The notes below the pieces were generated by a model. The model was not told where the DNA came from. It saw only the letters and a list, made by a program, of their open reading frames with translations, and searched no databases. From Bdellovibrionales bacterium (GTDB taxonomy: Bacteria; Bdellovibrionota; Bdellovibrionia; Bdellovibrionales; JAGQZY01), in contig JANPLN010000030.1 in assembly GCA_031426555.1 (NCBI GenBank), positions 64,001 to 128,000 of the forward strand: a stretch of 64,000 nt of DNA, in the 5' to 3' direction. Below, in pieces: positions 1-64,000 of this stretch; the first letter of the stretch is position 1, and each line of letters opens with the position of its first letter. The position numbers were made by a program, and so were the translations under genes.

Positions 1-1271
1 GCACCTAAATAATCTCGAAGTCCAAAAAACGCGATCACCGAAAAATCGGCAAAGAGCAGGGACTGTTTATGTTCCACGACTGGGCGCCAGGCATGCCGTT
101 TTTTACTGCCAAGGGCACGGTGATTTACAACGAACTTGCCAATTACATTCGCGAGCTCTATCGCAAGTACGATTACAAAGAAGTGATCACTCCCCAGTTG
201 TACGACTCGAATCTGTTTATCACCTCTGGTCACTACGGCCATTACAAAGACAATATGTACTTTAGCGAAGTGGGCGACAACAAAACAGAAGTGGGCGTCA
301 AACCCATGAATTGCCCTGGCCACTGTTTGCTTTTTGATTCTGAAAAACACTCGTATCGCGATCTTCCTTATCGAATGGCTGATTTTGGCAGGCTCCACCG
401 CTATGAGGCGAGCGGCGCGCTGGCGGGTCTCACTCGCGTGCGTTCCATGTCGCAAGATGATGCCCATATTTTTTGCACCGACGAGCAACTGCAAAGCGAG
501 ATGGAAGGTTTCATGACTTTCCTCAAGGAAGTTTACTCGGCCCTCGGTATGTACGAGTACAAAGTCTACATTGCTACACGCCCAGCCAGCCGCATGGGGT
601 CCGATGATTTATGGGATCGCGCTGAAGGTGCTCTCACAGGCGCCATGGATAAATTGGGCGTACCTTACCAAATCAATCCCGGCGACGGCGCCTTTTACGG
701 TCCCAAGATCGAAGTGCATTTTGTCGATGCCATGAAAAGAACCTGGCAGCTCGGAACTATCCAGGTGGATTACAATTTACCTAAAAATTTCAATCTCACC
801 TATACTGGCGACGACAATACAGAGCATATGCCAGTTGTACTTCACCGCGCGATTTTAGGAACGCTTGAGCGCTTTATCGGAATTTACATCGAGCAGTGTG
901 CTGGCAAATTCCCTCTCTGGTTATCACCAACACAAGCGGTGATTCTGAATGTGACGGACCGACAAACGGAGTATTGCCTCGAACTCAAAAAGAAACTCGT
1001 CGCTCAGGGTGTGCGCGTTGAGTATGACAGCCGCAACGAAAAGTTGGGTTACAAAATCCGCGAAGCCCAATTACAGCAAATGCCTTACATGTTGATCATC
1101 GGCGATAAAGAAATGGAACAGGGCTGTGTTTCTGTTCGTTTGCGCTCAGGTGAGATGATCAATTTTATTCCTACCGATGAATTTATTAATAAAGTTGTGG
1201 GTGAGATCAAAACTCGTCAGCTCACTTCTGTTTTTGAAAATGCGAACTCAACAAAGGAGATAAGCCATTAA
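1..1271 (+). CDS. thrS: Threonine--tRNA ligase, 5'-partial
   Basis: KKRDHRKIGK in frame upstream of the ORF start, then KPMNCPGH, GLTRVR, AFYGPK, QLGTIQ and HRAILG motifs; sits directly before infC. Apparent frame break near position 20. Confidence 0.97.
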
Positions 1272-2004
1272 TATGCCATTCAAAAAACCATTTGGTGGAC
1301 CCCCACGCCCTGCCGGAGCTGGTGGACCTGGTGGAAATAAATTTCGTAAAGACGGCCCAGGCGGAAATTTTCGCGATCGCAAAGGCGAAAAAGATGCCTT
1401 CAACGTGAACGAAGCCATTCGCGCCCGTGAAGTGCGTGTTGTCGGACCCGATGGGAAAATGCTCGGCGTCTATCCCACAGCTCAAGCCCTTGGCTTGGCT
1501 CGTGATTTTGGTTTGGATTTGATTGAAGTGTCTCCAGAAGCTTCGCCGCCCACATGTAAAATTATGGATTACGGCAAATGGAAGTACGAAAACAAAAAGA
1601 AAACTCAGGCGAATAAAAAGAAGCAAATCATCGTGACGGTGAAAGAGCTGCAGATTCGTCCACGCACCGACGAGCACGATCTCGAAGTAAAAATGCGCCA
1701 CGCGCGCCGCTTTTTACTCGAGGGTGATAAAGTGAAGGTGAACATGCGCTTCCAAGGTCGCGAGATGGCTTATCAAGAAATGGGCCGAGCCACCATGATG
1801 AAGGTGTCACAATCCCTTTTGGATTTAGCCATGATCGAATTGGAACCCAAGAGCGAAGGTAAACAGTTGTTTATGATTCTTGCTCCGGATCCAGTGAAAA
1901 TTAAAGACTACAGAGTAAAGCATCCTGATCTTAAAGCCGTCGCTAAAAAAGACGAAAAAGATGAAGATCCAGCTGATGGCGGAGACGAGTCTGCAGAGGA
2001 TTGA
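1267..2004 (+). CDS. infC: Translation initiation factor IF-3 with Gly/Pro-rich N-terminal and acidic C-terminal extensions; probable ATT start
   Basis: NEAIRAREVRVV, PPTCKIMDYGKWKY and GDKVKV motifs. In-frame ATT at 1267 lies 7 nt after AAGGAG (1254-1259); an ATG follows at 1273. Confidence 0.97.
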   Translation: MNMPFKKPFGGPPRPAGAGGPGGNKFRKDGPGGNFRDRKGEKDAFNVNEAIRAREVRVVGPDGKMLGVYPTAQALGLARDFGLDLIEVSPEASPPTCKIMDYGKWKYENKKKTQANKKKQIIVTVKELQIRPRTDEHDLEVKMRHARRFLLEGDKVKVNMRFQGREMAYQEMGRATMMKVSQSLLDLAMIELEPKSEGKQLFMILAPDPVKIKDYRVKHPDLKAVAKKDEKDEDPADGGDESAED

Positions 2005-2009
2005 TTCCA

Positions 2010-2031
2010 ATGACGAGCGTAAGCTCGTCAT
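2010..2031. terminator. Perfect 9-bp stem with GTAA loop after infC
   Basis: ATGACGAGC-GTAA-GCTCGTCAT between convergent genes; no U-tract, so terminator function is uncertain. Confidence 0.5.
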
Positions 2032-2124
2032 CCTACCTTGGAAAACACAGTTATTAAAACCCGCCGATTCAAATTATCGCCGCCGGGAAGCTCAATCAGC
2101 CTGCGTTCCCCAGATTGCTCCGCT

Positions 2125-2526
2125 TTAAAACTGTTGATCCCAGACGTTGCATCGGCTGATGGAATAGTCCAGCGAACCAAAATTGTAGGTGATAAAACCT
2201 GGAAGTGATGTGGTCTGGCCGTTCTCGAGAGCGTCGAGAAGATTTTGGCTGACTGTAACCAAATCAAAACTCCCTGAGAAAATTCCTTCAACATAATAGA
2301 CTCTTTTTTCAGCTGTAGAGAGGTCTTTAGATACTTCAGCTTTATCGATTTCTGTGTAAGACATCGGTGCCTCTTTGCAATCGTCCTCAGAGAAGTCGTA
2401 GCGGCAAATCGATACAGTTGTGGCACTAAGTTTTACCAAACTTTTGCGTTCACACTTCAAAAAATAACTTTTAGCAAAGGCCTGATGGGTCATCGCAGTA
2501 ACAAGTAAAAAAAATAATAATTTCAT
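2125..2526 (-). CDS. Small secreted hypothetical protein
   Basis: Signal peptide MKLLFFLLVTAMTHQAFA; GGAGG SD upstream. Confidence 0.8.
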   Translation of the reverse strand: MKLLFFLLVTAMTHQAFAKSYFLKCERKSLVKLSATTVSICRYDFSEDDCKEAPMSYTEIDKAEVSKDLSTAEKRVYYVEGIFSGSFDLVTVSQNLLDALENGQTTSLPGFITYNFGSLDYSISRCNVWDQQF

Positions 2527-2638
2527 AAAACCTCCGAGTTACACTCATAGTACTGATGCTAACCGGAAAATATTAAGTATTGAAAGACTCTATGTAAAAG
2601 TAACAGTGTTATGAGACAAACCTAACAGGTTCGTAAAT

Positions 2639-3055
2639 CTATTCTTTGCTCGCAGGAAGTCGAACGTCGACAGGCTTTGCGCTGATTTTTAATTCGATGG
2701 GATTGGCACCATCTGTCGGCGGTAAAAAGCGAACAGACGAGGTTTCGTACGATGATGTTTCCAGATTGGCACGCAGGGGATCTTGTCCTTCGCCATCTTT
2801 CATTTCGGTATATTCCAGTGCAATTTTATAAGCGCGATCCGAGTAGCCGGTGGTTCTTGGCGAGAGGGAAAGTTTGAAACTTAAACCATCTGATGATTGC
2901 GAAATAAAAGCGCTTTCACCATCAGTGGCGACAATGTGAGATGTTGAATCCAACTCTCCATTTTTCCAAATTTCCACTTCGATTTGCACTTTTTGCTTAG
3001 GGGATGCAGACGCAGTTAAGGTCGTAAATAAGATCAAAATAACAGATGCGCGCAT
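2639..3055 (-). CDS. Small secreted beta-rich hypothetical protein
   Basis: Signal peptide MRASVILILFTTLTASA; GGGGGAG SD. Confidence 0.8.
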   Translation of the reverse strand: MRASVILILFTTLTASASPKQKVQIEVEIWKNGELDSTSHIVATDGESAFISQSSDGLSFKLSLSPRTTGYSDRAYKIALEYTEMKDGEGQDPLRANLETSSYETSSVRFLPPTDGANPIELKISAKPVDVRLPASKE

Positions 3056-3393
3056 TAAAACTCCCCCATAACCACATTACAAAGCAAAACCTGTGTTCTT
3101 GCAAGCTCAGAGAGAAAAGCCTGCCTCCCAAAGGTCCTTTTGAGAGGAGCGGGAAACGGGGTGAGTATTTTTTAGAATATCTTCTTGTATCTATATGAAT
3201 TTATTGCATAATTTCGATGTCTTTTTGCCGCCTTTAGGGGCTCGTCGGGTTCCGCCCCAAGCCTGCTCCGACAATGCACCAAAATTGCAACTTTTATTGG
3301 ACAATGAGTCCGTGGTTGGATAAAAGAAACAACGCTTTATCTATTATAGGCCCACAAAGTAAGCACTGCTTCGCCTGTAAGGAAGGAAAAAAT

Positions 3394-3585
3394 ATGAAAG
3401 CAAAAACCCATTCCGGGGCCAAGAAACGACTTCGCGTCCTCAGCCGAGATAAGATCAAAAGAAAACAAGCACGCCTTCGTCACTTGATGAAGAACAAAAG
3501 TTCTAAACGCAAAAGACAATTGGGCGATGTAATTTACGTGGATGCTGCGAATCTTCCAAACACTCGCAGATGTTTTAATATTTAA
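3394..3585 (+). CDS. rpmI: 50S ribosomal protein L35
   Basis: MKAKTHSGAKKR...RHL; SD AAGGAAGG; precedes rplT. Start is 3394, not 3274. Confidence 0.97.
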   Translation: MKAKTHSGAKKRLRVLSRDKIKRKQARLRHLMKNKSSKRKRQLGDVIYVDAANLPNTRRCFNI

Positions 3586-3599
3586 GAAGGCGGATTGAG

Positions 3600-3947
3600 A
3601 TGAGAGTAAAAGGCGGAGTCGTCAGCCGTAGACGACGTAATAAAGTTTTAAAAAGAGCAAAAGGTTATTATTCTTCTGGAAGTCGCTTATATATTTACGC
3701 GAAAGAAAGAAACGATCGTGCGTTAGCGTATGCGTATCGCGATCGTAAACAAAAAAAGAGACATTTCAGAAAACTATGGATCATCCGTATTTCTGCTGCA
3801 ACCAAACTGAATGGCGTAAGCTATTCAAAATTTATGGGTGCACTTTTGAAAACAGACATCCAACTCGATCGCAAATTGCTGGCTGATATGGCGATTTTTG
3901 ATCCAAAAGGGTTCTCTGCTCTCGTGCAAAAAGTAATGCCGAAGTAG
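3600..3947 (+). CDS. rplT: 50S ribosomal protein L20
   Basis: MRVKGG...AKGY...YAYRDRKQKKRHFRKLWIIRI...LDRKLLAD. Confidence 0.98.
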   Translation: MRVKGGVVSRRRRNKVLKRAKGYYSSGSRLYIYAKERNDRALAYAYRDRKQKKRHFRKLWIIRISAATKLNGVSYSKFMGALLKTDIQLDRKLLADMAIFDPKGFSALVQKVMPK

Positions 3948-3986
3948 ACTGTTAGTTTTTTGAAACTAAATCTTTAGGGATTAATT

Positions 3987-5012
3987 ATGGTGAGCTTTGA
4001 AGAAAGAAAGAGAGATCATATTGAAATTTCTCTTTCTTCGCAAAGCCAGTCGCAAGTGGTCGACGGGCTCAATCGCATTGAGCTCATACACGAAGCCCTC
4101 CCAAATCTTAATTTCTCAGACATATCTCTAAAAACAGAAACTCTTGGTTTAGACGTAGACACTCCGTTGTTTGTGTCGTCCATGACTTTGGGGCACTCGG
4201 CATCATTTGCCGTGAACGAAGTTTTAGCTCTCGTTTGCCAAGAAAAAAACATGCTCATGGGCGTGGGTTCGCAGCGCCGACAGTTGGAAGATAGCGAAGC
4301 CAAAAACGAGTGTTTGCGACTGCGAAAAAAATTTCCAAAACTGAAAGTGATGGGCAACTTGGGCCTTGCTCAGGTGATCGAAACTCCTATCGCGCAAATT
4401 CAAGGTCTGGTTGATTCGCTGGAAGCTCAGGCCATGATCGTTCATACCAATCCACTTCAAGAGTGCATACAACCTGAAGGAACGCCACGCTTTCGCGGCG
4501 GTTTAGTAGCCCTCGAAAAACTTTGCGCTCAGTTATCTGTGCCTGTGATTTTAAAAGAGACGGGCTGCGGGTTTTCTTTAAAAACGTTAGCGCGCCTCCA
4601 AGAGACGGGTCTCGCGGCGATTGATGTGAGTGGCCGTGGTGGAACTCACTGGGGCCGTGTTGAGTCACAACGTCTTTCTGCTGAACAGATTCAATTCTCG
4701 GCCGGCCAAACTTTTGCCGACTGGGGCATTTCTACGGTGGAATCTCTGCTAGCGGCAAAAAGCTTGCAGCTGACGGCTGAAGTGTGGGCCTCGGGTGGCG
4801 TGCGCACAGGTTTGGATACTGCAAAACTCTTGGCCATGGGTGCAAGCATGGTTGGCTTAGCACAGCCTTTGTTGGCCGCGGCTCTCGAAGGCGAAGAAAA
4901 GCTTGTGCAGCAGATTGATCAAATAAATTACGAGTTGATGGTGGCGATGTTTTGTTCGGGAACAGAATCTGTGTTGGAGCTGCGAAGAGGTGATGTGTGG
5001 AAAATGAAATAA
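3987..5012 (+). CDS. fni: Type 2 isopentenyl-diphosphate delta-isomerase (FMN-dependent)
   Basis: RKRDHI, SSMT, MGVGSQR, HTNPLQECIQPEG, KETGCG, GRGGTHW and ASGGVR motifs. Confidence 0.95.
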   Translation: MVSFEERKRDHIEISLSSQSQSQVVDGLNRIELIHEALPNLNFSDISLKTETLGLDVDTPLFVSSMTLGHSASFAVNEVLALVCQEKNMLMGVGSQRRQLEDSEAKNECLRLRKKFPKLKVMGNLGLAQVIETPIAQIQGLVDSLEAQAMIVHTNPLQECIQPEGTPRFRGGLVALEKLCAQLSVPVILKETGCGFSLKTLARLQETGLAAIDVSGRGGTHWGRVESQRLSAEQIQFSAGQTFADWGISTVESLLAAKSLQLTAEVWASGGVRTGLDTAKLLAMGASMVGLAQPLLAAALEGEEKLVQQIDQINYELMVAMFCSGTESVLELRRGDVWKMK

Positions 5013-6334
5013 AATCTCTGTTCAAAGGATTTTCGAAACTCAAGCGCTCAGAGCGCTTTCAAAAGCTTGTAGAAATTGGCGCTTTGGATTCGTCGGATGT
5101 TTCGTTTCTTAAAAATGGCGGAATCAAAGACTTCGACATGGCCGATAACTTTATCGAAAACTCCATCGGCTATTTTCAGCTTCCGCTGGGCGTGGCTACC
5201 AATTTTCGCATTGATGGCGTTGAGTATGTGATTCCCATGGCGGTGGAAGAAACCTCCATCATTGCAGCTGCTAGTAAGACCGCGCGCTGGATTAGCGAAC
5301 GTGGCGTGATCACCACCGAAGTGATTGGCGAAAATATTATCGGGCAGGTACAAATTGCCCGCGTGAAAGATTTTTTAAAACTTCAGACGGTTCTCGAAGC
5401 AAAAAAACAACATTGGATCGATGAACTGAACCAAGTTGTAGCGCAGGGAATGTACGCGCGCGGCGGTGGCGTCCGCGATATCGTCGCTCGACAAATCACC
5501 AGACCCGATGGCGATGTGATGGCCATTTTACATATTCATTTAAATCCGTGCGACGCCATGGGCGCCAATATTATCAATCAGGTTTGTGAGTACATCACCG
5601 GCCCCATCGAAGAAGCCACTGGCGAAGCCGTCACCATGCGCATTCTCTCAAACTTAGTGGATACAAAACTTACGAAAGCGCGTGTTGAGATGCGCGGGAT
5701 CGACAGCAAAATTGGCGAGGCCATTCAAGAGGCGTCGCTGTTTGGCGAAATTGACTCCTATCGTGCGGCCACCAACAACAAGGGTGTTCTCAATGGCATT
5801 GATCCCATTCTTATCGCCACAGGCAACGACTGGCGCGCGGTTGAGGCGGGCATACATGCGTTTGCGGCGCGTGATGGTCAGTACCGCTCGATCACCAAGT
5901 GGCGCTTTGAAAATAACATTCTCACGGGCGAGTTTTTAGCGCCGCTCATCGTCGGCACGGTGGGTGGTGTGACGACCCTTCACCCAACAGCAAAGATGGC
6001 CATGAAAATGATGAAGATCGAAAGCGCCAATCAGCTTTCGCGCGTTTGCGCCAGTGTAGGCTTGGTACAAAATTTGGGAGCTCTCCGGGCTCTGACTTCC
6101 GAGGGCATTATCGAAGGTCATATGAAGCTGCATATCAAAAACCTGGCCATGGGCGCAGGTGCCAGCGAGCAGGAATCGCCGACGCTGCATAATCTCCTTG
6201 AACAGGTTCTTAAGGCTAAAAAAAGAATTTCACTTTCGGATGCGATTCAAATGCTAAAAAATATTCGTTCGGTGAAAGACTCGGTGAAAGATCCGATGAG
6301 AGAGACAGCTAAGCATGTCACAACTCCGTCTTAG
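4997..6334 (+). CDS. mvaA: Class II HMG-CoA reductase
   Basis: ENSIG...LPLGVA, MAVEETS, DAMGAN, NNKG...NGID, GNDWRAVEAG and GHMKLH motifs. Confidence 0.95.
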   Translation: MENEIKSLFKGFSKLKRSERFQKLVEIGALDSSDVSFLKNGGIKDFDMADNFIENSIGYFQLPLGVATNFRIDGVEYVIPMAVEETSIIAAASKTARWISERGVITTEVIGENIIGQVQIARVKDFLKLQTVLEAKKQHWIDELNQVVAQGMYARGGGVRDIVARQITRPDGDVMAILHIHLNPCDAMGANIINQVCEYITGPIEEATGEAVTMRILSNLVDTKLTKARVEMRGIDSKIGEAIQEASLFGEIDSYRAATNNKGVLNGIDPILIATGNDWRAVEAGIHAFAARDGQYRSITKWRFENNILTGEFLAPLIVGTVGGVTTLHPTAKMAMKMMKIESANQLSRVCASVGLVQNLGALRALTSEGIIEGHMKLHIKNLAMGAGASEQESPTLHNLLEQVLKAKKRISLSDAIQMLKNIRSVKDSVKDPMRETAKHVTTPS

Positions 6335-7199
6335 CCTTCCCAGTAAAACCTTTCTACTTGGCGAATATTTAGCCCTTTCCACTGGTCCCTCTTTCGTGGT
6401 TGCCACAGAACCTCGATTTGAATTCAAATTTTGTGTGGGCGATTTTTTAAAAACAGTTCATCCACAAAGTCCAGCTGGTCTTTTTTATAAAAAATGTCAA
6501 AAAGATGTTGGCCCGATGCAAATCGAAATGACCAAGCCCACAAAAAGTATTGGCGGTTTTGGAGAATCAACGGCGCAGTATTTGGCTTTGTGGCATTATG
6601 CAAAAGCCGTTAAAAAAAAACAGCCAATGGATGTGAATGCCCAGTTTGTCGAAGAGTGCTGGCAGGATTATCGCGATTTATTTCCCCAGGCACCGCCCAG
6701 CGGTGCAGATCTTATCAATCAACTTTGCGGCGGCCTGACGGTTTGGGATCCCATTAAAAAAGATGTGCAAAAGTATGAGTGGCCCTTTCCCGATCTGAAA
6801 CTTTATTTGCTAAAAACATCCCATAAAATCAAGACCCACGAGCACCTGGCATCCATGGACCCCGAGTCCATTCCGACGGCGGCGTTGAGCGAAATTATGC
6901 AAAATGCTTTAGTGGCCTTAAAGGAAAAAAATTCCGTTGGTTTTCTGCGCCAATCCATCATGTACACAGAAGAGCTTTATCGCGCGGGTCTGCAATCTCC
7001 AGACACGATGGTGCTGATTGGTAAGATCGCCACGCGGGCCAATGTTCTCTGCGCACGGGGCTGTGGAGCCCTGGGGGCCGATGTGATTGCCGTATATGGT
7101 TCACCCGGTGCCGAAATTGATTTTTCGGATCTTTCACTCACACCTGTTGCCACCCTGCCAGAGAGTATAAGTTCGGGACCCGTTTGGCGGTGGTCGTGA
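6315..7199 (+). CDS. GHMP kinase, probable phosphomevalonate kinase
   Basis: PSKTFLLGEY, GFGESTA, PSGAD and GCGALGAD motifs; position in the mevalonate cluster. Confidence 0.8.
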   Translation: MSQLRLSLPSKTFLLGEYLALSTGPSFVVATEPRFEFKFCVGDFLKTVHPQSPAGLFYKKCQKDVGPMQIEMTKPTKSIGGFGESTAQYLALWHYAKAVKKKQPMDVNAQFVEECWQDYRDLFPQAPPSGADLINQLCGGLTVWDPIKKDVQKYEWPFPDLKLYLLKTSHKIKTHEHLASMDPESIPTAALSEIMQNALVALKEKNSVGFLRQSIMYTEELYRAGLQSPDTMVLIGKIATRANVLCARGCGALGADVIAVYGSPGAEIDFSDLSLTPVATLPESISSGPVWRWS

Positions 7200-8179
7200 T
7201 GTGGGAAGCATCGGCACCTGCAAATATCGCCCTTATTAAATATATGGGGAAGCGCAGTTTCAGCTCTGCAAACACCACTCAAGCGAACGTCAACGTCGCG
7301 ATAAATCCTTCGGTCTCTTGGACCTTGGATCACCTGCGAAGTTTTGTGCAGCTAGAGCTTGTTGACGCCAACGAAGGCCAGAGCGACCTGTGGCAGCCAC
7401 ATCCCCAATGGGCGTTAGAAATGAGTGAAGTGGGGCTACAGAAATATCTTGCCCATCTTCAACGCGTAAAAAAAATGTTTTCCGCCGAAAACTATTTTTT
7501 TAAAGTGCGATCGGGAAATAATTTTCCAGCAGATTGCGGAATCGCCAGCTCGGCTTCGAGTTTTGCAGCGTTGACTCTCGTGTCGTCGCAAGCTCTGGCG
7601 CACTTGACCAAAAAGCCTCTTCCAGCGATGGAGACCCTTGCAGATTTGAGTCGACAAGGCTCCGGCTCGTCGTGCCGCTCGTTTTTTTCGGGTTTTGTAG
7701 TTTGGGAAGAGCAGGGCGTGCGAAAACTGCCAACAACTACTACGCTTCACCACCAAGTCGTCATCGTGAGTGGCGATAAAAAACAAGTGTCTTCGTCACA
7801 GGCCCATCAACGAGTTCAGTCGAGTTTACTAATGAAGCAACGGGAAGAGCGTGTTCAGGTGCGTTTTACGTCGCTGTGTGAGCAACTACTCAGTGGCACC
7901 CCCGATTGGAAAAAGTTATATGAACTCACGTGGTCGGAATTTTGGGACATGCATGCTCTCTTCGAAACCAGTGACCCCTCCTTTGGCTATATGACATCAA
8001 AATCGCTGGAGGTTCTGAATATCGTGCGCGAATATTGGCTGCAAAAACAGGACGGCCCTCTCGTGACCATGGACGCAGGCCCCAATGTGCATTTGTTATG
8101 GCGACACGATCAAAGGACCATGGCCCAGGAGTTTGCAAAAGCAAACCCGCAATGGAAGTGGATTGAGGACGCCCGATGA
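7199..8179 (+). CDS. mvaD: Diphosphomevalonate decarboxylase
   Basis: APANIALIKYMGK, NNFP..GIASSAS, SRQGSGSSCRS and TMDAGPNVH; TGATG overlap with the upstream stop. Confidence 0.95.
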   Translation: MWEASAPANIALIKYMGKRSFSSANTTQANVNVAINPSVSWTLDHLRSFVQLELVDANEGQSDLWQPHPQWALEMSEVGLQKYLAHLQRVKKMFSAENYFFKVRSGNNFPADCGIASSASSFAALTLVSSQALAHLTKKPLPAMETLADLSRQGSGSSCRSFFSGFVVWEEQGVRKLPTTTTLHHQVVIVSGDKKQVSSSQAHQRVQSSLLMKQREERVQVRFTSLCEQLLSGTPDWKKLYELTWSEFWDMHALFETSDPSFGYMTSKSLEVLNIVREYWLQKQDGPLVTMDAGPNVHLLWRHDQRTMAQEFAKANPQWKWIEDAR

Positions 8180-9069
8180 GGTCGCCAATTGAGGAAACCA
8201 TGAGTTTTAAGCATCGAGTTTTTGGCAAATGGATTTTAGCCGGCGAGCACGCTGTGCTTCGCGGTCACACGGCCATGGTGTTTCCAGTGACGTCTTGTTA
8301 CTTCGAAATTGAATACAAACCATCTTCCAATAAAATCAATCTCACTTGTGATTCAGATCAGGGTGAGCAAATGAAAATGGTTTTTATGGGTTTGCTGAAC
8401 AAAGCACTTTCGGATCTCGGCAAAGAAACCACGGAGCTCACTGGCGAGCTGAGTATTTTCAATCGCATCCCCTTGGTCGGTGGGATGGGCGCGAGTGCCG
8501 CTATCTGCGTATCCGTCGTAAAATTTTTAAATTATTTAGGATTTGTGGAAGAGGATAAAGTTTTTTCATTCGCCAAGTCCTTGGAAGATTTGTTTCACGG
8601 TGAGAGCAGCGGCGTGGATGTGGCCATTGCACTTCAAGCTCGTCCTTTGCTTTATAAGATTGGCGAATTTATTCCCTTTGATCCCCAGTGGAAACCCTAT
8701 TTGTATTTATCCCATTGTGGAAAACGTGGAGTCACAGCCGATTGCATTCGGCGGGTTAAAAAATTATGGCAAACCAATGAAAGTTTGGGCCAGATGATTG
8801 ATCTCGATATGCAACGCAGCTTTGAACTGGCGCAAAAAGCCCTGAGCAGACCCGATTCGATGCATGAACTCCAGCAATCCATTTTGCTCGCGCGATCCTG
8901 TTTTGAGCGCTGGGGCTTGGTGAGTGTGGAGTTGAGCGAGCACATGAACGAGCTTCACAAGCTGGGCGCCATTGCCACCAAGCCCACCGGCAGCGGCGAT
9001 GGCGGTTTTGTTTTAAGCCTCTGGGACCAGAAGCCCACTACCACATCGATCGACCTCCTCGAGTGCTAG
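8176..9069 (+). CDS. mvk: Mevalonate kinase
   Basis: GKWILAGEHAV, GMGASAA, FHGESSGVD and KPTGSGDGG motifs. Confidence 0.9.
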   Translation: MRSPIEETMSFKHRVFGKWILAGEHAVLRGHTAMVFPVTSCYFEIEYKPSSNKINLTCDSDQGEQMKMVFMGLLNKALSDLGKETTELTGELSIFNRIPLVGGMGASAAICVSVVKFLNYLGFVEEDKVFSFAKSLEDLFHGESSGVDVAIALQARPLLYKIGEFIPFDPQWKPYLYLSHCGKRGVTADCIRRVKKLWQTNESLGQMIDLDMQRSFELAQKALSRPDSMHELQQSILLARSCFERWGLVSVELSEHMNELHKLGAIATKPTGSGDGGFVLSLWDQKPTTTSIDLLEC

Positions 9070-9075
9070 GTACGG

Positions 9076-9291
9076 ACACACTTTTTGGGACTCATTGCAT
9101 AAAATTTCTTGCACGAGAATTCCTTAAACCTTTTATTTATTTCGCAGCACTCGCGGACACGGGCTCGTCTTCGTAGGTCGTCATTGCATGACGCCCCACG
9201 GATACGCCCCGTTCGCACGTGAGCTCGTAAATAAAAAGTTTAAGGAATTCTCGTGCAAGAAATTTTATGCAATGAGTCCCAAAAAGTGTGT
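9076..9291. repeat. 216-bp hairpin element with perfect 54-bp terminal inverted repeats (MITE/REPIN-like)
   Basis: 9076-9129 is the exact reverse complement of 9238-9291; the interior is also imperfectly self-complementary around CGTCAT-TGC-ATGACG. Confidence 0.9.
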
Positions 9292-9365
9292 GGGCACGGA
9301 GCGAGCTCTCCTCGCGAACGAGCGCCGAAAGCGCTTTTGTCCATTGCCTTACCTAGCTACGTAAC

Positions 9366-12113
9366 CTACTGGCAGATTTGGGTGAAAATGTTTGTCTGCG
9401 GTGCTAACGGCTCTTGGGGTGTGGGGATGTTGAGGGTGGTTCTTAGCTGTTCGTCAATTTGGGCGACTTGGTTGTTTAAATTTAAGATTTGCGGACAGGT
9501 GTCGGCGACGACGGATTTGAGTTCTATGCTTTTTAAAGAAAGCAGAGAGACTTTTGCCATCAAAAGGGATTCTTCGGCGAGAAGGTCTTCCTTTTGTTTT
9601 TGTAGGACCAAGAGGGCGGCCTCACTTTGAACTAACAAAGTATTATAGTTTTTTATCGTGGCTTCAATGTCCGTTATTTTCTGCAGGGCCGCTGTCTTGT
9701 TTACGAGCAATTCATTAATATTGTTTTGGTTAGCGTACTCAGTTGCGGCGAGTTGTGAGGCAGTCAGTTCGCCAGCAAGCCTACTGCTTTCGCTGTTCTG
9801 AACGTCTATTGTTTGCAAAAGTTGAGACTGAATTTGCAAAACGGCATCTTCAAACTGGGCCTTTCCGATAAAAATCTGCTGGAACGAATTTTCGCATTGA
9901 GCGGGATTTATGGAAGGAACGAGACACTGTGTAAACATCGTCTCGAGGAAGGTCGAGGCTTCGGTGCTCTCTTGCAATTTGGAAACCTGCAGGCGAAAAT
10001 TTTGTACTAATGCATTGAATTCGCTTTCTTTGGAGCGAAAACCAGCCTGTGATTCTTCAATTTTGGCAGACACTTCTTGGATGTGGACTTGCAGGTTGGT
10101 CGTCTGGATATCTAAGTTGTTCAACTGCTGCTTTTCACATGCAAACACGTTCGTATAAAAGTCTGAATTGTAAATCGTATTTTCACCGATATTGTTAAGC
10201 TCTGGATTGTTGCAATTCGAAAATTCGTCGCTGGTTCGTTGTTGGGAAGACCAACGCCAAACAATGAGACGGAGCAGGGTCCAATTTTGTAACATGACTT
10301 CGAGTTCAGAGTCCGAAGCACCCAGTTCTTGGGAAAGCCGTTCAGAGACAATTTCGACCTTACTTTTTTCTTCGTCCCAGGGTTGGGGCACACCACTCAA
10401 AAGAGTGTCGATGGTTGTAGGAGGCAAAGAGTTTAATAGTTGAGTTCGCAAAGAGGTGTTTAAAAGTTCGTTGGGATTGAGACAGGGACTTTTCTCAAGC
10501 TGAGGGTCAAGAATGATATTTGGATCGCAAACTAAGTGCATAAAAATCAGAGCTCTTGATTCGATATTTCGTTTTATAAACGAATTCAATTCCTGACTCA
10601 GCTGTTGGAATTTATTTTGGTGATAGGCGAACTCATTGTCAAAAGTTCTCTCTCCTTTGATAGAGATGGTATCTTCGATTCTCGTGTTTAAAATGATAAA
10701 CGAAATATCGTCGAGATCTGCATAATAGGGGATTTGATTAAACTGGCGTTTTGCTCGTTCGATTCCTTGAAGTTCTGTCTCAGCTTTTGTCTTCTCGGAA
10801 ACAAACTCAAGATAGTGAGTAAACGCTGTGTCTTGCTGGCGAGCGGCGTCTACTAACGTCTTTGAGCCATCGTGAAAAAGTTTTAAGGATTCAATCTGTC
10901 GGTTGATCCGATTGTACTCCTGGGTGCGCGACCCTATTTCGGCATTTTTTTGCTCGATGGTTTCCAAGTTCCAAGGAGGAGAGCTTTGAGGGATACTTTC
11001 TTTTGGCGGTACCAGCAAAGTTTTTTCCTCGAGCATTTCTGTTAAATGTTCGATCATTGCCATGACCTCGTTCGACTTGGCTCGAAGCTCCTGTTCTCGC
11101 TGACTGAACTCATTAATTTTAGGTAAAAATGGCGCGAGTGATTGATTGATGACTGCAATTTCGACGGTTGCCGTGGCACTATTTTGCGATTCCTGCGAAA
11201 TATTACTTTTTGTCGAGGACAGTGTCGCCTGAAGATCTTTGATTTGTTGATTTATTTGCGGGATGAGACCACTTTGTTGTTCTAGACCGCCTGATATTGC
11301 TTGGAGTCGGCTCTGAATTTCCTGTTGTTGAGTAGAAAAGTCTTTGAATGAATTCACAGCATTTGAAAGAGACTCCGATTGGAATGCGGCAAATTGCGCA
11401 ATGAGAGTTTCTTTTTGTTGAAGAAGCGGCAGTGCAGAATTATAGCTGTCTAATGTGATAGGCAACGACTTATCAACTCCTTGGATTTCACTCAGCTGTT
11501 GAGCGTAATCGAGAAGACCAAACCCTGTGGATACGGCGTCTTCCGGTAAATATTCAAAAGACTTTTCGGCCATGCATGCGATCGCCAATTTTTTGTAAGC
11601 ATTCGTAGTTCCACTGAGACTTAAATTGGCTGACCACAAATTACCAGTTTCGCTTTCGACTACAACGTTTGCTCGTATTTGCGATAGGAAAAGAGCCACC
11701 ATTGCCTGGATTTCTCGTACGTCCAAATCCTTAGTTTCAAACGTCATGGTATTATTGACTGTGGTGGTTGTGCCTGTTAGCTCGATGAGCTTGCTTTCCA
11801 AAGTCTGCAGGGTGTCAGTAAGAGAGGGATTAAAAATGGCGTTATCGCCAATGCCATCGATGTCTTTCCACTGAAGGTATACTTTTTTAGGCTTATGAGA
11901 AAAGAACTCAATTTTAAAGGACGGAGTTATGTTCTGTTTGAAGTTGAATGAAACGCGTACTTCGGACTCAAATTCATTCTCGTCGATTTTAAAGAATAAA
12001 TTATCAGATTGCTCGACGGAACAAGCAGCCTCTACAAAATCAAAACCTAGGGCTTGTTGAAAGCCTCCGAAAAGTGTTCCTATAAAAATTGAAAAAAGAA
12101 TATAATATTTCAT
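9366..12113 (-). CDS. Large secreted coiled-coil protein (~915 aa)
   Basis: Likely start MKYYILFSIFIGTLFGG (ATG 12113, GAGG SD); long Q/E/L-rich heptad stretches. Confidence 0.8.
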   Translation of the reverse strand: MKYYILFSIFIGTLFGGFQQALGFDFVEAACSVEQSDNLFFKIDENEFESEVRVSFNFKQNITPSFKIEFFSHKPKKVYLQWKDIDGIGDNAIFNPSLTDTLQTLESKLIELTGTTTTVNNTMTFETKDLDVREIQAMVALFLSQIRANVVVESETGNLWSANLSLSGTTNAYKKLAIACMAEKSFEYLPEDAVSTGFGLLDYAQQLSEIQGVDKSLPITLDSYNSALPLLQQKETLIAQFAAFQSESLSNAVNSFKDFSTQQQEIQSRLQAISGGLEQQSGLIPQINQQIKDLQATLSSTKSNISQESQNSATATVEIAVINQSLAPFLPKINEFSQREQELRAKSNEVMAMIEHLTEMLEEKTLLVPPKESIPQSSPPWNLETIEQKNAEIGSRTQEYNRINRQIESLKLFHDGSKTLVDAARQQDTAFTHYLEFVSEKTKAETELQGIERAKRQFNQIPYYADLDDISFIILNTRIEDTISIKGERTFDNEFAYHQNKFQQLSQELNSFIKRNIESRALIFMHLVCDPNIILDPQLEKSPCLNPNELLNTSLRTQLLNSLPPTTIDTLLSGVPQPWDEEKSKVEIVSERLSQELGASDSELEVMLQNWTLLRLIVWRWSSQQRTSDEFSNCNNPELNNIGENTIYNSDFYTNVFACEKQQLNNLDIQTTNLQVHIQEVSAKIEESQAGFRSKESEFNALVQNFRLQVSKLQESTEASTFLETMFTQCLVPSINPAQCENSFQQIFIGKAQFEDAVLQIQSQLLQTIDVQNSESSRLAGELTASQLAATEYANQNNINELLVNKTAALQKITDIEATIKNYNTLLVQSEAALLVLQKQKEDLLAEESLLMAKVSLLSLKSIELKSVVADTCPQILNLNNQVAQIDEQLRTTLNIPTPQEPLAPQTNIFTQICQ

Positions 12114-12123
12114 AAATCCTCGA

Positions 12124-15100
12124 TTAAAAAATGGGTTCCACCGGTGGCAGAAGTGGAAGTCCTTCTTTGACAATGTCCATAAAAATTGGCAGAGCGAGAG
12201 CGCCTCCTGTGGAGCCTGTTGAGGCGGGACTGTCGTAGCCAACCCAAACTGCAATCACAAAATTCCGGCTAAAACCGATAAACCAATTATCGTGAGAATT
12301 CGAACTGGTTCCGGTTTTTCCACCAAAACAAATTTGACCCGAGATTCCCATGGCAGTGCCGTCACAAAAATTAAGACCAAGGGAATTTACTGGAAAGTCC
12401 CGCAAGCTTTGCGCGGTTCCGACGTTGGCAACCTGAACTAAAATTCGCTGTATATCAAAAACGACTTGTCTGTTATCGGAGTAAGGCACGTTTGTCGATT
12501 CGAAGAGATTTGGGGGGGTTATGTCTTCGCCACGACCGTTTCTAAAAGTTTTAAAATAAACAGGCTTCACAATTTTTTGACCATTGGAAAAGAAGCTAAA
12601 AGAGGACGCAAGTTTCTCCACAGTCAGCTCTTGCGCTCCCAAAACAATAGACGGTCGATATTGGACACTCGAACTACTATAAAGATCTATCTCCACGAGA
12701 AAATCGACGAACTCCCGCAAATTTTCGAAACGGTCGGTCCCGAATCCAGAGTTTGTCAGTAGTCCCACGGCCGGCTTGTTAATAGATTTTGTGAGTGCTT
12801 GCTCAATGGTGACTTGCGAAGATCCTGCACTACCGTCGAAGTTGTCTGGGACGTAGTTTGAGTTGTCGTCAATCCTAAAATTAACGCCGGAGTTTTGAAT
12901 GAGACTGTCGGGACGAAATCCTTTCGTTAGTGCGAGATAATAGATCCACGGTTTTAAAGTGGAGCCCACAGGGCGCCTTGAAATATTTGATCGGTCAAAA
13001 AAGCGCGACGTTTGTGGGTTGTATCCACCAAACTGGGCCAGCACTTCGCCGGTGTTACTGTTCATTACGATGGCGGCGGCCTGAAGCTTTGGGGATTGCA
13101 GGGTGAACGACTGCGAGTTTTCCGCTTTCGAGACCCATACTATTTGTTCGTGCAGGATTTCATTCCTTTGCATTTTTGATTTTAATATTTGTTGGTGTTC
13201 TTGCGTTAATCGAATTTCGATGATGCCTTGATCGTCGCTGATCAGAACATTGGTATTTGCTCCGTCTTTTGCGATAAAAGCAGGGAGCATATATTCCCGC
13301 GGAGAATTTTCCAGCATTTTTTGCAGGGCACTTTGAATGAGCAGATTCTTTACCTGCGACGTGCGAATTTCTGGATAGACCGTTACATCGAATGCTTTGA
13401 AGCATGGGCTCATAAGTCGTAGGATTTCGAGGGGTGTTTGCGAGTCACCCGTAGGGGGACTAAAAATGTCCAAAATAGATTGGCACTGTTGTGGATTGGT
13501 CCAGATGGCGATGACTTCCCCAAGGGAGAATTTTTTATTTGAGAAATCGTTGACGTTAAATACCTCTTGCGTCGTCCGAATTACCGAGTTGCTTGGGTGA
13601 AAATAAAACTGTGTGGAGTTTTGCGAAGCCAATGAAATGACAAAATCGACGTCACGGCCCTCTTTGCTGAGAACCTCTCGAAATTCCGTCAGCGCCTCGC
13701 GCAGTTCAGATGTAACGTCGGTTGCATCGATTTGGGCAAAGCGACTGCGATCGTTTCTTGCGGCTTCAATCCGACTTTCTGTGGTGCGATCACGATCATA
13801 GCTGTCGAGTTTACTGATGATATTTTTTCTTACAATTCCCTGCAAATTCATATCAATCGTGCTCACAAGTTCCGACTGGATGACTTGAGCTCCTGTGGAG
13901 TTCGCCGAATTTTCCGAAACGTAGTTTCGTGCCATGAGTTCAAGATAAATGGAAGAGTCCGAAGCCGGTCTTTGATTGCTTTTTTGCTCCCACTGCGGAA
14001 GAGGTGTAGCTTGAGCTTGCAGGAGCTCGTTCTGATTGATCGGTTCGAGCAAACTGCTTTCCCAGCTTAGCTTACTCATTTGTTCAAGCACGTAAAGTCT
14101 GCGACCTTTGGTGTAAGAATCATAGTTGCTCGGTAACGAGTACCGATTGGGACGTTTGAACAGGGAGGCAATAAAAGCCGCCTCCGGGATATTGATAGCA
14201 ATCGCATCTTTTTCGAAGAATGTTTTTGCCGCTTGATCTATGCCGCGAATCCCCGGTCCATAATCCATCATGTTTAAGTAGTTCTCGAGCACCACTTTTT
14301 TTCCAGTCCCAGGTTTTTTTGCCTCCCAATACATTTCGTACGGCTTAGCCCAAAACCATTCCCGTATTTTTCGCAGTAGGCTTTTTAAACTGCCGTTTGT
14401 AAAGAGCGTATTTCCGCTGGCGCTCTCCTTGTCTAAAAAATAAAAGTTTTTTAAAAGCTGCATAGTAAGAGTAGATCCACCTGACAGTTGGCTTTCATCG
14501 GACGTGGATTTCATTTGCACAGCCATGCGCACCATAGACGTCATATCAACGCCTTCGTGCAACCAGAACGAGCTATCTTCTGCGGCGATTAAAGCCTTAG
14601 TCACATTTGGTGAAATTTGCGGGTAAGCAAGCCAATTTTCGGTTTGCGAAAATAGATAGTCGACGAATTGACCATGGCGATCGTACAGACTGGTTTTTCC
14701 AAAGTAGCGTAAATTTCCCAAACTTTCCATATCCCTTGTCGAAAGAATGAGAAGTTCATTTTTGATAAACAATTGTACGTCTTTAGTTTCCTGTGATGTA
14801 AACGATCTCGAGGTGAAATCGTCGGAACATATTTTAGTAATTGTGGATTTAACAAGGTCGGCGCTGGAATTTTCTTCGAGAAGATCGTCGGAATGCTTGT
14901 CTACGATTTGAAACAAAAAATTTAGGACCTCTGACTTTGACATATCCAGTTCAATTTGCATATCTGCGAAAAGAGCTCGACATGTTCGATTTGCTGCCGA
15001 CAAAGAGGTGGTGCCATCAGAAGACAATAAGTTCAAGCTGACAGGATCCACAGTTGTATTGAAATACTTTTGTTGCATTTTGTTTGCGGGCACATACTGG

Positions 15101-15147
15101 TGCAGCGAAAAAAATGTCAAAACAATAAGTTTTGATATGATATCCAT
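12124..15147 (-). CDS. Class A penicillin-binding protein (GT51 transglycosylase plus transpeptidase), enlarged
   Basis: AEDSSFWLHEGVD, GGSTLTMQLLKN, RKIRE and YLN; SxxK (STLK), SxN (SIN) and KTG. Likely start ATG 15147. Confidence 0.92.
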   Translation of the reverse strand: MDIISKLIVLTFFSLHQYVPANKMQQKYFNTTVDPVSLNLLSSDGTTSLSAANRTCRALFADMQIELDMSKSEVLNFLFQIVDKHSDDLLEENSSADLVKSTITKICSDDFTSRSFTSQETKDVQLFIKNELLILSTRDMESLGNLRYFGKTSLYDRHGQFVDYLFSQTENWLAYPQISPNVTKALIAAEDSSFWLHEGVDMTSMVRMAVQMKSTSDESQLSGGSTLTMQLLKNFYFLDKESASGNTLFTNGSLKSLLRKIREWFWAKPYEMYWEAKKPGTGKKVVLENYLNMMDYGPGIRGIDQAAKTFFEKDAIAINIPEAAFIASLFKRPNRYSLPSNYDSYTKGRRLYVLEQMSKLSWESSLLEPINQNELLQAQATPLPQWEQKSNQRPASDSSIYLELMARNYVSENSANSTGAQVIQSELVSTIDMNLQGIVRKNIISKLDSYDRDRTTESRIEAARNDRSRFAQIDATDVTSELREALTEFREVLSKEGRDVDFVISLASQNSTQFYFHPSNSVIRTTQEVFNVNDFSNKKFSLGEVIAIWTNPQQCQSILDIFSPPTGDSQTPLEILRLMSPCFKAFDVTVYPEIRTSQVKNLLIQSALQKMLENSPREYMLPAFIAKDGANTNVLISDDQGIIEIRLTQEHQQILKSKMQRNEILHEQIVWVSKAENSQSFTLQSPKLQAAAIVMNSNTGEVLAQFGGYNPQTSRFFDRSNISRRPVGSTLKPWIYYLALTKGFRPDSLIQNSGVNFRIDDNSNYVPDNFDGSAGSSQVTIEQALTKSINKPAVGLLTNSGFGTDRFENLREFVDFLVEIDLYSSSSVQYRPSIVLGAQELTVEKLASSFSFFSNGQKIVKPVYFKTFRNGRGEDITPPNLFESTNVPYSDNRQVVFDIQRILVQVANVGTAQSLRDFPVNSLGLNFCDGTAMGISGQICFGGKTGTSSNSHDNWFIGFSRNFVIAVWVGYDSPASTGSTGGALALPIFMDIVKEGLPLLPPVEPIF

Positions 15148-15148
15148 A

Positions 15149-16300
15149 CTATTCTTCTTCTTTGGGAGACATCCAGTTTGCGATTGTATCTTCGACCGAT
15201 TGCATTGCCGAGGTTGCAGCGGCCCCAGCACCATTCGTTACAACACCCAGATAGTCACTTTCGTTGCGAGCTTCTCGCGCTGATTGTAGGTTTTGAGCCA
15301 AAGAGATACAGCTTTCTAAACTACTCTGACTTCTCACGCAGCTTGTAAGTAGCTTTTCCACACAAACGCTTTGATATTTTTCGTGCATACATCGGCCGAC
15401 AGCCCATGGACCGAACTTAGAAATGAGCAGGCTCACTTCTTCGAGTTTTCCCACGTTATTTGCCTGTAGCTGAGACAAGTACTCATCGTAAATTTCCACA
15501 GCTTGGAGGGGTAAAGAAATTTTCGAAACCATCGAGATGGTCACGCTTTGCGAATTCAATGTCATGCTAAGAGATACTAACTGATCAATATTTTTACTCA
15601 CTTCTGCAAGCTCCGTCGAGGAACCCACTAAACTTTTAATCAAATCCAGATCCACTTTCATTGTTTGCGAACCGTCGACGCTTTCGATAACGATGGCCTC
15701 TGCCATAACCTGTTTAAGCAGATCAACTGCTTGCTGACTCATTTCGGGTGCGCCATTTGAGTTTCGTGGTGATCGAGCCCCTAAAGTTTGTCGCGGTCGC
15801 TGTGCCTGCGGTTCTAGCTTGGCGACGACTTCGCTAAGTTTGTCCTTAAGGCCAACAAGGTCTGTGATGCCGGTCTGCGCGACAACTGAATCTGTGACAG
15901 CAGAATCATTGTCGGCAGAGTCATTACTGACACGGTTCACAACAGCTTTAAAAAAAAGCTCCTTAGATACGTTAGCTTCTAACTTCACTTCAAGAATGCC
16001 ATCAGAGGCTTGTTGCGAGAGCTGCATGGCGAGATTTCCGCTAAGTCTCGCGACATCTTTGGTGGAGGAAAATTCTGTGAGGATGAGCCCTTGCGCCATT
16101 TGGCTGTCGGGTAATACAGTCGCTTTAGTATCTTCAGCCACAATCTGGGTTCTACCGACTAAAGCGGCGAGCAAAGACTCAACGATCAATTGAACGTTAG
16201 CATCCATTTGCGTTTTGAGTGGCAGTGATTCCTGGGCATTTGACAGTCTAGGCGCAAACATAAGACCGGTGATTGCAAGAGCGATTAAAAATGGGCGCAT
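15149..16300 (-). CDS. Secreted hypothetical protein with C-terminal Cys cluster
   Basis: Signal peptide ending SNA; GGAGG SD; stop 1 nt before the PBP start. Confidence 0.8.
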   Translation of the reverse strand: MRPFLIALAITGLMFAPRLSNAQESLPLKTQMDANVQLIVESLLAALVGRTQIVAEDTKATVLPDSQMAQGLILTEFSSTKDVARLSGNLAMQLSQQASDGILEVKLEANVSKELFFKAVVNRVSNDSADNDSAVTDSVVAQTGITDLVGLKDKLSEVVAKLEPQAQRPRQTLGARSPRNSNGAPEMSQQAVDLLKQVMAEAIVIESVDGSQTMKVDLDLIKSLVGSSTELAEVSKNIDQLVSLSMTLNSQSVTISMVSKISLPLQAVEIYDEYLSQLQANNVGKLEEVSLLISKFGPWAVGRCMHEKYQSVCVEKLLTSCVRSQSSLESCISLAQNLQSAREARNESDYLGVVTNGAGAAATSAMQSVEDTIANWMSPKEEE

Positions 16301-16518
16301 TGTTCCTCCAAATGTATTAATACGTTGCGTTAACGCTTTGTACCATTTGTTGCCGGAGGAAGAATATTAAACCGCCCAGTTTGAAAAAAAGTAAATTCAT
16401 GAGTGATTCTAGTGCCTTTTCGGAGCCAATTTAACGGATCCAATTCTTGCACTTTATGACGCATAATGGTAATACGATGCGTTAATAGTTTAACTTTTTA
16501 GGTCAAAGCGAGGATCAA

Positions 16519-17382
16519 ATGAGCGCAATACGGTTTCTAATACTATGTCTTTTGGGTGTGATGACAGGGGCTAAGGCCTTAGCAACGGAGCCTGTCTATG
16601 ATGAACCTGTAAATACAAATCAATATGACGATCACTTTGTGGACCGATATCAAGGGGATTCCTCTGACTGGTTAAACGGTTTGTTCGAACAAGATGGGGA
16701 CGGACCAATATTTATGCCGGGCGCTGAAGTTAGCGATCTTCCCGGAGTGTCAGTTGTTCCCAAAGATTCTGAATTTCCTGAAGTCGAAGTAGTTCCAGAA
16801 GTTTCTGAAGTCCCTGAAGTTGCAGAGATTCCTGAGGTGCCAGCGGTTCCCGAAGTTGCAGAGATTCCTGAGGTGCCAGCGGTTCCTGAAGTTGCAGAGA
16901 TTCCCGAGGTCCCAGTGGTTCCCGAAGTTGCAAGCGGACTTTCGGCGGATGATTTGCTACCAGCCTCTACGCCAACGAGCAGCGAACTTGTAGCTGCTGT
17001 TTCTGCGGACAAGTTGGCGCTGCTTCTTGTTGATGACGACAAGGTGAAACAGTCGCTTGAGCAAGTTTCGTTATTTTTTGTCGCCGGGCAAATGGGAACA
17101 GTGAACGAATTGTCGGAAAAATTTAAAGATGTCGGAACACTTTGTTTATTTTCAACCACTGGCGATAGTTCATCTTTGGCAGATACCATTCAAAAAGACG
17201 TGGTGTTGCAAGGTTCTTCCAAAGAGCAAAAACCCGATAGCAACGGGAACACAACTCTGGAGATCAAATTCTCTGATGGTACCCTTAAACTCTTTTGCAT
17301 TAAAAATAACGCGAGCGAATTCACGTTTGGTGATCTTCGCTCCGCGCTCAAAGGCATCGTCGAGGTGAGAGTTCTTCGATAA
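16519..17382 (+). CDS. Secreted acidic protein with P/E/V tandem repeats
   Basis: Signal peptide ending AKALA; GAGGA SD; PEVAEIPEVPAV repeats. Confidence 0.82.
   Translation: MSAIRFLILCLLGVMTGAKALATEPVYDEPVNTNQYDDHFVDRYQGDSSDWLNGLFEQDGDGPIFMPGAEVSDLPGVSVVPKDSEFPEVEVVPEVSEVPEVAEIPEVPAVPEVAEIPEVPAVPEVAEIPEVPVVPEVASGLSADDLLPASTPTSSELVAAVSADKLALLLVDDDKVKQSLEQVSLFFVAGQMGTVNELSEKFKDVGTLCLFSTTGDSSSLADTIQKDVVLQGSSKEQKPDSNGNTTLEIKFSDGTLKLFCIKNNASEFTFGDLRSALKGIVEVRVLR
16813..16932 (+). repeat. 36-bp in-frame tandem repeat, about 3.3 copies
   Basis: CC(T/C)GAAGTTGCAGAGATTCC(T/C)GAGGT(G/C)CCAG(C/T)GGTT at 16813, 16849 and 16885, partial at 16921. Confidence 0.92.
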
Positions 17383-17394
17383 TTGAAGGCTTCC

Positions 17395-20300
17395 CTAGGT
17401 GAGTAGGATCTTTTTGCGGCGTTCGAATTTAGAAAGCAGCAAATAAATCGAAGGCACCACAACGAGCGTAAAGACGGTGGAGACCACGATTCCGCCGACG
17501 ATGGTTAAACCCATGGGCGTTCGGGTTTCTTGTCCGATACTGTTACCAAACACTAACGGAAGTGCTGCTGCCACTGTTGCCACTGAGGTCATAATGATAG
17601 GGCGCAGGCGCACGGGACAGGCTTCGATCAGGGCTTCTGTAACCCCCAGGTTTTTTTCATCGCGAAGGCGGTTCGTAAACTCCACAAGAAGAATCGAGTT
17701 CTTTTTGGCAATACCCATTAAAACGATAACTCCAATAAAACTGAATAAATTTAACGAAACATCTCCCGCCCATAAAATCAAAAGCGCACCGGTGATACTA
17801 AAGGGCAATGCGGCTAAAACAGAAATGGGAAGAATGAAGGAATTAAACTGAATCGCCAAAACCATATAAGCCACAAGGATACCGACGAGAAGTGCATAGG
17901 CTAAGTTTTTAAAGCTGTCATTCAGGCCAGCGGCGGTTCCCTCGAGGGAAAATCCATAACCTTTGGGCAGCGCCGTACGCGCGATTTGAGCGGCGCGATC
18001 GAGAGCTTTGGCTTGACCCACGCCTTTTGCTAAGTTGCCAAAAACTCCCACTGTGCGTTGGCGATTGAGACGATTGATGGATTGAAATGTTTTTTGATTT
18101 TCAAAGTCTACAAACTGATCAATAGGAATCGCAAGCCCGAAATCGTTTCGCACCAAAACTTTGGAGATATCTTTGTAGGAGCGAAGATCTTCGTCTTCGA
18201 GTTTGATTCGAATATCATAGCGACGTCCCCCGGAAGTGAACTGGCTTTGGCGGGCGCCAGCGACAGCGGCATTGAGTGCCGTGGCCACCGAAGAGATTGT
18301 GACACCCGATTCCGCCATGCGCTTACGTTCGGGGCGAATTAAGAGTTCGGGAAGACCCAATTTAAAATCTGTGTCCAGATCTACTGCTAGGCCTTCTTTT
18401 GAGAGCTGTTCCATAATTTCTTCGGCCTTTTGATTTAGTACCTGCAGATCGGGACCGGTGATATTGAATGACAATGGATTAAGGCGGCCCGAAGTGAGGC
18501 CTCGCGCAGAAATATCGCGAAACGAAAAGCGAACGCCTTCGACAACTTTTAGCTCTTCGCGCAGCTCATCCATGATTTGTGTGTGGGTGATGGAACGCTC
18601 CTCGCGGAGCGTGAGGTTGATGGGAATAAAAATTTGGTTCACGCTGCTTGCGCCAGGTCCTCCGCCGATGGACAGAAAAAAACTAACCACATTTTTATTC
18701 GCTTTAAGAACCTTTTCGATCTCCAGCGCCTTTATGTAGGTGGCTTCGAGAGAGGAGCCGGGTTTGAGCTGAGAGTTCAGCATCACAACGTTTTGATCTT
18801 GTGAGGGTACAAATTCCTGACGAATTCGTTGCACCAAAAATAAAGAGACTAAAAATAAAATGGTGGCACCAAAGACAATTTTTTTACTGTGCTCCAGGGT
18901 TTTGCGCAAAAGATTTTGATAAGCGGCATTGATTTTATCAAACAGATGATCCAGCTTCATTTCGAATTTTGAAATTTTAGGCGACTGACTCAAAAAAGCC
19001 GCGGCTCGCATCGGTGTAATCGTGACCGCTTCCAAAAGTGAAAGCAGCACGGCCACCGACATGGTGACGCCGAACTGGAAGAAGAATTTGCCGATAACTC
19101 CCGACATAAAGACCACTGGCAGAAACACGGCCACCACGGCCAACGTTGCGGCAATGGCCGCCGGGAGAATTTCGACGGAGCCGTCATAGGCCGCCTGGGT
19201 GGCTGATTTTCCCATGCGATGATGGCGAACGATATTTTCTAATAGCATAATGGCATCGTCGACAACAATGGAGATCGCCAGAGTGAGAGCAAGCAGCGAA
19301 AAGAGATTCAATGTGAAGCCGGCAAAATAAACCACAATAAATGTGCCGACGATGGATGTGGGAATCGAAAAAAGAATATTGATGGCGGCGCCTAGACTGC
19401 CGAGAAACAGGAAGCATACGAGGATTGTGACGATAGAAGCAAAAATCAGTTTTTCTTGCGTGGTAGAAACCACAGCTTTGGTGGCTTTTGTAAAATCGAC
19501 GTTGATTTGCAGTTTGTAGTCCTTAGGAATAGACTTTTGCAATTCTTCCACTTTTTTCTGAACGACTTCCGCAAGGGCCACTTCGTTTCCGCCGCGCTGT
19601 TTGCGAATGGAAATCGAAACCGCTTCTCGCCCATCCACGCGCGCTGTTCGCCGAAGATCACTCAGCCCATCTTCCACGCGCGCCACATCGCCGATGGTGA
19701 GTTTTTGATCTTGAATAATCTGGCCACCGCGACGAAGAATGCGCAGACCAGAGACTTGATCAGCGGTGGCAGCTTCGCCCAGCCAGCGAACTCGGTATTC
19801 ATTTTTGCCATCCGAAAATTGCCCTGCAGCAGATTCTAAATGTTGCGACTCGAGAGCAGAGGCGATGTCGCTGATGGTGAGTTCGTATTTTGCAAGCTTT
19901 TGAATATCGGGCCAAATTCTTAAATTACGAGCGCTATAACCGGCGATGGAGACTTCGCCGATTCCTGGAAGAAATCGAAACTGATCTAGCAAAAAAGAGT
20001 CCACCCATTCCAGAGTTTCGCGAAGGGGTCGATCCGACGAAACACCAATAAAAATAATCGGCGATTCTTCGGGGTTGCTCTTGCGTATGACAGGAGGGTC
20101 CACCTGTTGCGGTAAGCGCACCGAGCTGAGCGCCGACTGCACCTCTTGGAGGGCAACGTTGATATCTCGGGAGATATCAAAGGTGAGGCTGATATTTCCC
20201 TGGCCCGTTTGCACGCTGGAGCGCATTTCTTGAATGCCTTCTACGGAAAGTAGGTTCTGCTCCATGGGATCGATGAGTTCGGTTTCAACCACCTCTGGCG

Positions 20301-20466
20301 CTGCGCCTTCGTACTGCACACTGATACTTAATACTGGAAAGTCCACATCCGGCATTTGACTGACACCGAGGCGACCAAAACTGATTCCGCCAAAAATGAT
20401 GAGGGCTGCCATGAGGATCCAGGCAAAAACAGGTCGTTGAATTGAGAGGGCAATGAGCGATTTCAT
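17395..20466 (-). CDS. RND efflux permease (AcrB/AcrD/AcrF family)
   Basis: 1023 aa; IQRPVFA, MPDVDFP, VVDDAIMLLENI, KKNSILLVEF and RLRPIIMT motifs. Confidence 0.95.
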   Translation of the reverse strand: MKSLIALSIQRPVFAWILMAALIIFGGISFGRLGVSQMPDVDFPVLSISVQYEGAAPEVVETELIDPMEQNLLSVEGIQEMRSSVQTGQGNISLTFDISRDINVALQEVQSALSSVRLPQQVDPPVIRKSNPEESPIIFIGVSSDRPLRETLEWVDSFLLDQFRFLPGIGEVSIAGYSARNLRIWPDIQKLAKYELTISDIASALESQHLESAAGQFSDGKNEYRVRWLGEAATADQVSGLRILRRGGQIIQDQKLTIGDVARVEDGLSDLRRTARVDGREAVSISIRKQRGGNEVALAEVVQKKVEELQKSIPKDYKLQINVDFTKATKAVVSTTQEKLIFASIVTILVCFLFLGSLGAAINILFSIPTSIVGTFIVVYFAGFTLNLFSLLALTLAISIVVDDAIMLLENIVRHHRMGKSATQAAYDGSVEILPAAIAATLAVVAVFLPVVFMSGVIGKFFFQFGVTMSVAVLLSLLEAVTITPMRAAAFLSQSPKISKFEMKLDHLFDKINAAYQNLLRKTLEHSKKIVFGATILFLVSLFLVQRIRQEFVPSQDQNVVMLNSQLKPGSSLEATYIKALEIEKVLKANKNVVSFFLSIGGGPGASSVNQIFIPINLTLREERSITHTQIMDELREELKVVEGVRFSFRDISARGLTSGRLNPLSFNITGPDLQVLNQKAEEIMEQLSKEGLAVDLDTDFKLGLPELLIRPERKRMAESGVTISSVATALNAAVAGARQSQFTSGGRRYDIRIKLEDEDLRSYKDISKVLVRNDFGLAIPIDQFVDFENQKTFQSINRLNRQRTVGVFGNLAKGVGQAKALDRAAQIARTALPKGYGFSLEGTAAGLNDSFKNLAYALLVGILVAYMVLAIQFNSFILPISVLAALPFSITGALLILWAGDVSLNLFSFIGVIVLMGIAKKNSILLVEFTNRLRDEKNLGVTEALIEACPVRLRPIIMTSVATVAAALPLVFGNSIGQETRTPMGLTIVGGIVVSTVFTLVVVPSIYLLLSKFERRKKILLT

Positions 20467-20514
20467 GAATGTAAATCTCCTGGCTAAATTTCCCTACTGC
20501 TTACAAAAGGTCTG

Positions 20515-21930
20515 TCAAATATCCGTCGTAAATAATCGGGCCTGGCTTTCCACCTTGTGAAGTTCTGAAAGAAAAGTCAGGCGACGTGCTGAAGCTTCGG
20601 CAGCTTCGATTTCAAAGGACACAAGTTGAAACAATGTGGACCGACCAATTTTGTAGCGTCGCCGTTCTTCGATGACCTTTTGATTTTGAAATTCCGATAA
20701 ACGACTGGCCTCTTGCGTTTGGGTCTGCAAAACTTTTTGTCGGCGCTCTAAATCGGTCCAGCCGAACTCAGAAGTTCGTGTTTGATTTTGCGCCTCCAAG
20801 CGCCGGGCCTCTGCTTGCAGCTGCGCGGACTTAAACTGTTTGTTGGCCAAACCGCGATGCAGAGGAACACTGAAGTTCACACCCACACGGGTGCCACTGT
20901 AGCGCCCATTGCCAGCATCGGACCAAGAATTATAAAATGAATCGGCAATTCCGTTTTGACCGTAGCCAACATAAACATCAAAGAGCGGTTTGAGTTGTTC
21001 GCGAACTCTTTTGGCTTCGAGTTCAGCTTGTTGAGCCAACGCTCGGGAGGAGAGTGAATCCCATCGCTGCGGTGGTCCGTTGCCGGTGTCAGTACCAGTC
21101 ATCGCACCATTGCCAGAGATCAAACTGCGCAGCGTTCGCTCCTGCGTGAGAGCCTCTGGGGGAAGTTGAAGCTCTTCGAGCTTTACTTGCGGAAGTGCAC
21201 TTTGGAAGCGAGTGACGAGGCCCGCTAATTGGTTTTGCACGGTGATGAGATCCAACTGTTGCCCACTCACAAGGGCTTGTATTTGCAACAAATCTGCTTT
21301 TTCTGCCGCCAGTTTACTGACTCGTCCCTGCATCCATTTGAGCAGATCGCGACTCGTTTGCAGATTGGTGGAGCGAATTTGCTCCTCTTGCTTAAGGGTC
21401 ACGTAATCCCAGTACATGGCTTCGAGATCGATGAGCAGTAACTGCTTTTCGTAGATCAAAGCCGCGCGGCGACTTTGCAGTTCCTGCTGCTCTCCGCGAT
21501 GTCTTAGCGACGTTGCGTGGCCAAAGCTATCCCGCCAGAGGGATTGGGTCAGGCGTGTTTCCCAAATTGCGAACTGAAAAAGGCCTCGTCCATCAATAAT
21601 GGCTCGTTCGTGTCCTGCCGTGGCCGTGAGTAATGTACCGGTAGAGAAAGGTTGCGTGAACGTTAAATTGGCCAGTCGGGAACGGGAGCGCCTCGCAAAG
21701 GTAATTGCTTCCTGATCATTATTAAAATTTTCTGCGTTGAGGGAAAGTACGGACGATAAAACAAAGTCGCGTCCTTCGATCTCGTAGTTGAGAGATTCTA
21801 GACGTCTATCAATGGATAAAAAAATCTCGGATTGTTTTTGCGCCACCTCTAAGAATTTTTCCACAGAGGCAAAAAGACTTAACGGATAAAAAACGAAGAA
21901 TACGAGCAGGATCTTCCAACCAACAAACAT
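20515..21930 (-). CDS. TolC-family outer membrane protein
   Basis: Signal peptide; LTQSLW, GVNFSVPL and RRYKIGRST patterns; adjacent to the RND gene. Confidence 0.85.
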   Translation of the reverse strand: MFVGWKILLVFFVFYPLSLFASVEKFLEVAQKQSEIFLSIDRRLESLNYEIEGRDFVLSSVLSLNAENFNNDQEAITFARRSRSRLANLTFTQPFSTGTLLTATAGHERAIIDGRGLFQFAIWETRLTQSLWRDSFGHATSLRHRGEQQELQSRRAALIYEKQLLLIDLEAMYWDYVTLKQEEQIRSTNLQTSRDLLKWMQGRVSKLAAEKADLLQIQALVSGQQLDLITVQNQLAGLVTRFQSALPQVKLEELQLPPEALTQERTLRSLISGNGAMTGTDTGNGPPQRWDSLSSRALAQQAELEAKRVREQLKPLFDVYVGYGQNGIADSFYNSWSDAGNGRYSGTRVGVNFSVPLHRGLANKQFKSAQLQAEARRLEAQNQTRTSEFGWTDLERRQKVLQTQTQEASRLSEFQNQKVIEERRRYKIGRSTLFQLVSFEIEAAEASARRLTFLSELHKVESQARLFTTDI

Positions 21931-22040
21931 TACGAAATTGTAACGGACGCCTTAAGGAAGGGGCACTAAAAAGCGTATTTTGCATTGAGTAAATAATTTT
22001 TCGCGTATTCATAATCACTACATTTTCACTTAGAAAAAAA

Positions 22041-22526
22041 TCAAGCGTCGCCTCGTGTTGGGCGATGGGCGGCGCTGCCTGAACCTCTCCATAGAACAGT
22101 GGTGTAAGAACCATTTTTGGTTTTTTCGGACTGCATGTCGATATCAACTACAATCGTGGCCCCTTTTTGTGCGGCCTGAAAGGCGAGAGACATCAGAACA
22201 TCTTCTTCGTCATCGCAGTTTTCCACCGTCAAAACCGGCTCAAGTCGTCGCATCAATCGAGTTTCTTTGCCATCGGTGCGTCGGTAGAACACTTCGGTGA
22301 TTTTCGCACGTTCTAAAACCTCTTCATATTTTTGCAATGCCCGGGCAGTGTTTTTTTGAAAACAGGTTGGGCATTGAGTGCCTAAATTTATTTTTTCAAG
22401 AAAAAGGGGCAAGTAAGGATAATTGGACTCATCGATAAAGTGAGCACAATCCTTACAAAGATTTTCTTCGCAAAGCGAGCAGACGAGGGGAGCTTTTGCT
22501 TTCAAACACGAGCAGCATGCCGACAT
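22041..22526 (-). CDS. Cys-rich zinc-finger protein with YbjQ-like C-terminal domain
   Basis: Four CxxC pairs; C-terminal LAFQAAQKGATIVVDID...WRGSGSA. Confidence 0.65.
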   Translation of the reverse strand: MSACCSCLKAKAPLVCSLCEENLCKDCAHFIDESNYPYLPLFLEKINLGTQCPTCFQKNTARALQKYEEVLERAKITEVFYRRTDGKETRLMRRLEPVLTVENCDDEEDVLMSLAFQAAQKGATIVVDIDMQSEKTKNGSYTTVLWRGSGSAAHRPTRGDA

Positions 22527-22535
22527 AATTACATC

Positions 22536-23819
22536 CTATGAAGTTAAAATTCCCGCAAAACAGGCGGTGATAAAAGAAGACAACGAACCGCCCAAAACTG
22601 CAAGCAAACCAAAGCGCGCGAGCTCCGATTTTTTATTTGGTACCAGGCTGCCAATGCCGCCAATTTGAATGGCGATGGACGAAAAGTTGGCAAAGCCACA
22701 CAAAGCGTAAGACGCAATCAGCACGCTGCGCGGTTGGTATAGCGAGCCTTGCTTGGCGAGGTCGAGGTAGGCGACAAATTCATTGAACACGGTTTTTTTA
22801 CCGAGGATGGCAGAGATGGGCCCCACGTCTTGCAGGGGTATACCCATAAAGAATGAGACTGGCGAAAACAGCCAGCTCATAAACCAAGAGAGGGAAAGCT
22901 GGGGGGCTTCGGCAGTGAGTGTGGGCGCCCACTCGTGAAATAAAATGCTATGGCCCAAAGCGATCAGCAGATAATCAAACAGAGAGATCAAGGCAATAAA
23001 AGCCATCAGCATGCCTCCCACATTAATGGCGAGGGAAACACCCTCACTTGCGCCATTGGCAGCGGCTTCGATCACATTGGTGTGCAGGCTGTTTTTTTGC
23101 TCGGGGATTCGTCCGAGAGTTTCTGGAATTTTTACTTCGGGAACTAAAATTTTGGCCACCATCAATGCAGCGGGCGCCGAAATCACGCTGGCCGTGAGAA
23201 GATGGCCGCCAATATTTGGCACCAAATGTTTTAAAAAACCTACATAAGCGGCGAGCACTCCGCCGGCCACATTGGCCATGCCCCCCACCATAATCGAAAA
23301 CAATTCCGACGACGTCACATTTGGCAAGTACGGTTTAATCACTAAGGGCGCCTCTGACTGACCCACAAAAATATTTGCGGCCGAAGACAGAGATTCGGCG
23401 CCGCTGACTTTTAATGTTTTGTGCATGAGCCACGCGAAAAATTTGACGATCCATTGCATGAAGCCCACATGGTACAAAACCGACATCAAGGACGACATAA
23501 ACACAATGGTGGGGAGCACAGAGAAGGCGATGATATAGCCGTGCTTTTGCGTGTCGAGAAGCGAGCCAAATAAAAATCGGCTGCCTTCATCGGAAAAATT
23601 TAACATTTTTAGAATAACGCCGTTGGCAGCTTCGAAGATAAATGCGAGGGGACCTTCGAAGCCCAGGAAGGGGGCGCCGAGAACCAGCAGGGCAAGAACA
23701 GATTGCAAAAGAAAGGCTCTGAACACCAATTGCCAATCAATTCGCTGACGGTTGTTTGAGAACAAAACCGCAACGCCGACAAACACCCCAATGCCGCAAA
23801 AACTTATCAATTGATACAC
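22536..23819 (-). CDS. NupC/CNT-family concentrative nucleoside transporter
   Basis: GSRFLFG, VLPTIVF, AANIFVGQSEAP, NEFVAY and ALCGFANFSSIAIQIGG; likely GTG start at 23819. Confidence 0.93.
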   Translation of the reverse strand: MYQLISFCGIGVFVGVAVLFSNNRQRIDWQLVFRAFLLQSVLALLVLGAPFLGFEGPLAFIFEAANGVILKMLNFSDEGSRFLFGSLLDTQKHGYIIAFSVLPTIVFMSSLMSVLYHVGFMQWIVKFFAWLMHKTLKVSGAESLSSAANIFVGQSEAPLVIKPYLPNVTSSELFSIMVGGMANVAGGVLAAYVGFLKHLVPNIGGHLLTASVISAPAALMVAKILVPEVKIPETLGRIPEQKNSLHTNVIEAAANGASEGVSLAINVGGMLMAFIALISLFDYLLIALGHSILFHEWAPTLTAEAPQLSLSWFMSWLFSPVSFFMGIPLQDVGPISAILGKKTVFNEFVAYLDLAKQGSLYQPRSVLIASYALCGFANFSSIAIQIGGIGSLVPNKKSELARFGLLAVLGGSLSSFITACFAGILTS

Positions 23820-23982
23820 CGGCAACGTGTATCGTAAAAGGGACCAATGAGGGAGATGCAGTGCGCAGTTCACGCTGATTGAGACGCGTGTGCCTATTTT
23901 TGTTGCTACGGCGGATTTTTTCCAGTGGTCAGCAAGGAATAGTCGTTTACCCTGGCGCGGGATTTGATAGGGTTTATCGATA

Positions 23983-25524
23983 ATGGAAGATATCTTACAG
24001 ACGCATTTTTCGATGCCGGCCTTTCGCAAGGGACAAAAAGACATTATTAAGTCTGTATTGGACGGCAAAGACACCATCGCTGTTTTACCCACCGGCGGCG
24101 GGAAATCGCTTTGTTACCAGTATCCAGCGGTTTTTAAAAATCAGTTAGTTATTGTGGTGTCGCCTTTGATCGCGTTGATGAACGACCAGGTCGAAAGTTT
24201 AACCCGTATGGGAATCCCGGCAGGCTGTGTTCACTCGGATCAAAGCACCGAGCAAAAACGTGAGATGTTTCAGCGTTTGCAGCGCGGAGGGGCTTTTGTT
24301 TTGTATGTTTCGCCCGAGCGAACGCAAAAAGAGGCCTTTTTAAATTGGGTGCAAAAAATTCCCGTGGCGCTGTTTGCGATTGATGAAGCGCACTGCGTGT
24401 CGGTGTGGGGACATGATTTTCGCGAAGAGTATTCGCTTTTAAATAAACTCAAAGAGCTTCGCCCAGATGTGCCGATGTTGGCATTGACGGCATCGGCCAC
24501 TCCTTTTGTGATCAAGGACATCGCCAAGCAGTTAACACTCGTTACACCGTCGCGCCATGTACACGGGTTTTATCGCAGCAATTTGTATTACCAGGTAGAA
24601 AATTGCGCCGACGAGTTCGAAAAGCTAGAGTTATTGCAAAAGGCGCTTTCGCAAACTCCCGAGGGGCGCGTGATTGTTTATTGTGGGACACGCAGCCGAA
24701 CAGAAGAAATCGCAGAGATTTTATCGCGAGAGTTTTCGGGCGTTGATTTTTACCATGCGGGAATGGGCGGAGAGCAGCGGCAAAAAAAGCAGGAAGATTA
24801 CAATCGAGGGTCTACGCGAATTCTCCTTGCGACCAATGCCTTCGGCATGGGAATCGATCATCCTGATGTGCGCTTGGTGGTGCATTACCAAATGCCCGCC
24901 AATATCGATTCGCTTTATCAGGAAATGGGTCGGGCCGGGCGCGATGGCAAGATGTCCACTTGTTTGTTGTTATATGCAAAAAAAGACAAAGGTCTGCAGT
25001 CATTTTTTATTCAGAACTCAAAGGCACCGGCTTCGGTACAAAGTTCTCGCTGGCGGGCGCTGGAAAATCTCGTGGGGTATGCCGAAGGCGGTGAGTGCCG
25101 GCATGCGGAAATTTTAACTTACTATCAAGACTCCCAGCGGATTGAAAGCTGCGGTCACTGCGATGTGTGCGCGCCCGAGTCCACTTTGCGAATTAAAAAG
25201 CCAGTGTTTTCCGCGACAGCGCGCGGGCCTGTGGCATCGAGCGCCGCGGTGAGGAAAACAAAAAGTCGTTCCTCCAAAGGCGCCGCCGAGAACGCGGAAC
25301 TGACAAAAGATCAACTTCGCATTTTCGAAATATTAAAGCTGTGGCGAAAAGACAAAGCCAAGGAGCTCGACACGCCAGCTTTTATTATCTTTAGCGATAA
25401 AACATTGCGCGATCTTGCGCGCAAACACCCCGTGAAGATGGACGAATTCAAAAGCGTCTACGGCATGGGCGAGTTTAAAATCGAAAAATTTGGCAAAGAG
25501 CTTCTCATGGGACCGCTTTCTTAA
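23983..25524 (+). CDS. recQ: RecQ-family DNA helicase with HRDC domain
   Basis: PTGGGKSLCYQ, DEAHCVSVWGHDFR, ATNAFGMGID, QEMGRAGRDG, Zn-binding Cys motifs and PAFIIFSDKTL. Confidence 0.95.
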   Translation: MEDILQTHFSMPAFRKGQKDIIKSVLDGKDTIAVLPTGGGKSLCYQYPAVFKNQLVIVVSPLIALMNDQVESLTRMGIPAGCVHSDQSTEQKREMFQRLQRGGAFVLYVSPERTQKEAFLNWVQKIPVALFAIDEAHCVSVWGHDFREEYSLLNKLKELRPDVPMLALTASATPFVIKDIAKQLTLVTPSRHVHGFYRSNLYYQVENCADEFEKLELLQKALSQTPEGRVIVYCGTRSRTEEIAEILSREFSGVDFYHAGMGGEQRQKKQEDYNRGSTRILLATNAFGMGIDHPDVRLVVHYQMPANIDSLYQEMGRAGRDGKMSTCLLLYAKKDKGLQSFFIQNSKAPASVQSSRWRALENLVGYAEGGECRHAEILTYYQDSQRIESCGHCDVCAPESTLRIKKPVFSATARGPVASSAAVRKTKSRSSKGAAENAELTKDQLRIFEILKLWRKDKAKELDTPAFIIFSDKTLRDLARKHPVKMDEFKSVYGMGEFKIEKFGKELLMGPLS

Positions 25525-25540
25525 GCAGCCCAGTAAACTA

Positions 25541-26499
25541 TTATTCTTTTTTCAAGCGAATGGTTGCAACCTCGTAAAGATTGCTGCCGTCAACCTGAAC
25601 CAAGGTTCCAGTGAGGTCTCCCAAGCTCCAAATTTGCGCGATGAGAACTAATTTTCGCCTGGATGAAGAAACGTAAGTCGTTTCGATGGCCGGGTACTCC
25701 GACACCATTAATTCCGTGACGTCAAACAGGTTTTCTTCCTCTTGGAACACATAACTTTCACCGTTATAATTAATTGAGTTGCCAAATTTTACGATATATT
25801 TTTCGTTGGCGCTTTCGCGAATTTCTAGCTTCTGCAATTGATTTGTAGCAAAACCACTCATCAACGAAAATGCATCACCGGACCATGCTCCAAAATACTG
25901 CTTATAAAACAGTTGATTTGCATCAGAGCGATACTTTAGATCCACTTGGTCAGAGGTCGATTCATGCACGGTTTTACCGTCTTTAACTACTTTTCGTGAA
26001 CGGTGCCACTCCAGCGATAGTTTGCCTTCCATTTTTTTGTCATTTTTAGAGATTTTCCCATCCATGCAATAATAAACAACGTATTCCTGGTTGTATCGAA
26101 GGATGTTGGAGCAGACTATAAACTGACTGGTTTCGCCGAGATCCTCGGAGATGTTTTCCCCGCCATCAAGCTGAAGGTTACTGTAGCCCTTCCCGAGGAC
26201 CAGAGGATTTTTGAAGTAATTCTTTACCGTCTCAGGATTGATATTTTGGCGGGTTAAAAGCTGAGTCTCTTGGGGAGTCAGTTCGCCGTTGCGAATCGCG
26301 GTGATAACAATGTCGTGGCGCCCAGATTCGTTTTTGATTTCGAACTGCAAATCCAATTGCGATCCAGCGTCAACGGTGGCCTTATACTGCCCCGAAATAT
26401 CGAGAGAGTTTTCACGTCGCTCTTTTTTTTGGCCTCCGAGGCGCACGAAACCAAAATCATCAACCCAAAGACCATTGTGAAAAGTTTTACGAATGTCAT
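25541..26499 (-). pseudogene. Lipoprotein split across two frames at an A8 tract (frameshift, slippage or sequence error)
   Basis: ATG 26499 with AGGAG SD encodes lipobox LVSC-ASEAKK; the body (ERRENSLDISGQY...) continues in the -1 frame after T8 at 26423-26430 (+ strand). Confidence 0.75.
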
Positions 26500-26679
26500 T
26501 GTTTCTCCTGAAATTTATAGGGAGCCAATATTACCATCGGCGGCGATCATTTGCTTTTATGCTCGAACACTAGAGCAACAATTACAAAGTTGTCAAAAGC
26601 TTAAACAGGCGGATCGCTCTTTCCTCTTTTTGTTGCCAGTAGATAACTAGCTGATTTGTGCAAGGTCGGTGCTCAGTCC

Positions 26680-27021
26680 TTAAGGAGGAGGGTTTCTCCT
26701 TGGACCGCGCATGGCATAAGGTACGATTCGGCTCACTTCACAGTCGTTCAGCAGAATGTAGTCCAGCACACTCAAGAAATCTCGCCCCCATGTGACCACC
26801 CTTGAATAGGGTTTCAATATCCAAAGCCCCTTTCCCAACTTTTGAGAAATGACTCCCGTGAGCGCTTGAGAAAAAAGATTTGCACTATTTTTAGATTTCA
26901 AAACAAAATGCAGAGGTTTACGACTGTCCAAAATACGAGCGATTTTGCGTTTTCCTTTTACAGATAAAGAGCCACCAAACTCCTTCACAGTTGGTTTAAA
27001 AAAACTCATTTGTCGGGCCAT
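26680..27021 (-). mobile_element. Internally deleted IS200/RAYT-like (Y1 HUH) transposase remnant
   Basis: FGGSL..GKRK.AR..PLHFVLKS N-terminus and LW..PYSRVV.WGRDF..VLDYILLN C-terminus, but no HUH motif; only about 113 aa. Confidence 0.6.
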
Positions 27022-27227
27022 TATTTTCTCCACTGTTTTCTCTTCTTAAAAAAACAATATACATCCATTTTTAAAAAACTATTTTTGAAGAAAATAAAAA
27101 ATAAAACCCCAACTAGATATAACGCTTTATCGTGTTTTAAACAGCGATAATAGCTTTGCCCCGAAGAGAAAATCGAATCACTGAACCGCTTGGTGAGTTT
27201 TCGACAAAAACCCTAATGAAGAAAATT

Positions 27228-27460
27228 TAAGGAGACAAAACAAGCGTCAAGGACTGGCGACGGTTGTCAGAAAATATTTATCAGAAACCTATTTTCAAAA
27301 AACCTACTTCGTACAGCTTTTTGGGAGCCCAATGCATTAATGGTGCTGGAGCGAATTTCGACTAACCAGGAGGATTGCAAGACTGGTGCTCTGTTGATCA
27401 GGAGGATCAGACGAAACGGGATTAAAAGGGCAGCGGCCCTTTTTGTTCAGGATGAACTTT
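27228..27460 (+). ncRNA. Candidate CsrA/RsmA-binding sRNA (multiple AGGA-loop hairpins)
   Basis: Hairpins with AGGAN loops at 27245-59, 27395-409 and 27445-57, plus CAGGAGG at 27367; no ORF called in this interval. Confidence 0.4.
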
Positions 27461-27491
27461 TCCACATAAAATAAAAACTTCTAAACGCAAT

Positions 27492-27519
27492 AAAAAAGGC
27501 TTCAAATATTTTTGAAGCC
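27492..27519 (-). terminator. Intrinsic terminator of the 27541 lipoprotein gene
   Basis: GGCTTCAAA-N4-TTTGAAGCC followed by U6 on the minus strand. Confidence 0.8.
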
Positions 27520-27540
27520 GTTAAGCTGAATGATTATTAA

Positions 27541-29886
27541 TTACTTCTTAATTTCTCGAAGCATTTCGCGCAAATCCAGCATTAAATCTTGTCGTCTGTT
27601 GCTGTACTCCAACATTTTCGCAGGGTACACTTTATCGTTATAAGCAGTCATGGCCACTTCGTAAGCCTGGAGTGCTTTTGGATAATTATCCACAGCGAGA
27701 TCCTGAGTGATTTTTTTTGCAAAAATCTCGATACCAGCATGATACTTCTGCTCATACGCGTTTAAATTCAAAGTACGACCTTTTTTAAGATCTTTACCAA
27801 CCAAGTTTAGAACTCTCGCGGGAACTTGCTTCACCAGTACGCTTTCGTCGGATGTGTAACTGTAGCGTTTTTGAGCAACGGGTTTAGTAGGTTCTACCAG
27901 ACCACTTGGTTTAAAGCCTTTGAGTGTGAGGTCAGAAAACTGTGACTTGGACGTATTCGTCGCCTCTAAATCAATCGGAAGTTTGATTTCGATTTCGCCA
28001 CGGTTTGCAAGTTCAAGAGAATGGATAGCTGTGTCGCCAATGGTTCCTGCTTGAAAATACTTTGCCATGTCTAAACTGTCATTTTGACCGTTAACGATAT
28101 CTACCATCGAAATTTCATACGAGATCTCGATGCGTTCGAGCACAGGTTGGCTGGCTAGATTTTCGAGAACTTCTTTGTTTTTTAAAAAAACATCGATCGC
28201 AGACGTATCTTTGCTTTCAATCGTTTCAAAGTCCGTGTACTTGCCGCCGTACCAATTTCGTTTTTCAACGGGCATGACTCTTTGAGTAACAACGATTTCA
28301 AAACCATTTTGTTGAGCTTGTTTAATTTCGTTTTCTAATTTGAGCTTAGTCAAAGAACGATCAATCAAACGTTCGAAATAATCCGCGTAAGTGCCCTCGA
28401 ACTTTTCAAGGGATCCATCTGTAGAAATCAGTTCAAAGCTTGTTTTGTGATTAAGAAGTCCAAGGGAATTGAGCTCCGAAATACATTCTTTTCCAACAAC
28501 ATCACATACATTTTGTTTGTTTTGGCTAAGAACGAAACTAGATGGCTTTGATAAGTTGAGGTTTTCAAGAGAGCGTATAGGTGTATTTAAGGGACGAACT
28601 TTTGTCATCTCGACAATCAATTTTTCTTTACGATCAAAACTCATATCAGAAGAACCGTAAAGGGAAATTTTCATGTTCACGCGAATTTGCTGAATGGGGC
28701 GTACAATCAGCCACATGTTGGCGTTGGCGTTGCCAGTTGTACTGGCGATCTCGGAAAGATTTTTATTGATTGAATCACGTAAAACTTTTATTTCAGCTGC
28801 AGTTCCAGTAACAATAAACGAATCATCCACACGACTGACTTCTTTTTTAGTCTTAACATACATCGTACGGGTCTGATTTTTATTTCCAATAGCTGCGGAT
28901 CGATCTCCAGTAGAAATTTTGAATTCAGGAAGGTATGCTTTGTGTGCATTGTCCGAGCTAAGACCTTCTTTGGTATTGAAGTTGATAATTTGTTGGCGAA
29001 CGGTCTCGATATTTTCAACGCTGCCGAACCCCCAAAGAGATACTCTAAAAGCAAAGTTGTCATTAGCTTGAATTTTTTCGAAAACATCGCCATTTCCTGA
29101 TTTGATAAAAAAGTCGCGCGCGGCTCCAACGTCAGCGGCAAATTTACTGATCTGTTCATTCAAGGCCAGCTGGTCATTAGCGAACTTCTCTTGAGCAATT
29201 TTTAACGTTTCTTGAGCCTGAGCCAAGGCTTTTTGGGCTGAGACCAAAGATTTTTCACGTGCGTCCAGTTCTTTAAGGTCCGTTTCGAGCTCTTTGAGTT
29301 GCTCGGCAAGATTTTTTTCAGTGGCCGCATACTTTTCGTTTCTAGATTTTTCTTCTTTATCAAGAGCAATTAATGTGTCTTTTTTTAATTTTTCTATGTC
29401 ACTGTTCGCGCGAGCTTTTTCGGTGGCGAGCTCAGATTTAACGCGATTAATTTCGGCAACAAGGTCACTTTTTTCCTGTGCAATGGTTTCACGAGTTTGA
29501 CTAAGAACCATCTCTTGCTTGGCGATTTCGCTGCGAATGACAGCGATTTTCTGTTCAATTTGGTTTAGGCGAGCGGAGGCATCGCGGATTTCTTCGTTCA
29601 ACTTACTAAGTTGATGTTCACGGTCGCTTCTTTGTCGAGAGAAAATCATTTCTTTTTCTTTAAGTTCTGTTTTCAGGGTTTCTGATTCTGAGATCAGTTG
29701 TTGTAATTGCGCGTTCAATTCTTGGTTCTTTTGAGTTTCACTTTTTGCTTTTTCAGTTTCTACAGCAAATTGACCCTTTTGATTCTCAAGATCTCTTTTT
29801 TCACTTTTATTGTTACATGCCATTAAGACTGAGGCGCAAATTCCGGTGGAAATTATTGTTCTGAAAACTTCTTTTTTATTAATCAT
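27541..29886 (-). CDS. Large lipoprotein with N-terminal coiled coil (~781 aa)
   Basis: Start MINKKEV (GGAGGA SD); lipobox LMAC; K/E/Q-rich heptads over about 250 aa. Confidence 0.85.
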   Translation of the reverse strand: MINKKEVFRTIISTGICASVLMACNNKSEKRDLENQKGQFAVETEKAKSETQKNQELNAQLQQLISESETLKTELKEKEMIFSRQRSDREHQLSKLNEEIRDASARLNQIEQKIAVIRSEIAKQEMVLSQTRETIAQEKSDLVAEINRVKSELATEKARANSDIEKLKKDTLIALDKEEKSRNEKYAATEKNLAEQLKELETDLKELDAREKSLVSAQKALAQAQETLKIAQEKFANDQLALNEQISKFAADVGAARDFFIKSGNGDVFEKIQANDNFAFRVSLWGFGSVENIETVRQQIINFNTKEGLSSDNAHKAYLPEFKISTGDRSAAIGNKNQTRTMYVKTKKEVSRVDDSFIVTGTAAEIKVLRDSINKNLSEIASTTGNANANMWLIVRPIQQIRVNMKISLYGSSDMSFDRKEKLIVEMTKVRPLNTPIRSLENLNLSKPSSFVLSQNKQNVCDVVGKECISELNSLGLLNHKTSFELISTDGSLEKFEGTYADYFERLIDRSLTKLKLENEIKQAQQNGFEIVVTQRVMPVEKRNWYGGKYTDFETIESKDTSAIDVFLKNKEVLENLASQPVLERIEISYEISMVDIVNGQNDSLDMAKYFQAGTIGDTAIHSLELANRGEIEIKLPIDLEATNTSKSQFSDLTLKGFKPSGLVEPTKPVAQKRYSYTSDESVLVKQVPARVLNLVGKDLKKGRTLNLNAYEQKYHAGIEIFAKKITQDLAVDNYPKALQAYEVAMTAYNDKVYPAKMLEYSNRRQDLMLDLREMLREIKK

Positions 29887-29933
29887 CGTATCCTCCGATA
29901 AATTTTTAAATAAATAACCTTTTCTGTGTACTA

Positions 29934-29949
29934 AGCATGAAGTGTACCA
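29934..29949 (-). promoter_or_regulatory. Putative sigma-54 promoter
   Basis: Minus strand TGGTACACTTCATGCT has GG-N10-GC spacing, 47 nt upstream of the lipoprotein start. Confidence 0.5.
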
Positions 29950-30202
29950 ACCTACCTCCGCGTCCATATTTGCAGTTCTTCGCGATGAGAGGTTGAGCTA
30001 AGTAGTTGAAAGTCAGAAGGATAAGTCAGAAGTGTTTAAGAAATTGATAGTTTCAATTTTCGATTCAAGCGCTGTATAAAAGAGTATAGACTGTCAACTT
30101 GAGCCCCTGAGTGTCATATGAAAATGCATATATTGAATTTGAGTTTTATAAATTTTCATTTTATTGCGATTAAGACCCTTCGGGACACAGCCTTAATCAC
30201 CT

Positions 30203-30231
30203 TTGACAAAGACCTCAGCTCCTTTTAGCTT
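30203..30231 (+). promoter_or_regulatory. Sigma-70 promoter for a probably leaderless GNAT mRNA
   Basis: TTGACA-17 nt-TAGCTT, then 7 nt to ATG 30239. Confidence 0.65.
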
Positions 30232-30238
30232 TCTGCCC

Positions 30239-30715
30239 ATGAAAAGATCAATTCGCCCGGCCACCGCTTTAGATGTTCCATTTATTTTGCAAATGATTCG
30301 CGCGCTTGCGGACTATGAAAAAGAGCCCCTAGAGGTCACGATCACAGCCGATGAGTTACTGAGGGATGGATTTGCGGACAAACCTTTGTTTCAGTGTTTG
30401 GTTTTACAGCTCGATGAAAAGCCCGTGGGATTTGCTTTGTCCTACAATCGGTATTCTACATGGAAAGGGAAGACACTTTATTTGGAAGACTTGTTTGTTA
30501 TTCCCGAGGCCCGTGGTCAGGGGTTAGGCAAACTGGCCATGGTGGAGTTAGCAAGGATTGCTCGAGATTCTGGTTGTGTTCGCTTTGAGTGGCAGGTTTT
30601 GGATTGGAATCAGCCGGCTATAGATTTTTATAAATCTTTCGGCACTTCGTTGCAGCCGCAGTGGGTAACATGCCGCCTGGATAGGCAGGGTGTGGACGAG
30701 CTGGCACGCGAGTAA
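30239..30715 (+). CDS. GNAT N-acetyltransferase (diamine/SSAT-like)
   Basis: IRALADYEK, YSTWKGKTLYLEDLFV, RGQGLG and VLDWNQPAIDFY motifs. Confidence 0.92.
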   Translation: MKRSIRPATALDVPFILQMIRALADYEKEPLEVTITADELLRDGFADKPLFQCLVLQLDEKPVGFALSYNRYSTWKGKTLYLEDLFVIPEARGQGLGKLAMVELARIARDSGCVRFEWQVLDWNQPAIDFYKSFGTSLQPQWVTCRLDRQGVDELARE

Positions 30716-30807
30716 ACGCCTCAAAATGATCCATAATATCATTATTGCCATCTTAACTTACGCAGACGCCTTGAAGTTTGCTAAGATAAGGAGGTACGGG
30801 GGATTCT

Positions 30808-31608
30808 ATGTTTAAATGGATAAGCGCCTGCTTTGCTATTTTAGTTGTTCTTTTTGCATTCCAAAACTGCTCACAAAAATCATTCAGTGCCAAAGAGAGC
30901 GCGTCTGCGCTGTCCGTTGGATCAGATACTGAGTCGCAGTTCGACGAGGACGCCACTACTGACAATAACAACTCAACGACGCCCAAGGATTTAGATGAGG
31001 ACATCGTAACATCTCCTCCGAGAGAGGAAGTTAACTTTACCAATTGTCAGTCTTTCCAAGAGTTAACGGGCGATTCCATCGTTGTTCCAGCGCGCACAGC
31101 AAATAACGTCTGTTACTACGTGCGATTCATGACGGAACAATCAGCGGCAAAATCCGGGACTCGCGGTGAAGCTTTGGCGAGTGATGTGATTGCCAGTCCG
31201 CATACGCGACCCGACGGGGATATGCATCCCTATGTTTTGGGACAAAAAGAAATCACTCAGTTACAACTTTTAGGACCTCGCAATGTGGCTTTGTCGGGAA
31301 GTTTTTCAAACGCCCAGGCCAGCATGTCGATCGATATCTTTTTTCTTTTGGAACAGAGCACAGAGGTGGGATCGTACCGCGCTTGGGCTTACGGGACGGC
31401 CGATGCCGAACCTGCCGGGGGCAAGATCACAGTTGGCAATTATGTGGTTGAAAATTTTTATTCCTACGCATCAGGAGGTACGGCTAGGGTCACTGCCATC
31501 GACATGACTTCGGCGATCCCCTCAGGCCTTAAAATGAGCATTCGTTTTCGCGGCCTCGACTGTGGTTCTTCGGCCCAGGCCAGCGATGTGTTTATGGTGT
31601 TTCACTAG
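30808..31608 (+). CDS. Exported protein with FQNC lipoprotein-like signal
   Basis: MFKWISACFAILVVLFAFQNCS; AGGAGG SD; acidic linker then beta-rich domain. Confidence 0.82.
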   Translation: MFKWISACFAILVVLFAFQNCSQKSFSAKESASALSVGSDTESQFDEDATTDNNNSTTPKDLDEDIVTSPPREEVNFTNCQSFQELTGDSIVVPARTANNVCYYVRFMTEQSAAKSGTRGEALASDVIASPHTRPDGDMHPYVLGQKEITQLQLLGPRNVALSGSFSNAQASMSIDIFFLLEQSTEVGSYRAWAYGTADAEPAGGKITVGNYVVENFYSYASGGTARVTAIDMTSAIPSGLKMSIRFRGLDCGSSAQASDVFMVFH

Positions 31609-32560
31609 TCTCTTCGATAACAATAAGATCCGTCATGTCCTGATAATCATCAATGTTCATAAAAACATCAGGGAGTTGGTTGATGAGCCACGGGACATCG
31701 TTTTCGGCGTTTTCCATAACCAATTGTGCTGTGGGCGACGAACTAAATTCTTGCGCGTAAGTGATGCTCCACTGTTTCAAGCTCTCAATTTCGGCTTGAG
31801 ACACTAAGATTTTGATATTTTCAAATTCGTTGGTCTGGGATAGTTCCTTTGCGATCATATGCTTCCCATACAGAAAGTAGAAAACTTTATAGACGAGGTC
31901 GCTGCCGGGAATGAAGTAGTCTTCTGAGCGCCAATCAACACACATGGCAAACTCAATTCCGCCATCATAGGGAGATTTCATGCGAGCGCCGGTACGTTGT
32001 AAAAAACTAAGTGTGTCTCGCATCTGCTCAGAGCAGTCGGCAACATAAAAGCTCATGATGTCAGAGTTGATCAGTTTGCAGCTCTTGCTTGCGATATCAA
32101 AGGAGTAAAGATTTTTTTCGCTTTCGCACTTGCAGCTGTTCACGTTTACATTTCCGCTAGCGTCGAGACTGCACTGAGCTTTGGGCTGTGAAGGGGTATA
32201 ACCCTCGTGTTGATTGATCTCGCTGGTTATTTTGTTGATTTCGTTTTTGATATTTTCTACGGTCAGTTCTATGCCCATATCGACAGTCATTTTTTGTGAG
32301 ATCACTTTGCTATCTCTTTCGGGAACACAAAGGTACTGACCAGATACAGAATTAAGCTGCAGTTTAAAGGCAGGCATTCCCTCTTGCTGGCCAAGTTGCT
32401 CACAATTGCTGGAAATTAACTGGCCTGCTTGAATGACCACATCGGCCTGTACGGCTTCGATTGTTTCACTCTTTTCGAGGACCACGGTGATCGTGGTATT
32501 TTGCTGAGCGGTCGCTACGGCGGTGAAGGTGTTTAAAAAAACTAAAATTGTTGAGATCAT
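31592..32560 (-). CDS. Secreted Cys-containing hypothetical protein
   Basis: Signal peptide ending ATA; AAGGAG SD; 3' end overlaps the convergent gene by 17 nt. Confidence 0.78.
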   Translation of the reverse strand: MISTILVFLNTFTAVATAQQNTTITVVLEKSETIEAVQADVVIQAGQLISSNCEQLGQQEGMPAFKLQLNSVSGQYLCVPERDSKVISQKMTVDMGIELTVENIKNEINKITSEINQHEGYTPSQPKAQCSLDASGNVNVNSCKCESEKNLYSFDIASKSCKLINSDIMSFYVADCSEQMRDTLSFLQRTGARMKSPYDGGIEFAMCVDWRSEDYFIPGSDLVYKVFYFLYGKHMIAKELSQTNEFENIKILVSQAEIESLKQWSITYAQEFSSSPTAQLVMENAENDVPWLINQLPDVFMNIDDYQDMTDLIVIEETSETP

Positions 32561-32673
32561 ACAGACTCCTTAGAGTTATTTTTTGGAGTTGTAACACAGA
32601 AAACAGAGATTTTATTTGTGGTGTAGATGATCTGCAAAAAATTCAAAGCCTTTTGTAATAATAATTTGAACGT

Positions 32674-33429
32674 CTACGAGGGCGTCGATGCTCTAGACAT
32701 CTCATAAAATAAAATGCTGGCAGCGATGGTTGCATTGAGGGATTCAATGTCTCCTGGGTAGGGGATGGAAACCTTTTGGCAGCGGAGGGACGACGGTACA
32801 CCTTGACCCTCTTCGCCTAGCAAAATACGCCATGGCTGCGAAAAATCAGCGGTTCGCACGCTGGGGGCCGCGAGATCCATAGCCAGCAGGCGTTGCACGT
32901 CTCCAAGATGTTTAATCGAAGGACCTTTAAAATAATTAAGGCCAAAGCAGGCGCCAGAGGCGGCTTTGATGGCTTTAGGGTGGAAGGGGTGGCAGCTCTC
33001 TTCTAATAAAATCACATTTTGTATTCCGAAGGCTTTGGCGCTGCGAAGAAGGGCGCCAAGGTTATTAGGGTCCCCCAGAGCGCAGAGAAGCTCGTGGGAC
33101 TGGGGCATGGCCTCGTGTTTCCATTTCTGGATTTCGGGAGTGGGAAGGCAGGCTAAGGGCTTTTCGCTGCCCACCACATCGAGAGTGCTGAAAAGATCTT
33201 TTGGTAAAACCACGCACTGCAGATCGGGCTGCATGGCAAAGAGGGGGTGCGAATCGGAATGGAAAACCCAAAAGGCGTCTTTCGGTGGTTGGAGCGCCAT
33301 CTGCTCCGCAATGATTCTTTCGCCGCTGACTAAGCAGAGTTGTTCTTCACGAACTCCTTTGCTTTTTGTCAGGGAGAGAAGTTTTTTGTAGAGCGCATTT
33401 GCGCTACTTTCGATTTTTTTAATTTTCAT
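32674..33429 (-). CDS. TrmH/SpoU-family RNA methyltransferase
   Basis: DPNNLGALLRSA, LGEEGQG and ESLNATIAASI motifs. Confidence 0.93.
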   Translation of the reverse strand: MKIKKIESSANALYKKLLSLTKSKGVREEQLCLVSGERIIAEQMALQPPKDAFWVFHSDSHPLFAMQPDLQCVVLPKDLFSTLDVVGSEKPLACLPTPEIQKWKHEAMPQSHELLCALGDPNNLGALLRSAKAFGIQNVILLEESCHPFHPKAIKAASGACFGLNYFKGPSIKHLGDVQRLLAMDLAAPSVRTADFSQPWRILLGEEGQGVPSSLRCQKVSIPYPGDIESLNATIAASILFYEMSRASTPS

Positions 33430-34216
33430 CGTCTTCGAAATCCTCATCCGTCGCAGGCTCTAATTCCTTGCTACGAATTTTACGAAATACAATTAACCGA
33501 CGTTCGTGTTTTGTGTGCGGTAAAACATAGGGTATGTTTTTTTCGAGCTCGTAGTAATGTCCCCAGTCTTGGATTGCCAAATCGATTTCGGGTTGAACGT
33601 TGGGACCCTTCATTAAAAACACTTTGCCGTGGGGCTGTAAACAATGAATAACGTTGGCGAGAGTGTTGCGGCAGTCTTCGACCGCGCGAGTGATCACTCC
33701 GCCCACCGGGTAAACAAAATCGGAATTGATATTTTTCCCGAGGATATCCAAGTTTTCCAGTTGCAGATGTTCGCGAGCTTTTTTTAAAAACTCCACGCGC
33801 TTTTGCACACCCTCGGCGAGCAAAATGCGTTTGTCGTAGGGGATCACCATTCGCAAAGGAATTCCTGGAAAGCCCGGGCCCGTGCCGACATCGAGTAGAG
33901 GAAACGTGAGGTCCACCAGGCGCGGTACAATGAGGCAGTCGATGAAATGTTTAATCGCCACATCACGGAAGTTGTGCAGGCGCGTGAAATTTTCACTATT
34001 TTGTTGCTCCATCAACAAAAGATAAAACTTCACCAACTGAGTGCGAACCTCGTGGGGGACGTCTGCAAAATCATGATTCCGAAAAATATCGTAAAGCCGA
34101 TCCTCGGCATCATTTTGTTTTAATATAACGTTGGGTTTTTTATGTTTTCCAACTCGGAGATGGGCTCCTTTATGGTGACCCATGGGACTGATGTTTGTTC
34201 GATTTTTGTGCGCCAT
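33419..34216 (-). CDS. rsmG: 16S rRNA m7G527 methyltransferase RsmG-like
   Basis: [30 protein letters not shown] and LMKG motifs; likely start MAHKN at 34216. Confidence 0.88.
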
Positions 34217-34226
34217 GTTAGGCGCC

Positions 34227-34262
34227 AATATGATTGATAAAAAGTCTGCAGGCAATCATATT
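34227..34262. promoter_or_regulatory. Overlapping divergent sigma-70 promoters for rsmG and pheS
   Basis: Plus strand TTGATA-17-CATATT; minus strand TTGCCT-17-CATATT; together a 10-bp inverted repeat AATATGATTG/CAATCATATT. Confidence 0.6.
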
Positions 34263-34268
34263 TTGGAC

Positions 34269-35291
34269 ATGTTAAAACAAAAGCTCCAAGATCTTAATAA
34301 AAGTGCAGAAATCGAGCTCGCCAAGGCTCAAACTTCCGAAGAACTCTATCAACTGAAGGTGAAGTATTTTGGTAAACAAGGTGAGCTCACGCTGATCATG
34401 AAAGATATGGGCGATATGCCCAAGGAAGAGCGTCCTGTTTTTGGCAAAGAGGTCAATCTGGTTCGCGATGCTTTGACCAAACTCCACGATGCACGGCTTG
34501 CCGAGCTTTCGCAAAAAGAAATGTTAGCAAAACTTGCTAAGGATTCTTTGGATCTTACGCTTCCCGGGCCGCAACTCTCCCCTGGAGCTCGGCATCTGAT
34601 TCCTGTGGTGATCGACGAGATCGTGGATATCTTAGCGCGCATCGGTTTTTCGGTGCGCACCGGGCCTTTTATCGAAGACGACTTTCATAATTTTTCGGCG
34701 CTGAACATTCCTGCCGATCATCCCTCGCGCGACATGCAAGATACGTTTTACATCGACGAGACCCATGTACTTCGCACGCACACCAGTCCCATTCAAATTC
34801 GCACCATGGAAACCGAAAAACCACCCATCCGCATTTTGGCTCCCGGCGGAGTGTTTCGTCACGATTACGATGCCTCGCACTCTCCGCACTTTCATCAGAT
34901 TGAAGCGCTCCTGGTGGATAAAAATGTTTCTATGGCGGATCTCAAAGGAACCATTTCGTATTTCATCAAAGAATTTTTTGGGCAGAATATTAAAACGCGA
35001 TTCCGTCCCAGCTTTTTTCCCTTCACCGAGCCATCGGCGGAGGTGGATTGCTCGTGCCCGTTGTGTGAAGGCAAAGGTTGCAAAATGTGCAAACACACAG
35101 GCTGGATTGAAATCGGTGGAAGTGGTCTTGTGCACCCGAATGTGTTCAAAGCAGTGGGGATCAATCCCGAAGAGTGGCAGGGTTTTGCTTTTGGTTTTGG
35201 AATTGAACGCATGGCCATCATAAAGTACGGCGTGAGTGATATTCGTTTGTTTATGGAAAATGATGTGCGTTTCCTGGAGCAGTTTCGATGA
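34269..35291 (+). CDS. pheS: Phenylalanine--tRNA ligase alpha subunit
   Basis: [27 protein letters not shown] and [10 protein letters not shown] motifs. Confidence 0.98.
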
Positions 35292-37705
35292 AGATTTCTT
35301 TTAAATGGCTCAATGATTATATCGACCTTTCAGACTATCAAAATAAAATTGACGATCTTAGCAAGCTGCTTACACAAGCGGGTCTTGAAGTTGAAGGCGT
35401 TACGGATCAGAAGGCGCAGTTTAACCACGTTGTTGTGGGAAAACTTTTATCCGTTGAAAAACATCCCGACGCCGACAAACTAACTCTTTGTCAGCTTGAT
35501 ATGGGCGAGGGCGCGCCAAGACAGATCGTTTGCGGAGCTAAAAACCACAAGGCCGGTGATTATGTGATTGCCGCTTTGCCCGGCGCCGTCTTGCCAGGGG
35601 ATTTTGCCATTAAAAAATCCAAGATCAGAGGCGTGGAATCTTTAGGTATGCTTTGCTCGCCCAAAGAATTGGGATTGAGCTCGGACGGCGAAGGAATTAT
35701 CACCATGCCTTCCGGAAAACCCGGTCAGCCGATGAGTGAGTTGTACGGCATGGATGATGTGATCATCGAGATCAACGTGACCCCAAACAGGGCTGACTGT
35801 TTGAGCCATTTGGGTTTGGCTTTTGAGATCTCTGCACTTCTTGATCGACCGTTGATACAAAAGAAAGCCGAATTTAAGACGGGCAGCTTTAAAACCACCG
35901 AGTTATCCAAAGTGACAGTGCGCGATCCCCAGCGCTGTCCGCGCTATGCAGGACGCATGATTCGCGGGGTGAAGATTGCACCTTCTCCATCCTGGTTGCA
36001 AAAACGTTTAGAGAGCGTTGGTCTGCGTTCGGTGAACAACGTTGTCGATGTGACAAACTACGTGATGTTTGATTACGGTCAACCGTTGCACGCATTTGAC
36101 TGGACACAAATCAACGGCGGCGAAATTATTATTCGCGGTTCAGAAAAAGGCGAAAAATTTCAAACCCTGGACGGAACCGAATTAACTCTCACGGGTGATG
36201 AGCTGGTGATTGCCGATCAAAAGCGCGCGGTGGCTTTGGCCGGCGTTGTTGGCGGTTTGAATTCGGGTGTGACTGACATTACAAAAGATCTTTTTGTGGA
36301 AGCGGCGTTTTTTAATTCGCAAACAGTTCGCCGAACCTCTCGACGTTTAGGAATTGATACAGATTCATGTTATCGTTTTTCGCGCGGAGTGAATCCCGAG
36401 CAAACGATTCTCGCTTTGGAGCGCGCCTGTGAATTGATTCAACAGGTGGCGGGTGGAGAAGTGGCCAGTGACGCTTACGATATTTATCCTCAACCGCTGA
36501 CAAAAGCCGCCATTACTGTGGATGTCCGCAAAGTAGAAAATCGTTTAGGGTATACCGTGAAGGATGCCGACTTTTTTGCGGTGATGAAGCGTTTAGGCTG
36601 CAAGATGAATGGAGCGCAAGTTATTCCTCCCATGCACCGCTGGGATTTATCCATCCCCGAAGATCTCATTGAAGAGTACGCTAGAGTTTATGGCTACGAG
36701 CATTTACTCGAGCGTTTGCCAAAACTGGTCGAAGAGCCCACCAAGCACAATGCAGATTATCTCAACACCCGAAAGCTTTCGTCCTATTTATCGTCGCAGG
36801 GTTTTGACCAAGCTGTAAACTACGCCTTTGTGAATAAGGCGTTGCAGGATTCGGTGTTGGGGTCTGCCGCGGAACGAACGGCCTTGGGGCTGTCGGACCT
36901 CGAGGAGATTTCGGTGCGCAATCCAATCAGTGAGGATTTTGCAGTCATGCGAATGTCCACTCTGCCAAGCCTCGTGCAAAACGTTTCGCACAACCTTCGC
37001 CATGGCAATTTGCATGGCCAACTTTTTGAAGTGGGCAAAGGACATTTTCGGGTTGGTCATGGGGGGGCCGGGCAGTATGCGGAAGATCAGCGTTTGGGCT
37101 TTGCCATGTGGGGAACACCGCAAACTCTGTGGGCGCAAAAAGTTCCTGCCGTCTATCGCTTGAAGTCGCTTATAGAGAACTTACTTGAGGTTTTTGTGCC
37201 CGGCGGAAAATGGCAGTGGAAGAGCTTAGAATCGTCGTTGGCATTGATTCACCCAGGACAAATGGTTCAGTTGGTTGTGCAAGGTCAACCAGTTGGATTT
37301 ATCGGAACAGTTCATCCGCAAAAAGCCAAGGAGTGGAAGTGGCGCGAGGACGTGGCGTTTGCTGAACTCAATCTGGCGGCCTTGTTTAATACGGGGAAAG
37401 TTCCTCGCTATCGAGGGATCTCCGCTTTCCCAGCGGTGGAAAAGGATTTAGCGTTTGTGGTTCCTAAAACATTGCGAGCTCTGGATATTCAAAAAGAAAT
37501 CACCAAAACCGGCGGCGCTCTGTTAACGGACGTGAAAGTTGTGGATATGTACGAAGGAGAGGCCTTAGGCACAGATCAACGCTCACTGGCCTTCCGTATG
37601 AAGTTTCAAAGCCCTGAGCGCACGCTGGCCGACGACGAAGTATTAAAACTGGTGCAGCAGATTATCGAAGCCGTTTCCTCGCGGTTGGGGATTCAATTGC
37701 GGTAG
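35288..37705 (+). CDS. pheT: Phenylalanine--tRNA ligase beta subunit
   Basis: [26 protein letters not shown] and DLIEEYAR motifs; FDX-ACB C-terminus; ATGA overlap with pheS. Confidence 0.98.
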
Positions 37706-37816
37706 TCGCTTGTGTTAAAAGAGTGTTCTGAAGCAGGTAAAAATCACTTACCCTTCGGTTATGCCTTGTGACCTTTCTTTTTATTCAATAGTTTGCAGTC
37801 ACCTGAGGAGGTTTGT

Positions 37817-38194
37817 ATGACAAAGTTTTTTATGTTTTTTTTCAGTTTACTAGTAGCGGTTTCTGCATCTGCATATCAGTTTTGCGAAAATGGAAGCTTT
37901 AACCAAATGGGCGATGGATATTTTAGCATGGAAATCCATAGCGATAAGATTGTGGTTTCTCCCTACGAGTCCGGTTTCACAGTCCTAGGCCAAGACGTCG
38001 TACGAAAAGGTTCTACGATTTTGGTTGGCGACACAAAAGTTGAGTATACTTCTGAAGGTGACGTTTATAGCAAAACTGTTGATATGATTATCAACGGACA
38101 ACCTTCTATGGTTTCAATTAGCAAAATCAACGTCGCGATAAGTACCGATAAAAGTGCGTTCAACAATTACGAAATGACGTGCTATTTACGCTAA
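37817..38194 (+). CDS. Small secreted hypothetical protein
   Basis: GAGGAGG SD; signal peptide ending SASA. Confidence 0.82.
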   Translation: MTKFFMFFFSLLVAVSASAYQFCENGSFNQMGDGYFSMEIHSDKIVVSPYESGFTVLGQDVVRKGSTILVGDTKVEYTSEGDVYSKTVDMIINGQPSMVSISKINVAISTDKSAFNNYEMTCYLR

Positions 38195-38211
38195 AGTTCT
38201 TTGGTCAAAAG

Positions 38212-38231
38212 GCGCCTCACCTTTGAGGCGC
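38212..38231. terminator. GC-rich hairpin after the secreted protein gene
   Basis: GCGCCTCA-CCTT-TGAGGCGC. Confidence 0.55.
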
Positions 38232-38413
38232 ACTCGTCGTTCACAACGCAACCTCGTTAAAATCATTTTTCTGCCTCGACTTTCATCATAATTATATCTA
38301 AGTAATGACCATGTGGGTCATAAACTCGGCCTTCCACTCAGATAAAAGTTGAAAGTTTTCAAGTACTTGCTAGCCTTTAGGAGAAGGGTCAATCATGCCC
38401 TTGGGAGGACGCC

Positions 38414-38758
38414 ATGGCTGGTAAAAACGTTTCGAACTCGACGGTCACAAAAGCAGATATCGTGGACCGAGTTTATGAAAAAATTGGCTTCTCCAAAAAA
38501 GAAGCGTCCGACCTTGTTGAAATCGTCTTTGATGCCCTCCGCGGCACTCTGGTGAATGGCGAAAAAGTGAAAATCTCAGGCTTTGGTAAGTTCGAAGTAA
38601 AGCAAAAAAAAGAACGTGTTGGGCGCAATCCGCAAACCGGGGATCGCATCACCATTTCTGCTCGCCGCGTACTTAACTTTAGCCCCAGCCAAGTTTTAAA
38701 GGCCATGCTCAATGGCAAAGATGCTGAGTTTGGTGGAGATGAGTTCGACGATGAATAG
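38414..38758 (+). CDS. ihfA: Integration host factor subunit alpha
   Basis: [22 protein letters not shown] and [14 protein letters not shown] motifs; pheT-ihfA-merR-tRNA-Pro synteny. Confidence 0.93.
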
Positions 38759-38783
38759 TACGATGAATAGTACGATGAACAGC
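38748..38783 (+). repeat. 12-bp tandem repeat x3 spanning the ihfA stop and merR start
   Basis: ACGATGAATAGT ACGATGAATAGT ACGATGAACAGC. Confidence 0.9.
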
Positions 38784-39299
38784 CCGCAAACAGCCCAAAC
38801 TGAACTCAAAGAGCGTATTCAATCCATTCCCAATAAAATGGGCTTTAAGATCGGCGAAGTGGCAAAGTACGTGGGCGTAAAGCAGTACGTTCTGCGCTAT
38901 TGGGAGACGGAGTTTGAAGCTCTTCACCCAAAAAAATCCAACAACGGGCAGCGTTTTTATACTCGCAAAGACATCGAAATGGCGCTGACCATCCGTAAAC
39001 TTCTCCATGAAGATCGTTTTTCCATCGAGGGCGCTCGTGCGGTTTTAAAGAAAATGAAATCGCAAAAATCGCAAATCCAACCGATTCTTGAGGGGACCAC
39101 CCAGGAGCAAGTCGTTGAGGCGCATCAGCCCGCGGCCGAAGTGGTATTTAGTAAGTCCTCTCCAATGCCCACGGCGGATCAGGTACAAAAAGCTGTTGTG
39201 CAACGTGAGCGGGAAATGCACCAGTACTGGGCGTCATCTGTGGATTATCTGGTTGAAGAAATTCGCCAAGCCAAAAAACGTCTTGCCGACGCCATCTAG
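38751..39299 (+). CDS. MerR-family transcriptional regulator (ihfA-linked type)
   Basis: [13 protein letters not shown]...[10 protein letters not shown]...LHPKK...RFY...FSIEGAR; exact start uncertain. Confidence 0.92.
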
Positions 39300-39345
39300 A
39301 ATAAGTTACTGACTTCCTTGTTTAAGAAACAAAGGAAGTCTAAAA

Positions 39346-39735
39346 ATGAAACTCCTCCTCCTAGCTTTTTCGATCACTTTTTCATGTGCCGTAGTACAAG
39401 CGCAGGATAAGATCATCTGTACATTGAGTGAAAGTGCCAATCCATTAAACGTCGCCATTGGTGAAGCCGACTTAAATAACTTGAGTGAAGAGGGGCTCTA
39501 CTCCATAGATGGGATCGACGTGGGAGACGACAATTACTCGTTTGATATGTCGATCACGAAAGAAGCGAACGGAGCCATTTTAGTGGACGTAATTTTTTAC
39601 GAAAACATCCACGTTCAAGACGAGGTGGCCAGCTACAGTTGGAAACTTCAACAAAAAGGCCTATCGGTCATCCAAGAGCCGTTGCAGGATAATTCTAACG
39701 CAACGATCATGAACTTTGTTTGCGATTATAAATAA
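39346..39735 (+). CDS. Small secreted acidic hypothetical protein
   Basis: Signal peptide ending VQA; Cys near both ends of the mature chain. Confidence 0.8.
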   Translation: MKLLLLAFSITFSCAVVQAQDKIICTLSESANPLNVAIGEADLNNLSEEGLYSIDGIDVGDDNYSFDMSITKEANGAILVDVIFYENIHVQDEVASYSWKLQQKGLSVIQEPLQDNSNATIMNFVCDYK

Positions 39736-39811
39736 GAAAACGTCTCGGTTCTCGGAAGCGGAATCAATTTGACATTTTAGCAGGCTGGGGCGAAAGATAA
39801 TCTTTCTAAAT

Positions 39812-39888
39812 CTGCCTGTGGCGCAGCTTGGTAGCGCGCAACCTTGGGGTGGTTGAGGTCGCAGGTTCAAATCCTGTCAGGCAGACCA
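39812..39888 (+). tRNA. tRNA-Pro(GGG)
   Basis: Acceptor CTGCCTG/CAGGCAG, A73, encoded CCA; anticodon arm CAACC-TT GGG GT-GGTTG; GGTTCAAATCC T-arm. Confidence 0.97.
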
Positions 39889-39912
39889 AATAACCCAGCT
39901 GCAGAAAAAAAC

Positions 39913-40578
39913 TCACTGCCGCCGCAAAACCAAAACAAACTGCCGCGGAAGTTCAAAAAGCTGTTCGCGCTTGAGATTAAGCGATTTCAATTCCTCCTCA
40001 ATCTGTGGTGGTTGAAAGCGAAACTTCTTTGGTGGACCCACTGGCGACGAGGGTAAAAAATCAACAATCACAATTCGCGCACCGGGTTTAAGCTGCGAAA
40101 GAATTTTTTGAAAGTACTTTTCCCGGTCCGGCAGATGATGATAGGTGTCCACGATTAAAAGAACATCCAAAGGTTGATCAACAGTAAAGCCGTCGGTTTG
40201 CGAAAGCACAGGCTTGAGATTTAAAAGTTTTTCTTTATCAGCGCGCTTTTGCAAAAACACCGTCATGTCTTTTTCGTTGTCGATGGCATAGACGGTGGCC
40301 TTTGGAAATTGTTTAGCAATTCGCGAGCTAAAATAACCAGTACCGGCGCCGAGGTCCCCAATCACAGCATTTTCGGAAATTTTTAGCGCGTTAATCAGAT
40401 CCTGAGGTTTTTGCCACTCATCGCGCGAAGGATCGTCAAAATTTTTGGTCCACTTCTCGGCATTTTTAAATGCCATGTTGTGATGGTGGTGAGAGCCACC
40501 GTTGTGAGGTTGGTGGGATTGATGCTGTTGGGCCTGTGTAGCGAGACTAACCAAGAGAAGGGAGAAGAAACTTTGCAT
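39913..40578 (-). CDS. Class I SAM-dependent methyltransferase with signal peptide and His-rich N-terminus
   Basis: FDDPSRDEWQKP, DLGAGTGYFS, DTYHH and LKPGARIVIVDF motifs. Confidence 0.88.
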   Translation of the reverse strand: MQSFFSLLLVSLATQAQQHQSHQPHNGGSHHHHNMAFKNAEKWTKNFDDPSRDEWQKPQDLINALKISENAVIGDLGAGTGYFSSRIAKQFPKATVYAIDNEKDMTVFLQKRADKEKLLNLKPVLSQTDGFTVDQPLDVLLIVDTYHHLPDREKYFQKILSQLKPGARIVIVDFLPSSPVGPPKKFRFQPPQIEEELKSLNLKREQLFELPRQFVLVLRRQ

Positions 40579-40696
40579 GCGTGGAATCCTTGTAAAACAT
40601 TCATTTAAAAACACTATAAGTTATCATCAAACAGATGAGTCGTCATAGATATTTACAAAAAAGAGACTACAGATACAGGGAGAGAAGTGAGGTTCT

Positions 40697-41914
40697 ATGA
40701 AAAGTTATTTTTTTGCTATCAATCTATCTGTGATTGTCGTGTTTTTAACGGGATGTTCAACAACCGATTCAAAATTGAATGCCACAGGCGGTACGAGCTG
40801 GTACAACACCATGCATCGATTGTCCGTTAACCATTCGGCCGTGGCTCCGATGTTGGCTGACCCTAAAGAGTTCTACGATCCAAAGAATATTTCTTTTTTG
40901 CGCGAAAAAGCCAACGAAATGATGCAAGCCTCGGTAGAGATGACAAAGGACACGTCAGCTCCCAACGCCGATCCGATCATTGCATTTACTGCTAACGAAT
41001 TTTCGCAGGAGCTTCAAGGTGTCAGCGAAATGCTCGATACTGGTAAGTTACAAGCGGCCCACTATTCGTTATCGCAAGTTGGTAACTACTGCATCAGTTG
41101 TCACAGTCGTGCTGATCGAGGAAGTAAAAACTTTCCGCTAGCGTGGGCAACAAGTCTTTCTGATTTGTCTTCCTCGCAAAAAGTCGCCTATTATCTTGCA
41201 AACCGACAGTACGAAGCTGCTCATCAAGAAACCGAAAAATTAGCACAAGACAGTCTTGTGATGATGAAGGATCCCAATGCCTGGTTGTTGATCTTACAAA
41301 AAGATCTATCAGTGATTGTGCGTGTACAAAAAGACCTGCCTCGAGCGCAAAAATTAACGGCTCTCGCTTTAAAAAATAAGAATTTACAAGAGTATATTAA
41401 AAACGATATCCAAGCGTGGTCTGAAAGTCTGAAGTCATGGAAAGCAGAGGACAAACGCTCCATCGAGGGAACGAAAAGCCTGGCGAGCGCAAAAAAACTA
41501 TTAGACCAGGCGAGAACCCCAAAATACTCCCGCGGGCAATCGGGCTTTGTGCTTTATTTGCGAGCCTCGGGAATTTTACATGAGCTTTTAGAAGGGCCGC
41601 GTAGCGACTCTGGGTATGCATCGGCTCTCTACTTTGCAGGCGTTGCCGCGGGGGGCCTCAAGAACGTGGATGTTTGGAAGCTCGGCGAGCACTATTTTGA
41701 AGTTTGCATCGAGAATTCTCCTAACTCGGCGGTGGCGATAAAGTGCTATCAGCAACTGGAAAACTTGCTGTTGTCTTCGCACCCAAATATGAAATTGCTC
41801 CCGGATCTCGAAAAGCGCATTAACGACCGACTGGCTAAATACAAAGACCTTGCGCGAGTGCAGAAGATTCAGGATGGGGTGAAACCCATGAGCGGTCATG
41901 AGGGAGCGCAGTAG
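40697..41914 (+). CDS. Lipoprotein with a single c-type heme motif and helical/TPR-like C-terminus
   Basis: Lipobox LTGC; CISCH; ASALYFAG...YFEVCI helical repeats. Confidence 0.75.
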   Translation: MKSYFFAINLSVIVVFLTGCSTTDSKLNATGGTSWYNTMHRLSVNHSAVAPMLADPKEFYDPKNISFLREKANEMMQASVEMTKDTSAPNADPIIAFTANEFSQELQGVSEMLDTGKLQAAHYSLSQVGNYCISCHSRADRGSKNFPLAWATSLSDLSSSQKVAYYLANRQYEAAHQETEKLAQDSLVMMKDPNAWLLILQKDLSVIVRVQKDLPRAQKLTALALKNKNLQEYIKNDIQAWSESLKSWKAEDKRSIEGTKSLASAKKLLDQARTPKYSRGQSGFVLYLRASGILHELLEGPRSDSGYASALYFAGVAAGGLKNVDVWKLGEHYFEVCIENSPNSAVAIKCYQQLENLLLSSHPNMKLLPDLEKRINDRLAKYKDLARVQKIQDGVKPMSGHEGAQ

Positions 41915-42036
41915 TCCTTTGAATCCACAGACGCGCCGAATAATCGGTGAGTTTATGTCTAATGCCAAAAAATGCATTCAACCTTGGTTCTTTTTTAAAA
42001 AATTGCGTAGACTTGTTTTCAACAGGAATGTGGAAA

Positions 42037-42768
42037 ATGAATCTCGCGCAGTACAAACTGAACCAGGCAGCACGTCTGCTGAAACAACCAAGATATCGCG
42101 TGATCTGTGAGGCGTGCGATCAGCCGGATTTTTGCTGCTATTGTGCACAGCTTGCGGCCTTCGATCCGCAAATCAGTTTTGTCATTCTTATTCATCCCAT
42201 CGAAGTGAAGCGGCGGATTGCTACGGGAAGGATGTCCCATCTTTCGCTGAAAAATTCGCATTTGATCGAAGGCCAGGATTACTCTCAAAATTTGCAGGTG
42301 AACGAGTTGCTCGAGGATAAAAACTATCATTCGGTGGTGTTGTACCCGGGAGTCCATTCGCAAAATTTATCCACTCTGAGTAATGTAGAAAAAACGAAGC
42401 TATTTCCAAAAGAAAAAAAACTGCGCATCTTCGTGGTGGATGGAACTTGGGCCACAGCTCGCAAAATGATGCGCTTAAGTGAAAACCTCAAAAATCTTCG
42501 ACGGGTGTGCTTTTCGCCGGATAAGCCTTCAAACTTTCGCGTGCGCAAGCAGCCCCATCCCCAATGCTACTCCACGATTGAGGCCGTTCATCACACCATC
42601 GAACTCCTGGGAGATTCTCGGGGGTTTCCGGTGAAAACTCGTCTTCATGATCGACTTTTGCGGGTGTTTGAGTATATGGTCGAGCGGCAATTGCAGTTTA
42701 TTAAGGTTTCGAAAGAGACGTCTAAAATGGGCAATTACCGCAAAATAAATTTAGATCGAGAACTCTGA
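42037..42768 (+). CDS. DTW-domain tRNA-uridine aminocarboxypropyltransferase
   Basis: CxxC...CxC, HPIE, LYPG, DGTW and STIEA motifs. Confidence 0.92.
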   Translation: MNLAQYKLNQAARLLKQPRYRVICEACDQPDFCCYCAQLAAFDPQISFVILIHPIEVKRRIATGRMSHLSLKNSHLIEGQDYSQNLQVNELLEDKNYHSVVLYPGVHSQNLSTLSNVEKTKLFPKEKKLRIFVVDGTWATARKMMRLSENLKNLRRVCFSPDKPSNFRVRKQPHPQCYSTIEAVHHTIELLGDSRGFPVKTRLHDRLLRVFEYMVERQLQFIKVSKETSKMGNYRKINLDREL

Positions 42769-42778
42769 GGACTCCATT

Positions 42779-44164
42779 TTGAAAGCAAAAGACTTTAGCT
42801 CCCTTCCCTTGTCGCAGTCCCTGTTAAAACTGATCGCTGAAATGGGTTTTTTGGAAATGACACCCATCCAAGCGGCAAGTATTCCTTTGCTGCTGTCGGG
42901 AAAAGATCTTGTGGGTCAATCGCAAACGGGCAGCGGAAAAACTGCCGCGTTTATCATACCAATTCTGGAAAAAATTAAAGTCAGCGATCTCTTCGCCCAG
43001 GCATTGATTTTGTGTCCAACGCGGGAACTGTGTGATCAGGTCTTGCGCGAATGCCGCAAATTTTCCAAGGCGTTCCCCGGTGTACAGACGGTGGCGCTTG
43101 TGGGTGGGCAGCCGTACCCGCAGCAGCTTCAGGCCCTCGAGCGCGGCGCCCAACTGATCGTTGGAACTCCGGGGCGAACCTTAGAGCATCTCAACGAACG
43201 AAATGCACAGTTGGATCGCCTTAAAATATTTGTGCTCGACGAAGCCGATCGCATGTTGGAAGAGGGCTTTACCGACGAGCTCACAGCCATTATCGACCAG
43301 TTGCCCAAAGACCGACAAACCGTGTTTTTTTCGGCAACGTTTCCCGAAGGCGTGGAAGTACTTTCGGATCGCTATCAAAAAAACGCCGAGCGAGTTACCA
43401 TTGAACAAAGTTTGTTAAACACACCGCAAATCGAACAGTATGTTTACGCCAGCGAAAACCCCGAAAAAGGAGAAACTCTTTTCAAAATTCTAAAAAGTCA
43501 TCCGTCTCAGTGCACGTTAATCTTTTGTCGGATGAAAACCGCGGTGGCGCAAATAGGCCAGCAGCTGGCAAAACACAAAGTGAGCTGTGGGGTTTTGCAC
43601 GGAGATCTCGAACAGGTGGAGCGCGATCGAGTGACAACTTTGTTTCGCAATGGAAGCCTGCGAGTTTTAGTTGCCACCGATGTGGCGGCCCGGGGCTTGG
43701 ACATTGATACTTTAGAACTTGTCGTAAACATGGATATGCCTTCGAGCACAGAGATCTACGTGCATCGCATTGGCCGCACTGGCCGAGCCGGTCGCAAAGG
43801 CACAGCGGTGTCTATTGCCACTGAGTATGAAGTTCCGATGGTGGCCGAGATCGAAGAGCTGACGGGTGTAAAGATGCGCCGTCAGGCTTTGAGCGAAAAT
43901 AGCGACTTCCCTGAAGAAATGCAGAGATCCCTCACACGCACGCTTTATATTTCGGGCGGCAAGGGCAACAAGCTTCGACCGGGAGATATTTTAGGAACTT
44001 TGACGGCGGAGCCAAATGCCATCGCCGGAAAAGACGTGGGTAAGATCGAGGTGCACGATCGCTTCAGTTATGTAGCCATCAAATCCTCTGACGTCGACAG
44101 AGCTCTGGCAAAGTTGCAAAGCTCAAAAATCAAAGGATCTAAATTTAAAGTGCACTTACTGTAA
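42779..44164 (+). CDS. dbpA: DEAD-box RNA helicase DbpA
   Basis: MTPIQ, TGSGKT, DEAD, SAT and HRIGRTGR; C-terminal GGK..KLRPGDILG RNA-binding domain; TTG start. Confidence 0.92.
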   Translation: MKAKDFSSLPLSQSLLKLIAEMGFLEMTPIQAASIPLLLSGKDLVGQSQTGSGKTAAFIIPILEKIKVSDLFAQALILCPTRELCDQVLRECRKFSKAFPGVQTVALVGGQPYPQQLQALERGAQLIVGTPGRTLEHLNERNAQLDRLKIFVLDEADRMLEEGFTDELTAIIDQLPKDRQTVFFSATFPEGVEVLSDRYQKNAERVTIEQSLLNTPQIEQYVYASENPEKGETLFKILKSHPSQCTLIFCRMKTAVAQIGQQLAKHKVSCGVLHGDLEQVERDRVTTLFRNGSLRVLVATDVAARGLDIDTLELVVNMDMPSSTEIYVHRIGRTGRAGRKGTAVSIATEYEVPMVAEIEELTGVKMRRQALSENSDFPEEMQRSLTRTLYISGGKGNKLRPGDILGTLTAEPNAIAGKDVGKIEVHDRFSYVAIKSSDVDRALAKLQSSKIKGSKFKVHLL

Positions 44165-47100
44165 CTTTGTTTCCTTTGTAGTGCTTTCATGACTCACGTT
44201 CATCAGATTGTCTTTGGAGTTTCGATCAATCAAAACATTCAGAGGATCTATTCCAGCCTTAAAAGGCTCCTCTTTGACCACAATTTCAAATTTGTTTTCA
44301 CCAGTTTTAATCGTATGTTTTTTAAGATAAATGTACTTTTCATCTTTACCAAGGATGCCCACATCCATCGCTTGGGAAAACTCTTTATTTTCCTCTTTTC
44401 CTTCTTTGTCTGAATAGACTTTTTCAGAAGAAATATTCATACTCACTTTAAAAGTGCCATCCGACAGCTTTTCCACTTGCGCCGTGAGCGGTCGATTTTC
44501 AAAAATCACAATTTTTTCCATCAAATCTGTGACCAGGGCCTTTTGATCGTCTGTGGCTTTACTTTTGACCACGTTTAAGAAATCGATGGAGGTCATATAA
44601 GGAGGTGCCATCCGTGAGTACTTGCCAAGGGTTTCCTTGAGAGCGCCATTAAAAGTGTCCTCGCCCATGTAATCTTTAATGGAATACAAAACCACACTGC
44701 CTTTCCGATAATGAAGATACTGTTGGGATTCCGCCAGATATAGCGGATTCTCGTACTCAGTCTCTTTGCTGCGCCCAAATAAATAACGGTCCAATTCGTA
44801 TTGTAAAAACTTTTTCATCTTTTCACGGCCGTACTCGTGCTCCATAACCATAAGGGCAGAATATTGCGAAAGTGATTCGGAAAGCATGTCGGCACCCTGC
44901 ACATTGGCTCCCATCATCTGATGGGGCCACCACTGGTGAGCCAGCTCATGGGCCGTGATATAAAAAGGGTAGTCAATATCGTCTTCTTTAGAATCATCCA
45001 CTTTGGCAATAAAACCAACTCCTTCAGAAAAGGGAATGGTATTAGGAAAAGACTGTGCAAAGGTTTCGTAGCGTGGAAACTCAATGATGCGATACTGTTT
45101 GTGCTGGTAGGGTCCAAAGTTTTTTGTAAAATAATCTAAGGATTTTTTGGTGGCGTTCACCATTCTATGCAGATTGTACTCGTGCCCTTTGTGATAATAA
45201 ATCTCGATATTCACATCGTTCCACGTGTCGCGAAGGACTTCATAACGTCCCGACAAAAACGCATAAAAATTAATAATTTTTTGATCCATCTTGTAATGAA
45301 AGTAACGGCGACTTCCCTCGGTCCATTCTTTTTGCAAGTAGCCCGGCGCGATAGCTATTTGATCTGCTGTTGTGCTGACGATGGTTTCAAAATCAATCCA
45401 ATAGCCGTTAACGCCGAGGAGCGAATTTTGCCATTGATCTTTGTCGTCGATGGCGGGCTTACGTAATTTGGGTGGAAGCCCGCGCTTTTCGCGAGCTTTG
45501 CGCTCGCCGAGCTCGGAAGACGATTGATATCCAAACGACGGAAAATAATCGAAGTTATTAAAAAAAGTGCCGTTGTAATGAATTTTCCCGATGTTGGTAC
45601 CGTTTTTAATAGTGGATTCATCCACGGTGACGGCATAGTCGCCCTCAAAATCTTGATTGGGCTGGATAGGCTGCGCAAACGTATAGACAACCACTTTTAA
45701 GCGATCGTCTCTTTTTTCTATTGTAGGTATCGAGAACGAAAGTGACCAATCGGCGTCGGGGACGCTAATGAGTACATCATTGATCGCTTGCTGTGTGGTA
45801 TTTTTGAACTTGATTTTTAGTTTCGCACGAACTTTTAATTGTTCTGGAAAAATATCTACGTTGGCAAAAACGGAGGTCAATTGAGCCACGGGGCGCTTAT
45901 CGAATATTTTGTACTGTTTTTCGTAATCGTAAGATCGTTTTTCGGCTTCTTTACGAGAGATATACTCGTTGACGACATTATTTTGATAGAAAAGATAAGA
46001 ACCCAAGACTAAAAAACCAAGGATTGAGGTTGCTAAAGCAGTTTTGAGCGGAGGAGTCAGGATGGCTCTTAACGGAGTTCGCATTTTTTTTAAAGATGTA
46101 GCTTCCGTTCCTCGATGCCAGAGGGCATAGGAAATAATGACGAGCACAGCGGATAAAAACAGCCAGTAAAAATTATAAAGGTGAAATATTCTAAACAAGT
46201 GACCAAAGCCATTCATGTCGGAATACATAGGGAAAGGCTTTTTGTTAAACAGATACAAATAGTGCTCAAAACCAAGGGCCTCGGCGAAGATATCAATAAG
46301 ATAATAAATAACGATCATGCCGTGGGCGAGATATTTATTTTTAAAGACAACCTGAAAAAAGAACGTTAGCGCAATAAGATTGACGTAACTTGGCAATTCC
46401 ACCAAATACAAACGAACCAAATACTGCGTAAGCTCGAAGTTGGTGTAGCCATAGGCCAGTTGGATGGCGATTCCTGAAAACAGAACAGCGGTTAACAATA
46501 AAATGGTGACGAGAACCATATTGATAAATTTTGCAGCAAAAATCACCCCATTAGGTGTGGGCAAAGCATCAATGATTTGATTAATTTTTAGATCGCGGTC
46601 GCGCCAAACAGTCTCCCCCGTGTAAAGAGTAATAACAATAAGTACAAAAAGTGAAAATGTTCCACCAATAAAATCGAGCACGTTGTATGTAACCGGGTAG
46701 GCGTTGGTGCCAAACATTTTTCCAACCTGTGTGCCGGTGATAAACATGTAACCCACGCCAGCTAGCACGATAACGACAAAGTAAATACTTTTGACAGTTT
46801 GCAAGAATTCAAAGGAAAGCTGCTTCAGCAGCAAGGGGGCCCATTTGATATTTTTTAAATCCAGAGCACGCAGAGGATTTATTGATCGAGCCTGGAGAGG
46901 CTCGGCGATAACGGCGTCTGCCTTGCGAGTTTTTGCTTTTTTCGCTGTCTTCGAAAAATTAATGAGCGTTGTGGCAAGTGCGGCAAAGCCTATACCCAGC
47001 CACAAGACGCGATTCCATAAGAAGTAACTTTCAAAAGAGATAGATTGTTGATTTTGTTGATAAACAGTCCAATAGCGGATGGTTTCCGAAATGGCGCGAA

Positions 47101-47764
47101 GACCTAGGGGATCCATCAATGTGCGCAACCATTTGTTGTCGAGATCGTCTAAGAGCTGTCCCGAAGAGGACCACAGCAGAAACAAGAGCGTGACAGCGAT
47201 GTAAATCGGCGCCATTTTTTTGGTTCGAGAACCTATGAAAAAGAAGATAGAACCAAAAATAAAGATGTTTGGCAGTGCAACGGTGAGCAGGGGAAGTAAA
47301 TAACCCTTAAGGGTGTTCACGCCGAGCATAGATGGAAGAACAAAAGGGAGTTTGCTCGCAACAAAGACACCCAGGGGAATGCTTGAGAGAACGAAGAGCA
47401 TAAACAACAGGGCGCCAATAAATCGCCCGATCAAAAAATGTTTTACTTTTAGCGGAGTCGAGAAAATAATTTGGTCGATGTTGTTGATAAAATCTTTGCA
47501 GATGGCCTGTCCAAAAACGGGTGCGATAATAAAAAGATTGAAAGCCGTGAGCAGTGCCACGTAAAGAGTAATGCTCATGGGTGAGTTCACGAAAACCCGA
47601 GCCCCGGTTCCAAAGTTGATTGAAGCTCCGGGAATGGCTCCGCCGGCCGCAAGAGTCATCAACACGGATAGCGCAAAAAACATAACGAAGTAGATGTAAC
47701 TCGACATGGAACGATAGCGGATTTTTAGCTCAAAAGCGATATTTGCAATAATGGCTGTTATCAT
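44156..47764 (-). CDS. ABC-2-type double permease fused to an M1-family aminopeptidase domain
   Basis: Two multi-TM blocks, then a soluble domain with FAQSF, HELAHQWW, ESLSQY and YRKG motifs. Confidence 0.9.
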   Translation of the reverse strand: MITAIIANIAFELKIRYRSMSSYIYFVMFFALSVLMTLAAGGAIPGASINFGTGARVFVNSPMSITLYVALLTAFNLFIIAPVFGQAICKDFINNIDQIIFSTPLKVKHFLIGRFIGALLFMLFVLSSIPLGVFVASKLPFVLPSMLGVNTLKGYLLPLLTVALPNIFIFGSIFFFIGSRTKKMAPIYIAVTLLFLLWSSSGQLLDDLDNKWLRTLMDPLGLRAISETIRYWTVYQQNQQSISFESYFLWNRVLWLGIGFAALATTLINFSKTAKKAKTRKADAVIAEPLQARSINPLRALDLKNIKWAPLLLKQLSFEFLQTVKSIYFVVIVLAGVGYMFITGTQVGKMFGTNAYPVTYNVLDFIGGTFSLFVLIVITLYTGETVWRDRDLKINQIIDALPTPNGVIFAAKFINMVLVTILLLTAVLFSGIAIQLAYGYTNFELTQYLVRLYLVELPSYVNLIALTFFFQVVFKNKYLAHGMIVIYYLIDIFAEALGFEHYLYLFNKKPFPMYSDMNGFGHLFRIFHLYNFYWLFLSAVLVIISYALWHRGTEATSLKKMRTPLRAILTPPLKTALATSILGFLVLGSYLFYQNNVVNEYISRKEAEKRSYDYEKQYKIFDKRPVAQLTSVFANVDIFPEQLKVRAKLKIKFKNTTQQAINDVLISVPDADWSLSFSIPTIEKRDDRLKVVVYTFAQPIQPNQDFEGDYAVTVDESTIKNGTNIGKIHYNGTFFNNFDYFPSFGYQSSSELGERKAREKRGLPPKLRKPAIDDKDQWQNSLLGVNGYWIDFETIVSTTADQIAIAPGYLQKEWTEGSRRYFHYKMDQKIINFYAFLSGRYEVLRDTWNDVNIEIYYHKGHEYNLHRMVNATKKSLDYFTKNFGPYQHKQYRIIEFPRYETFAQSFPNTIPFSEGVGFIAKVDDSKEDDIDYPFYITAHELAHQWWPHQMMGANVQGADMLSESLSQYSALMVMEHEYGREKMKKFLQYELDRYLFGRSKETEYENPLYLAESQQYLHYRKGSVVLYSIKDYMGEDTFNGALKETLGKYSRMAPPYMTSIDFLNVVKSKATDDQKALVTDLMEKIVIFENRPLTAQVEKLSDGTFKVSMNISSEKVYSDKEGKEENKEFSQAMDVGILGKDEKYIYLKKHTIKTGENKFEIVVKEEPFKAGIDPLNVLIDRNSKDNLMNVSHESTTKETKLQ

Positions 47765-48633
47765 TTTACAAATCCCTTGATGTGAGCAAAGTAATAGTCT
47801 TCCAGACTGGCTTCTGCGCGATCAAAGTTTTCGGGGGCCACCGTCGAATAAACCTTTACGATAATTTTCCCGGCTGAAAAACGGGAATTGATCACTTGGT
47901 ACTGCGTTTCGATTGCGGGAACAGATTGTTTCTCAACGATGCGCGACCACACCTTTCCTTCGATATCTTTGAGGGCTTTTTCGGGTGTGGTTTGCACAAG
48001 CACTTTGCCATTATTGATAATTGCAAAATTCTGGCAGAGATCGGCCACATCGCTGACAATGTGAGTGGATAGAATCACGGTCACATCGGAACCGATTTCG
48101 CTGAGGATATTATAAAAACGCAGACGCTCTTCTGGATCCAAGCCCGCCGTGGGTTCGTCCACGATCAGAAGCTGCGGCTGAGCAATGAGGGCCTGGGCAA
48201 TACCAAAGCGTTGTTTCATGCCACCGGAGTAAGTATTGACCGATTTATTTTTGTGTTGCGAAAGATTTGTGAGCTCTAAAAAATGCAGGACACGTTCTTT
48301 ACGTTGTTGGGGGTCGGTAATTCCTTTCAGCGTGGCGATGTAGTCCAAGAGATCAGTTGCTGAAATTTTAGGATACACGCCAAATTCCTGGGGCAAATAG
48401 CCTAAAACTTTTCGCAGATCTTCTTCTTGCGTCAAGGCGTCTAGATTTTGAAATTGAATGGAACCGGTGTCGGGGGCTTGCAAGGTGGCGATGGTGCGCA
48501 TAAGGGATGATTTTCCAGCCCCGTTTGGTCCAAGGAGGCCAAACATTCCCTTGGGAATTTGCAGATGGATGTTTTGCAGTGCGCGAACACCATTGTCGTA
48601 GGTTTTACTAACGTTTTCGATCGTTAAGCTCAT
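47761..48633 (-). CDS. ABC transporter ATP-binding protein
   Basis: GPNGAGKS, YSGGMKQR, VDEPTAGLD and LSTH motifs; ATGA-coupled to the permease. Confidence 0.96.
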   Translation of the reverse strand: MSLTIENVSKTYDNGVRALQNIHLQIPKGMFGLLGPNGAGKSSLMRTIATLQAPDTGSIQFQNLDALTQEEDLRKVLGYLPQEFGVYPKISATDLLDYIATLKGITDPQQRKERVLHFLELTNLSQHKNKSVNTYSGGMKQRFGIAQALIAQPQLLIVDEPTAGLDPEERLRFYNILSEIGSDVTVILSTHIVSDVADLCQNFAIINNGKVLVQTTPEKALKDIEGKVWSRIVEKQSVPAIETQYQVINSRFSAGKIIVKVYSTVAPENFDRAEASLEDYYFAHIKGFVK

Positions 48634-48699
48634 GAGTCCCCCTCAGTAAGCTGGTGTTGTGCCTTACGGGGAGTGGCGATTCAATGGGCGGGGCGTTGT

Positions 48700-49506
48700 T
48701 TACCTGTGAAGGTGAAAGATGCGCTCTTCGGGGAACATTTCCAAGCGAGAGTAATCGGCAAGCATGGCGTTTTCGAACTTTGAAATGCTCTGCCTGTACA
48801 GGCCAAAATATTTAATCATATCAATCATCCAAATGGGCACTTTTGTGGTGGATTTTAGCTCCAGGATCACCATGCTCTGCGTGTCCTCGAAGGAGGCTGT
48901 GTGGTCATAGTGTTGAAGCAGCTGGTCGTTGGGGATCACATTCCAGTCTGTCTCGTGCTGAAAACGCATGTCTCTGTCGAAGGTCACTCGGGCGTAGTCG
49001 TCGACGGTGGAAATATAGGCTTTGCGGCGATATTGTGTTAAAACTTTCGGGCGCGTATTCAGGCGATAGCGCCAGTATAAAAATTCATTCACGGCGCCTT
49101 GCGATTTTTCATCAATCACAATCTCGCCTTCGAGGATTTTATCAATGTAGAGTCTGAGATCAGTTTCAAAAACTTTTCCGCGAATTTTTCGAACGACGTC
49201 ATTGCTCTTCTTCTTAACTTCGAAAAAATACGGAGGTTTCGGGTGCGTTCCATAGGAACGGATTCGCAAATTAAAACGGTTGGCCTGCGAAAGTTGTTTA
49301 TAATTAAAAATCTTAAAGTCGTCCGAGTCGAAATAAAGCGAGTTGATCGTGTAAAAGTGATCGGCCTCGAGCTGCGAATAATAGTCCATTTCGCAATACA
49401 TCTCTACATACTGCGAAATCGGCGCCACGAGGTCCAAGGGAACCAGATATTTAAGCTCGTAGCGTTCAAGAATTAGCGGCGAAACTGCATCGACCGTTGG
49501 GATCAT
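48700..49506 (-). CDS. VTC-domain (polyphosphate polymerase-like, CYTH/TTM fold) protein
   Basis: ERYELKY, INSLYFDS, LRIRSY, FEVKKK, YRRKAY, RVTFD, ILELK and ISKF motifs. Confidence 0.9.
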   Translation of the reverse strand: MIPTVDAVSPLILERYELKYLVPLDLVAPISQYVEMYCEMDYYSQLEADHFYTINSLYFDSDDFKIFNYKQLSQANRFNLRIRSYGTHPKPPYFFEVKKKSNDVVRKIRGKVFETDLRLYIDKILEGEIVIDEKSQGAVNEFLYWRYRLNTRPKVLTQYRRKAYISTVDDYARVTFDRDMRFQHETDWNVIPNDQLLQHYDHTASFEDTQSMVILELKSTTKVPIWMIDMIKYFGLYRQSISKFENAMLADYSRLEMFPEERIFHLHR

Positions 49507-50714
49507 AAAAGTCCATTCTGGTGAAAGAGAAACGACGACTGAAAGTCTTGGCTTTCGTTGAGCCATTCGGTATAGGACAAAAACAAATCCCGTTCAGATT
49601 CAACGCTGGAAATTTTGGCAGTGAGGTAATCCGCATAAAGTGCGATGGTTGAAATGGGCTCGGAGGCTTTGAGGCGTTTGAAAGTTTTTTCGATTTGCAG
49701 GTCGTATTTGGAAGTGACGTCCAAGTCGAGATCATTGGCCATGCGGATGATTTTGTTGCGAAGCGTGTAGACCTGAACCTTTTTTTCGTTTTTGTCTAAA
49801 AGGCTCTGGCGCTTGGTTTCGATGATTTTGTTCTCAAACTGCCAATCCTGAACCGGGTTCGAGGAGAGAAAAGGCATATTCACGGACACGCGAAATGTCA
49901 TCTGCGTTTGATTCTCTCGAGTTTTATCCACCCCAACGCTAAACGTATCGATGAGTCGGTTGTTTTGCGAGGCGGTGTAGGCTTTTAAATATTCGAGCTG
50001 TTGCAGTTGTAGATCGAAAAGCTGAGTGTATAGTTTTTCGCGGGCGGGGTCGTAACTTTTTACATGTTCCAAAACTTTCACGCGACTCAGAAGGTTCTCG
50101 TCAGCCTTAAATCCGTCGATGGTCCAGTCCGGGTTGATGTTGGCAATGCGTTGCTCAATCTCGGCGCGCTTATCGTGAATCTCGATCACTTTCTTGCGAA
50201 AGTTTTTTATCGCAATGCTCGACTTGATAAAGTCTTTAATGCTGCCGCTTTCCACGCTCAGCAAGGACTTGGACTGGGCTCGTTTTTGCGCTTCTAAGAT
50301 AGCGATGGTTTTTTTAGATAGATCTTCAATTTTTTTCGTGTACATGATTTCGATACACAAAAGCAAAAACTCAAGCTGGTCTTGTTGATCCCACAATATA
50401 TTTTGTTGCTCAGCGATCAGTTTACTGGTGGAAGCAATACGCTGTTGAGCGATCGCCTCTCGCCCACCACGAGGATTGAACTTGAGAAAGTATTCATACC
50501 CAGCGCGGTCGTCTTTGCCGGCTTTAACATCGCGGCCATCATCTTTTTCGACAACAAGCTGAATTTGACTAAATCCCATTTCTAAAAAATTGCCACCTTC
50601 GAAGGGTTTTAAGCGAAGATCCTCTTTTTTTTTCTCTAGCAAATCCTGCAGAGTCCATCCATGGCTCAGGGGAGCAAAGGAGGTTATTAAAAGAATGAGG
50701 ACCAGACGTTTCAT
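49503..50714 (-). CDS. Divergent TolC/outer-membrane-efflux-like protein
   Basis: Signal peptide; two helical halves each preceded by a beta-hairpin (YEYFLKFNP; FRVSVNMPF); ATGA overlaps on both sides. Confidence 0.6.
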   Translation of the reverse strand: MKRLVLILLITSFAPLSHGWTLQDLLEKKKEDLRLKPFEGGNFLEMGFSQIQLVVEKDDGRDVKAGKDDRAGYEYFLKFNPRGGREAIAQQRIASTSKLIAEQQNILWDQQDQLEFLLLCIEIMYTKKIEDLSKKTIAILEAQKRAQSKSLLSVESGSIKDFIKSSIAIKNFRKKVIEIHDKRAEIEQRIANINPDWTIDGFKADENLLSRVKVLEHVKSYDPAREKLYTQLFDLQLQQLEYLKAYTASQNNRLIDTFSVGVDKTRENQTQMTFRVSVNMPFLSSNPVQDWQFENKIIETKRQSLLDKNEKKVQVYTLRNKIIRMANDLDLDVTSKYDLQIEKTFKRLKASEPISTIALYADYLTAKISSVESERDLFLSYTEWLNESQDFQSSFLFHQNGLL

Positions 50715-51634
50715 TGTTTGGGCTCTAGATTGGAGGCAGAGGTTGCAGGATTGAGCGATGTTTTTGGTACCGGCAGCAGTTCGTCGGGGATCCAAGATTT
50801 AGGGTAGATCACAACTTTTTCGCCCATCAAAAACGTATTAGTTTCGGTCAGTTGAACAAGGACTTCGCGACCCCAAACCTTGATGAGCGATGAGTTGGTT
50901 AACCGCTCTGGCATTTCGACGATGCGCGAGCCAATACTGATCACCCGGCCTGAGAATTTTTTGCGTTTGTCGGCGATGGACGCCAATCTTAGCTCTTGAT
51001 TCATTTCGACCTGTGAATAGACGTTTTCGTGAATGTAGGCTTTGATCATGTCGGGTTTTTGCGAAAGGATTGAAAGCAAAGTTGTAAATGGCGGAACTGT
51101 TTGGCCACTTTTAAAATTCACAGCGCCAACGATTCCGCTTTTTTCGGCAAAGATCAAAAGATGATCTTTTTGCGATTGGGCGAATTCCAGTTCTCTTTTT
51201 GCACTTTCAATATCCAGGGACAGTGAGCTCCCTTTTGGAGAAATATCATTGATGGATTCATCCAGAAGATTCTTAATCTCGTTGCGCATATTTTTTTCGA
51301 ATTGAAGTTTTAGAAGAGTGGTTTCCATTTCGCGAATGCGAGCATCGATTTCGTTTTGGTTGAGTTCGGCGAGAAGAGTGCCTTTTTCAACAAATTGGCC
51401 AGAGATCACATGAATGCGTTTAATTTTAACGGGATACTCAAAGTTGATAGATAGTTCGTAGGAGTCGGCAATGCCAAAAAAGCTCAAGCGATTGGTGCTG
51501 CCGAGGGTGCTGACCAACGTGATCAACAGGACAGCGAACGCCCAAGCGATCAGGAGAGTTTTGTTGTCGCCTTCGATAAATTGCTGTTTAAACTCTTTTA
51601 GACCCCATGGGCGTGAAATCCTGGATGCTCGCAT
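50711..51634 (-). CDS. HlyD-like periplasmic adaptor
   Basis: Single TM; lipoyl half-motifs IHVISGQFVEKGTLL and AEKSGIVG..GQTV flanking a coiled coil; GRVISIG beta-barrel. Confidence 0.85.
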   Translation of the reverse strand: MRASRISRPWGLKEFKQQFIEGDNKTLLIAWAFAVLLITLVSTLGSTNRLSFFGIADSYELSINFEYPVKIKRIHVISGQFVEKGTLLAELNQNEIDARIREMETTLLKLQFEKNMRNEIKNLLDESINDISPKGSSLSLDIESAKRELEFAQSQKDHLLIFAEKSGIVGAVNFKSGQTVPPFTTLLSILSQKPDMIKAYIHENVYSQVEMNQELRLASIADKRKKFSGRVISIGSRIVEMPERLTNSSLIKVWGREVLVQLTETNTFLMGEKVVIYPKSWIPDELLPVPKTSLNPATSASNLEPKQ

Positions 51635-51638
51635 CTGT

Positions 51639-52322
51639 TTAAACCTCAATAGTGCTTTCCTGCATCAGCAGTTGGGCACCCTTTACTGTTGGAATCGTTC
51701 GAACGTCTTCGATCAGGTGGTCGAAACTGGATTGGGTGTGAAGCTTAAATTGATAGGCATAGTCAAAACGATTTCCCTGGGCCATTTCGCGAAGGGTGAC
51801 CAGCGAAAACATTTTGCAATGCTTGTTGAGCGTTGTTTCGAGCTGTTCGCGCGAGTCTTTGCTGGGCTCGAAGTTAAAGCGCAAAAGGCCATCAAACTGA
51901 GCAGGGGTTACAAACTCCACACGATCCAATACAAGCACACTGGCAATAAAACCCATGCAGCCGACGCAGGCGATGGCGTAAGAGTGCACGCCGCACGCCA
52001 CACCCACGGCCATGGCGCCAAATAGAAAAAACATATCGCGCGGGTCTTTCAGGTTTGAACGAAAGCGTAGCAATGAAATCGCACCCATCATCCCGAGGCC
52101 GCGAGCGAGGTTGTCGCCAATGGCCTGCATGGCGATTGTAGAAACGATCGGGCAAAGGACAAGAGCGTGGAGGAAATTTTTAGAATAGGAGAGGCCGCGG
52201 AAGGTGTAGTTGTAAATCAGTGCGATTCCAACCCCCAAAAGAAACGACAAACAAATACCATAAATAACAGCCCAAATTCCGGCGTTTTCAGTGGATGTTT
52301 GTAAAACTTGGAAATCTAGCAT
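51639..52322 (-). CDS. DUF4956-like membrane protein (VTC-associated)
   Basis: IGDNLARGLGMMGAISLLRFRSNLKDPRD...AVGVACG; about 4 TMs plus an ACT-like C-terminal domain. Confidence 0.88.
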   Translation of the reverse strand: MLDFQVLQTSTENAGIWAVIYGICLSFLLGVGIALIYNYTFRGLSYSKNFLHALVLCPIVSTIAMQAIGDNLARGLGMMGAISLLRFRSNLKDPRDMFFLFGAMAVGVACGVHSYAIACVGCMGFIASVLVLDRVEFVTPAQFDGLLRFNFEPSKDSREQLETTLNKHCKMFSLVTLREMAQGNRFDYAYQFKLHTQSSFDHLIEDVRTIPTVKGAQLLMQESTIEV

Positions 52323-52413
52323 CGCTGAACTTATATGTTGATTGTTAAGACTTTGCTAAGATATCCCCTCGACCAAGTAATAAAAATAGACCTGTCTAAA
52401 ATCTACACACTCC

Positions 52414-53967
52414 TTAATTGAGATATGGGCGGGCTTGTTTTAAATAAACTTGGCGCGCGTCGGTGTCTTCGGCATCCACCTTGAATTCGATATCCAAAGA
52501 AAAATCAGAAGTCTCTGTTTTGCTCCCTAGAAGAGGGCGGAAGTGCTCAACCGCTTTCAAACACTGATACGAAAGATCTTTGGCTTCTTCGTCTGTCATC
52601 ACGGCTGTTGGATTGTCTTGCGGAAGAATCGTTTCCATGTCGTTGGCAATGTTGGACTGCTGCAGAACATTCACAGTGTACTTGTCTTGATTGAGGGGAT
52701 CTTGCTTGTCGTAGAGAACAAGAATTTTTTGCGGGCGAATGCCGGGATTCGGGTTCGCAACACTATGGAAGTCGCCCCGCTGGGCTTCGATGTAAACACC
52801 CTCGCCAGAAAGCATGGGAACATTGGCAATGTTCTTGGTGACCACAACACCATCTGCCAGCTCGTCGCCAAAGGAGGGGTTGATCTGAATTCCCATGTAA
52901 ACATCTTGATGGGGAATGGAAAAGTAATTTCGCTCTTCGAAGGCGCGTAAATTCCAGATCGATCCCCAAACAATTTTGAGAGCCTCTGTGAGATTCGCGA
53001 TTTTTTCTTCCTTGCTTAGATCTTTTTTCTTCTTCGTGGCTTTGTAAGCCGCCGACGTGTAAAGACCCGCACCATTAAAATTTGGAAGATCTTCGGAGTT
53101 TGTGGCACTGCGAAGCTTCATGTTGCGCTTCTTACCTTTTTTGTCAGTAATAGTATCAAAAAGTGCGAGCATGTTTTCGATGAGAACAGAATCCACAACT
53201 GTTTGTGGCGACATAATCAGCGCATTGAGTTCGTTCAATTTAGTGGTGCGATATTCTGTGGCGGCTACGCGCTTCATGAGTGGATCGCGAGTCACTTTTT
53301 GAATCATTGTTTTTACTGCAGGATTACTTTCAACAAATTGACTATAGAAAGAAAATGGCAGCGCATACGAGTAACGAACTACAGTGCGCTCAGGAGTGTT
53401 GAGGGCCTTGGCGAGTTCGGCGTAGTTTGCGGCTTTGGAGCCAACTTTGTCGGCGAAAGTCCAATCCATTTCATCCATTGTTAAAATTCGGTCGATGGAG
53501 AGATCGTACTTCAATTCGACTTTTTGTTTCGCATTGCTATTGTAAAAAGCAAGAGCAGCTTCTTCTGTGCTCGGTGAAATCTTGATGGTATCTGGAGCAA
53601 TCAACTCCATTTCGATATAACTTCCGTCCTGGACGCCGTTAAAGATAGGATTATTAATCCCTCCTTCAAGCTGAGAAATATCCAAATTAGGAGTTTTGCG
53701 CGCGCTGGATTTAATTTGTACGTGCGACAGAAGATTTTGCTGCTGCAGCGTGATTACACCAGAAACCACAGACAGATTCATCGGCAGCTCGGCAAAAACC
53801 GGAATCGCCAGAGGATTCAGCGATTTGTATTTTGCGTTTTCAGAAAGCATATCTTGGGCCGACAAGATCACCAGTTGTCCAATAGCTTTTCCTGGGTTCA
53901 TAACCATAGCCTGAGCAAAGCCGCTCAGAGAGTAAAAAAGCGTGAGTGTAAAAATTAAATTTTTCAT
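52414..53967 (-). CDS. Exported phosphohistidine-swivel plus ATP-grasp (PPDK/PEP-synthase N-type) protein
   Basis: Signal peptide ending FAQA; GVIT...LSHVQI...PN; GSKAANY, RSATNSED..FNGAGLY, DIEF and QARP motifs. Confidence 0.85.
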   Translation of the reverse strand: MKNLIFTLTLFYSLSGFAQAMVMNPGKAIGQLVILSAQDMLSENAKYKSLNPLAIPVFAELPMNLSVVSGVITLQQQNLLSHVQIKSSARKTPNLDISQLEGGINNPIFNGVQDGSYIEMELIAPDTIKISPSTEEAALAFYNSNAKQKVELKYDLSIDRILTMDEMDWTFADKVGSKAANYAELAKALNTPERTVVRYSYALPFSFYSQFVESNPAVKTMIQKVTRDPLMKRVAATEYRTTKLNELNALIMSPQTVVDSVLIENMLALFDTITDKKGKKRNMKLRSATNSEDLPNFNGAGLYTSAAYKATKKKKDLSKEEKIANLTEALKIVWGSIWNLRAFEERNYFSIPHQDVYMGIQINPSFGDELADGVVVTKNIANVPMLSGEGVYIEAQRGDFHSVANPNPGIRPQKILVLYDKQDPLNQDKYTVNVLQQSNIANDMETILPQDNPTAVMTDEEAKDLSYQCLKAVEHFRPLLGSKTETSDFSLDIEFKVDAEDTDARQVYLKQARPYLN

Positions 53968-53976
53968 AGAGACCAC

Positions 53977-55332
53977 CTATTTCGTCAAGCTCAACGCCGC
54001 TGTGTTGAGAGAGGAAGATTTAATTGTGTTATCAGTAAACATTTCAAGCTTTCCGTCCGGCGCGATGCTGATCCACTGCTCGAGACTGCCAGTAAAGGCC
54101 TCTTGCAAGGTCATCGTCGCTACTTCAATCACTTCTGGCATTGTCGCTTTGGCTTTTTCTAAAGATAAAAATTCACTTTGATAATAAAGCCAGTTGTCTT
54201 GAATCAGGAAGCCTTCGCTGTAGATCGTATTGAGCATCGCCTGATACGCAGCAACCGAAGTCACCGTCGACATTCGATTGATTTCCTTGTTGATAAACTG
54301 ACAAGATTTGGCGATGAGCGCAAGTGCCGGAGCTTTCTTTTCCCAAGGAATCGACGCAACAATGTTAGTTTTTAGGTCAGCTGTCACGGACGAGAGAGCG
54401 AGTAGATTCTCGGGATTTATTCCTTGAGCAGCAAACGTTTGCGCCGCAGCTTCCACAGAAATGACGCCAGCCTGTTTTGCTAGAGCTATGAGTGCCTCGG
54501 GTGTGAAGTTGTAATAGCGACGAAGCAACACAAGGATCCGTTGCAAATAATTGTGGCCGTCTTTTTCATACCAAGGATTTTCGCGAAGGAATCTTTCGAT
54601 GCGACCTATCACATCCTCGCTGAGCTGATTATGAATGGTATTGCGAATTTTATAAAGTTCCAGAACTCGGCTGTCTTTTGTCCCATAGGTCGCAGAAAAG
54701 AAGTCATACACCTGTGTGATAAGGTTGCGCGCTTCCGCCAGCTCCGAAGAATCCGCGATGGGGCTTTCTTTAGCGAGCAAAAAAGCTGGAAGAAATTGAT
54801 AATCATCATTGATAGAGCTCATGTAAAAATTAAAAAAGTGAGCCGCAAATTTGATCTCGTACTCCATTCCACTGATTCCGCGCATCGCAAAAGATCTAGC
54901 GAGTTTGGAGTCTGGGTAGATTTCCACGTAATAGCGTTCGAGAACCCAGTTTTTAACCATTTCCACAGCTCGCGGCATAGCTGCATTGGCGACTGCCGCT
55001 AAGGCTTCGTTGTCGATACCGTGATTTGTGCTCAACGCATTCCCATACACAAATTCGCTGTTGAGTTCGTAATAATTGGTTGTGAACAGGTTGCCAGTGT
55101 ACATTCCATACTGATCAACGAGCACACGTGCTTGGGCGTTACGAAAAGCAGAGGTAAATAGGTGACCTTTTGGAAAGACATCGTAGGCAGTTTGGCCCTT
55201 AGGTCCCTGGCTCACGTTGGAGCCAAACGGACCCTTGTTCTTTTCGAGAATCGCTTGAAAGTCAGACTGAAGATCGGCGCTGGCTAAATTGGCGCTGAAG
55301 AGAAGTGGTAACAGAAGTACGAGCTTCATCAT
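53977..55332 (-). CDS. Secreted helical hypothetical protein
   Basis: Signal peptide ending ASA; tightly packed between the two neighbouring genes. Confidence 0.8.
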   Translation of the reverse strand: MMKLVLLLPLLFSANLASADLQSDFQAILEKNKGPFGSNVSQGPKGQTAYDVFPKGHLFTSAFRNAQARVLVDQYGMYTGNLFTTNYYELNSEFVYGNALSTNHGIDNEALAAVANAAMPRAVEMVKNWVLERYYVEIYPDSKLARSFAMRGISGMEYEIKFAAHFFNFYMSSINDDYQFLPAFLLAKESPIADSSELAEARNLITQVYDFFSATYGTKDSRVLELYKIRNTIHNQLSEDVIGRIERFLRENPWYEKDGHNYLQRILVLLRRYYNFTPEALIALAKQAGVISVEAAAQTFAAQGINPENLLALSSVTADLKTNIVASIPWEKKAPALALIAKSCQFINKEINRMSTVTSVAAYQAMLNTIYSEGFLIQDNWLYYQSEFLSLEKAKATMPEVIEVATMTLQEAFTGSLEQWISIAPDGKLEMFTDNTIKSSSLNTAALSLTK

Positions 55333-55334
55333 GA

Positions 55335-57101
55335 TTATCTCCCGCCTAAAACTTTATTTTTTTCTTGCTCAAAAGCAGCTTCGCCACAGGCGTTTTTGTC
55401 GCTGTCGGGTGCGCAACCACGCACGCGGCCCATCAGGCGAATACGAATTTTATCGATACCTCTTACGGCGTAAAACTGAACTTTGTCTTGTTCGTAAACC
55501 TGCTCGTAGAGGGGATATTGGCCTTGCATCGCATACGAAGTTTTTGTGATTTTCTTTTTGTAATCGAGGTAGGAGGGGAAAGAAACTTCGGGATTGTTGA
55601 AAACAAACGAATTGCCACGTTTTTCAAAAACATTTTTCGAGCCATACAGTCCTTTGTAATAAGCTTCGCGACTATCTGCACTCAGTAATAGGTCCGCACC
55701 CTCGCGTTTATCTAATCCGTTGGAGCCTTTTGTGTCATAGGTGATTTGATACTCAACTCCCATGACTTCCAGTTCACTATCTCCGTTAATATCATAGAGG
55801 TCGAAATCTGCTGAGTTGTTACCAAAGAAGTAAACCTGTTTCATTTTTTCATTCTCGACCGGCATAACGTGTCGCATTTCCCACACGTGACCGAGCGACA
55901 ACCGCAAGCAACCGCTGGAGACGCCTCCGCGTTTGACAGCCCAAAGCTGGGTGTGGTCTTCAGGGGCGCTGAGCGCTTCTCTCGTAGCTTTTGAAAAATT
56001 ACTACCGTTGAAACGAACAGCTGGATTGTGGAATCCATTATGGATTTCTTCGAAATCCATTTTTGGTGCCCATCCGTAGTAAGGTTCATCACGGATGTTA
56101 TCAACATTTCGATTGCTATGGGCGAGGAACGTCCAGAGGCCAGGTGTTGCAAATTTGGGAATGTCGTTGCCGAAATTATCGTTTGTGGTGCCCTTAAACG
56201 AACCTGTCGGGTAGATTGCCGTGTATTCAGGATAATTTAGGCTACAGGATCCTTGTACGCAGGAAATTGCAGACGCCCACTTTCCGTTTTGATCGATGAT
56301 TTTGATTTGATATTTTACCCCAGTGGCCATGGCAAAAAGCTCTGTGGCCTGCGGAGCGAACTGCTCTGAAGAGTTCGACGCGAGGGCCTGAGTGGCGGTG
56401 GCCTGCAATTTGGCAAGCAGTGCACTGTTCGGCTGCTCAGTGATATTCACACGTCCCCAAACCAAACTATTCAGGGCAATGACTGTTTCTTCGGCAGTGG
56501 CAGTGAAAACAGATTCTGGTCTGCGGCCGTCGAGGAGGGAGGCAACGATTGTTTGCCATCGAGCGTATTCTTTATTGAGATCCAGGTCGATCATAAACAC
56601 GCGACCTGGGTTAAGCGCGATGATTGTTTCTAAGCTTTTTTGATAAAGTTGCTCTGCGGAAAGAGTGTCCTGCACTGAATTTTGAATGTTGTACTGAGAC
56701 GAATTTACGATTTGTGAGAAGAGGTCCATTTGTGGAGTGACATCGCCGTTGACGTTCACATTCACAGCGGGTCGACTGCCGCTGGTTGCTTCTTTGTAAA
56801 AGGTGTCGCGATAAACGAGGTCGTACATGTAGTCTTTGATGGTCTGTTCGTCGAGGATCACCGAAACGCGTGTTTGGTTTCCGCGAGCTGTGCGAATGTG
56901 AATTCGCGAAGGATATTCACTGCGTGGTGCGAAGCCTACGTAAAAGCTTGGGTAGTAGCTCTCGGTGGCATCATTGCCTGGGTTCCAGCTGGTTCCCCAA
57001 AAGGGAAGTTGCTTCGCGTAGTCCTGAATTGTTTGAATTTGAGCAGCTGAAGCGACGAGGACGGTGGCGATGAAAAACTTTTTTAAAAGGGAAAAAAACA
57101 T
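55335..57101 (-). CDS. Secreted protein with an L,D-transpeptidase (YkuD)-like catalytic motif
   Basis: Signal peptide; TPG...PYY...GFHN...VSSGCLRL. Confidence 0.6.
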   Translation of the reverse strand: MFFSLLKKFFIATVLVASAAQIQTIQDYAKQLPFWGTSWNPGNDATESYYPSFYVGFAPRSEYPSRIHIRTARGNQTRVSVILDEQTIKDYMYDLVYRDTFYKEATSGSRPAVNVNVNGDVTPQMDLFSQIVNSSQYNIQNSVQDTLSAEQLYQKSLETIIALNPGRVFMIDLDLNKEYARWQTIVASLLDGRRPESVFTATAEETVIALNSLVWGRVNITEQPNSALLAKLQATATQALASNSSEQFAPQATELFAMATGVKYQIKIIDQNGKWASAISCVQGSCSLNYPEYTAIYPTGSFKGTTNDNFGNDIPKFATPGLWTFLAHSNRNVDNIRDEPYYGWAPKMDFEEIHNGFHNPAVRFNGSNFSKATREALSAPEDHTQLWAVKRGGVSSGCLRLSLGHVWEMRHVMPVENEKMKQVYFFGNNSADFDLYDINGDSELEVMGVEYQITYDTKGSNGLDKREGADLLLSADSREAYYKGLYGSKNVFEKRGNSFVFNNPEVSFPSYLDYKKKITKTSYAMQGQYPLYEQVYEQDKVQFYAVRGIDKIRIRLMGRVRGCAPDSDKNACGEAAFEQEKNKVLGGR

Positions 57102-57284
57102 GATTTCTCCATGTTGCGGTTGGTTAATGCAGTTCGCGCAGTATTTAGCCGCACAAAGTCAAAAAAGATACAGCAAATTCAGCTTGAGAATTTTTTTCAA
57201 CGGACTGCGCCAGGGAGAATGAACCTTAATTTCAATAGGATATAGAGTTCGTCACCCGTGACCAGGGCGACTTATAGCAAGATT

Positions 57285-57830
57285 TTAATAGATATTTTGC
57301 TCGGTTTCGTCGGTGGCCGAAAGGTAAATATCAAAGCCTCGGGCCTTGGCCAGTTGCAAAAATTTTTGCGCGAAAGTCTCGGGGTGCATGGCATAGTAAA
57401 TTTGTAATGCACTGAATGCACTCGTATATTGCTCCAGCACGTCGACCTTGAAGTACTCTTTACCCGTGGCATAGCCGAAATTAAAAAGCAGCTTGTTGGG
57501 GCAAGCGGCATTGTAGGCCGCATTGTCGAAGCGGTAACCGGCAAACTCGGCAAACACCGAGAACGCAGCTCCGGAGGCCCAGCTCGCCACGTCCATCAAC
57601 TCCCAATAAGTGTGCTCGGGCACGTAGGGCTTTGGTTTGAGATTGTGTTTCTCGAAGCTGATGGCAAAGCTCACTAGTTTTTCGTGATCGAATTTTTGTT
57701 CATTTTCCCAGCGTATGAGCAACTGAATTTGAGTTGGGTTTAATTGATAGGCACTAGACCAATGGTTCTCTGTGGCGAAGCCAGATGTCGAAACTAAAAG
57801 ACACAAAACAAACGTGGAAAAATTTAGCAA
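57285..57830 (-). CDS. Secreted hypothetical protein
   Basis: TTG start after G-rich SD; signal peptide ending GFA. Confidence 0.7.
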   Translation of the reverse strand: MLNFSTFVLCLLVSTSGFATENHWSSAYQLNPTQIQLLIRWENEQKFDHEKLVSFAISFEKHNLKPKPYVPEHTYWELMDVASWASGAAFSVFAEFAGYRFDNAAYNAACPNKLLFNFGYATGKEYFKVDVLEQYTSAFSALQIYYAMHPETFAQKFLQLAKARGFDIYLSATDETEQNIY

Positions 57831-57998
57831 AACAGCCCCCTGTTTTAGATAGAACCCTTTAGCGCCCCCGCTGCGGAATTCTTTTTCATTGAGACTGGAT
57901 GTAACACAATTCGCGTTAAATAAAGCAAAAATTATGGCTTTCAGCTATGCAGCGAAAAAAATTCAATTTATAGCTAGTGGTAAGAGTGAGGTGAAGGC

Positions 57999-58577
57999 GT
58001 GAAAAAAAAGTTATTCGTAGTCTATATTGGCGGCAGTACAACCCAATCTTTAATTGAGCTGCACGACATGCGCTTTGTGCTGGCAGAAACCATCGAAGAT
58101 ACTTTTGAGACGTTAAAAAAAACCTGGTGGGGTGTTCCCGAAAGTTTGCATCTGGACTGCTGGGGGGCGCTGGAGTCGACCGATGGCCACAAGATTGATG
58201 TGGTCGAAACGCCGGTCCAGGCTTCCAAAAAGTTGTACTTTATAAATCTTGGCGCCTATTCCTCGCAGGAGTTTACCGAAGTCCATCGCAATTTGTTTTT
58301 GGTGGCAGAAACCGAGGCCGAAGCTAAAAAGCGCGCGGTGGCCTCCATTCGAGACTTCGAGCAGGGTCACAAGGACTACTTGTACGAAGTGGATTCGGCC
58401 ATTTGTTTAAGCCAGATCGTCAGCAGTCATATGGATGGTAACCAGTTTTTGCATTTGCAGTTGAGTCCGGAGGAGAACTTACCAAAGTTTAAATTCAACT
58501 ATGGGTACGTTCCAATTGGTAAAGCAAAAGGCCTCACCGGTCGAGAAGCCTCGGGAGAAGCGGTTGTGACGAAATAG
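57999..58577 (+). CDS. DUF1543-like protein
   Basis: YIGG...IELHD.RFV...WWG..LHLD, with a second repeat KLYFINLGAY..EVH...HKD. Confidence 0.78.
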   Translation: MKKKLFVVYIGGSTTQSLIELHDMRFVLAETIEDTFETLKKTWWGVPESLHLDCWGALESTDGHKIDVVETPVQASKKLYFINLGAYSSQEFTEVHRNLFLVAETEAEAKKRAVASIRDFEQGHKDYLYEVDSAICLSQIVSSHMDGNQFLHLQLSPEENLPKFKFNYGYVPIGKAKGLTGREASGEAVVTK

Positions 58578-58685
58578 AGGGTTTGATTTTTTAAAAAGTT
58601 CTGTTACGCTGGTTTTTCGGTTGCACTCTGTGCAGCTAATAACAGTCGCTCAAAGGTTGGAGCGCTACACATCAAGGAGCTGATT

Positions 58686-59069
58686 ATGAAAAGCCTATCT
58701 TTTTTAGTTTTCACGTTATTACTTACCAACGCTTTTGCCGAAACGGGTTGTGATTCGGACGCGAATTACCCAGAAGTTTCCAAGGCCGAATTGCAAAAAA
58801 TGATCGATGAGAAGAAAGCGGTTATATTCGACGTAAATTCCAAGGCGTCTTTTGATAAACAACGCATTCCGGGCGCCGTGCATTTTGACTCGCAAAAAAA
58901 CATCGCTGACGTTTTACCAAAAAGCAAAGATGCGCTGATTGTTGCCTACTGTGGTGGCACGATGTGCACAGCCTGGAAAAAAGCGGCCATGGCAGCTTGT
59001 AAATTAAACTACAAAAATATCAAACACTTTAAACCCGGCATTACAGGCTGGGTTCAGAAAGACGTTTAA
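58686..59069 (+). CDS. Exported rhodanese-like protein
   Basis: Signal peptide; IFDVN, RIPGA, IVAYCGGTMC and GITGW motifs. Confidence 0.88.
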   Translation: MKSLSFLVFTLLLTNAFAETGCDSDANYPEVSKAELQKMIDEKKAVIFDVNSKASFDKQRIPGAVHFDSQKNIADVLPKSKDALIVAYCGGTMCTAWKKAAMAACKLNYKNIKHFKPGITGWVQKDV

Positions 59070-59071
59070 GC

Positions 59072-59740
59072 ATGGTGCGACGTCTTCTACTTTATTTTGC
59101 AGTGGTTTTTGTCATCGTGATTTTAGCCACTTCATTCAATCGGTTTGTTATCGACAAAAAGAAAACCGTGAACGAAGTGATGGTTGAGACCTCGGACTAT
59201 TTTAAAACCAGCGAAGAAGAAAAGTTTAAGACGGAGCCGAAACTTGCTCGCGCAACCGCAACTACAGAGATTGATGGCGTCGAGCCCAAATTTAAAAGAT
59301 GGTTTGGTGAAGAAACCAGCCAGATGGGCTCCACGCAATTAAATAGCGGACAAAAAGAAACTGAACTCCGACAAAAAGCGAAATCTTTTACGGCCCGTCA
59401 GATTCAGTTTTTAAAAAATAAAATCACAGATTCGACCTCTACCCAAGACGAGAAAATACTTTCCACTTATCTGCTATCCATCGCGGGCGACGTTGAGAGT
59501 TTGAGCGAAGTGGCTTCGCAATCGTTAAAGGTGGAGTCGGCGGAACCCCATTCCCTGCAAGAAATTCAGAACAACCAAGAGCGCGCGAGGGCCATTATCG
59601 CCATCGATGCCATCGCTGAAAGTGGTCGCTCATTGAGTGTGCGAATTGATGAGCTTAGCAAAGTGATCAATAAACAAAATGATGTGACTGTAAAAAACTA
59701 CGCGCAGCGTAAGCAGTCTGAACTTCAATCTGAGCTCTAA
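59072..59740 (+). CDS. Membrane-anchored helical hypothetical protein
   Basis: N-terminal TM; helical C-terminus; starts 2 nt after the rhodanese stop. Confidence 0.75.
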   Translation: MVRRLLLYFAVVFVIVILATSFNRFVIDKKKTVNEVMVETSDYFKTSEEEKFKTEPKLARATATTEIDGVEPKFKRWFGEETSQMGSTQLNSGQKETELRQKAKSFTARQIQFLKNKITDSTSTQDEKILSTYLLSIAGDVESLSEVASQSLKVESAEPHSLQEIQNNQERARAIIAIDAIAESGRSLSVRIDELSKVINKQNDVTVKNYAQRKQSELQSEL

Positions 59741-59841
59741 AGCCTTTCCTTCGAAGTTGCCTCAATAAAATACTACTTGTCCTAGGGCTGGTTTTCTGTG
59801 ACCCTATTTAGAGTCTTCTATGGATAGAAGAGGGGGATCAA

Positions 59842-61218
59842 ATGGATTTATCAAAACGAGTCCTATTCGGACTATTCTTTATTGCTCAATTAATAACAAC
59901 CAGTGTTCACGCCGCCGACTGCATCTCAGCCGCCGACATGTCTGAAATTGCAAAAAAGTTCACGCAGTTTCAAAACTTAGCCGGCAAAGAGTATTGCTAC
60001 GACAACTCAGATATTTCACGCTTGATGGCGGGAATTATGTTTATGCGCGAAACCACATTCGATGCGTCGATGCCGGCGAGCAAAGATCAGGTGTTCTCTG
60101 GAAAATTCGCCACCAACTGGTGGACCTATTTTACGGGGCGAATCAATAAGTTCAACATTCAAGCCAACTGTCCTAAAGGGGCTGGCGCTTTTGTGATGCC
60201 AAACTTTGGCAGCAAGACTATGTATGTGTGCCCGTTGATGCTTTCGGATGCGTTTACGGCGCTAGATAGTGCCAGCGTATACATGCACGAAGCGCGACAT
60301 ATCGATGGCTTTCCGCACACCACGTGTACAAACGGTCCTCGCAAGGGGCTTCAAGGAGCCTGCGACACGCGAATTACAGACGCAGGATCCTATGCTGTGA
60401 CTGTTGAAACCTATGCACAGATCGCGCGCTACTCGCAAAATGTACATCCAGCACAGAAAGCTTATTCCAAGGCGTCGGCCTTGGTTTACGCCTTTGAAGC
60501 GTTTGAATATCCGGTGACCATTCATTTTTCGCCAGATTTCTTAGTGCTGAATAAAGATCGCGGATTTCATAAAATCGATTTTGATCAAGGAAGTACAAAA
60601 ATCACCAAGCTTGGCTCGGCTCCACACCTTGGACAGATCATGATCCGCCGTGATTATTATGTACTTTTTCCAGATGATAAAACCCTTCCAGCCGCGTATG
60701 TTTTTACCCAAGATGAAGGCGAGCTCACTCAGTCTGCTGGGGCCGACGCCATCGAGTACAATGGTCAAACGCCTGCCGAAAAAGCAAAACTAGTGGGGAT
60801 TCACTACGGCGGCATGTGGTCAGCCCGAGTTACCAACGACAAAGTTCGTTTTGTATGTGACCCCTACGGCAGTGGCACCAAGGTGGAACAGGCGATCACT
60901 GGTGGAACTCCCACTTCGATTGTTTACCCCAATGGCTACGACAAGCTAAGCTTGGTGGCTTACCTACAAATGGACAATGGGTCCATCGTCGAGTTTGGCT
61001 GCGATGCTAAAAAGAATCCTTACATGAAAACCTCTGGCCTTCAGTATGACCAGGCCTTTAAACGAATTTATAAATCTGGTAGCGTTACTTTAGGGCTGAC
61101 AGAAGACGGACTTCTTTATCAGTTGCAAAATGGCGTATCCACGCCCCTTACGACACCGTTTGATGGCCAAATTCACGAGCTAATAGCGAATAAAACCTAT
61201 AGTTTTTTTGATCTGTAA
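59842..61218 (+). CDS. Secreted zinc metalloprotease-like protein
   Basis: Signal peptide ending VHA; HEARHIDGFPH matches HExxHxxGxxH. Confidence 0.75.
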   Translation: MDLSKRVLFGLFFIAQLITTSVHAADCISAADMSEIAKKFTQFQNLAGKEYCYDNSDISRLMAGIMFMRETTFDASMPASKDQVFSGKFATNWWTYFTGRINKFNIQANCPKGAGAFVMPNFGSKTMYVCPLMLSDAFTALDSASVYMHEARHIDGFPHTTCTNGPRKGLQGACDTRITDAGSYAVTVETYAQIARYSQNVHPAQKAYSKASALVYAFEAFEYPVTIHFSPDFLVLNKDRGFHKIDFDQGSTKITKLGSAPHLGQIMIRRDYYVLFPDDKTLPAAYVFTQDEGELTQSAGADAIEYNGQTPAEKAKLVGIHYGGMWSARVTNDKVRFVCDPYGSGTKVEQAITGGTPTSIVYPNGYDKLSLVAYLQMDNGSIVEFGCDAKKNPYMKTSGLQYDQAFKRIYKSGSVTLGLTEDGLLYQLQNGVSTPLTTPFDGQIHELIANKTYSFFDL

Positions 61219-61227
61219 GGAGACAAA

Positions 61228-61695
61228 ATGATAAAAGCAATACTAGTGACAACTCTATTTCTAAGCCAAACAGTGGGGATGGCAGCGCCAATTCAAGCCA
61301 TGAACCTAAAAGATTTTAAAATGACCAGCATCAACAGCCAAATGACTGAGCTTGTTTACAAAGGTGAAACTCTCACTGTAGAGCGCGTTGGCAATACGCA
61401 TTTTAAATTGAACGGCAAAGATGTTATTTTTAAAAACACCGACACCCTTGAAGCTGTTTATGACAAAACACAAGCGGCTTACAGAGCTGGCGGCAAAAAA
61501 TCAGCAGCGCTTGAGGAAATCTTTATTCCTCGCGCCCACGCCGTACCACCACCATTATTCTTGCTCCTCTTCGGTGGCATGATCGGTGGCGCTATTGGAC
61601 ATGCTTCGGGCCAAAGACAATGTGAAAAGGAAGCTGGTGGTTCTGGAACTTCACCGAGTTACCGAGAGCCTTTGGATGTCCCTGTTACACAATAA
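61228..61695 (+). CDS. Secreted protein with internal AxA motif and Gly-zipper helix
   Basis: AAGGAG SD; signal peptide; FIPRAHA followed by LFLLLFGGMIGGAIG. Confidence 0.78.
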   Translation: MIKAILVTTLFLSQTVGMAAPIQAMNLKDFKMTSINSQMTELVYKGETLTVERVGNTHFKLNGKDVIFKNTDTLEAVYDKTQAAYRAGGKKSAALEEIFIPRAHAVPPPLFLLLFGGMIGGAIGHASGQRQCEKEAGGSGTSPSYREPLDVPVTQ

Positions 61696-61701
61696 AATAA
61701 C

Positions 61702-63654
61702 TCAATCGGCCACCGGGCCGATTTCTTTATGCAGTCTTAAATCAAAGCTGCGATCATTAATTGTATTGAGAATATGTTCCACTTCTTTGTAGAGGTGGGA
61801 CATTCCCGCTGAATGGCTAACCACTTCGATGGTCGGTGTGTCTTTGGCGCCGATGGTGAGCGTGGCCTCTACCAGGGATCGAATTTGTTCCTGCGGGAGA
61901 AGAGTTAAGATAAATCCTGCCCCCAAATCCTGAAACAATGGGTTTTTTCGGAGTGAGCTAAAGGCCTTCACGGCCACTTCCACTGTAGTTCCATGATTAA
62001 AAATCAAAGTCAGGCGACGAGCGATGGTCGCGGAGTCTTTGGTAAAACGATTAAGCCCATCGTCAGGTTTACCGCCACCAGTGGTGGAGAGTTCATTTTT
62101 GTAGGGATAGCGCCGGATATAGTTTTGCAAAAGAGTCATGAGTTGGGCTTCGCTGAAATTTTTCTGTCGGAGAAGCGCCACTGAACGCGCATCAAAAATC
62201 ATTTCAACTTTAGAGTAAGCTAACTGCTTGGTGTGCACATACTGCGACCAATCGATGTTCGAAAAAAACTGCGGGTATTGGTACTCCAGGTCTCGGCGGA
62301 AGGTGCGGATCTCGTTAATCAGCGTGCCCTTTCCTAAGAACTTTTTATCCTTAAAAGAGCGAATCAGTACTAGGTCCGAGATTGCCACCGGCTTTAAGGA
62401 TAGGGGGTTTTGTGGGTTTTCTCGTTGGGCGCGAAAAAGAGTGTTCACTTCGAGCGAATGTTCTTCGTCGAAGAGGCCAAAAAGAAAGTTAAACTCCTGC
62501 TGCTTTTGTGTGCCCAAATAAAAGTAATCTTCGGTGGCGTCTTGATCATTGAAAGAACGAACTCCGGTGGTGGCGTGATAAACCTCTTTGTCCACATCCC
62601 AGAGCTTAAAACATCCAGAGCCGATAGAGATTTTTCTAAAATCCGTCAGCGTTCGTCCTTTAAACTCCCGTTGCACGATTCGATACTCGGGAGCTGCCTC
62701 GAGTTTTTCTTTTTGGTAGGCATCATCGATGATTTGCGCGTAATCCCAAACCGAGGTGTAAAACTGCTCGGGAGTTTGAAACAGTCGCAAGTGGTTAAGG
62801 ACGTCCATGCTGAGGACTTTTTCAAAAAAGCGATTGTAGGTGTTTTCTCCAAGGGGGGAATCAAGAAAAAAAACATAGTCCACCATCATGCTGTCCACCG
62901 GGAGTTTATTGGTAGCGGTTTTTTCGCCTTCGATGGAAATCAAATCACAACGAAAGAGTTTGTTTAAAACGTTATCAACAAAACCTAAGCCGAAGTTGAG
63001 AGAGGTGAGGGGAGTGAGACTGGTTTTTGCTCCGAAGGAGCCCATGTTGCGAGTGGCGACCATGCGCACACGAACACGCGACTGATCCACGCGATACACA
63101 TCGATGACATAACGAGTGCCTTTGCGAATGGCGCCGCTGAACTGGGCTGGGAACGTGCCAAGGCCGGTATTTGCAATATGCAAGAAACTCGCTCCGATAT
63201 GGCCATCGGTAGCGAGCTCAAGCCGTGCCGCCGAACCACGTGCCAGCGTGCGCAGAGCTGTTTCTGCAGTGAAGGGAAACGTGCGCGGAGATTTTGGCGT
63301 GGCAAAAAGGGCTTGATGCTTCCGATTGAAAAGTCGCGAGAAGGAGATTTGCGCTTCTGCAGAACGGCCGGCGCCCAGGGGCTGACCGATATAGGCTCCT
63401 AGTTTTAGGCCATAACTATCTATGCGCTGATGGCGATCCTGCACATAGGCTGGCATGATCGTGTAGCTGTAGCCAATTTGCCCAGACAACGAGGACAGGC
63501 TGCCCACGTTGATTCCCGTTTTGAGTTTGGGGTTGGCTTTGAGAGTGGCGTCGTCCCACTCCTCTTGTATCTGTTCGGTGATGTTTTGCAAAATCTCCGC
63601 AGAGGAAGTGGAGAGAAAGACTATTAAGGACAAAAAGATCAAAACTCGCATCAT
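61702..63654 (-). CDS. Large secreted hypothetical protein
   Basis: 650-aa ORF; signal peptide ending SSA. Confidence 0.8.
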   Translation of the reverse strand: MMRVLIFLSLIVFLSTSSAEILQNITEQIQEEWDDATLKANPKLKTGINVGSLSSLSGQIGYSYTIMPAYVQDRHQRIDSYGLKLGAYIGQPLGAGRSAEAQISFSRLFNRKHQALFATPKSPRTFPFTAETALRTLARGSAARLELATDGHIGASFLHIANTGLGTFPAQFSGAIRKGTRYVIDVYRVDQSRVRVRMVATRNMGSFGAKTSLTPLTSLNFGLGFVDNVLNKLFRCDLISIEGEKTATNKLPVDSMMVDYVFFLDSPLGENTYNRFFEKVLSMDVLNHLRLFQTPEQFYTSVWDYAQIIDDAYQKEKLEAAPEYRIVQREFKGRTLTDFRKISIGSGCFKLWDVDKEVYHATTGVRSFNDQDATEDYFYLGTQKQQEFNFLFGLFDEEHSLEVNTLFRAQRENPQNPLSLKPVAISDLVLIRSFKDKKFLGKGTLINEIRTFRRDLEYQYPQFFSNIDWSQYVHTKQLAYSKVEMIFDARSVALLRQKNFSEAQLMTLLQNYIRRYPYKNELSTTGGGKPDDGLNRFTKDSATIARRLTLIFNHGTTVEVAVKAFSSLRKNPLFQDLGAGFILTLLPQEQIRSLVEATLTIGAKDTPTIEVVSHSAGMSHLYKEVEHILNTINDRSFDLRLHKEIGPVAD

Positions 63655-63692
63655 GGCCCCCCATTTTGGGTTTGAGGGCGCAGACTACGTTA

Positions 63693-63719
63693 CCCACCTT
63701 CTTTTAACAAGAGGGTGGG
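63693..63719. terminator. Hairpin after the partial gene at the window end
   Basis: CCCACCTTCTT...AAGAGGGTGGG. Confidence 0.5.
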
Positions 63720-63725
63720 AAGAGC

Positions 63726-63998
63726 TTACATGGTACTGTGCTTATTATAGGTGTGAATGATTTTCCAGAAGGCGGCTAAACGCTGAACTTCCTCGGGGTT
63801 GTACTTAACAACCAGTTTGTCGTTTTCGACGGTTTTATCTTTAACAACGCCCTTCTTGAGAAGAGAATCCACGTTGTCGCCTTTAAACTCGATATCGATA
63901 TCGTCAAATGCGTTTTCCTCGGCGTCTTTAAGAGAGAGGGTAACGAGGCCATTTTTTACGGTGAGATCTTCGCCGTAATGAGCAAGAACTTGCAGAGC
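63726..63998 (-). CDS. 3' end of a gene entering from beyond the window (not in the ORF track)
   Basis: Open frame ALQVLAHYGEDLTVKNG...FWKIIHTYNKHSTM ending at TAA 63728-63726. Confidence 0.7.
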   Translation of the reverse strand, partial: ALQVLAHYGEDLTVKNGLVTLSLKDAEENAFDDIDIEFKGDNVDSLLKKGVVKDKTVENDKLVVKYNPEEVQRLAAFWKIIHTYNKHSTM

Positions 63999-64000
63999 CG

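What the first reader, a model, noticed from the sequence alone, without database searches (positions are those of the whole stretch)
52414..53967. Signal-peptide-bearing dikinase with permuted domains and no substrate domain
Seen: a Sec-type signal peptide, then a phosphohistidine swivel-like segment (SGVITLQQQNLLSHVQI), then an ATP-grasp domain ending in QARP at the C-terminus. Known: PEP synthase, PPDK and rifampin phosphotransferase are cytoplasmic, have ATP-grasp first and include an acceptor-binding domain; the periplasm is generally regarded as ATP-poor. Inference: an extracytoplasmic phosphotransferase whose donor could be the polyP made by the adjacent VTC unit, with its acceptor domain supplied in trans.
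Basis: partly seen in the sequence, partly recalled or inferred. Interest (0 to 1): 0.8.

Follow-up and report, generated by a model that had tools for sequence, protein, structure and literature searches.

The report
Exported two-gene dikinase with transpeptidase-like partner
This gene encodes the histidine and ATP-binding half of a phosphate-transfer enzyme whose other half, fused to it in relatives, is the gene just upstream; both halves and a third partner carry predicted export signals, so these bacteria likely run an ATP-driven phosphorylation outside the cytoplasm, most likely on a cell-envelope substrate, with the neighbouring polyphosphate genes a frequent but optional companion.

Summary
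The 517-aa protein has a signal-like N-terminus (102 of 106 homologues), a conserved His82 (120 of 121) and an intact C-terminal ATP-grasp. The 'permuted' order is known from plant glucan water dikinase (GWD), but this is not a GWD.

The missing domain is the upstream gene (53977-55332). It is fused to the dikinase in 10 of 80 loci and predicted to dock on it (0.73, best control 0.00). A third gene (55335-57101, L,D-transpeptidase-like Cys motif) occurs in exactly the 30 of 251 class genomes that carry this dikinase type.

The VTC link is real but optional: within 8 kb in 7 of 30 genomes, not found in 13. Fused relatives in other phyla sit beside penicillin-binding-fold enzymes (20 of 21 loci) and often an ATP/ADP-carrier homologue (9 of 21), never VTC. 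That favours ATP over polyphosphate as donor. No such carrier was found in the 30 class genomes, so the donor supply here is open, and the acceptor is unknown.

Ten paper searches found no description. Seven earlier notes of this scan reported the module on other DNA.

The parts
52414..53967 (-). Dikinase catalytic half, 517 aa: signal-like N-terminus, phosphohistidine swivel domain, C-terminal ATP-grasp
53908..53967 (-). Predicted Sec signal peptide (about residues 1-20); replaced by a hydrophilic linker in fused relatives
   Evidence: heuristic, not SignalP
53533..53907 (-). Swivel domain (about residues 21-145) with His82 (codon 53722-53724) and Glu60
52426..53490 (-). ATP-grasp domain (about residues 160-514), PEPS/RPH-type motif order, with K178, R286, E292, D293, E494, K496, Q511, R513
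53239..53298 (-). Predicted docking patch for the upstream protein (residues 224-243); its motif is in 112 of 121 split forms and 0 of 14 long forms
53977..55332 (-). UP1, 451 aa, signal-like N-terminus, mostly helical, no Pfam or PDB match: the N-terminal (inferred acceptor-binding) half, fused to the dikinase in relatives
55335..57101 (-). UP2, 588 aa, hydrophobic N-terminus, invariant His358 and Cys398 in an L,D-transpeptidase-like motif; co-occurs with the dikinase in 30 of 30 genomes
51639..52322 (-). DUF4956 membrane protein; first gene of the optional VTC unit, 92 bp after the dikinase stop
50711..51649 (-). HlyD-type periplasmic adaptor (optional VTC unit)
49503..50795 (-). Signal-bearing protein with no Pfam hit (likely start 50714); outer-membrane-factor role inferred from position only (optional VTC unit)
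48700..49566 (-). VTC-domain protein, polyphosphate-polymerase family (optional VTC unit; likely start 49506)

Best explanation
The dikinase gene and the gene upstream are two halves of one enzyme, fused in relatives, that is predicted to be exported and reassembled in the periplasm, where it likely moves the beta-phosphate of ATP through His82 onto an acceptor held by the upstream half, most likely a cell-envelope (peptidoglycan-type) substrate that the transpeptidase-like third protein would then act on. SHOWN: domain order, conserved catalytic residues, fusion in relatives, strict co-occurrence of the three genes, recurring penicillin-binding-fold neighbours, and ATP/ADP-carrier homologues beside fused relatives. 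PREDICTED: export of each part; docking of UP1 on the ATP-grasp, which would fix the two ends between which the His domain swings, as proposed for GWD. INFERRED from family chemistry: ATP + H2O + acceptor -> AMP + Pi + acceptor-phosphate. INFERRED from neighbours only: the acceptor class (about 0.35). The phosphate could mark the polymer or activate a carboxylate for acyl transfer by the Cys or Ser enzymes. The ATP source in this lineage is not identified; prey cytoplasm (these are Bdellovibrionota relatives; predation recalled, not tested) or the VTC-DUF4956 unit are candidates.
For: Fusion: UP1 and dikinase are one ORF in 10 of 80 genome loci and adjacent separate ORFs in 6; 8 of 30 class genomes have a 950-1056-codon frame. 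Split is real: different frames in 11 of 15 split loci scored, and split forms carry a second signal where five fused forms examined have a hydrophilic linker. Complex model: 0.73 against best of 3 controls 0.00, runs agree in 100% of contacts, partner pLDDT at least 83; the mark was reached by 116 of 157 solved complexes and 2 of 215 mismatched pairs, counts only rough with own alignments. UP2 in 30 of 251 genomes, the same 30, adjacent in 29. Export: signal-like N-termini in 102 of 106 dikinases and 95 of 103 UP1; longer homologues are fused to cadherin, fibronectin-III, Calx-beta and S-layer domains (family names of the accessions recalled). UP1 is homologous to the N-half of a 970-aa fused family (HHalign 99.9%, 396 columns). 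That family has a beta-lactamase-fold gene next to it in 20 of 21 loci, with SxxK, SxN and K[ST]G motifs in the 16 aligned, and an NTT-like gene in 9 of 21. NTT-like genes are in 20 of 22 genomes with that family and 2 of 26 without. A beta-lactamase-fold gene is in 16 of 20 split-type class regions.
Against: No activity, localisation or expression data. No NTT-like gene in the 30 class genomes, so the ATP supply here is unexplained. The beta-lactamase-fold gene is missing from this genome, from 3 other split-type genomes and from 8 of 8 fused class loci. UP2 has no family hit over a cut-off (YkuD best E 0.095 in 4 of 12; Atlas 0.86-0.88), and this copy has Ser where 9 of 12 have the motif His. 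Three genomes have a second UP2 with no dikinase beside it. NTT hits are far below the TIGR00769 cut-off (31-40 against 387 bits) and found in 6 of 9; the NTT profile was built from adjacent copies; the positive genomes may be kin. A wider branch has the same His-ATP core with an unrelated alpha/beta N-domain, so acceptors may differ. Halves of split genes tend to pass complex prediction.
Confidence: 0.55

Rival explanations
1. Polyphosphate-fed enzyme: the VTC-DUF4956-adaptor unit makes and exports polyphosphate, or another phosphoryl donor, which loads His82 outside the cytoplasm.
For: VTC within 8 kb in 7 of 17 genomes with both genes, in four arrangements and three families; chance about 0.5% per copy. 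In the window's own family 5 of 5 dikinase genomes have VTC and 0 of 14 others do. VTC-DUF4956 loci without the dikinase carry CotH kinases in 2 of 18 loci, a pairing also in 10.1101/768473, and a signal-bearing protein with a kinase-like motif in 5 loci. Five non-adjacent cases lie on short contigs or near contig ends.
Against: 13 of 30 dikinase genomes show no VTC; 19 of 60 without it have one; 0 of 21 fused-family loci and 1 of 80 wider loci. Nucleotide-site residues are invariant. No polyphosphate-using member of this family is known to me (recall). Kin are not independent.
Confidence: 0.13
2. Phosphate or nucleotide scavenging: the exported enzyme mainly hydrolyses external ATP to AMP and 2 Pi through His82, and sits on a phosphate-acquisition island with VTC.
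For: Hydrolysis was about 80% of ATP turnover by potato GWD1 in vitro (PMC13553574). Metallophosphoesterase genes lie in some of these loci and are fused in some long homologues. Patchy presence, 30 of 251.
Against: Does not explain a 430-residue partner with invariant Arg, His and Glu residues, nor the strict link to UP2 and the penicillin-binding-fold enzymes.
Confidence: 0.12
3. Small-molecule kinase of the rifampin-phosphotransferase type that inactivates or captures an external compound, with the serine and cysteine enzymes as further modifying steps.
For: Best fold matches are RPH and HpeI; neighbours score weakly as class A beta-lactamases.
Against: No RPH-type substrate domain found in UP1; beta-lactamase scores are about 20-27 bits against cut-offs of 200 or more.
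Confidence: 0.1
4. A glucan kinase in the GWD sense, phosphorylating periplasmic or prey glucans.
For: Same domain order and similar domain sizes (PMC13553574); His domain of the wider branch matches GWD at 96% against 35% for PEPS/PPDK; 7 of 44 homologues hit PF22973 weakly.
Against: UP1 against GWD central domain 0.5%; no CBM45; GWD has its ATP-grasp motifs in another order; the 970-aa family's His domain is equally near GWD and PEPS/PPDK, 95% and 94%.
Confidence: 0.06
5. The proteins stay in the cytoplasm or face it; the N-termini are not export signals.
For: Signals were judged by a simple rule, not SignalP or experiment; the periplasm is usually taken to lack ATP (recall).
Against: Signal-like starts on the dikinase, UP1 and fused forms, a second signal only in split forms, and fusions to surface domains.
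Confidence: 0.04

Closest known systems
Alpha-glucan, water dikinase GWD1 (PMC13553574; central domain PDB 9HA9/9QVI)
   Same: Order helical domain - His domain - C-terminal ATP-grasp; similar sizes; Leu-Ser-His motif with a Glu about 21-22 residues before the His; shared N.EDL...GAGLY signature.
   Different: No CBM45; helical domain not detectably homologous; ATP-grasp motifs in PEPS/RPH order, not GWD order; predicted export; split between helical and His domains.
Rifampin phosphotransferase RPH (PDB 5HV1) and PigC/RedH-type ligases
   Same: Closest solved ATP-grasp fold; a 970-aa relative scores on RPH, PigC and RedH models below their cut-offs.
   Different: Domain order, no RPH substrate domain found, predicted export.
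Two-component dikinases HpeHI, CreHI, PpsAB (PMC12167813)
   Same: One dikinase on two genes; HpeI (9GOJ) is the third fold hit.
   Different: They split ATP-grasp from swivel plus acceptor; here swivel plus ATP-grasp is split from the inferred acceptor domain, and both carry signals.
PEP synthase and PPDK
   Same: ATP-grasp and swivel folds; databases label homologues 'PEP/pyruvate-binding domain-containing protein'.
   Different: No pyruvate-binding barrel, reversed order, different His motif; this genome has a separate PPDK.
CotH - polyphosphate polymerase - DUF4956 clusters (10.1101/768473)
   Same: VTC plus DUF4956 next to a kinase.
   Different: Unrelated kinase fold; here the association is optional.

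Membership tests
Swivel-domain dikinase superfamily | ATP-grasp domain with conserved Lys, Arg, Glu-Asp and Gln-x-Arg residues | tested here: met
Swivel-domain dikinase superfamily | Swivel domain with conserved His at the aligned position | tested here: met
   His82 in 120 of 121; aligns with the GWD and PEPS/PPDK His
Swivel-domain dikinase superfamily | His phosphorylated from the beta-phosphate of ATP, AMP released | not testable with these tools
   needs an assay
PEP synthase / PPDK | N-terminal ATP-grasp and C-terminal pyruvate-binding barrel | tested here: not met
   55 bits against 598
PEP synthase / PPDK | GGXTS/CHAA His motif (PMC12167813) | tested here: not met
   motif is NLLSHVQ
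Rifampin phosphotransferase | RPH-like ATP-grasp fold | tested here: met
   5HV1 E 1e-16
Rifampin phosphotransferase | Order ATP-grasp, substrate domain, C-terminal His domain | tested here: not met
GWD1 | His domain directly before a C-terminal ATP-grasp | tested here: met
   PMC13553574
GWD1 | PF22973 over its cut-off of 27 bits | tested here: not met
   no hit for this protein; 14-19 bits in 7 of 44 homologues; 11 of 11 fetched GWDs pass
GWD1 | Central domain homologous to 9HA9, by profile | tested here: not met
   UP1 0.5%; 970-aa N-half 8%, E 0.004
GWD1 | Central domain fold, by structure search | tested here: inconclusive
   9HA9 is in the sequence copy of the PDB; the UP1 model gave only four-helix-bundle matches
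GWD1 | CBM45 modules and GWD motif order in the ATP-grasp | tested here: not met
PWD (GWD3) | CBM20 and PWD-type core | not tested
   no sequence identified as PWD was compared; no CBM hit
Two-component dikinases (HpeHI, PpsAB) | ATP-grasp alone on one subunit | tested here: not met
   His and ATP-grasp share one chain here
L,D-transpeptidase (YkuD), for UP2 | His ... S-H-G-C-x-R motif (recalled) | tested here: met
   His and Cys invariant in 12 of 12; SHGC in 9, SSGC in this copy
L,D-transpeptidase (YkuD), for UP2 | PF03734 over cut-off or YkuD fold | tested here: inconclusive
   E 0.095 at best; Atlas 0.86-0.88; UP2 was not folded

The most novel reading that the evidence does not exclude
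A widespread class of periplasmic, energy-driven cell-wall machines: an exported dikinase activates a peptidoglycan-type acceptor by phosphorylation, and a transpeptidase-fold partner (serine type in most phyla, cysteine type in Bdellovibrionia and some Gammaproteobacteria) uses it to make or remake bonds without a pentapeptide donor. The fuel is delivered by interchangeable modules: an NTT carrier in some lineages, the VTC-DUF4956-adaptor unit or prey nucleotides in this one.
Probability: 0.2. Interest if true: 0.92.

Novelty: new variant of a known kind. Interest (0 to 1): 0.7.

Why it matters
All characterised swivel dikinases that I know of work in the cytoplasm or plastid (recall). A family of exported ones, with ATP/ADP-carrier homologues beside them in some lineages, makes deliberate ATP use in the periplasm directly testable. 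It also offers a role for NTT proteins of free-living bacteria, whose function PMC5381601 calls unknown, and a lead on why VTC-DUF4956 genes keep company with kinases. UP1 has no solved relative, so it would be a new acceptor domain. The split form gives a small soluble His-plus-ATP-grasp unit for assay.

Tried and rejected
1. UP1 as the GWD central domain: profile test negative; 9HA9 was not listed in either fold search of the UP1 model, which does not exclude it.
2. An apparent match of UP1 to the alpha/beta N-domain of the wider branch (95%) and to L053/L077 came from my putting those two rows in alignment A3; it vanished without them (0.1%).
3. 'His domain specifically GWD-like': strong for the wider branch, weak for the split group (27% against 5%), absent for the 970-aa family. 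The 49-row tree leaves the exported families against GWD and PEPS/PPDK unresolved (72/59, long branches), so no claim on the origin of GWD is made.
4. Stop-codon readthrough between UP1 and the dikinase (same frame here): different frames in 11 of 15 loci.
5. A search for GWD among longer homologues returned only bacterial surface proteins in the 120 listed of 317.
6. PDB sequence searches with P0001, UP1, UP2, the kinase-like VTC neighbour and the 420-aa serine enzymes gave nothing useful. Atlas gave no usable hit for UP1.
7. No RNA holder listed. Promoter and terminator scans were at chance level.
8. The UP1 profile alone missed most 970-aa members in whole-genome search (2 of 201, against 4 of 201 with their own profile).
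9. Paper searches found no description of an exported dikinase; most subscription papers are not covered, and no supplements were read.

Full report
OBSERVATION. The minus-strand ORF 52414-53967 encodes 517 aa. It begins with a basic-hydrophobic-small-residue stretch, has the quoted His segment at 69-85 and ends QARPYLN. Pfam finds only PPDK_N at 173-514; PEP-synthase models match their first third far below cut-off. The model built from 121 sequences is confident (pLDDT 92) and its best fold matches are rifampin phosphotransferase, HpeI and PEP synthase. A first search gave 408 homologues, 120 listed, all named ones from Bdellovibrionota-type records. His82 is in 120 of 121 rows and seven nucleotide-site residues in all 121.

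THE MISSING DOMAIN. Among 80 genome loci (best of 591) the upstream gene UP1 (53977-55332) is an adjacent separate ORF in 6 and fused in front of the dikinase in 10, from Bdellovibrionota and Gammaproteobacteria. Of 251 genomes of the class, 37 match the dikinase; 30 match strongly, 22 split and 8 fused. UP1 folds confidently as a mostly helical protein (pLDDT 94) with no clear solved match. A complex prediction supports docking: 0.73 against best control 0.00, 100% contact agreement, partner pLDDT at least 83; the mark was reached by 116 of 157 solved and 2 of 215 mismatched pairs, roughly applicable here, and split halves tend to pass. The patch used, residues 224-243, carries a motif found in 112 of 121 split proteins, 0 of 14 long forms (two have a near variant), 1 of 59 wider-branch and 0 of 44 970-aa-family proteins; split forms are kin, so this may be descent. 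The two ORFs are in the same frame here but in different frames in 11 of 15 loci, so they are separate genes.

EXPORT. SignalP was not available. A simple rule passed 102 of 106 scorable dikinases and 95 of 103 UP1 proteins; six cytoplasmic controls scored far lower; five fused proteins examined have a signal at the start and a hydrophilic linker where split forms have their second signal. Longer homologues of the same core sit within surface proteins with cadherin, fibronectin-III, Calx-beta and S-layer domains. Export is predicted, not shown.

PARTNERS. UP2 (55335-57101) is found in 30 of 251 genomes, the same 30, adjacent in 29. It has invariant His358 and Cys398 in a motif like that of L,D-transpeptidases (recalled), supported only weakly by Pfam and the Atlas; this copy has Ser for the motif His. 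A beta-lactamase-fold gene lies in 16 of 20 split-type regions, is absent from this genome and from 8 fused class loci. A UP1 profile found 175 cluster representatives, including a 970-aa fused family whose N-half is homologous to UP1 (99.9%). That family was found in 4 of 201 Bacteroidota-side and 18 of 401 Pseudomonadota-side genomes. In 21 of those 22 loci examined, 20 have a penicillin-binding-fold gene adjacent, 9 an NTT-like carrier gene (one only as a HEAT fragment at a contig end), none VTC, DUF4956 or UP2. NTT-like genes occur in 20 of 22 genomes with the family and 2 of 26 without, but in 0 of the 30 class genomes. The profile came from adjacent copies and kin are not independent.

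THE VTC QUESTION. DUF4956, a HlyD adaptor, an unassigned signal-bearing protein and VTC follow the dikinase here. VTC is in 17 of 30 dikinase genomes and within 8 kb in 7, in tandem-downstream, tandem-upstream, convergent and divergent layouts; it is in 19 of 60 genomes without the dikinase. In the window's family the two go together (5 of 5 against 0 of 14). VTC-DUF4956 loci elsewhere carry CotH (2 of 18 loci; also 10.1101/768473, passages read) or a signal-bearing protein with a kinase-like motif that no library confirmed. The link is therefore more than chance but not required: 13 of 30 genomes show neither VTC nor NTT.

COMPARISON WITH KNOWN ENZYMES. PMC13553574 (parts 1-4 of 8 read) gives GWD1 as helical central domain, His domain, ATP domain, with E971, V989, L990 and H992; here E60, L79, L80 and H82 occupy like positions. 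With GWDs fetched from metagenomes, the His domain of the wider branch matched GWD at 96% and PEPS/PPDK at 35%, the split group 27% and 5%, the 970-aa family 95% and 94%. UP1 does not match the GWD central domain, CBM45 is absent, and GWD has its ATP-grasp motifs in another order. It works like GWD in layout but is not a member. HpeHI, CreHI and PpsAB are two-gene dikinases cut between ATP-grasp and swivel (PMC12167813, passages read). PMC5381601 (passages read) reports NTT genes of unknown function in free-living bacteria and has no occurrence of 'dikinase'. Passages of 10.64898/2026.09.25.754361 and 10.1101/2023.11.21.568195 did not describe this family. Other papers were seen only as search listings. 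Ten searches found no description; supplements were not read and could list these genes.

MECHANISM. Most likely UP1 and the dikinase are exported separately and dock; ATP bound in the ATP-grasp phosphorylates His82, releasing AMP and Pi; the His domain swings to UP1, whose invariant Arg, His and Glu residues would hold the acceptor. The company of serine and cysteine transpeptidase-fold enzymes points to a cell-envelope acceptor, either marked by phosphate or activated for acyl transfer. Architecture is well supported (about 0.85), ATP as donor less so (about 0.7), the acceptor class weakly (about 0.35). Rivals are a polyphosphate donor, nucleotide scavenging, small-molecule inactivation and glucan phosphorylation.

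EARLIER NOTES. My split, GWD-like reading was written before the first look-up, which agreed and gave the lead of a beta-lactamase-like fourth gene. The NTT link was found before the second look-up, which showed five notes on it. These notes are not independent evidence.

VERDICT. A real, conserved and apparently undescribed exported dikinase module. Chemistry, domain order and splitting each have precedent; the predicted location and partners do not. New variant of a known kind, interest 0.7.

Noticed in passing
window 48700-52322; L111, L132, L133, L137-L139, L142, L146: A recurring four-gene unit DUF4956 - HlyD adaptor - signal-bearing protein - VTC that looks like a synthesis-and-export system; in many genomes the adaptor has a 300-residue C-terminal extension (weak DUF3616 hit).
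   Followed up: partly
L126:14524-16050, L127:1764-3290, L128:1021-2511, L132:8250-9611, L146:8523-9866: Signal-bearing, Cys-rich 450-510-aa proteins next to VTC with a QQDRxGN ... DND motif reminiscent of Fam20/CotH-type kinases (recalled); no Pfam or PDB hit.
   Followed up: partly
L151, L163, L186, L190, L195, L196: Full GWD-type proteins (CBM45-like, GWD His domain over cut-off in the five scanned) in single ORFs without obvious transit peptide; they look prokaryotic, origin not checked.
   Followed up: no
P0232-P0351; L076:8987-15145: The same dikinase core embedded in 1400-3900-aa surface proteins with adhesin-type repeats, some with two copies or with a phosphoesterase domain.
   Followed up: no
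L014-L080: A wider branch (Bacteroidota, Myxococcota, Fibrobacterota, Verrucomicrobiota) has an unrelated conserved alpha/beta N-domain of about 170 residues; G253 holds several such paralogues.
   Followed up: partly
L340, L341, L342: Second UP2 copies with no dikinase nearby in G171, G072 and G195.
   Followed up: partly
L343:6133-6846, L344:7092-7820: Canonical YkuD genes close upstream of UP2 in two genomes.
   Followed up: no
window 52323-52413 against L123:7839-8786: The same-genus genome G064 has the beta-lactamase-fold gene between the dikinase and DUF4956; this genome has only 92 bp there and no copy elsewhere.
   Followed up: yes
G000:C62:50965-52319 (L131): A second VTC-DUF4956 pair in this genome, beside a CYTH-domain gene.
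   Followed up: partly
window 44156-48633: ABC ATPase plus a 1202-aa ABC-2 permease fused to an M1 peptidase domain, directly after VTC on the same strand; also in G064.
   Followed up: no
L149-L228: In the fetched GWD1-type proteins the EDL...GAGLY segment lies after the WxSxW segment, the reverse of PEPS, RPH and this family: an internal rearrangement of the ATP-grasp.
   Followed up: partly
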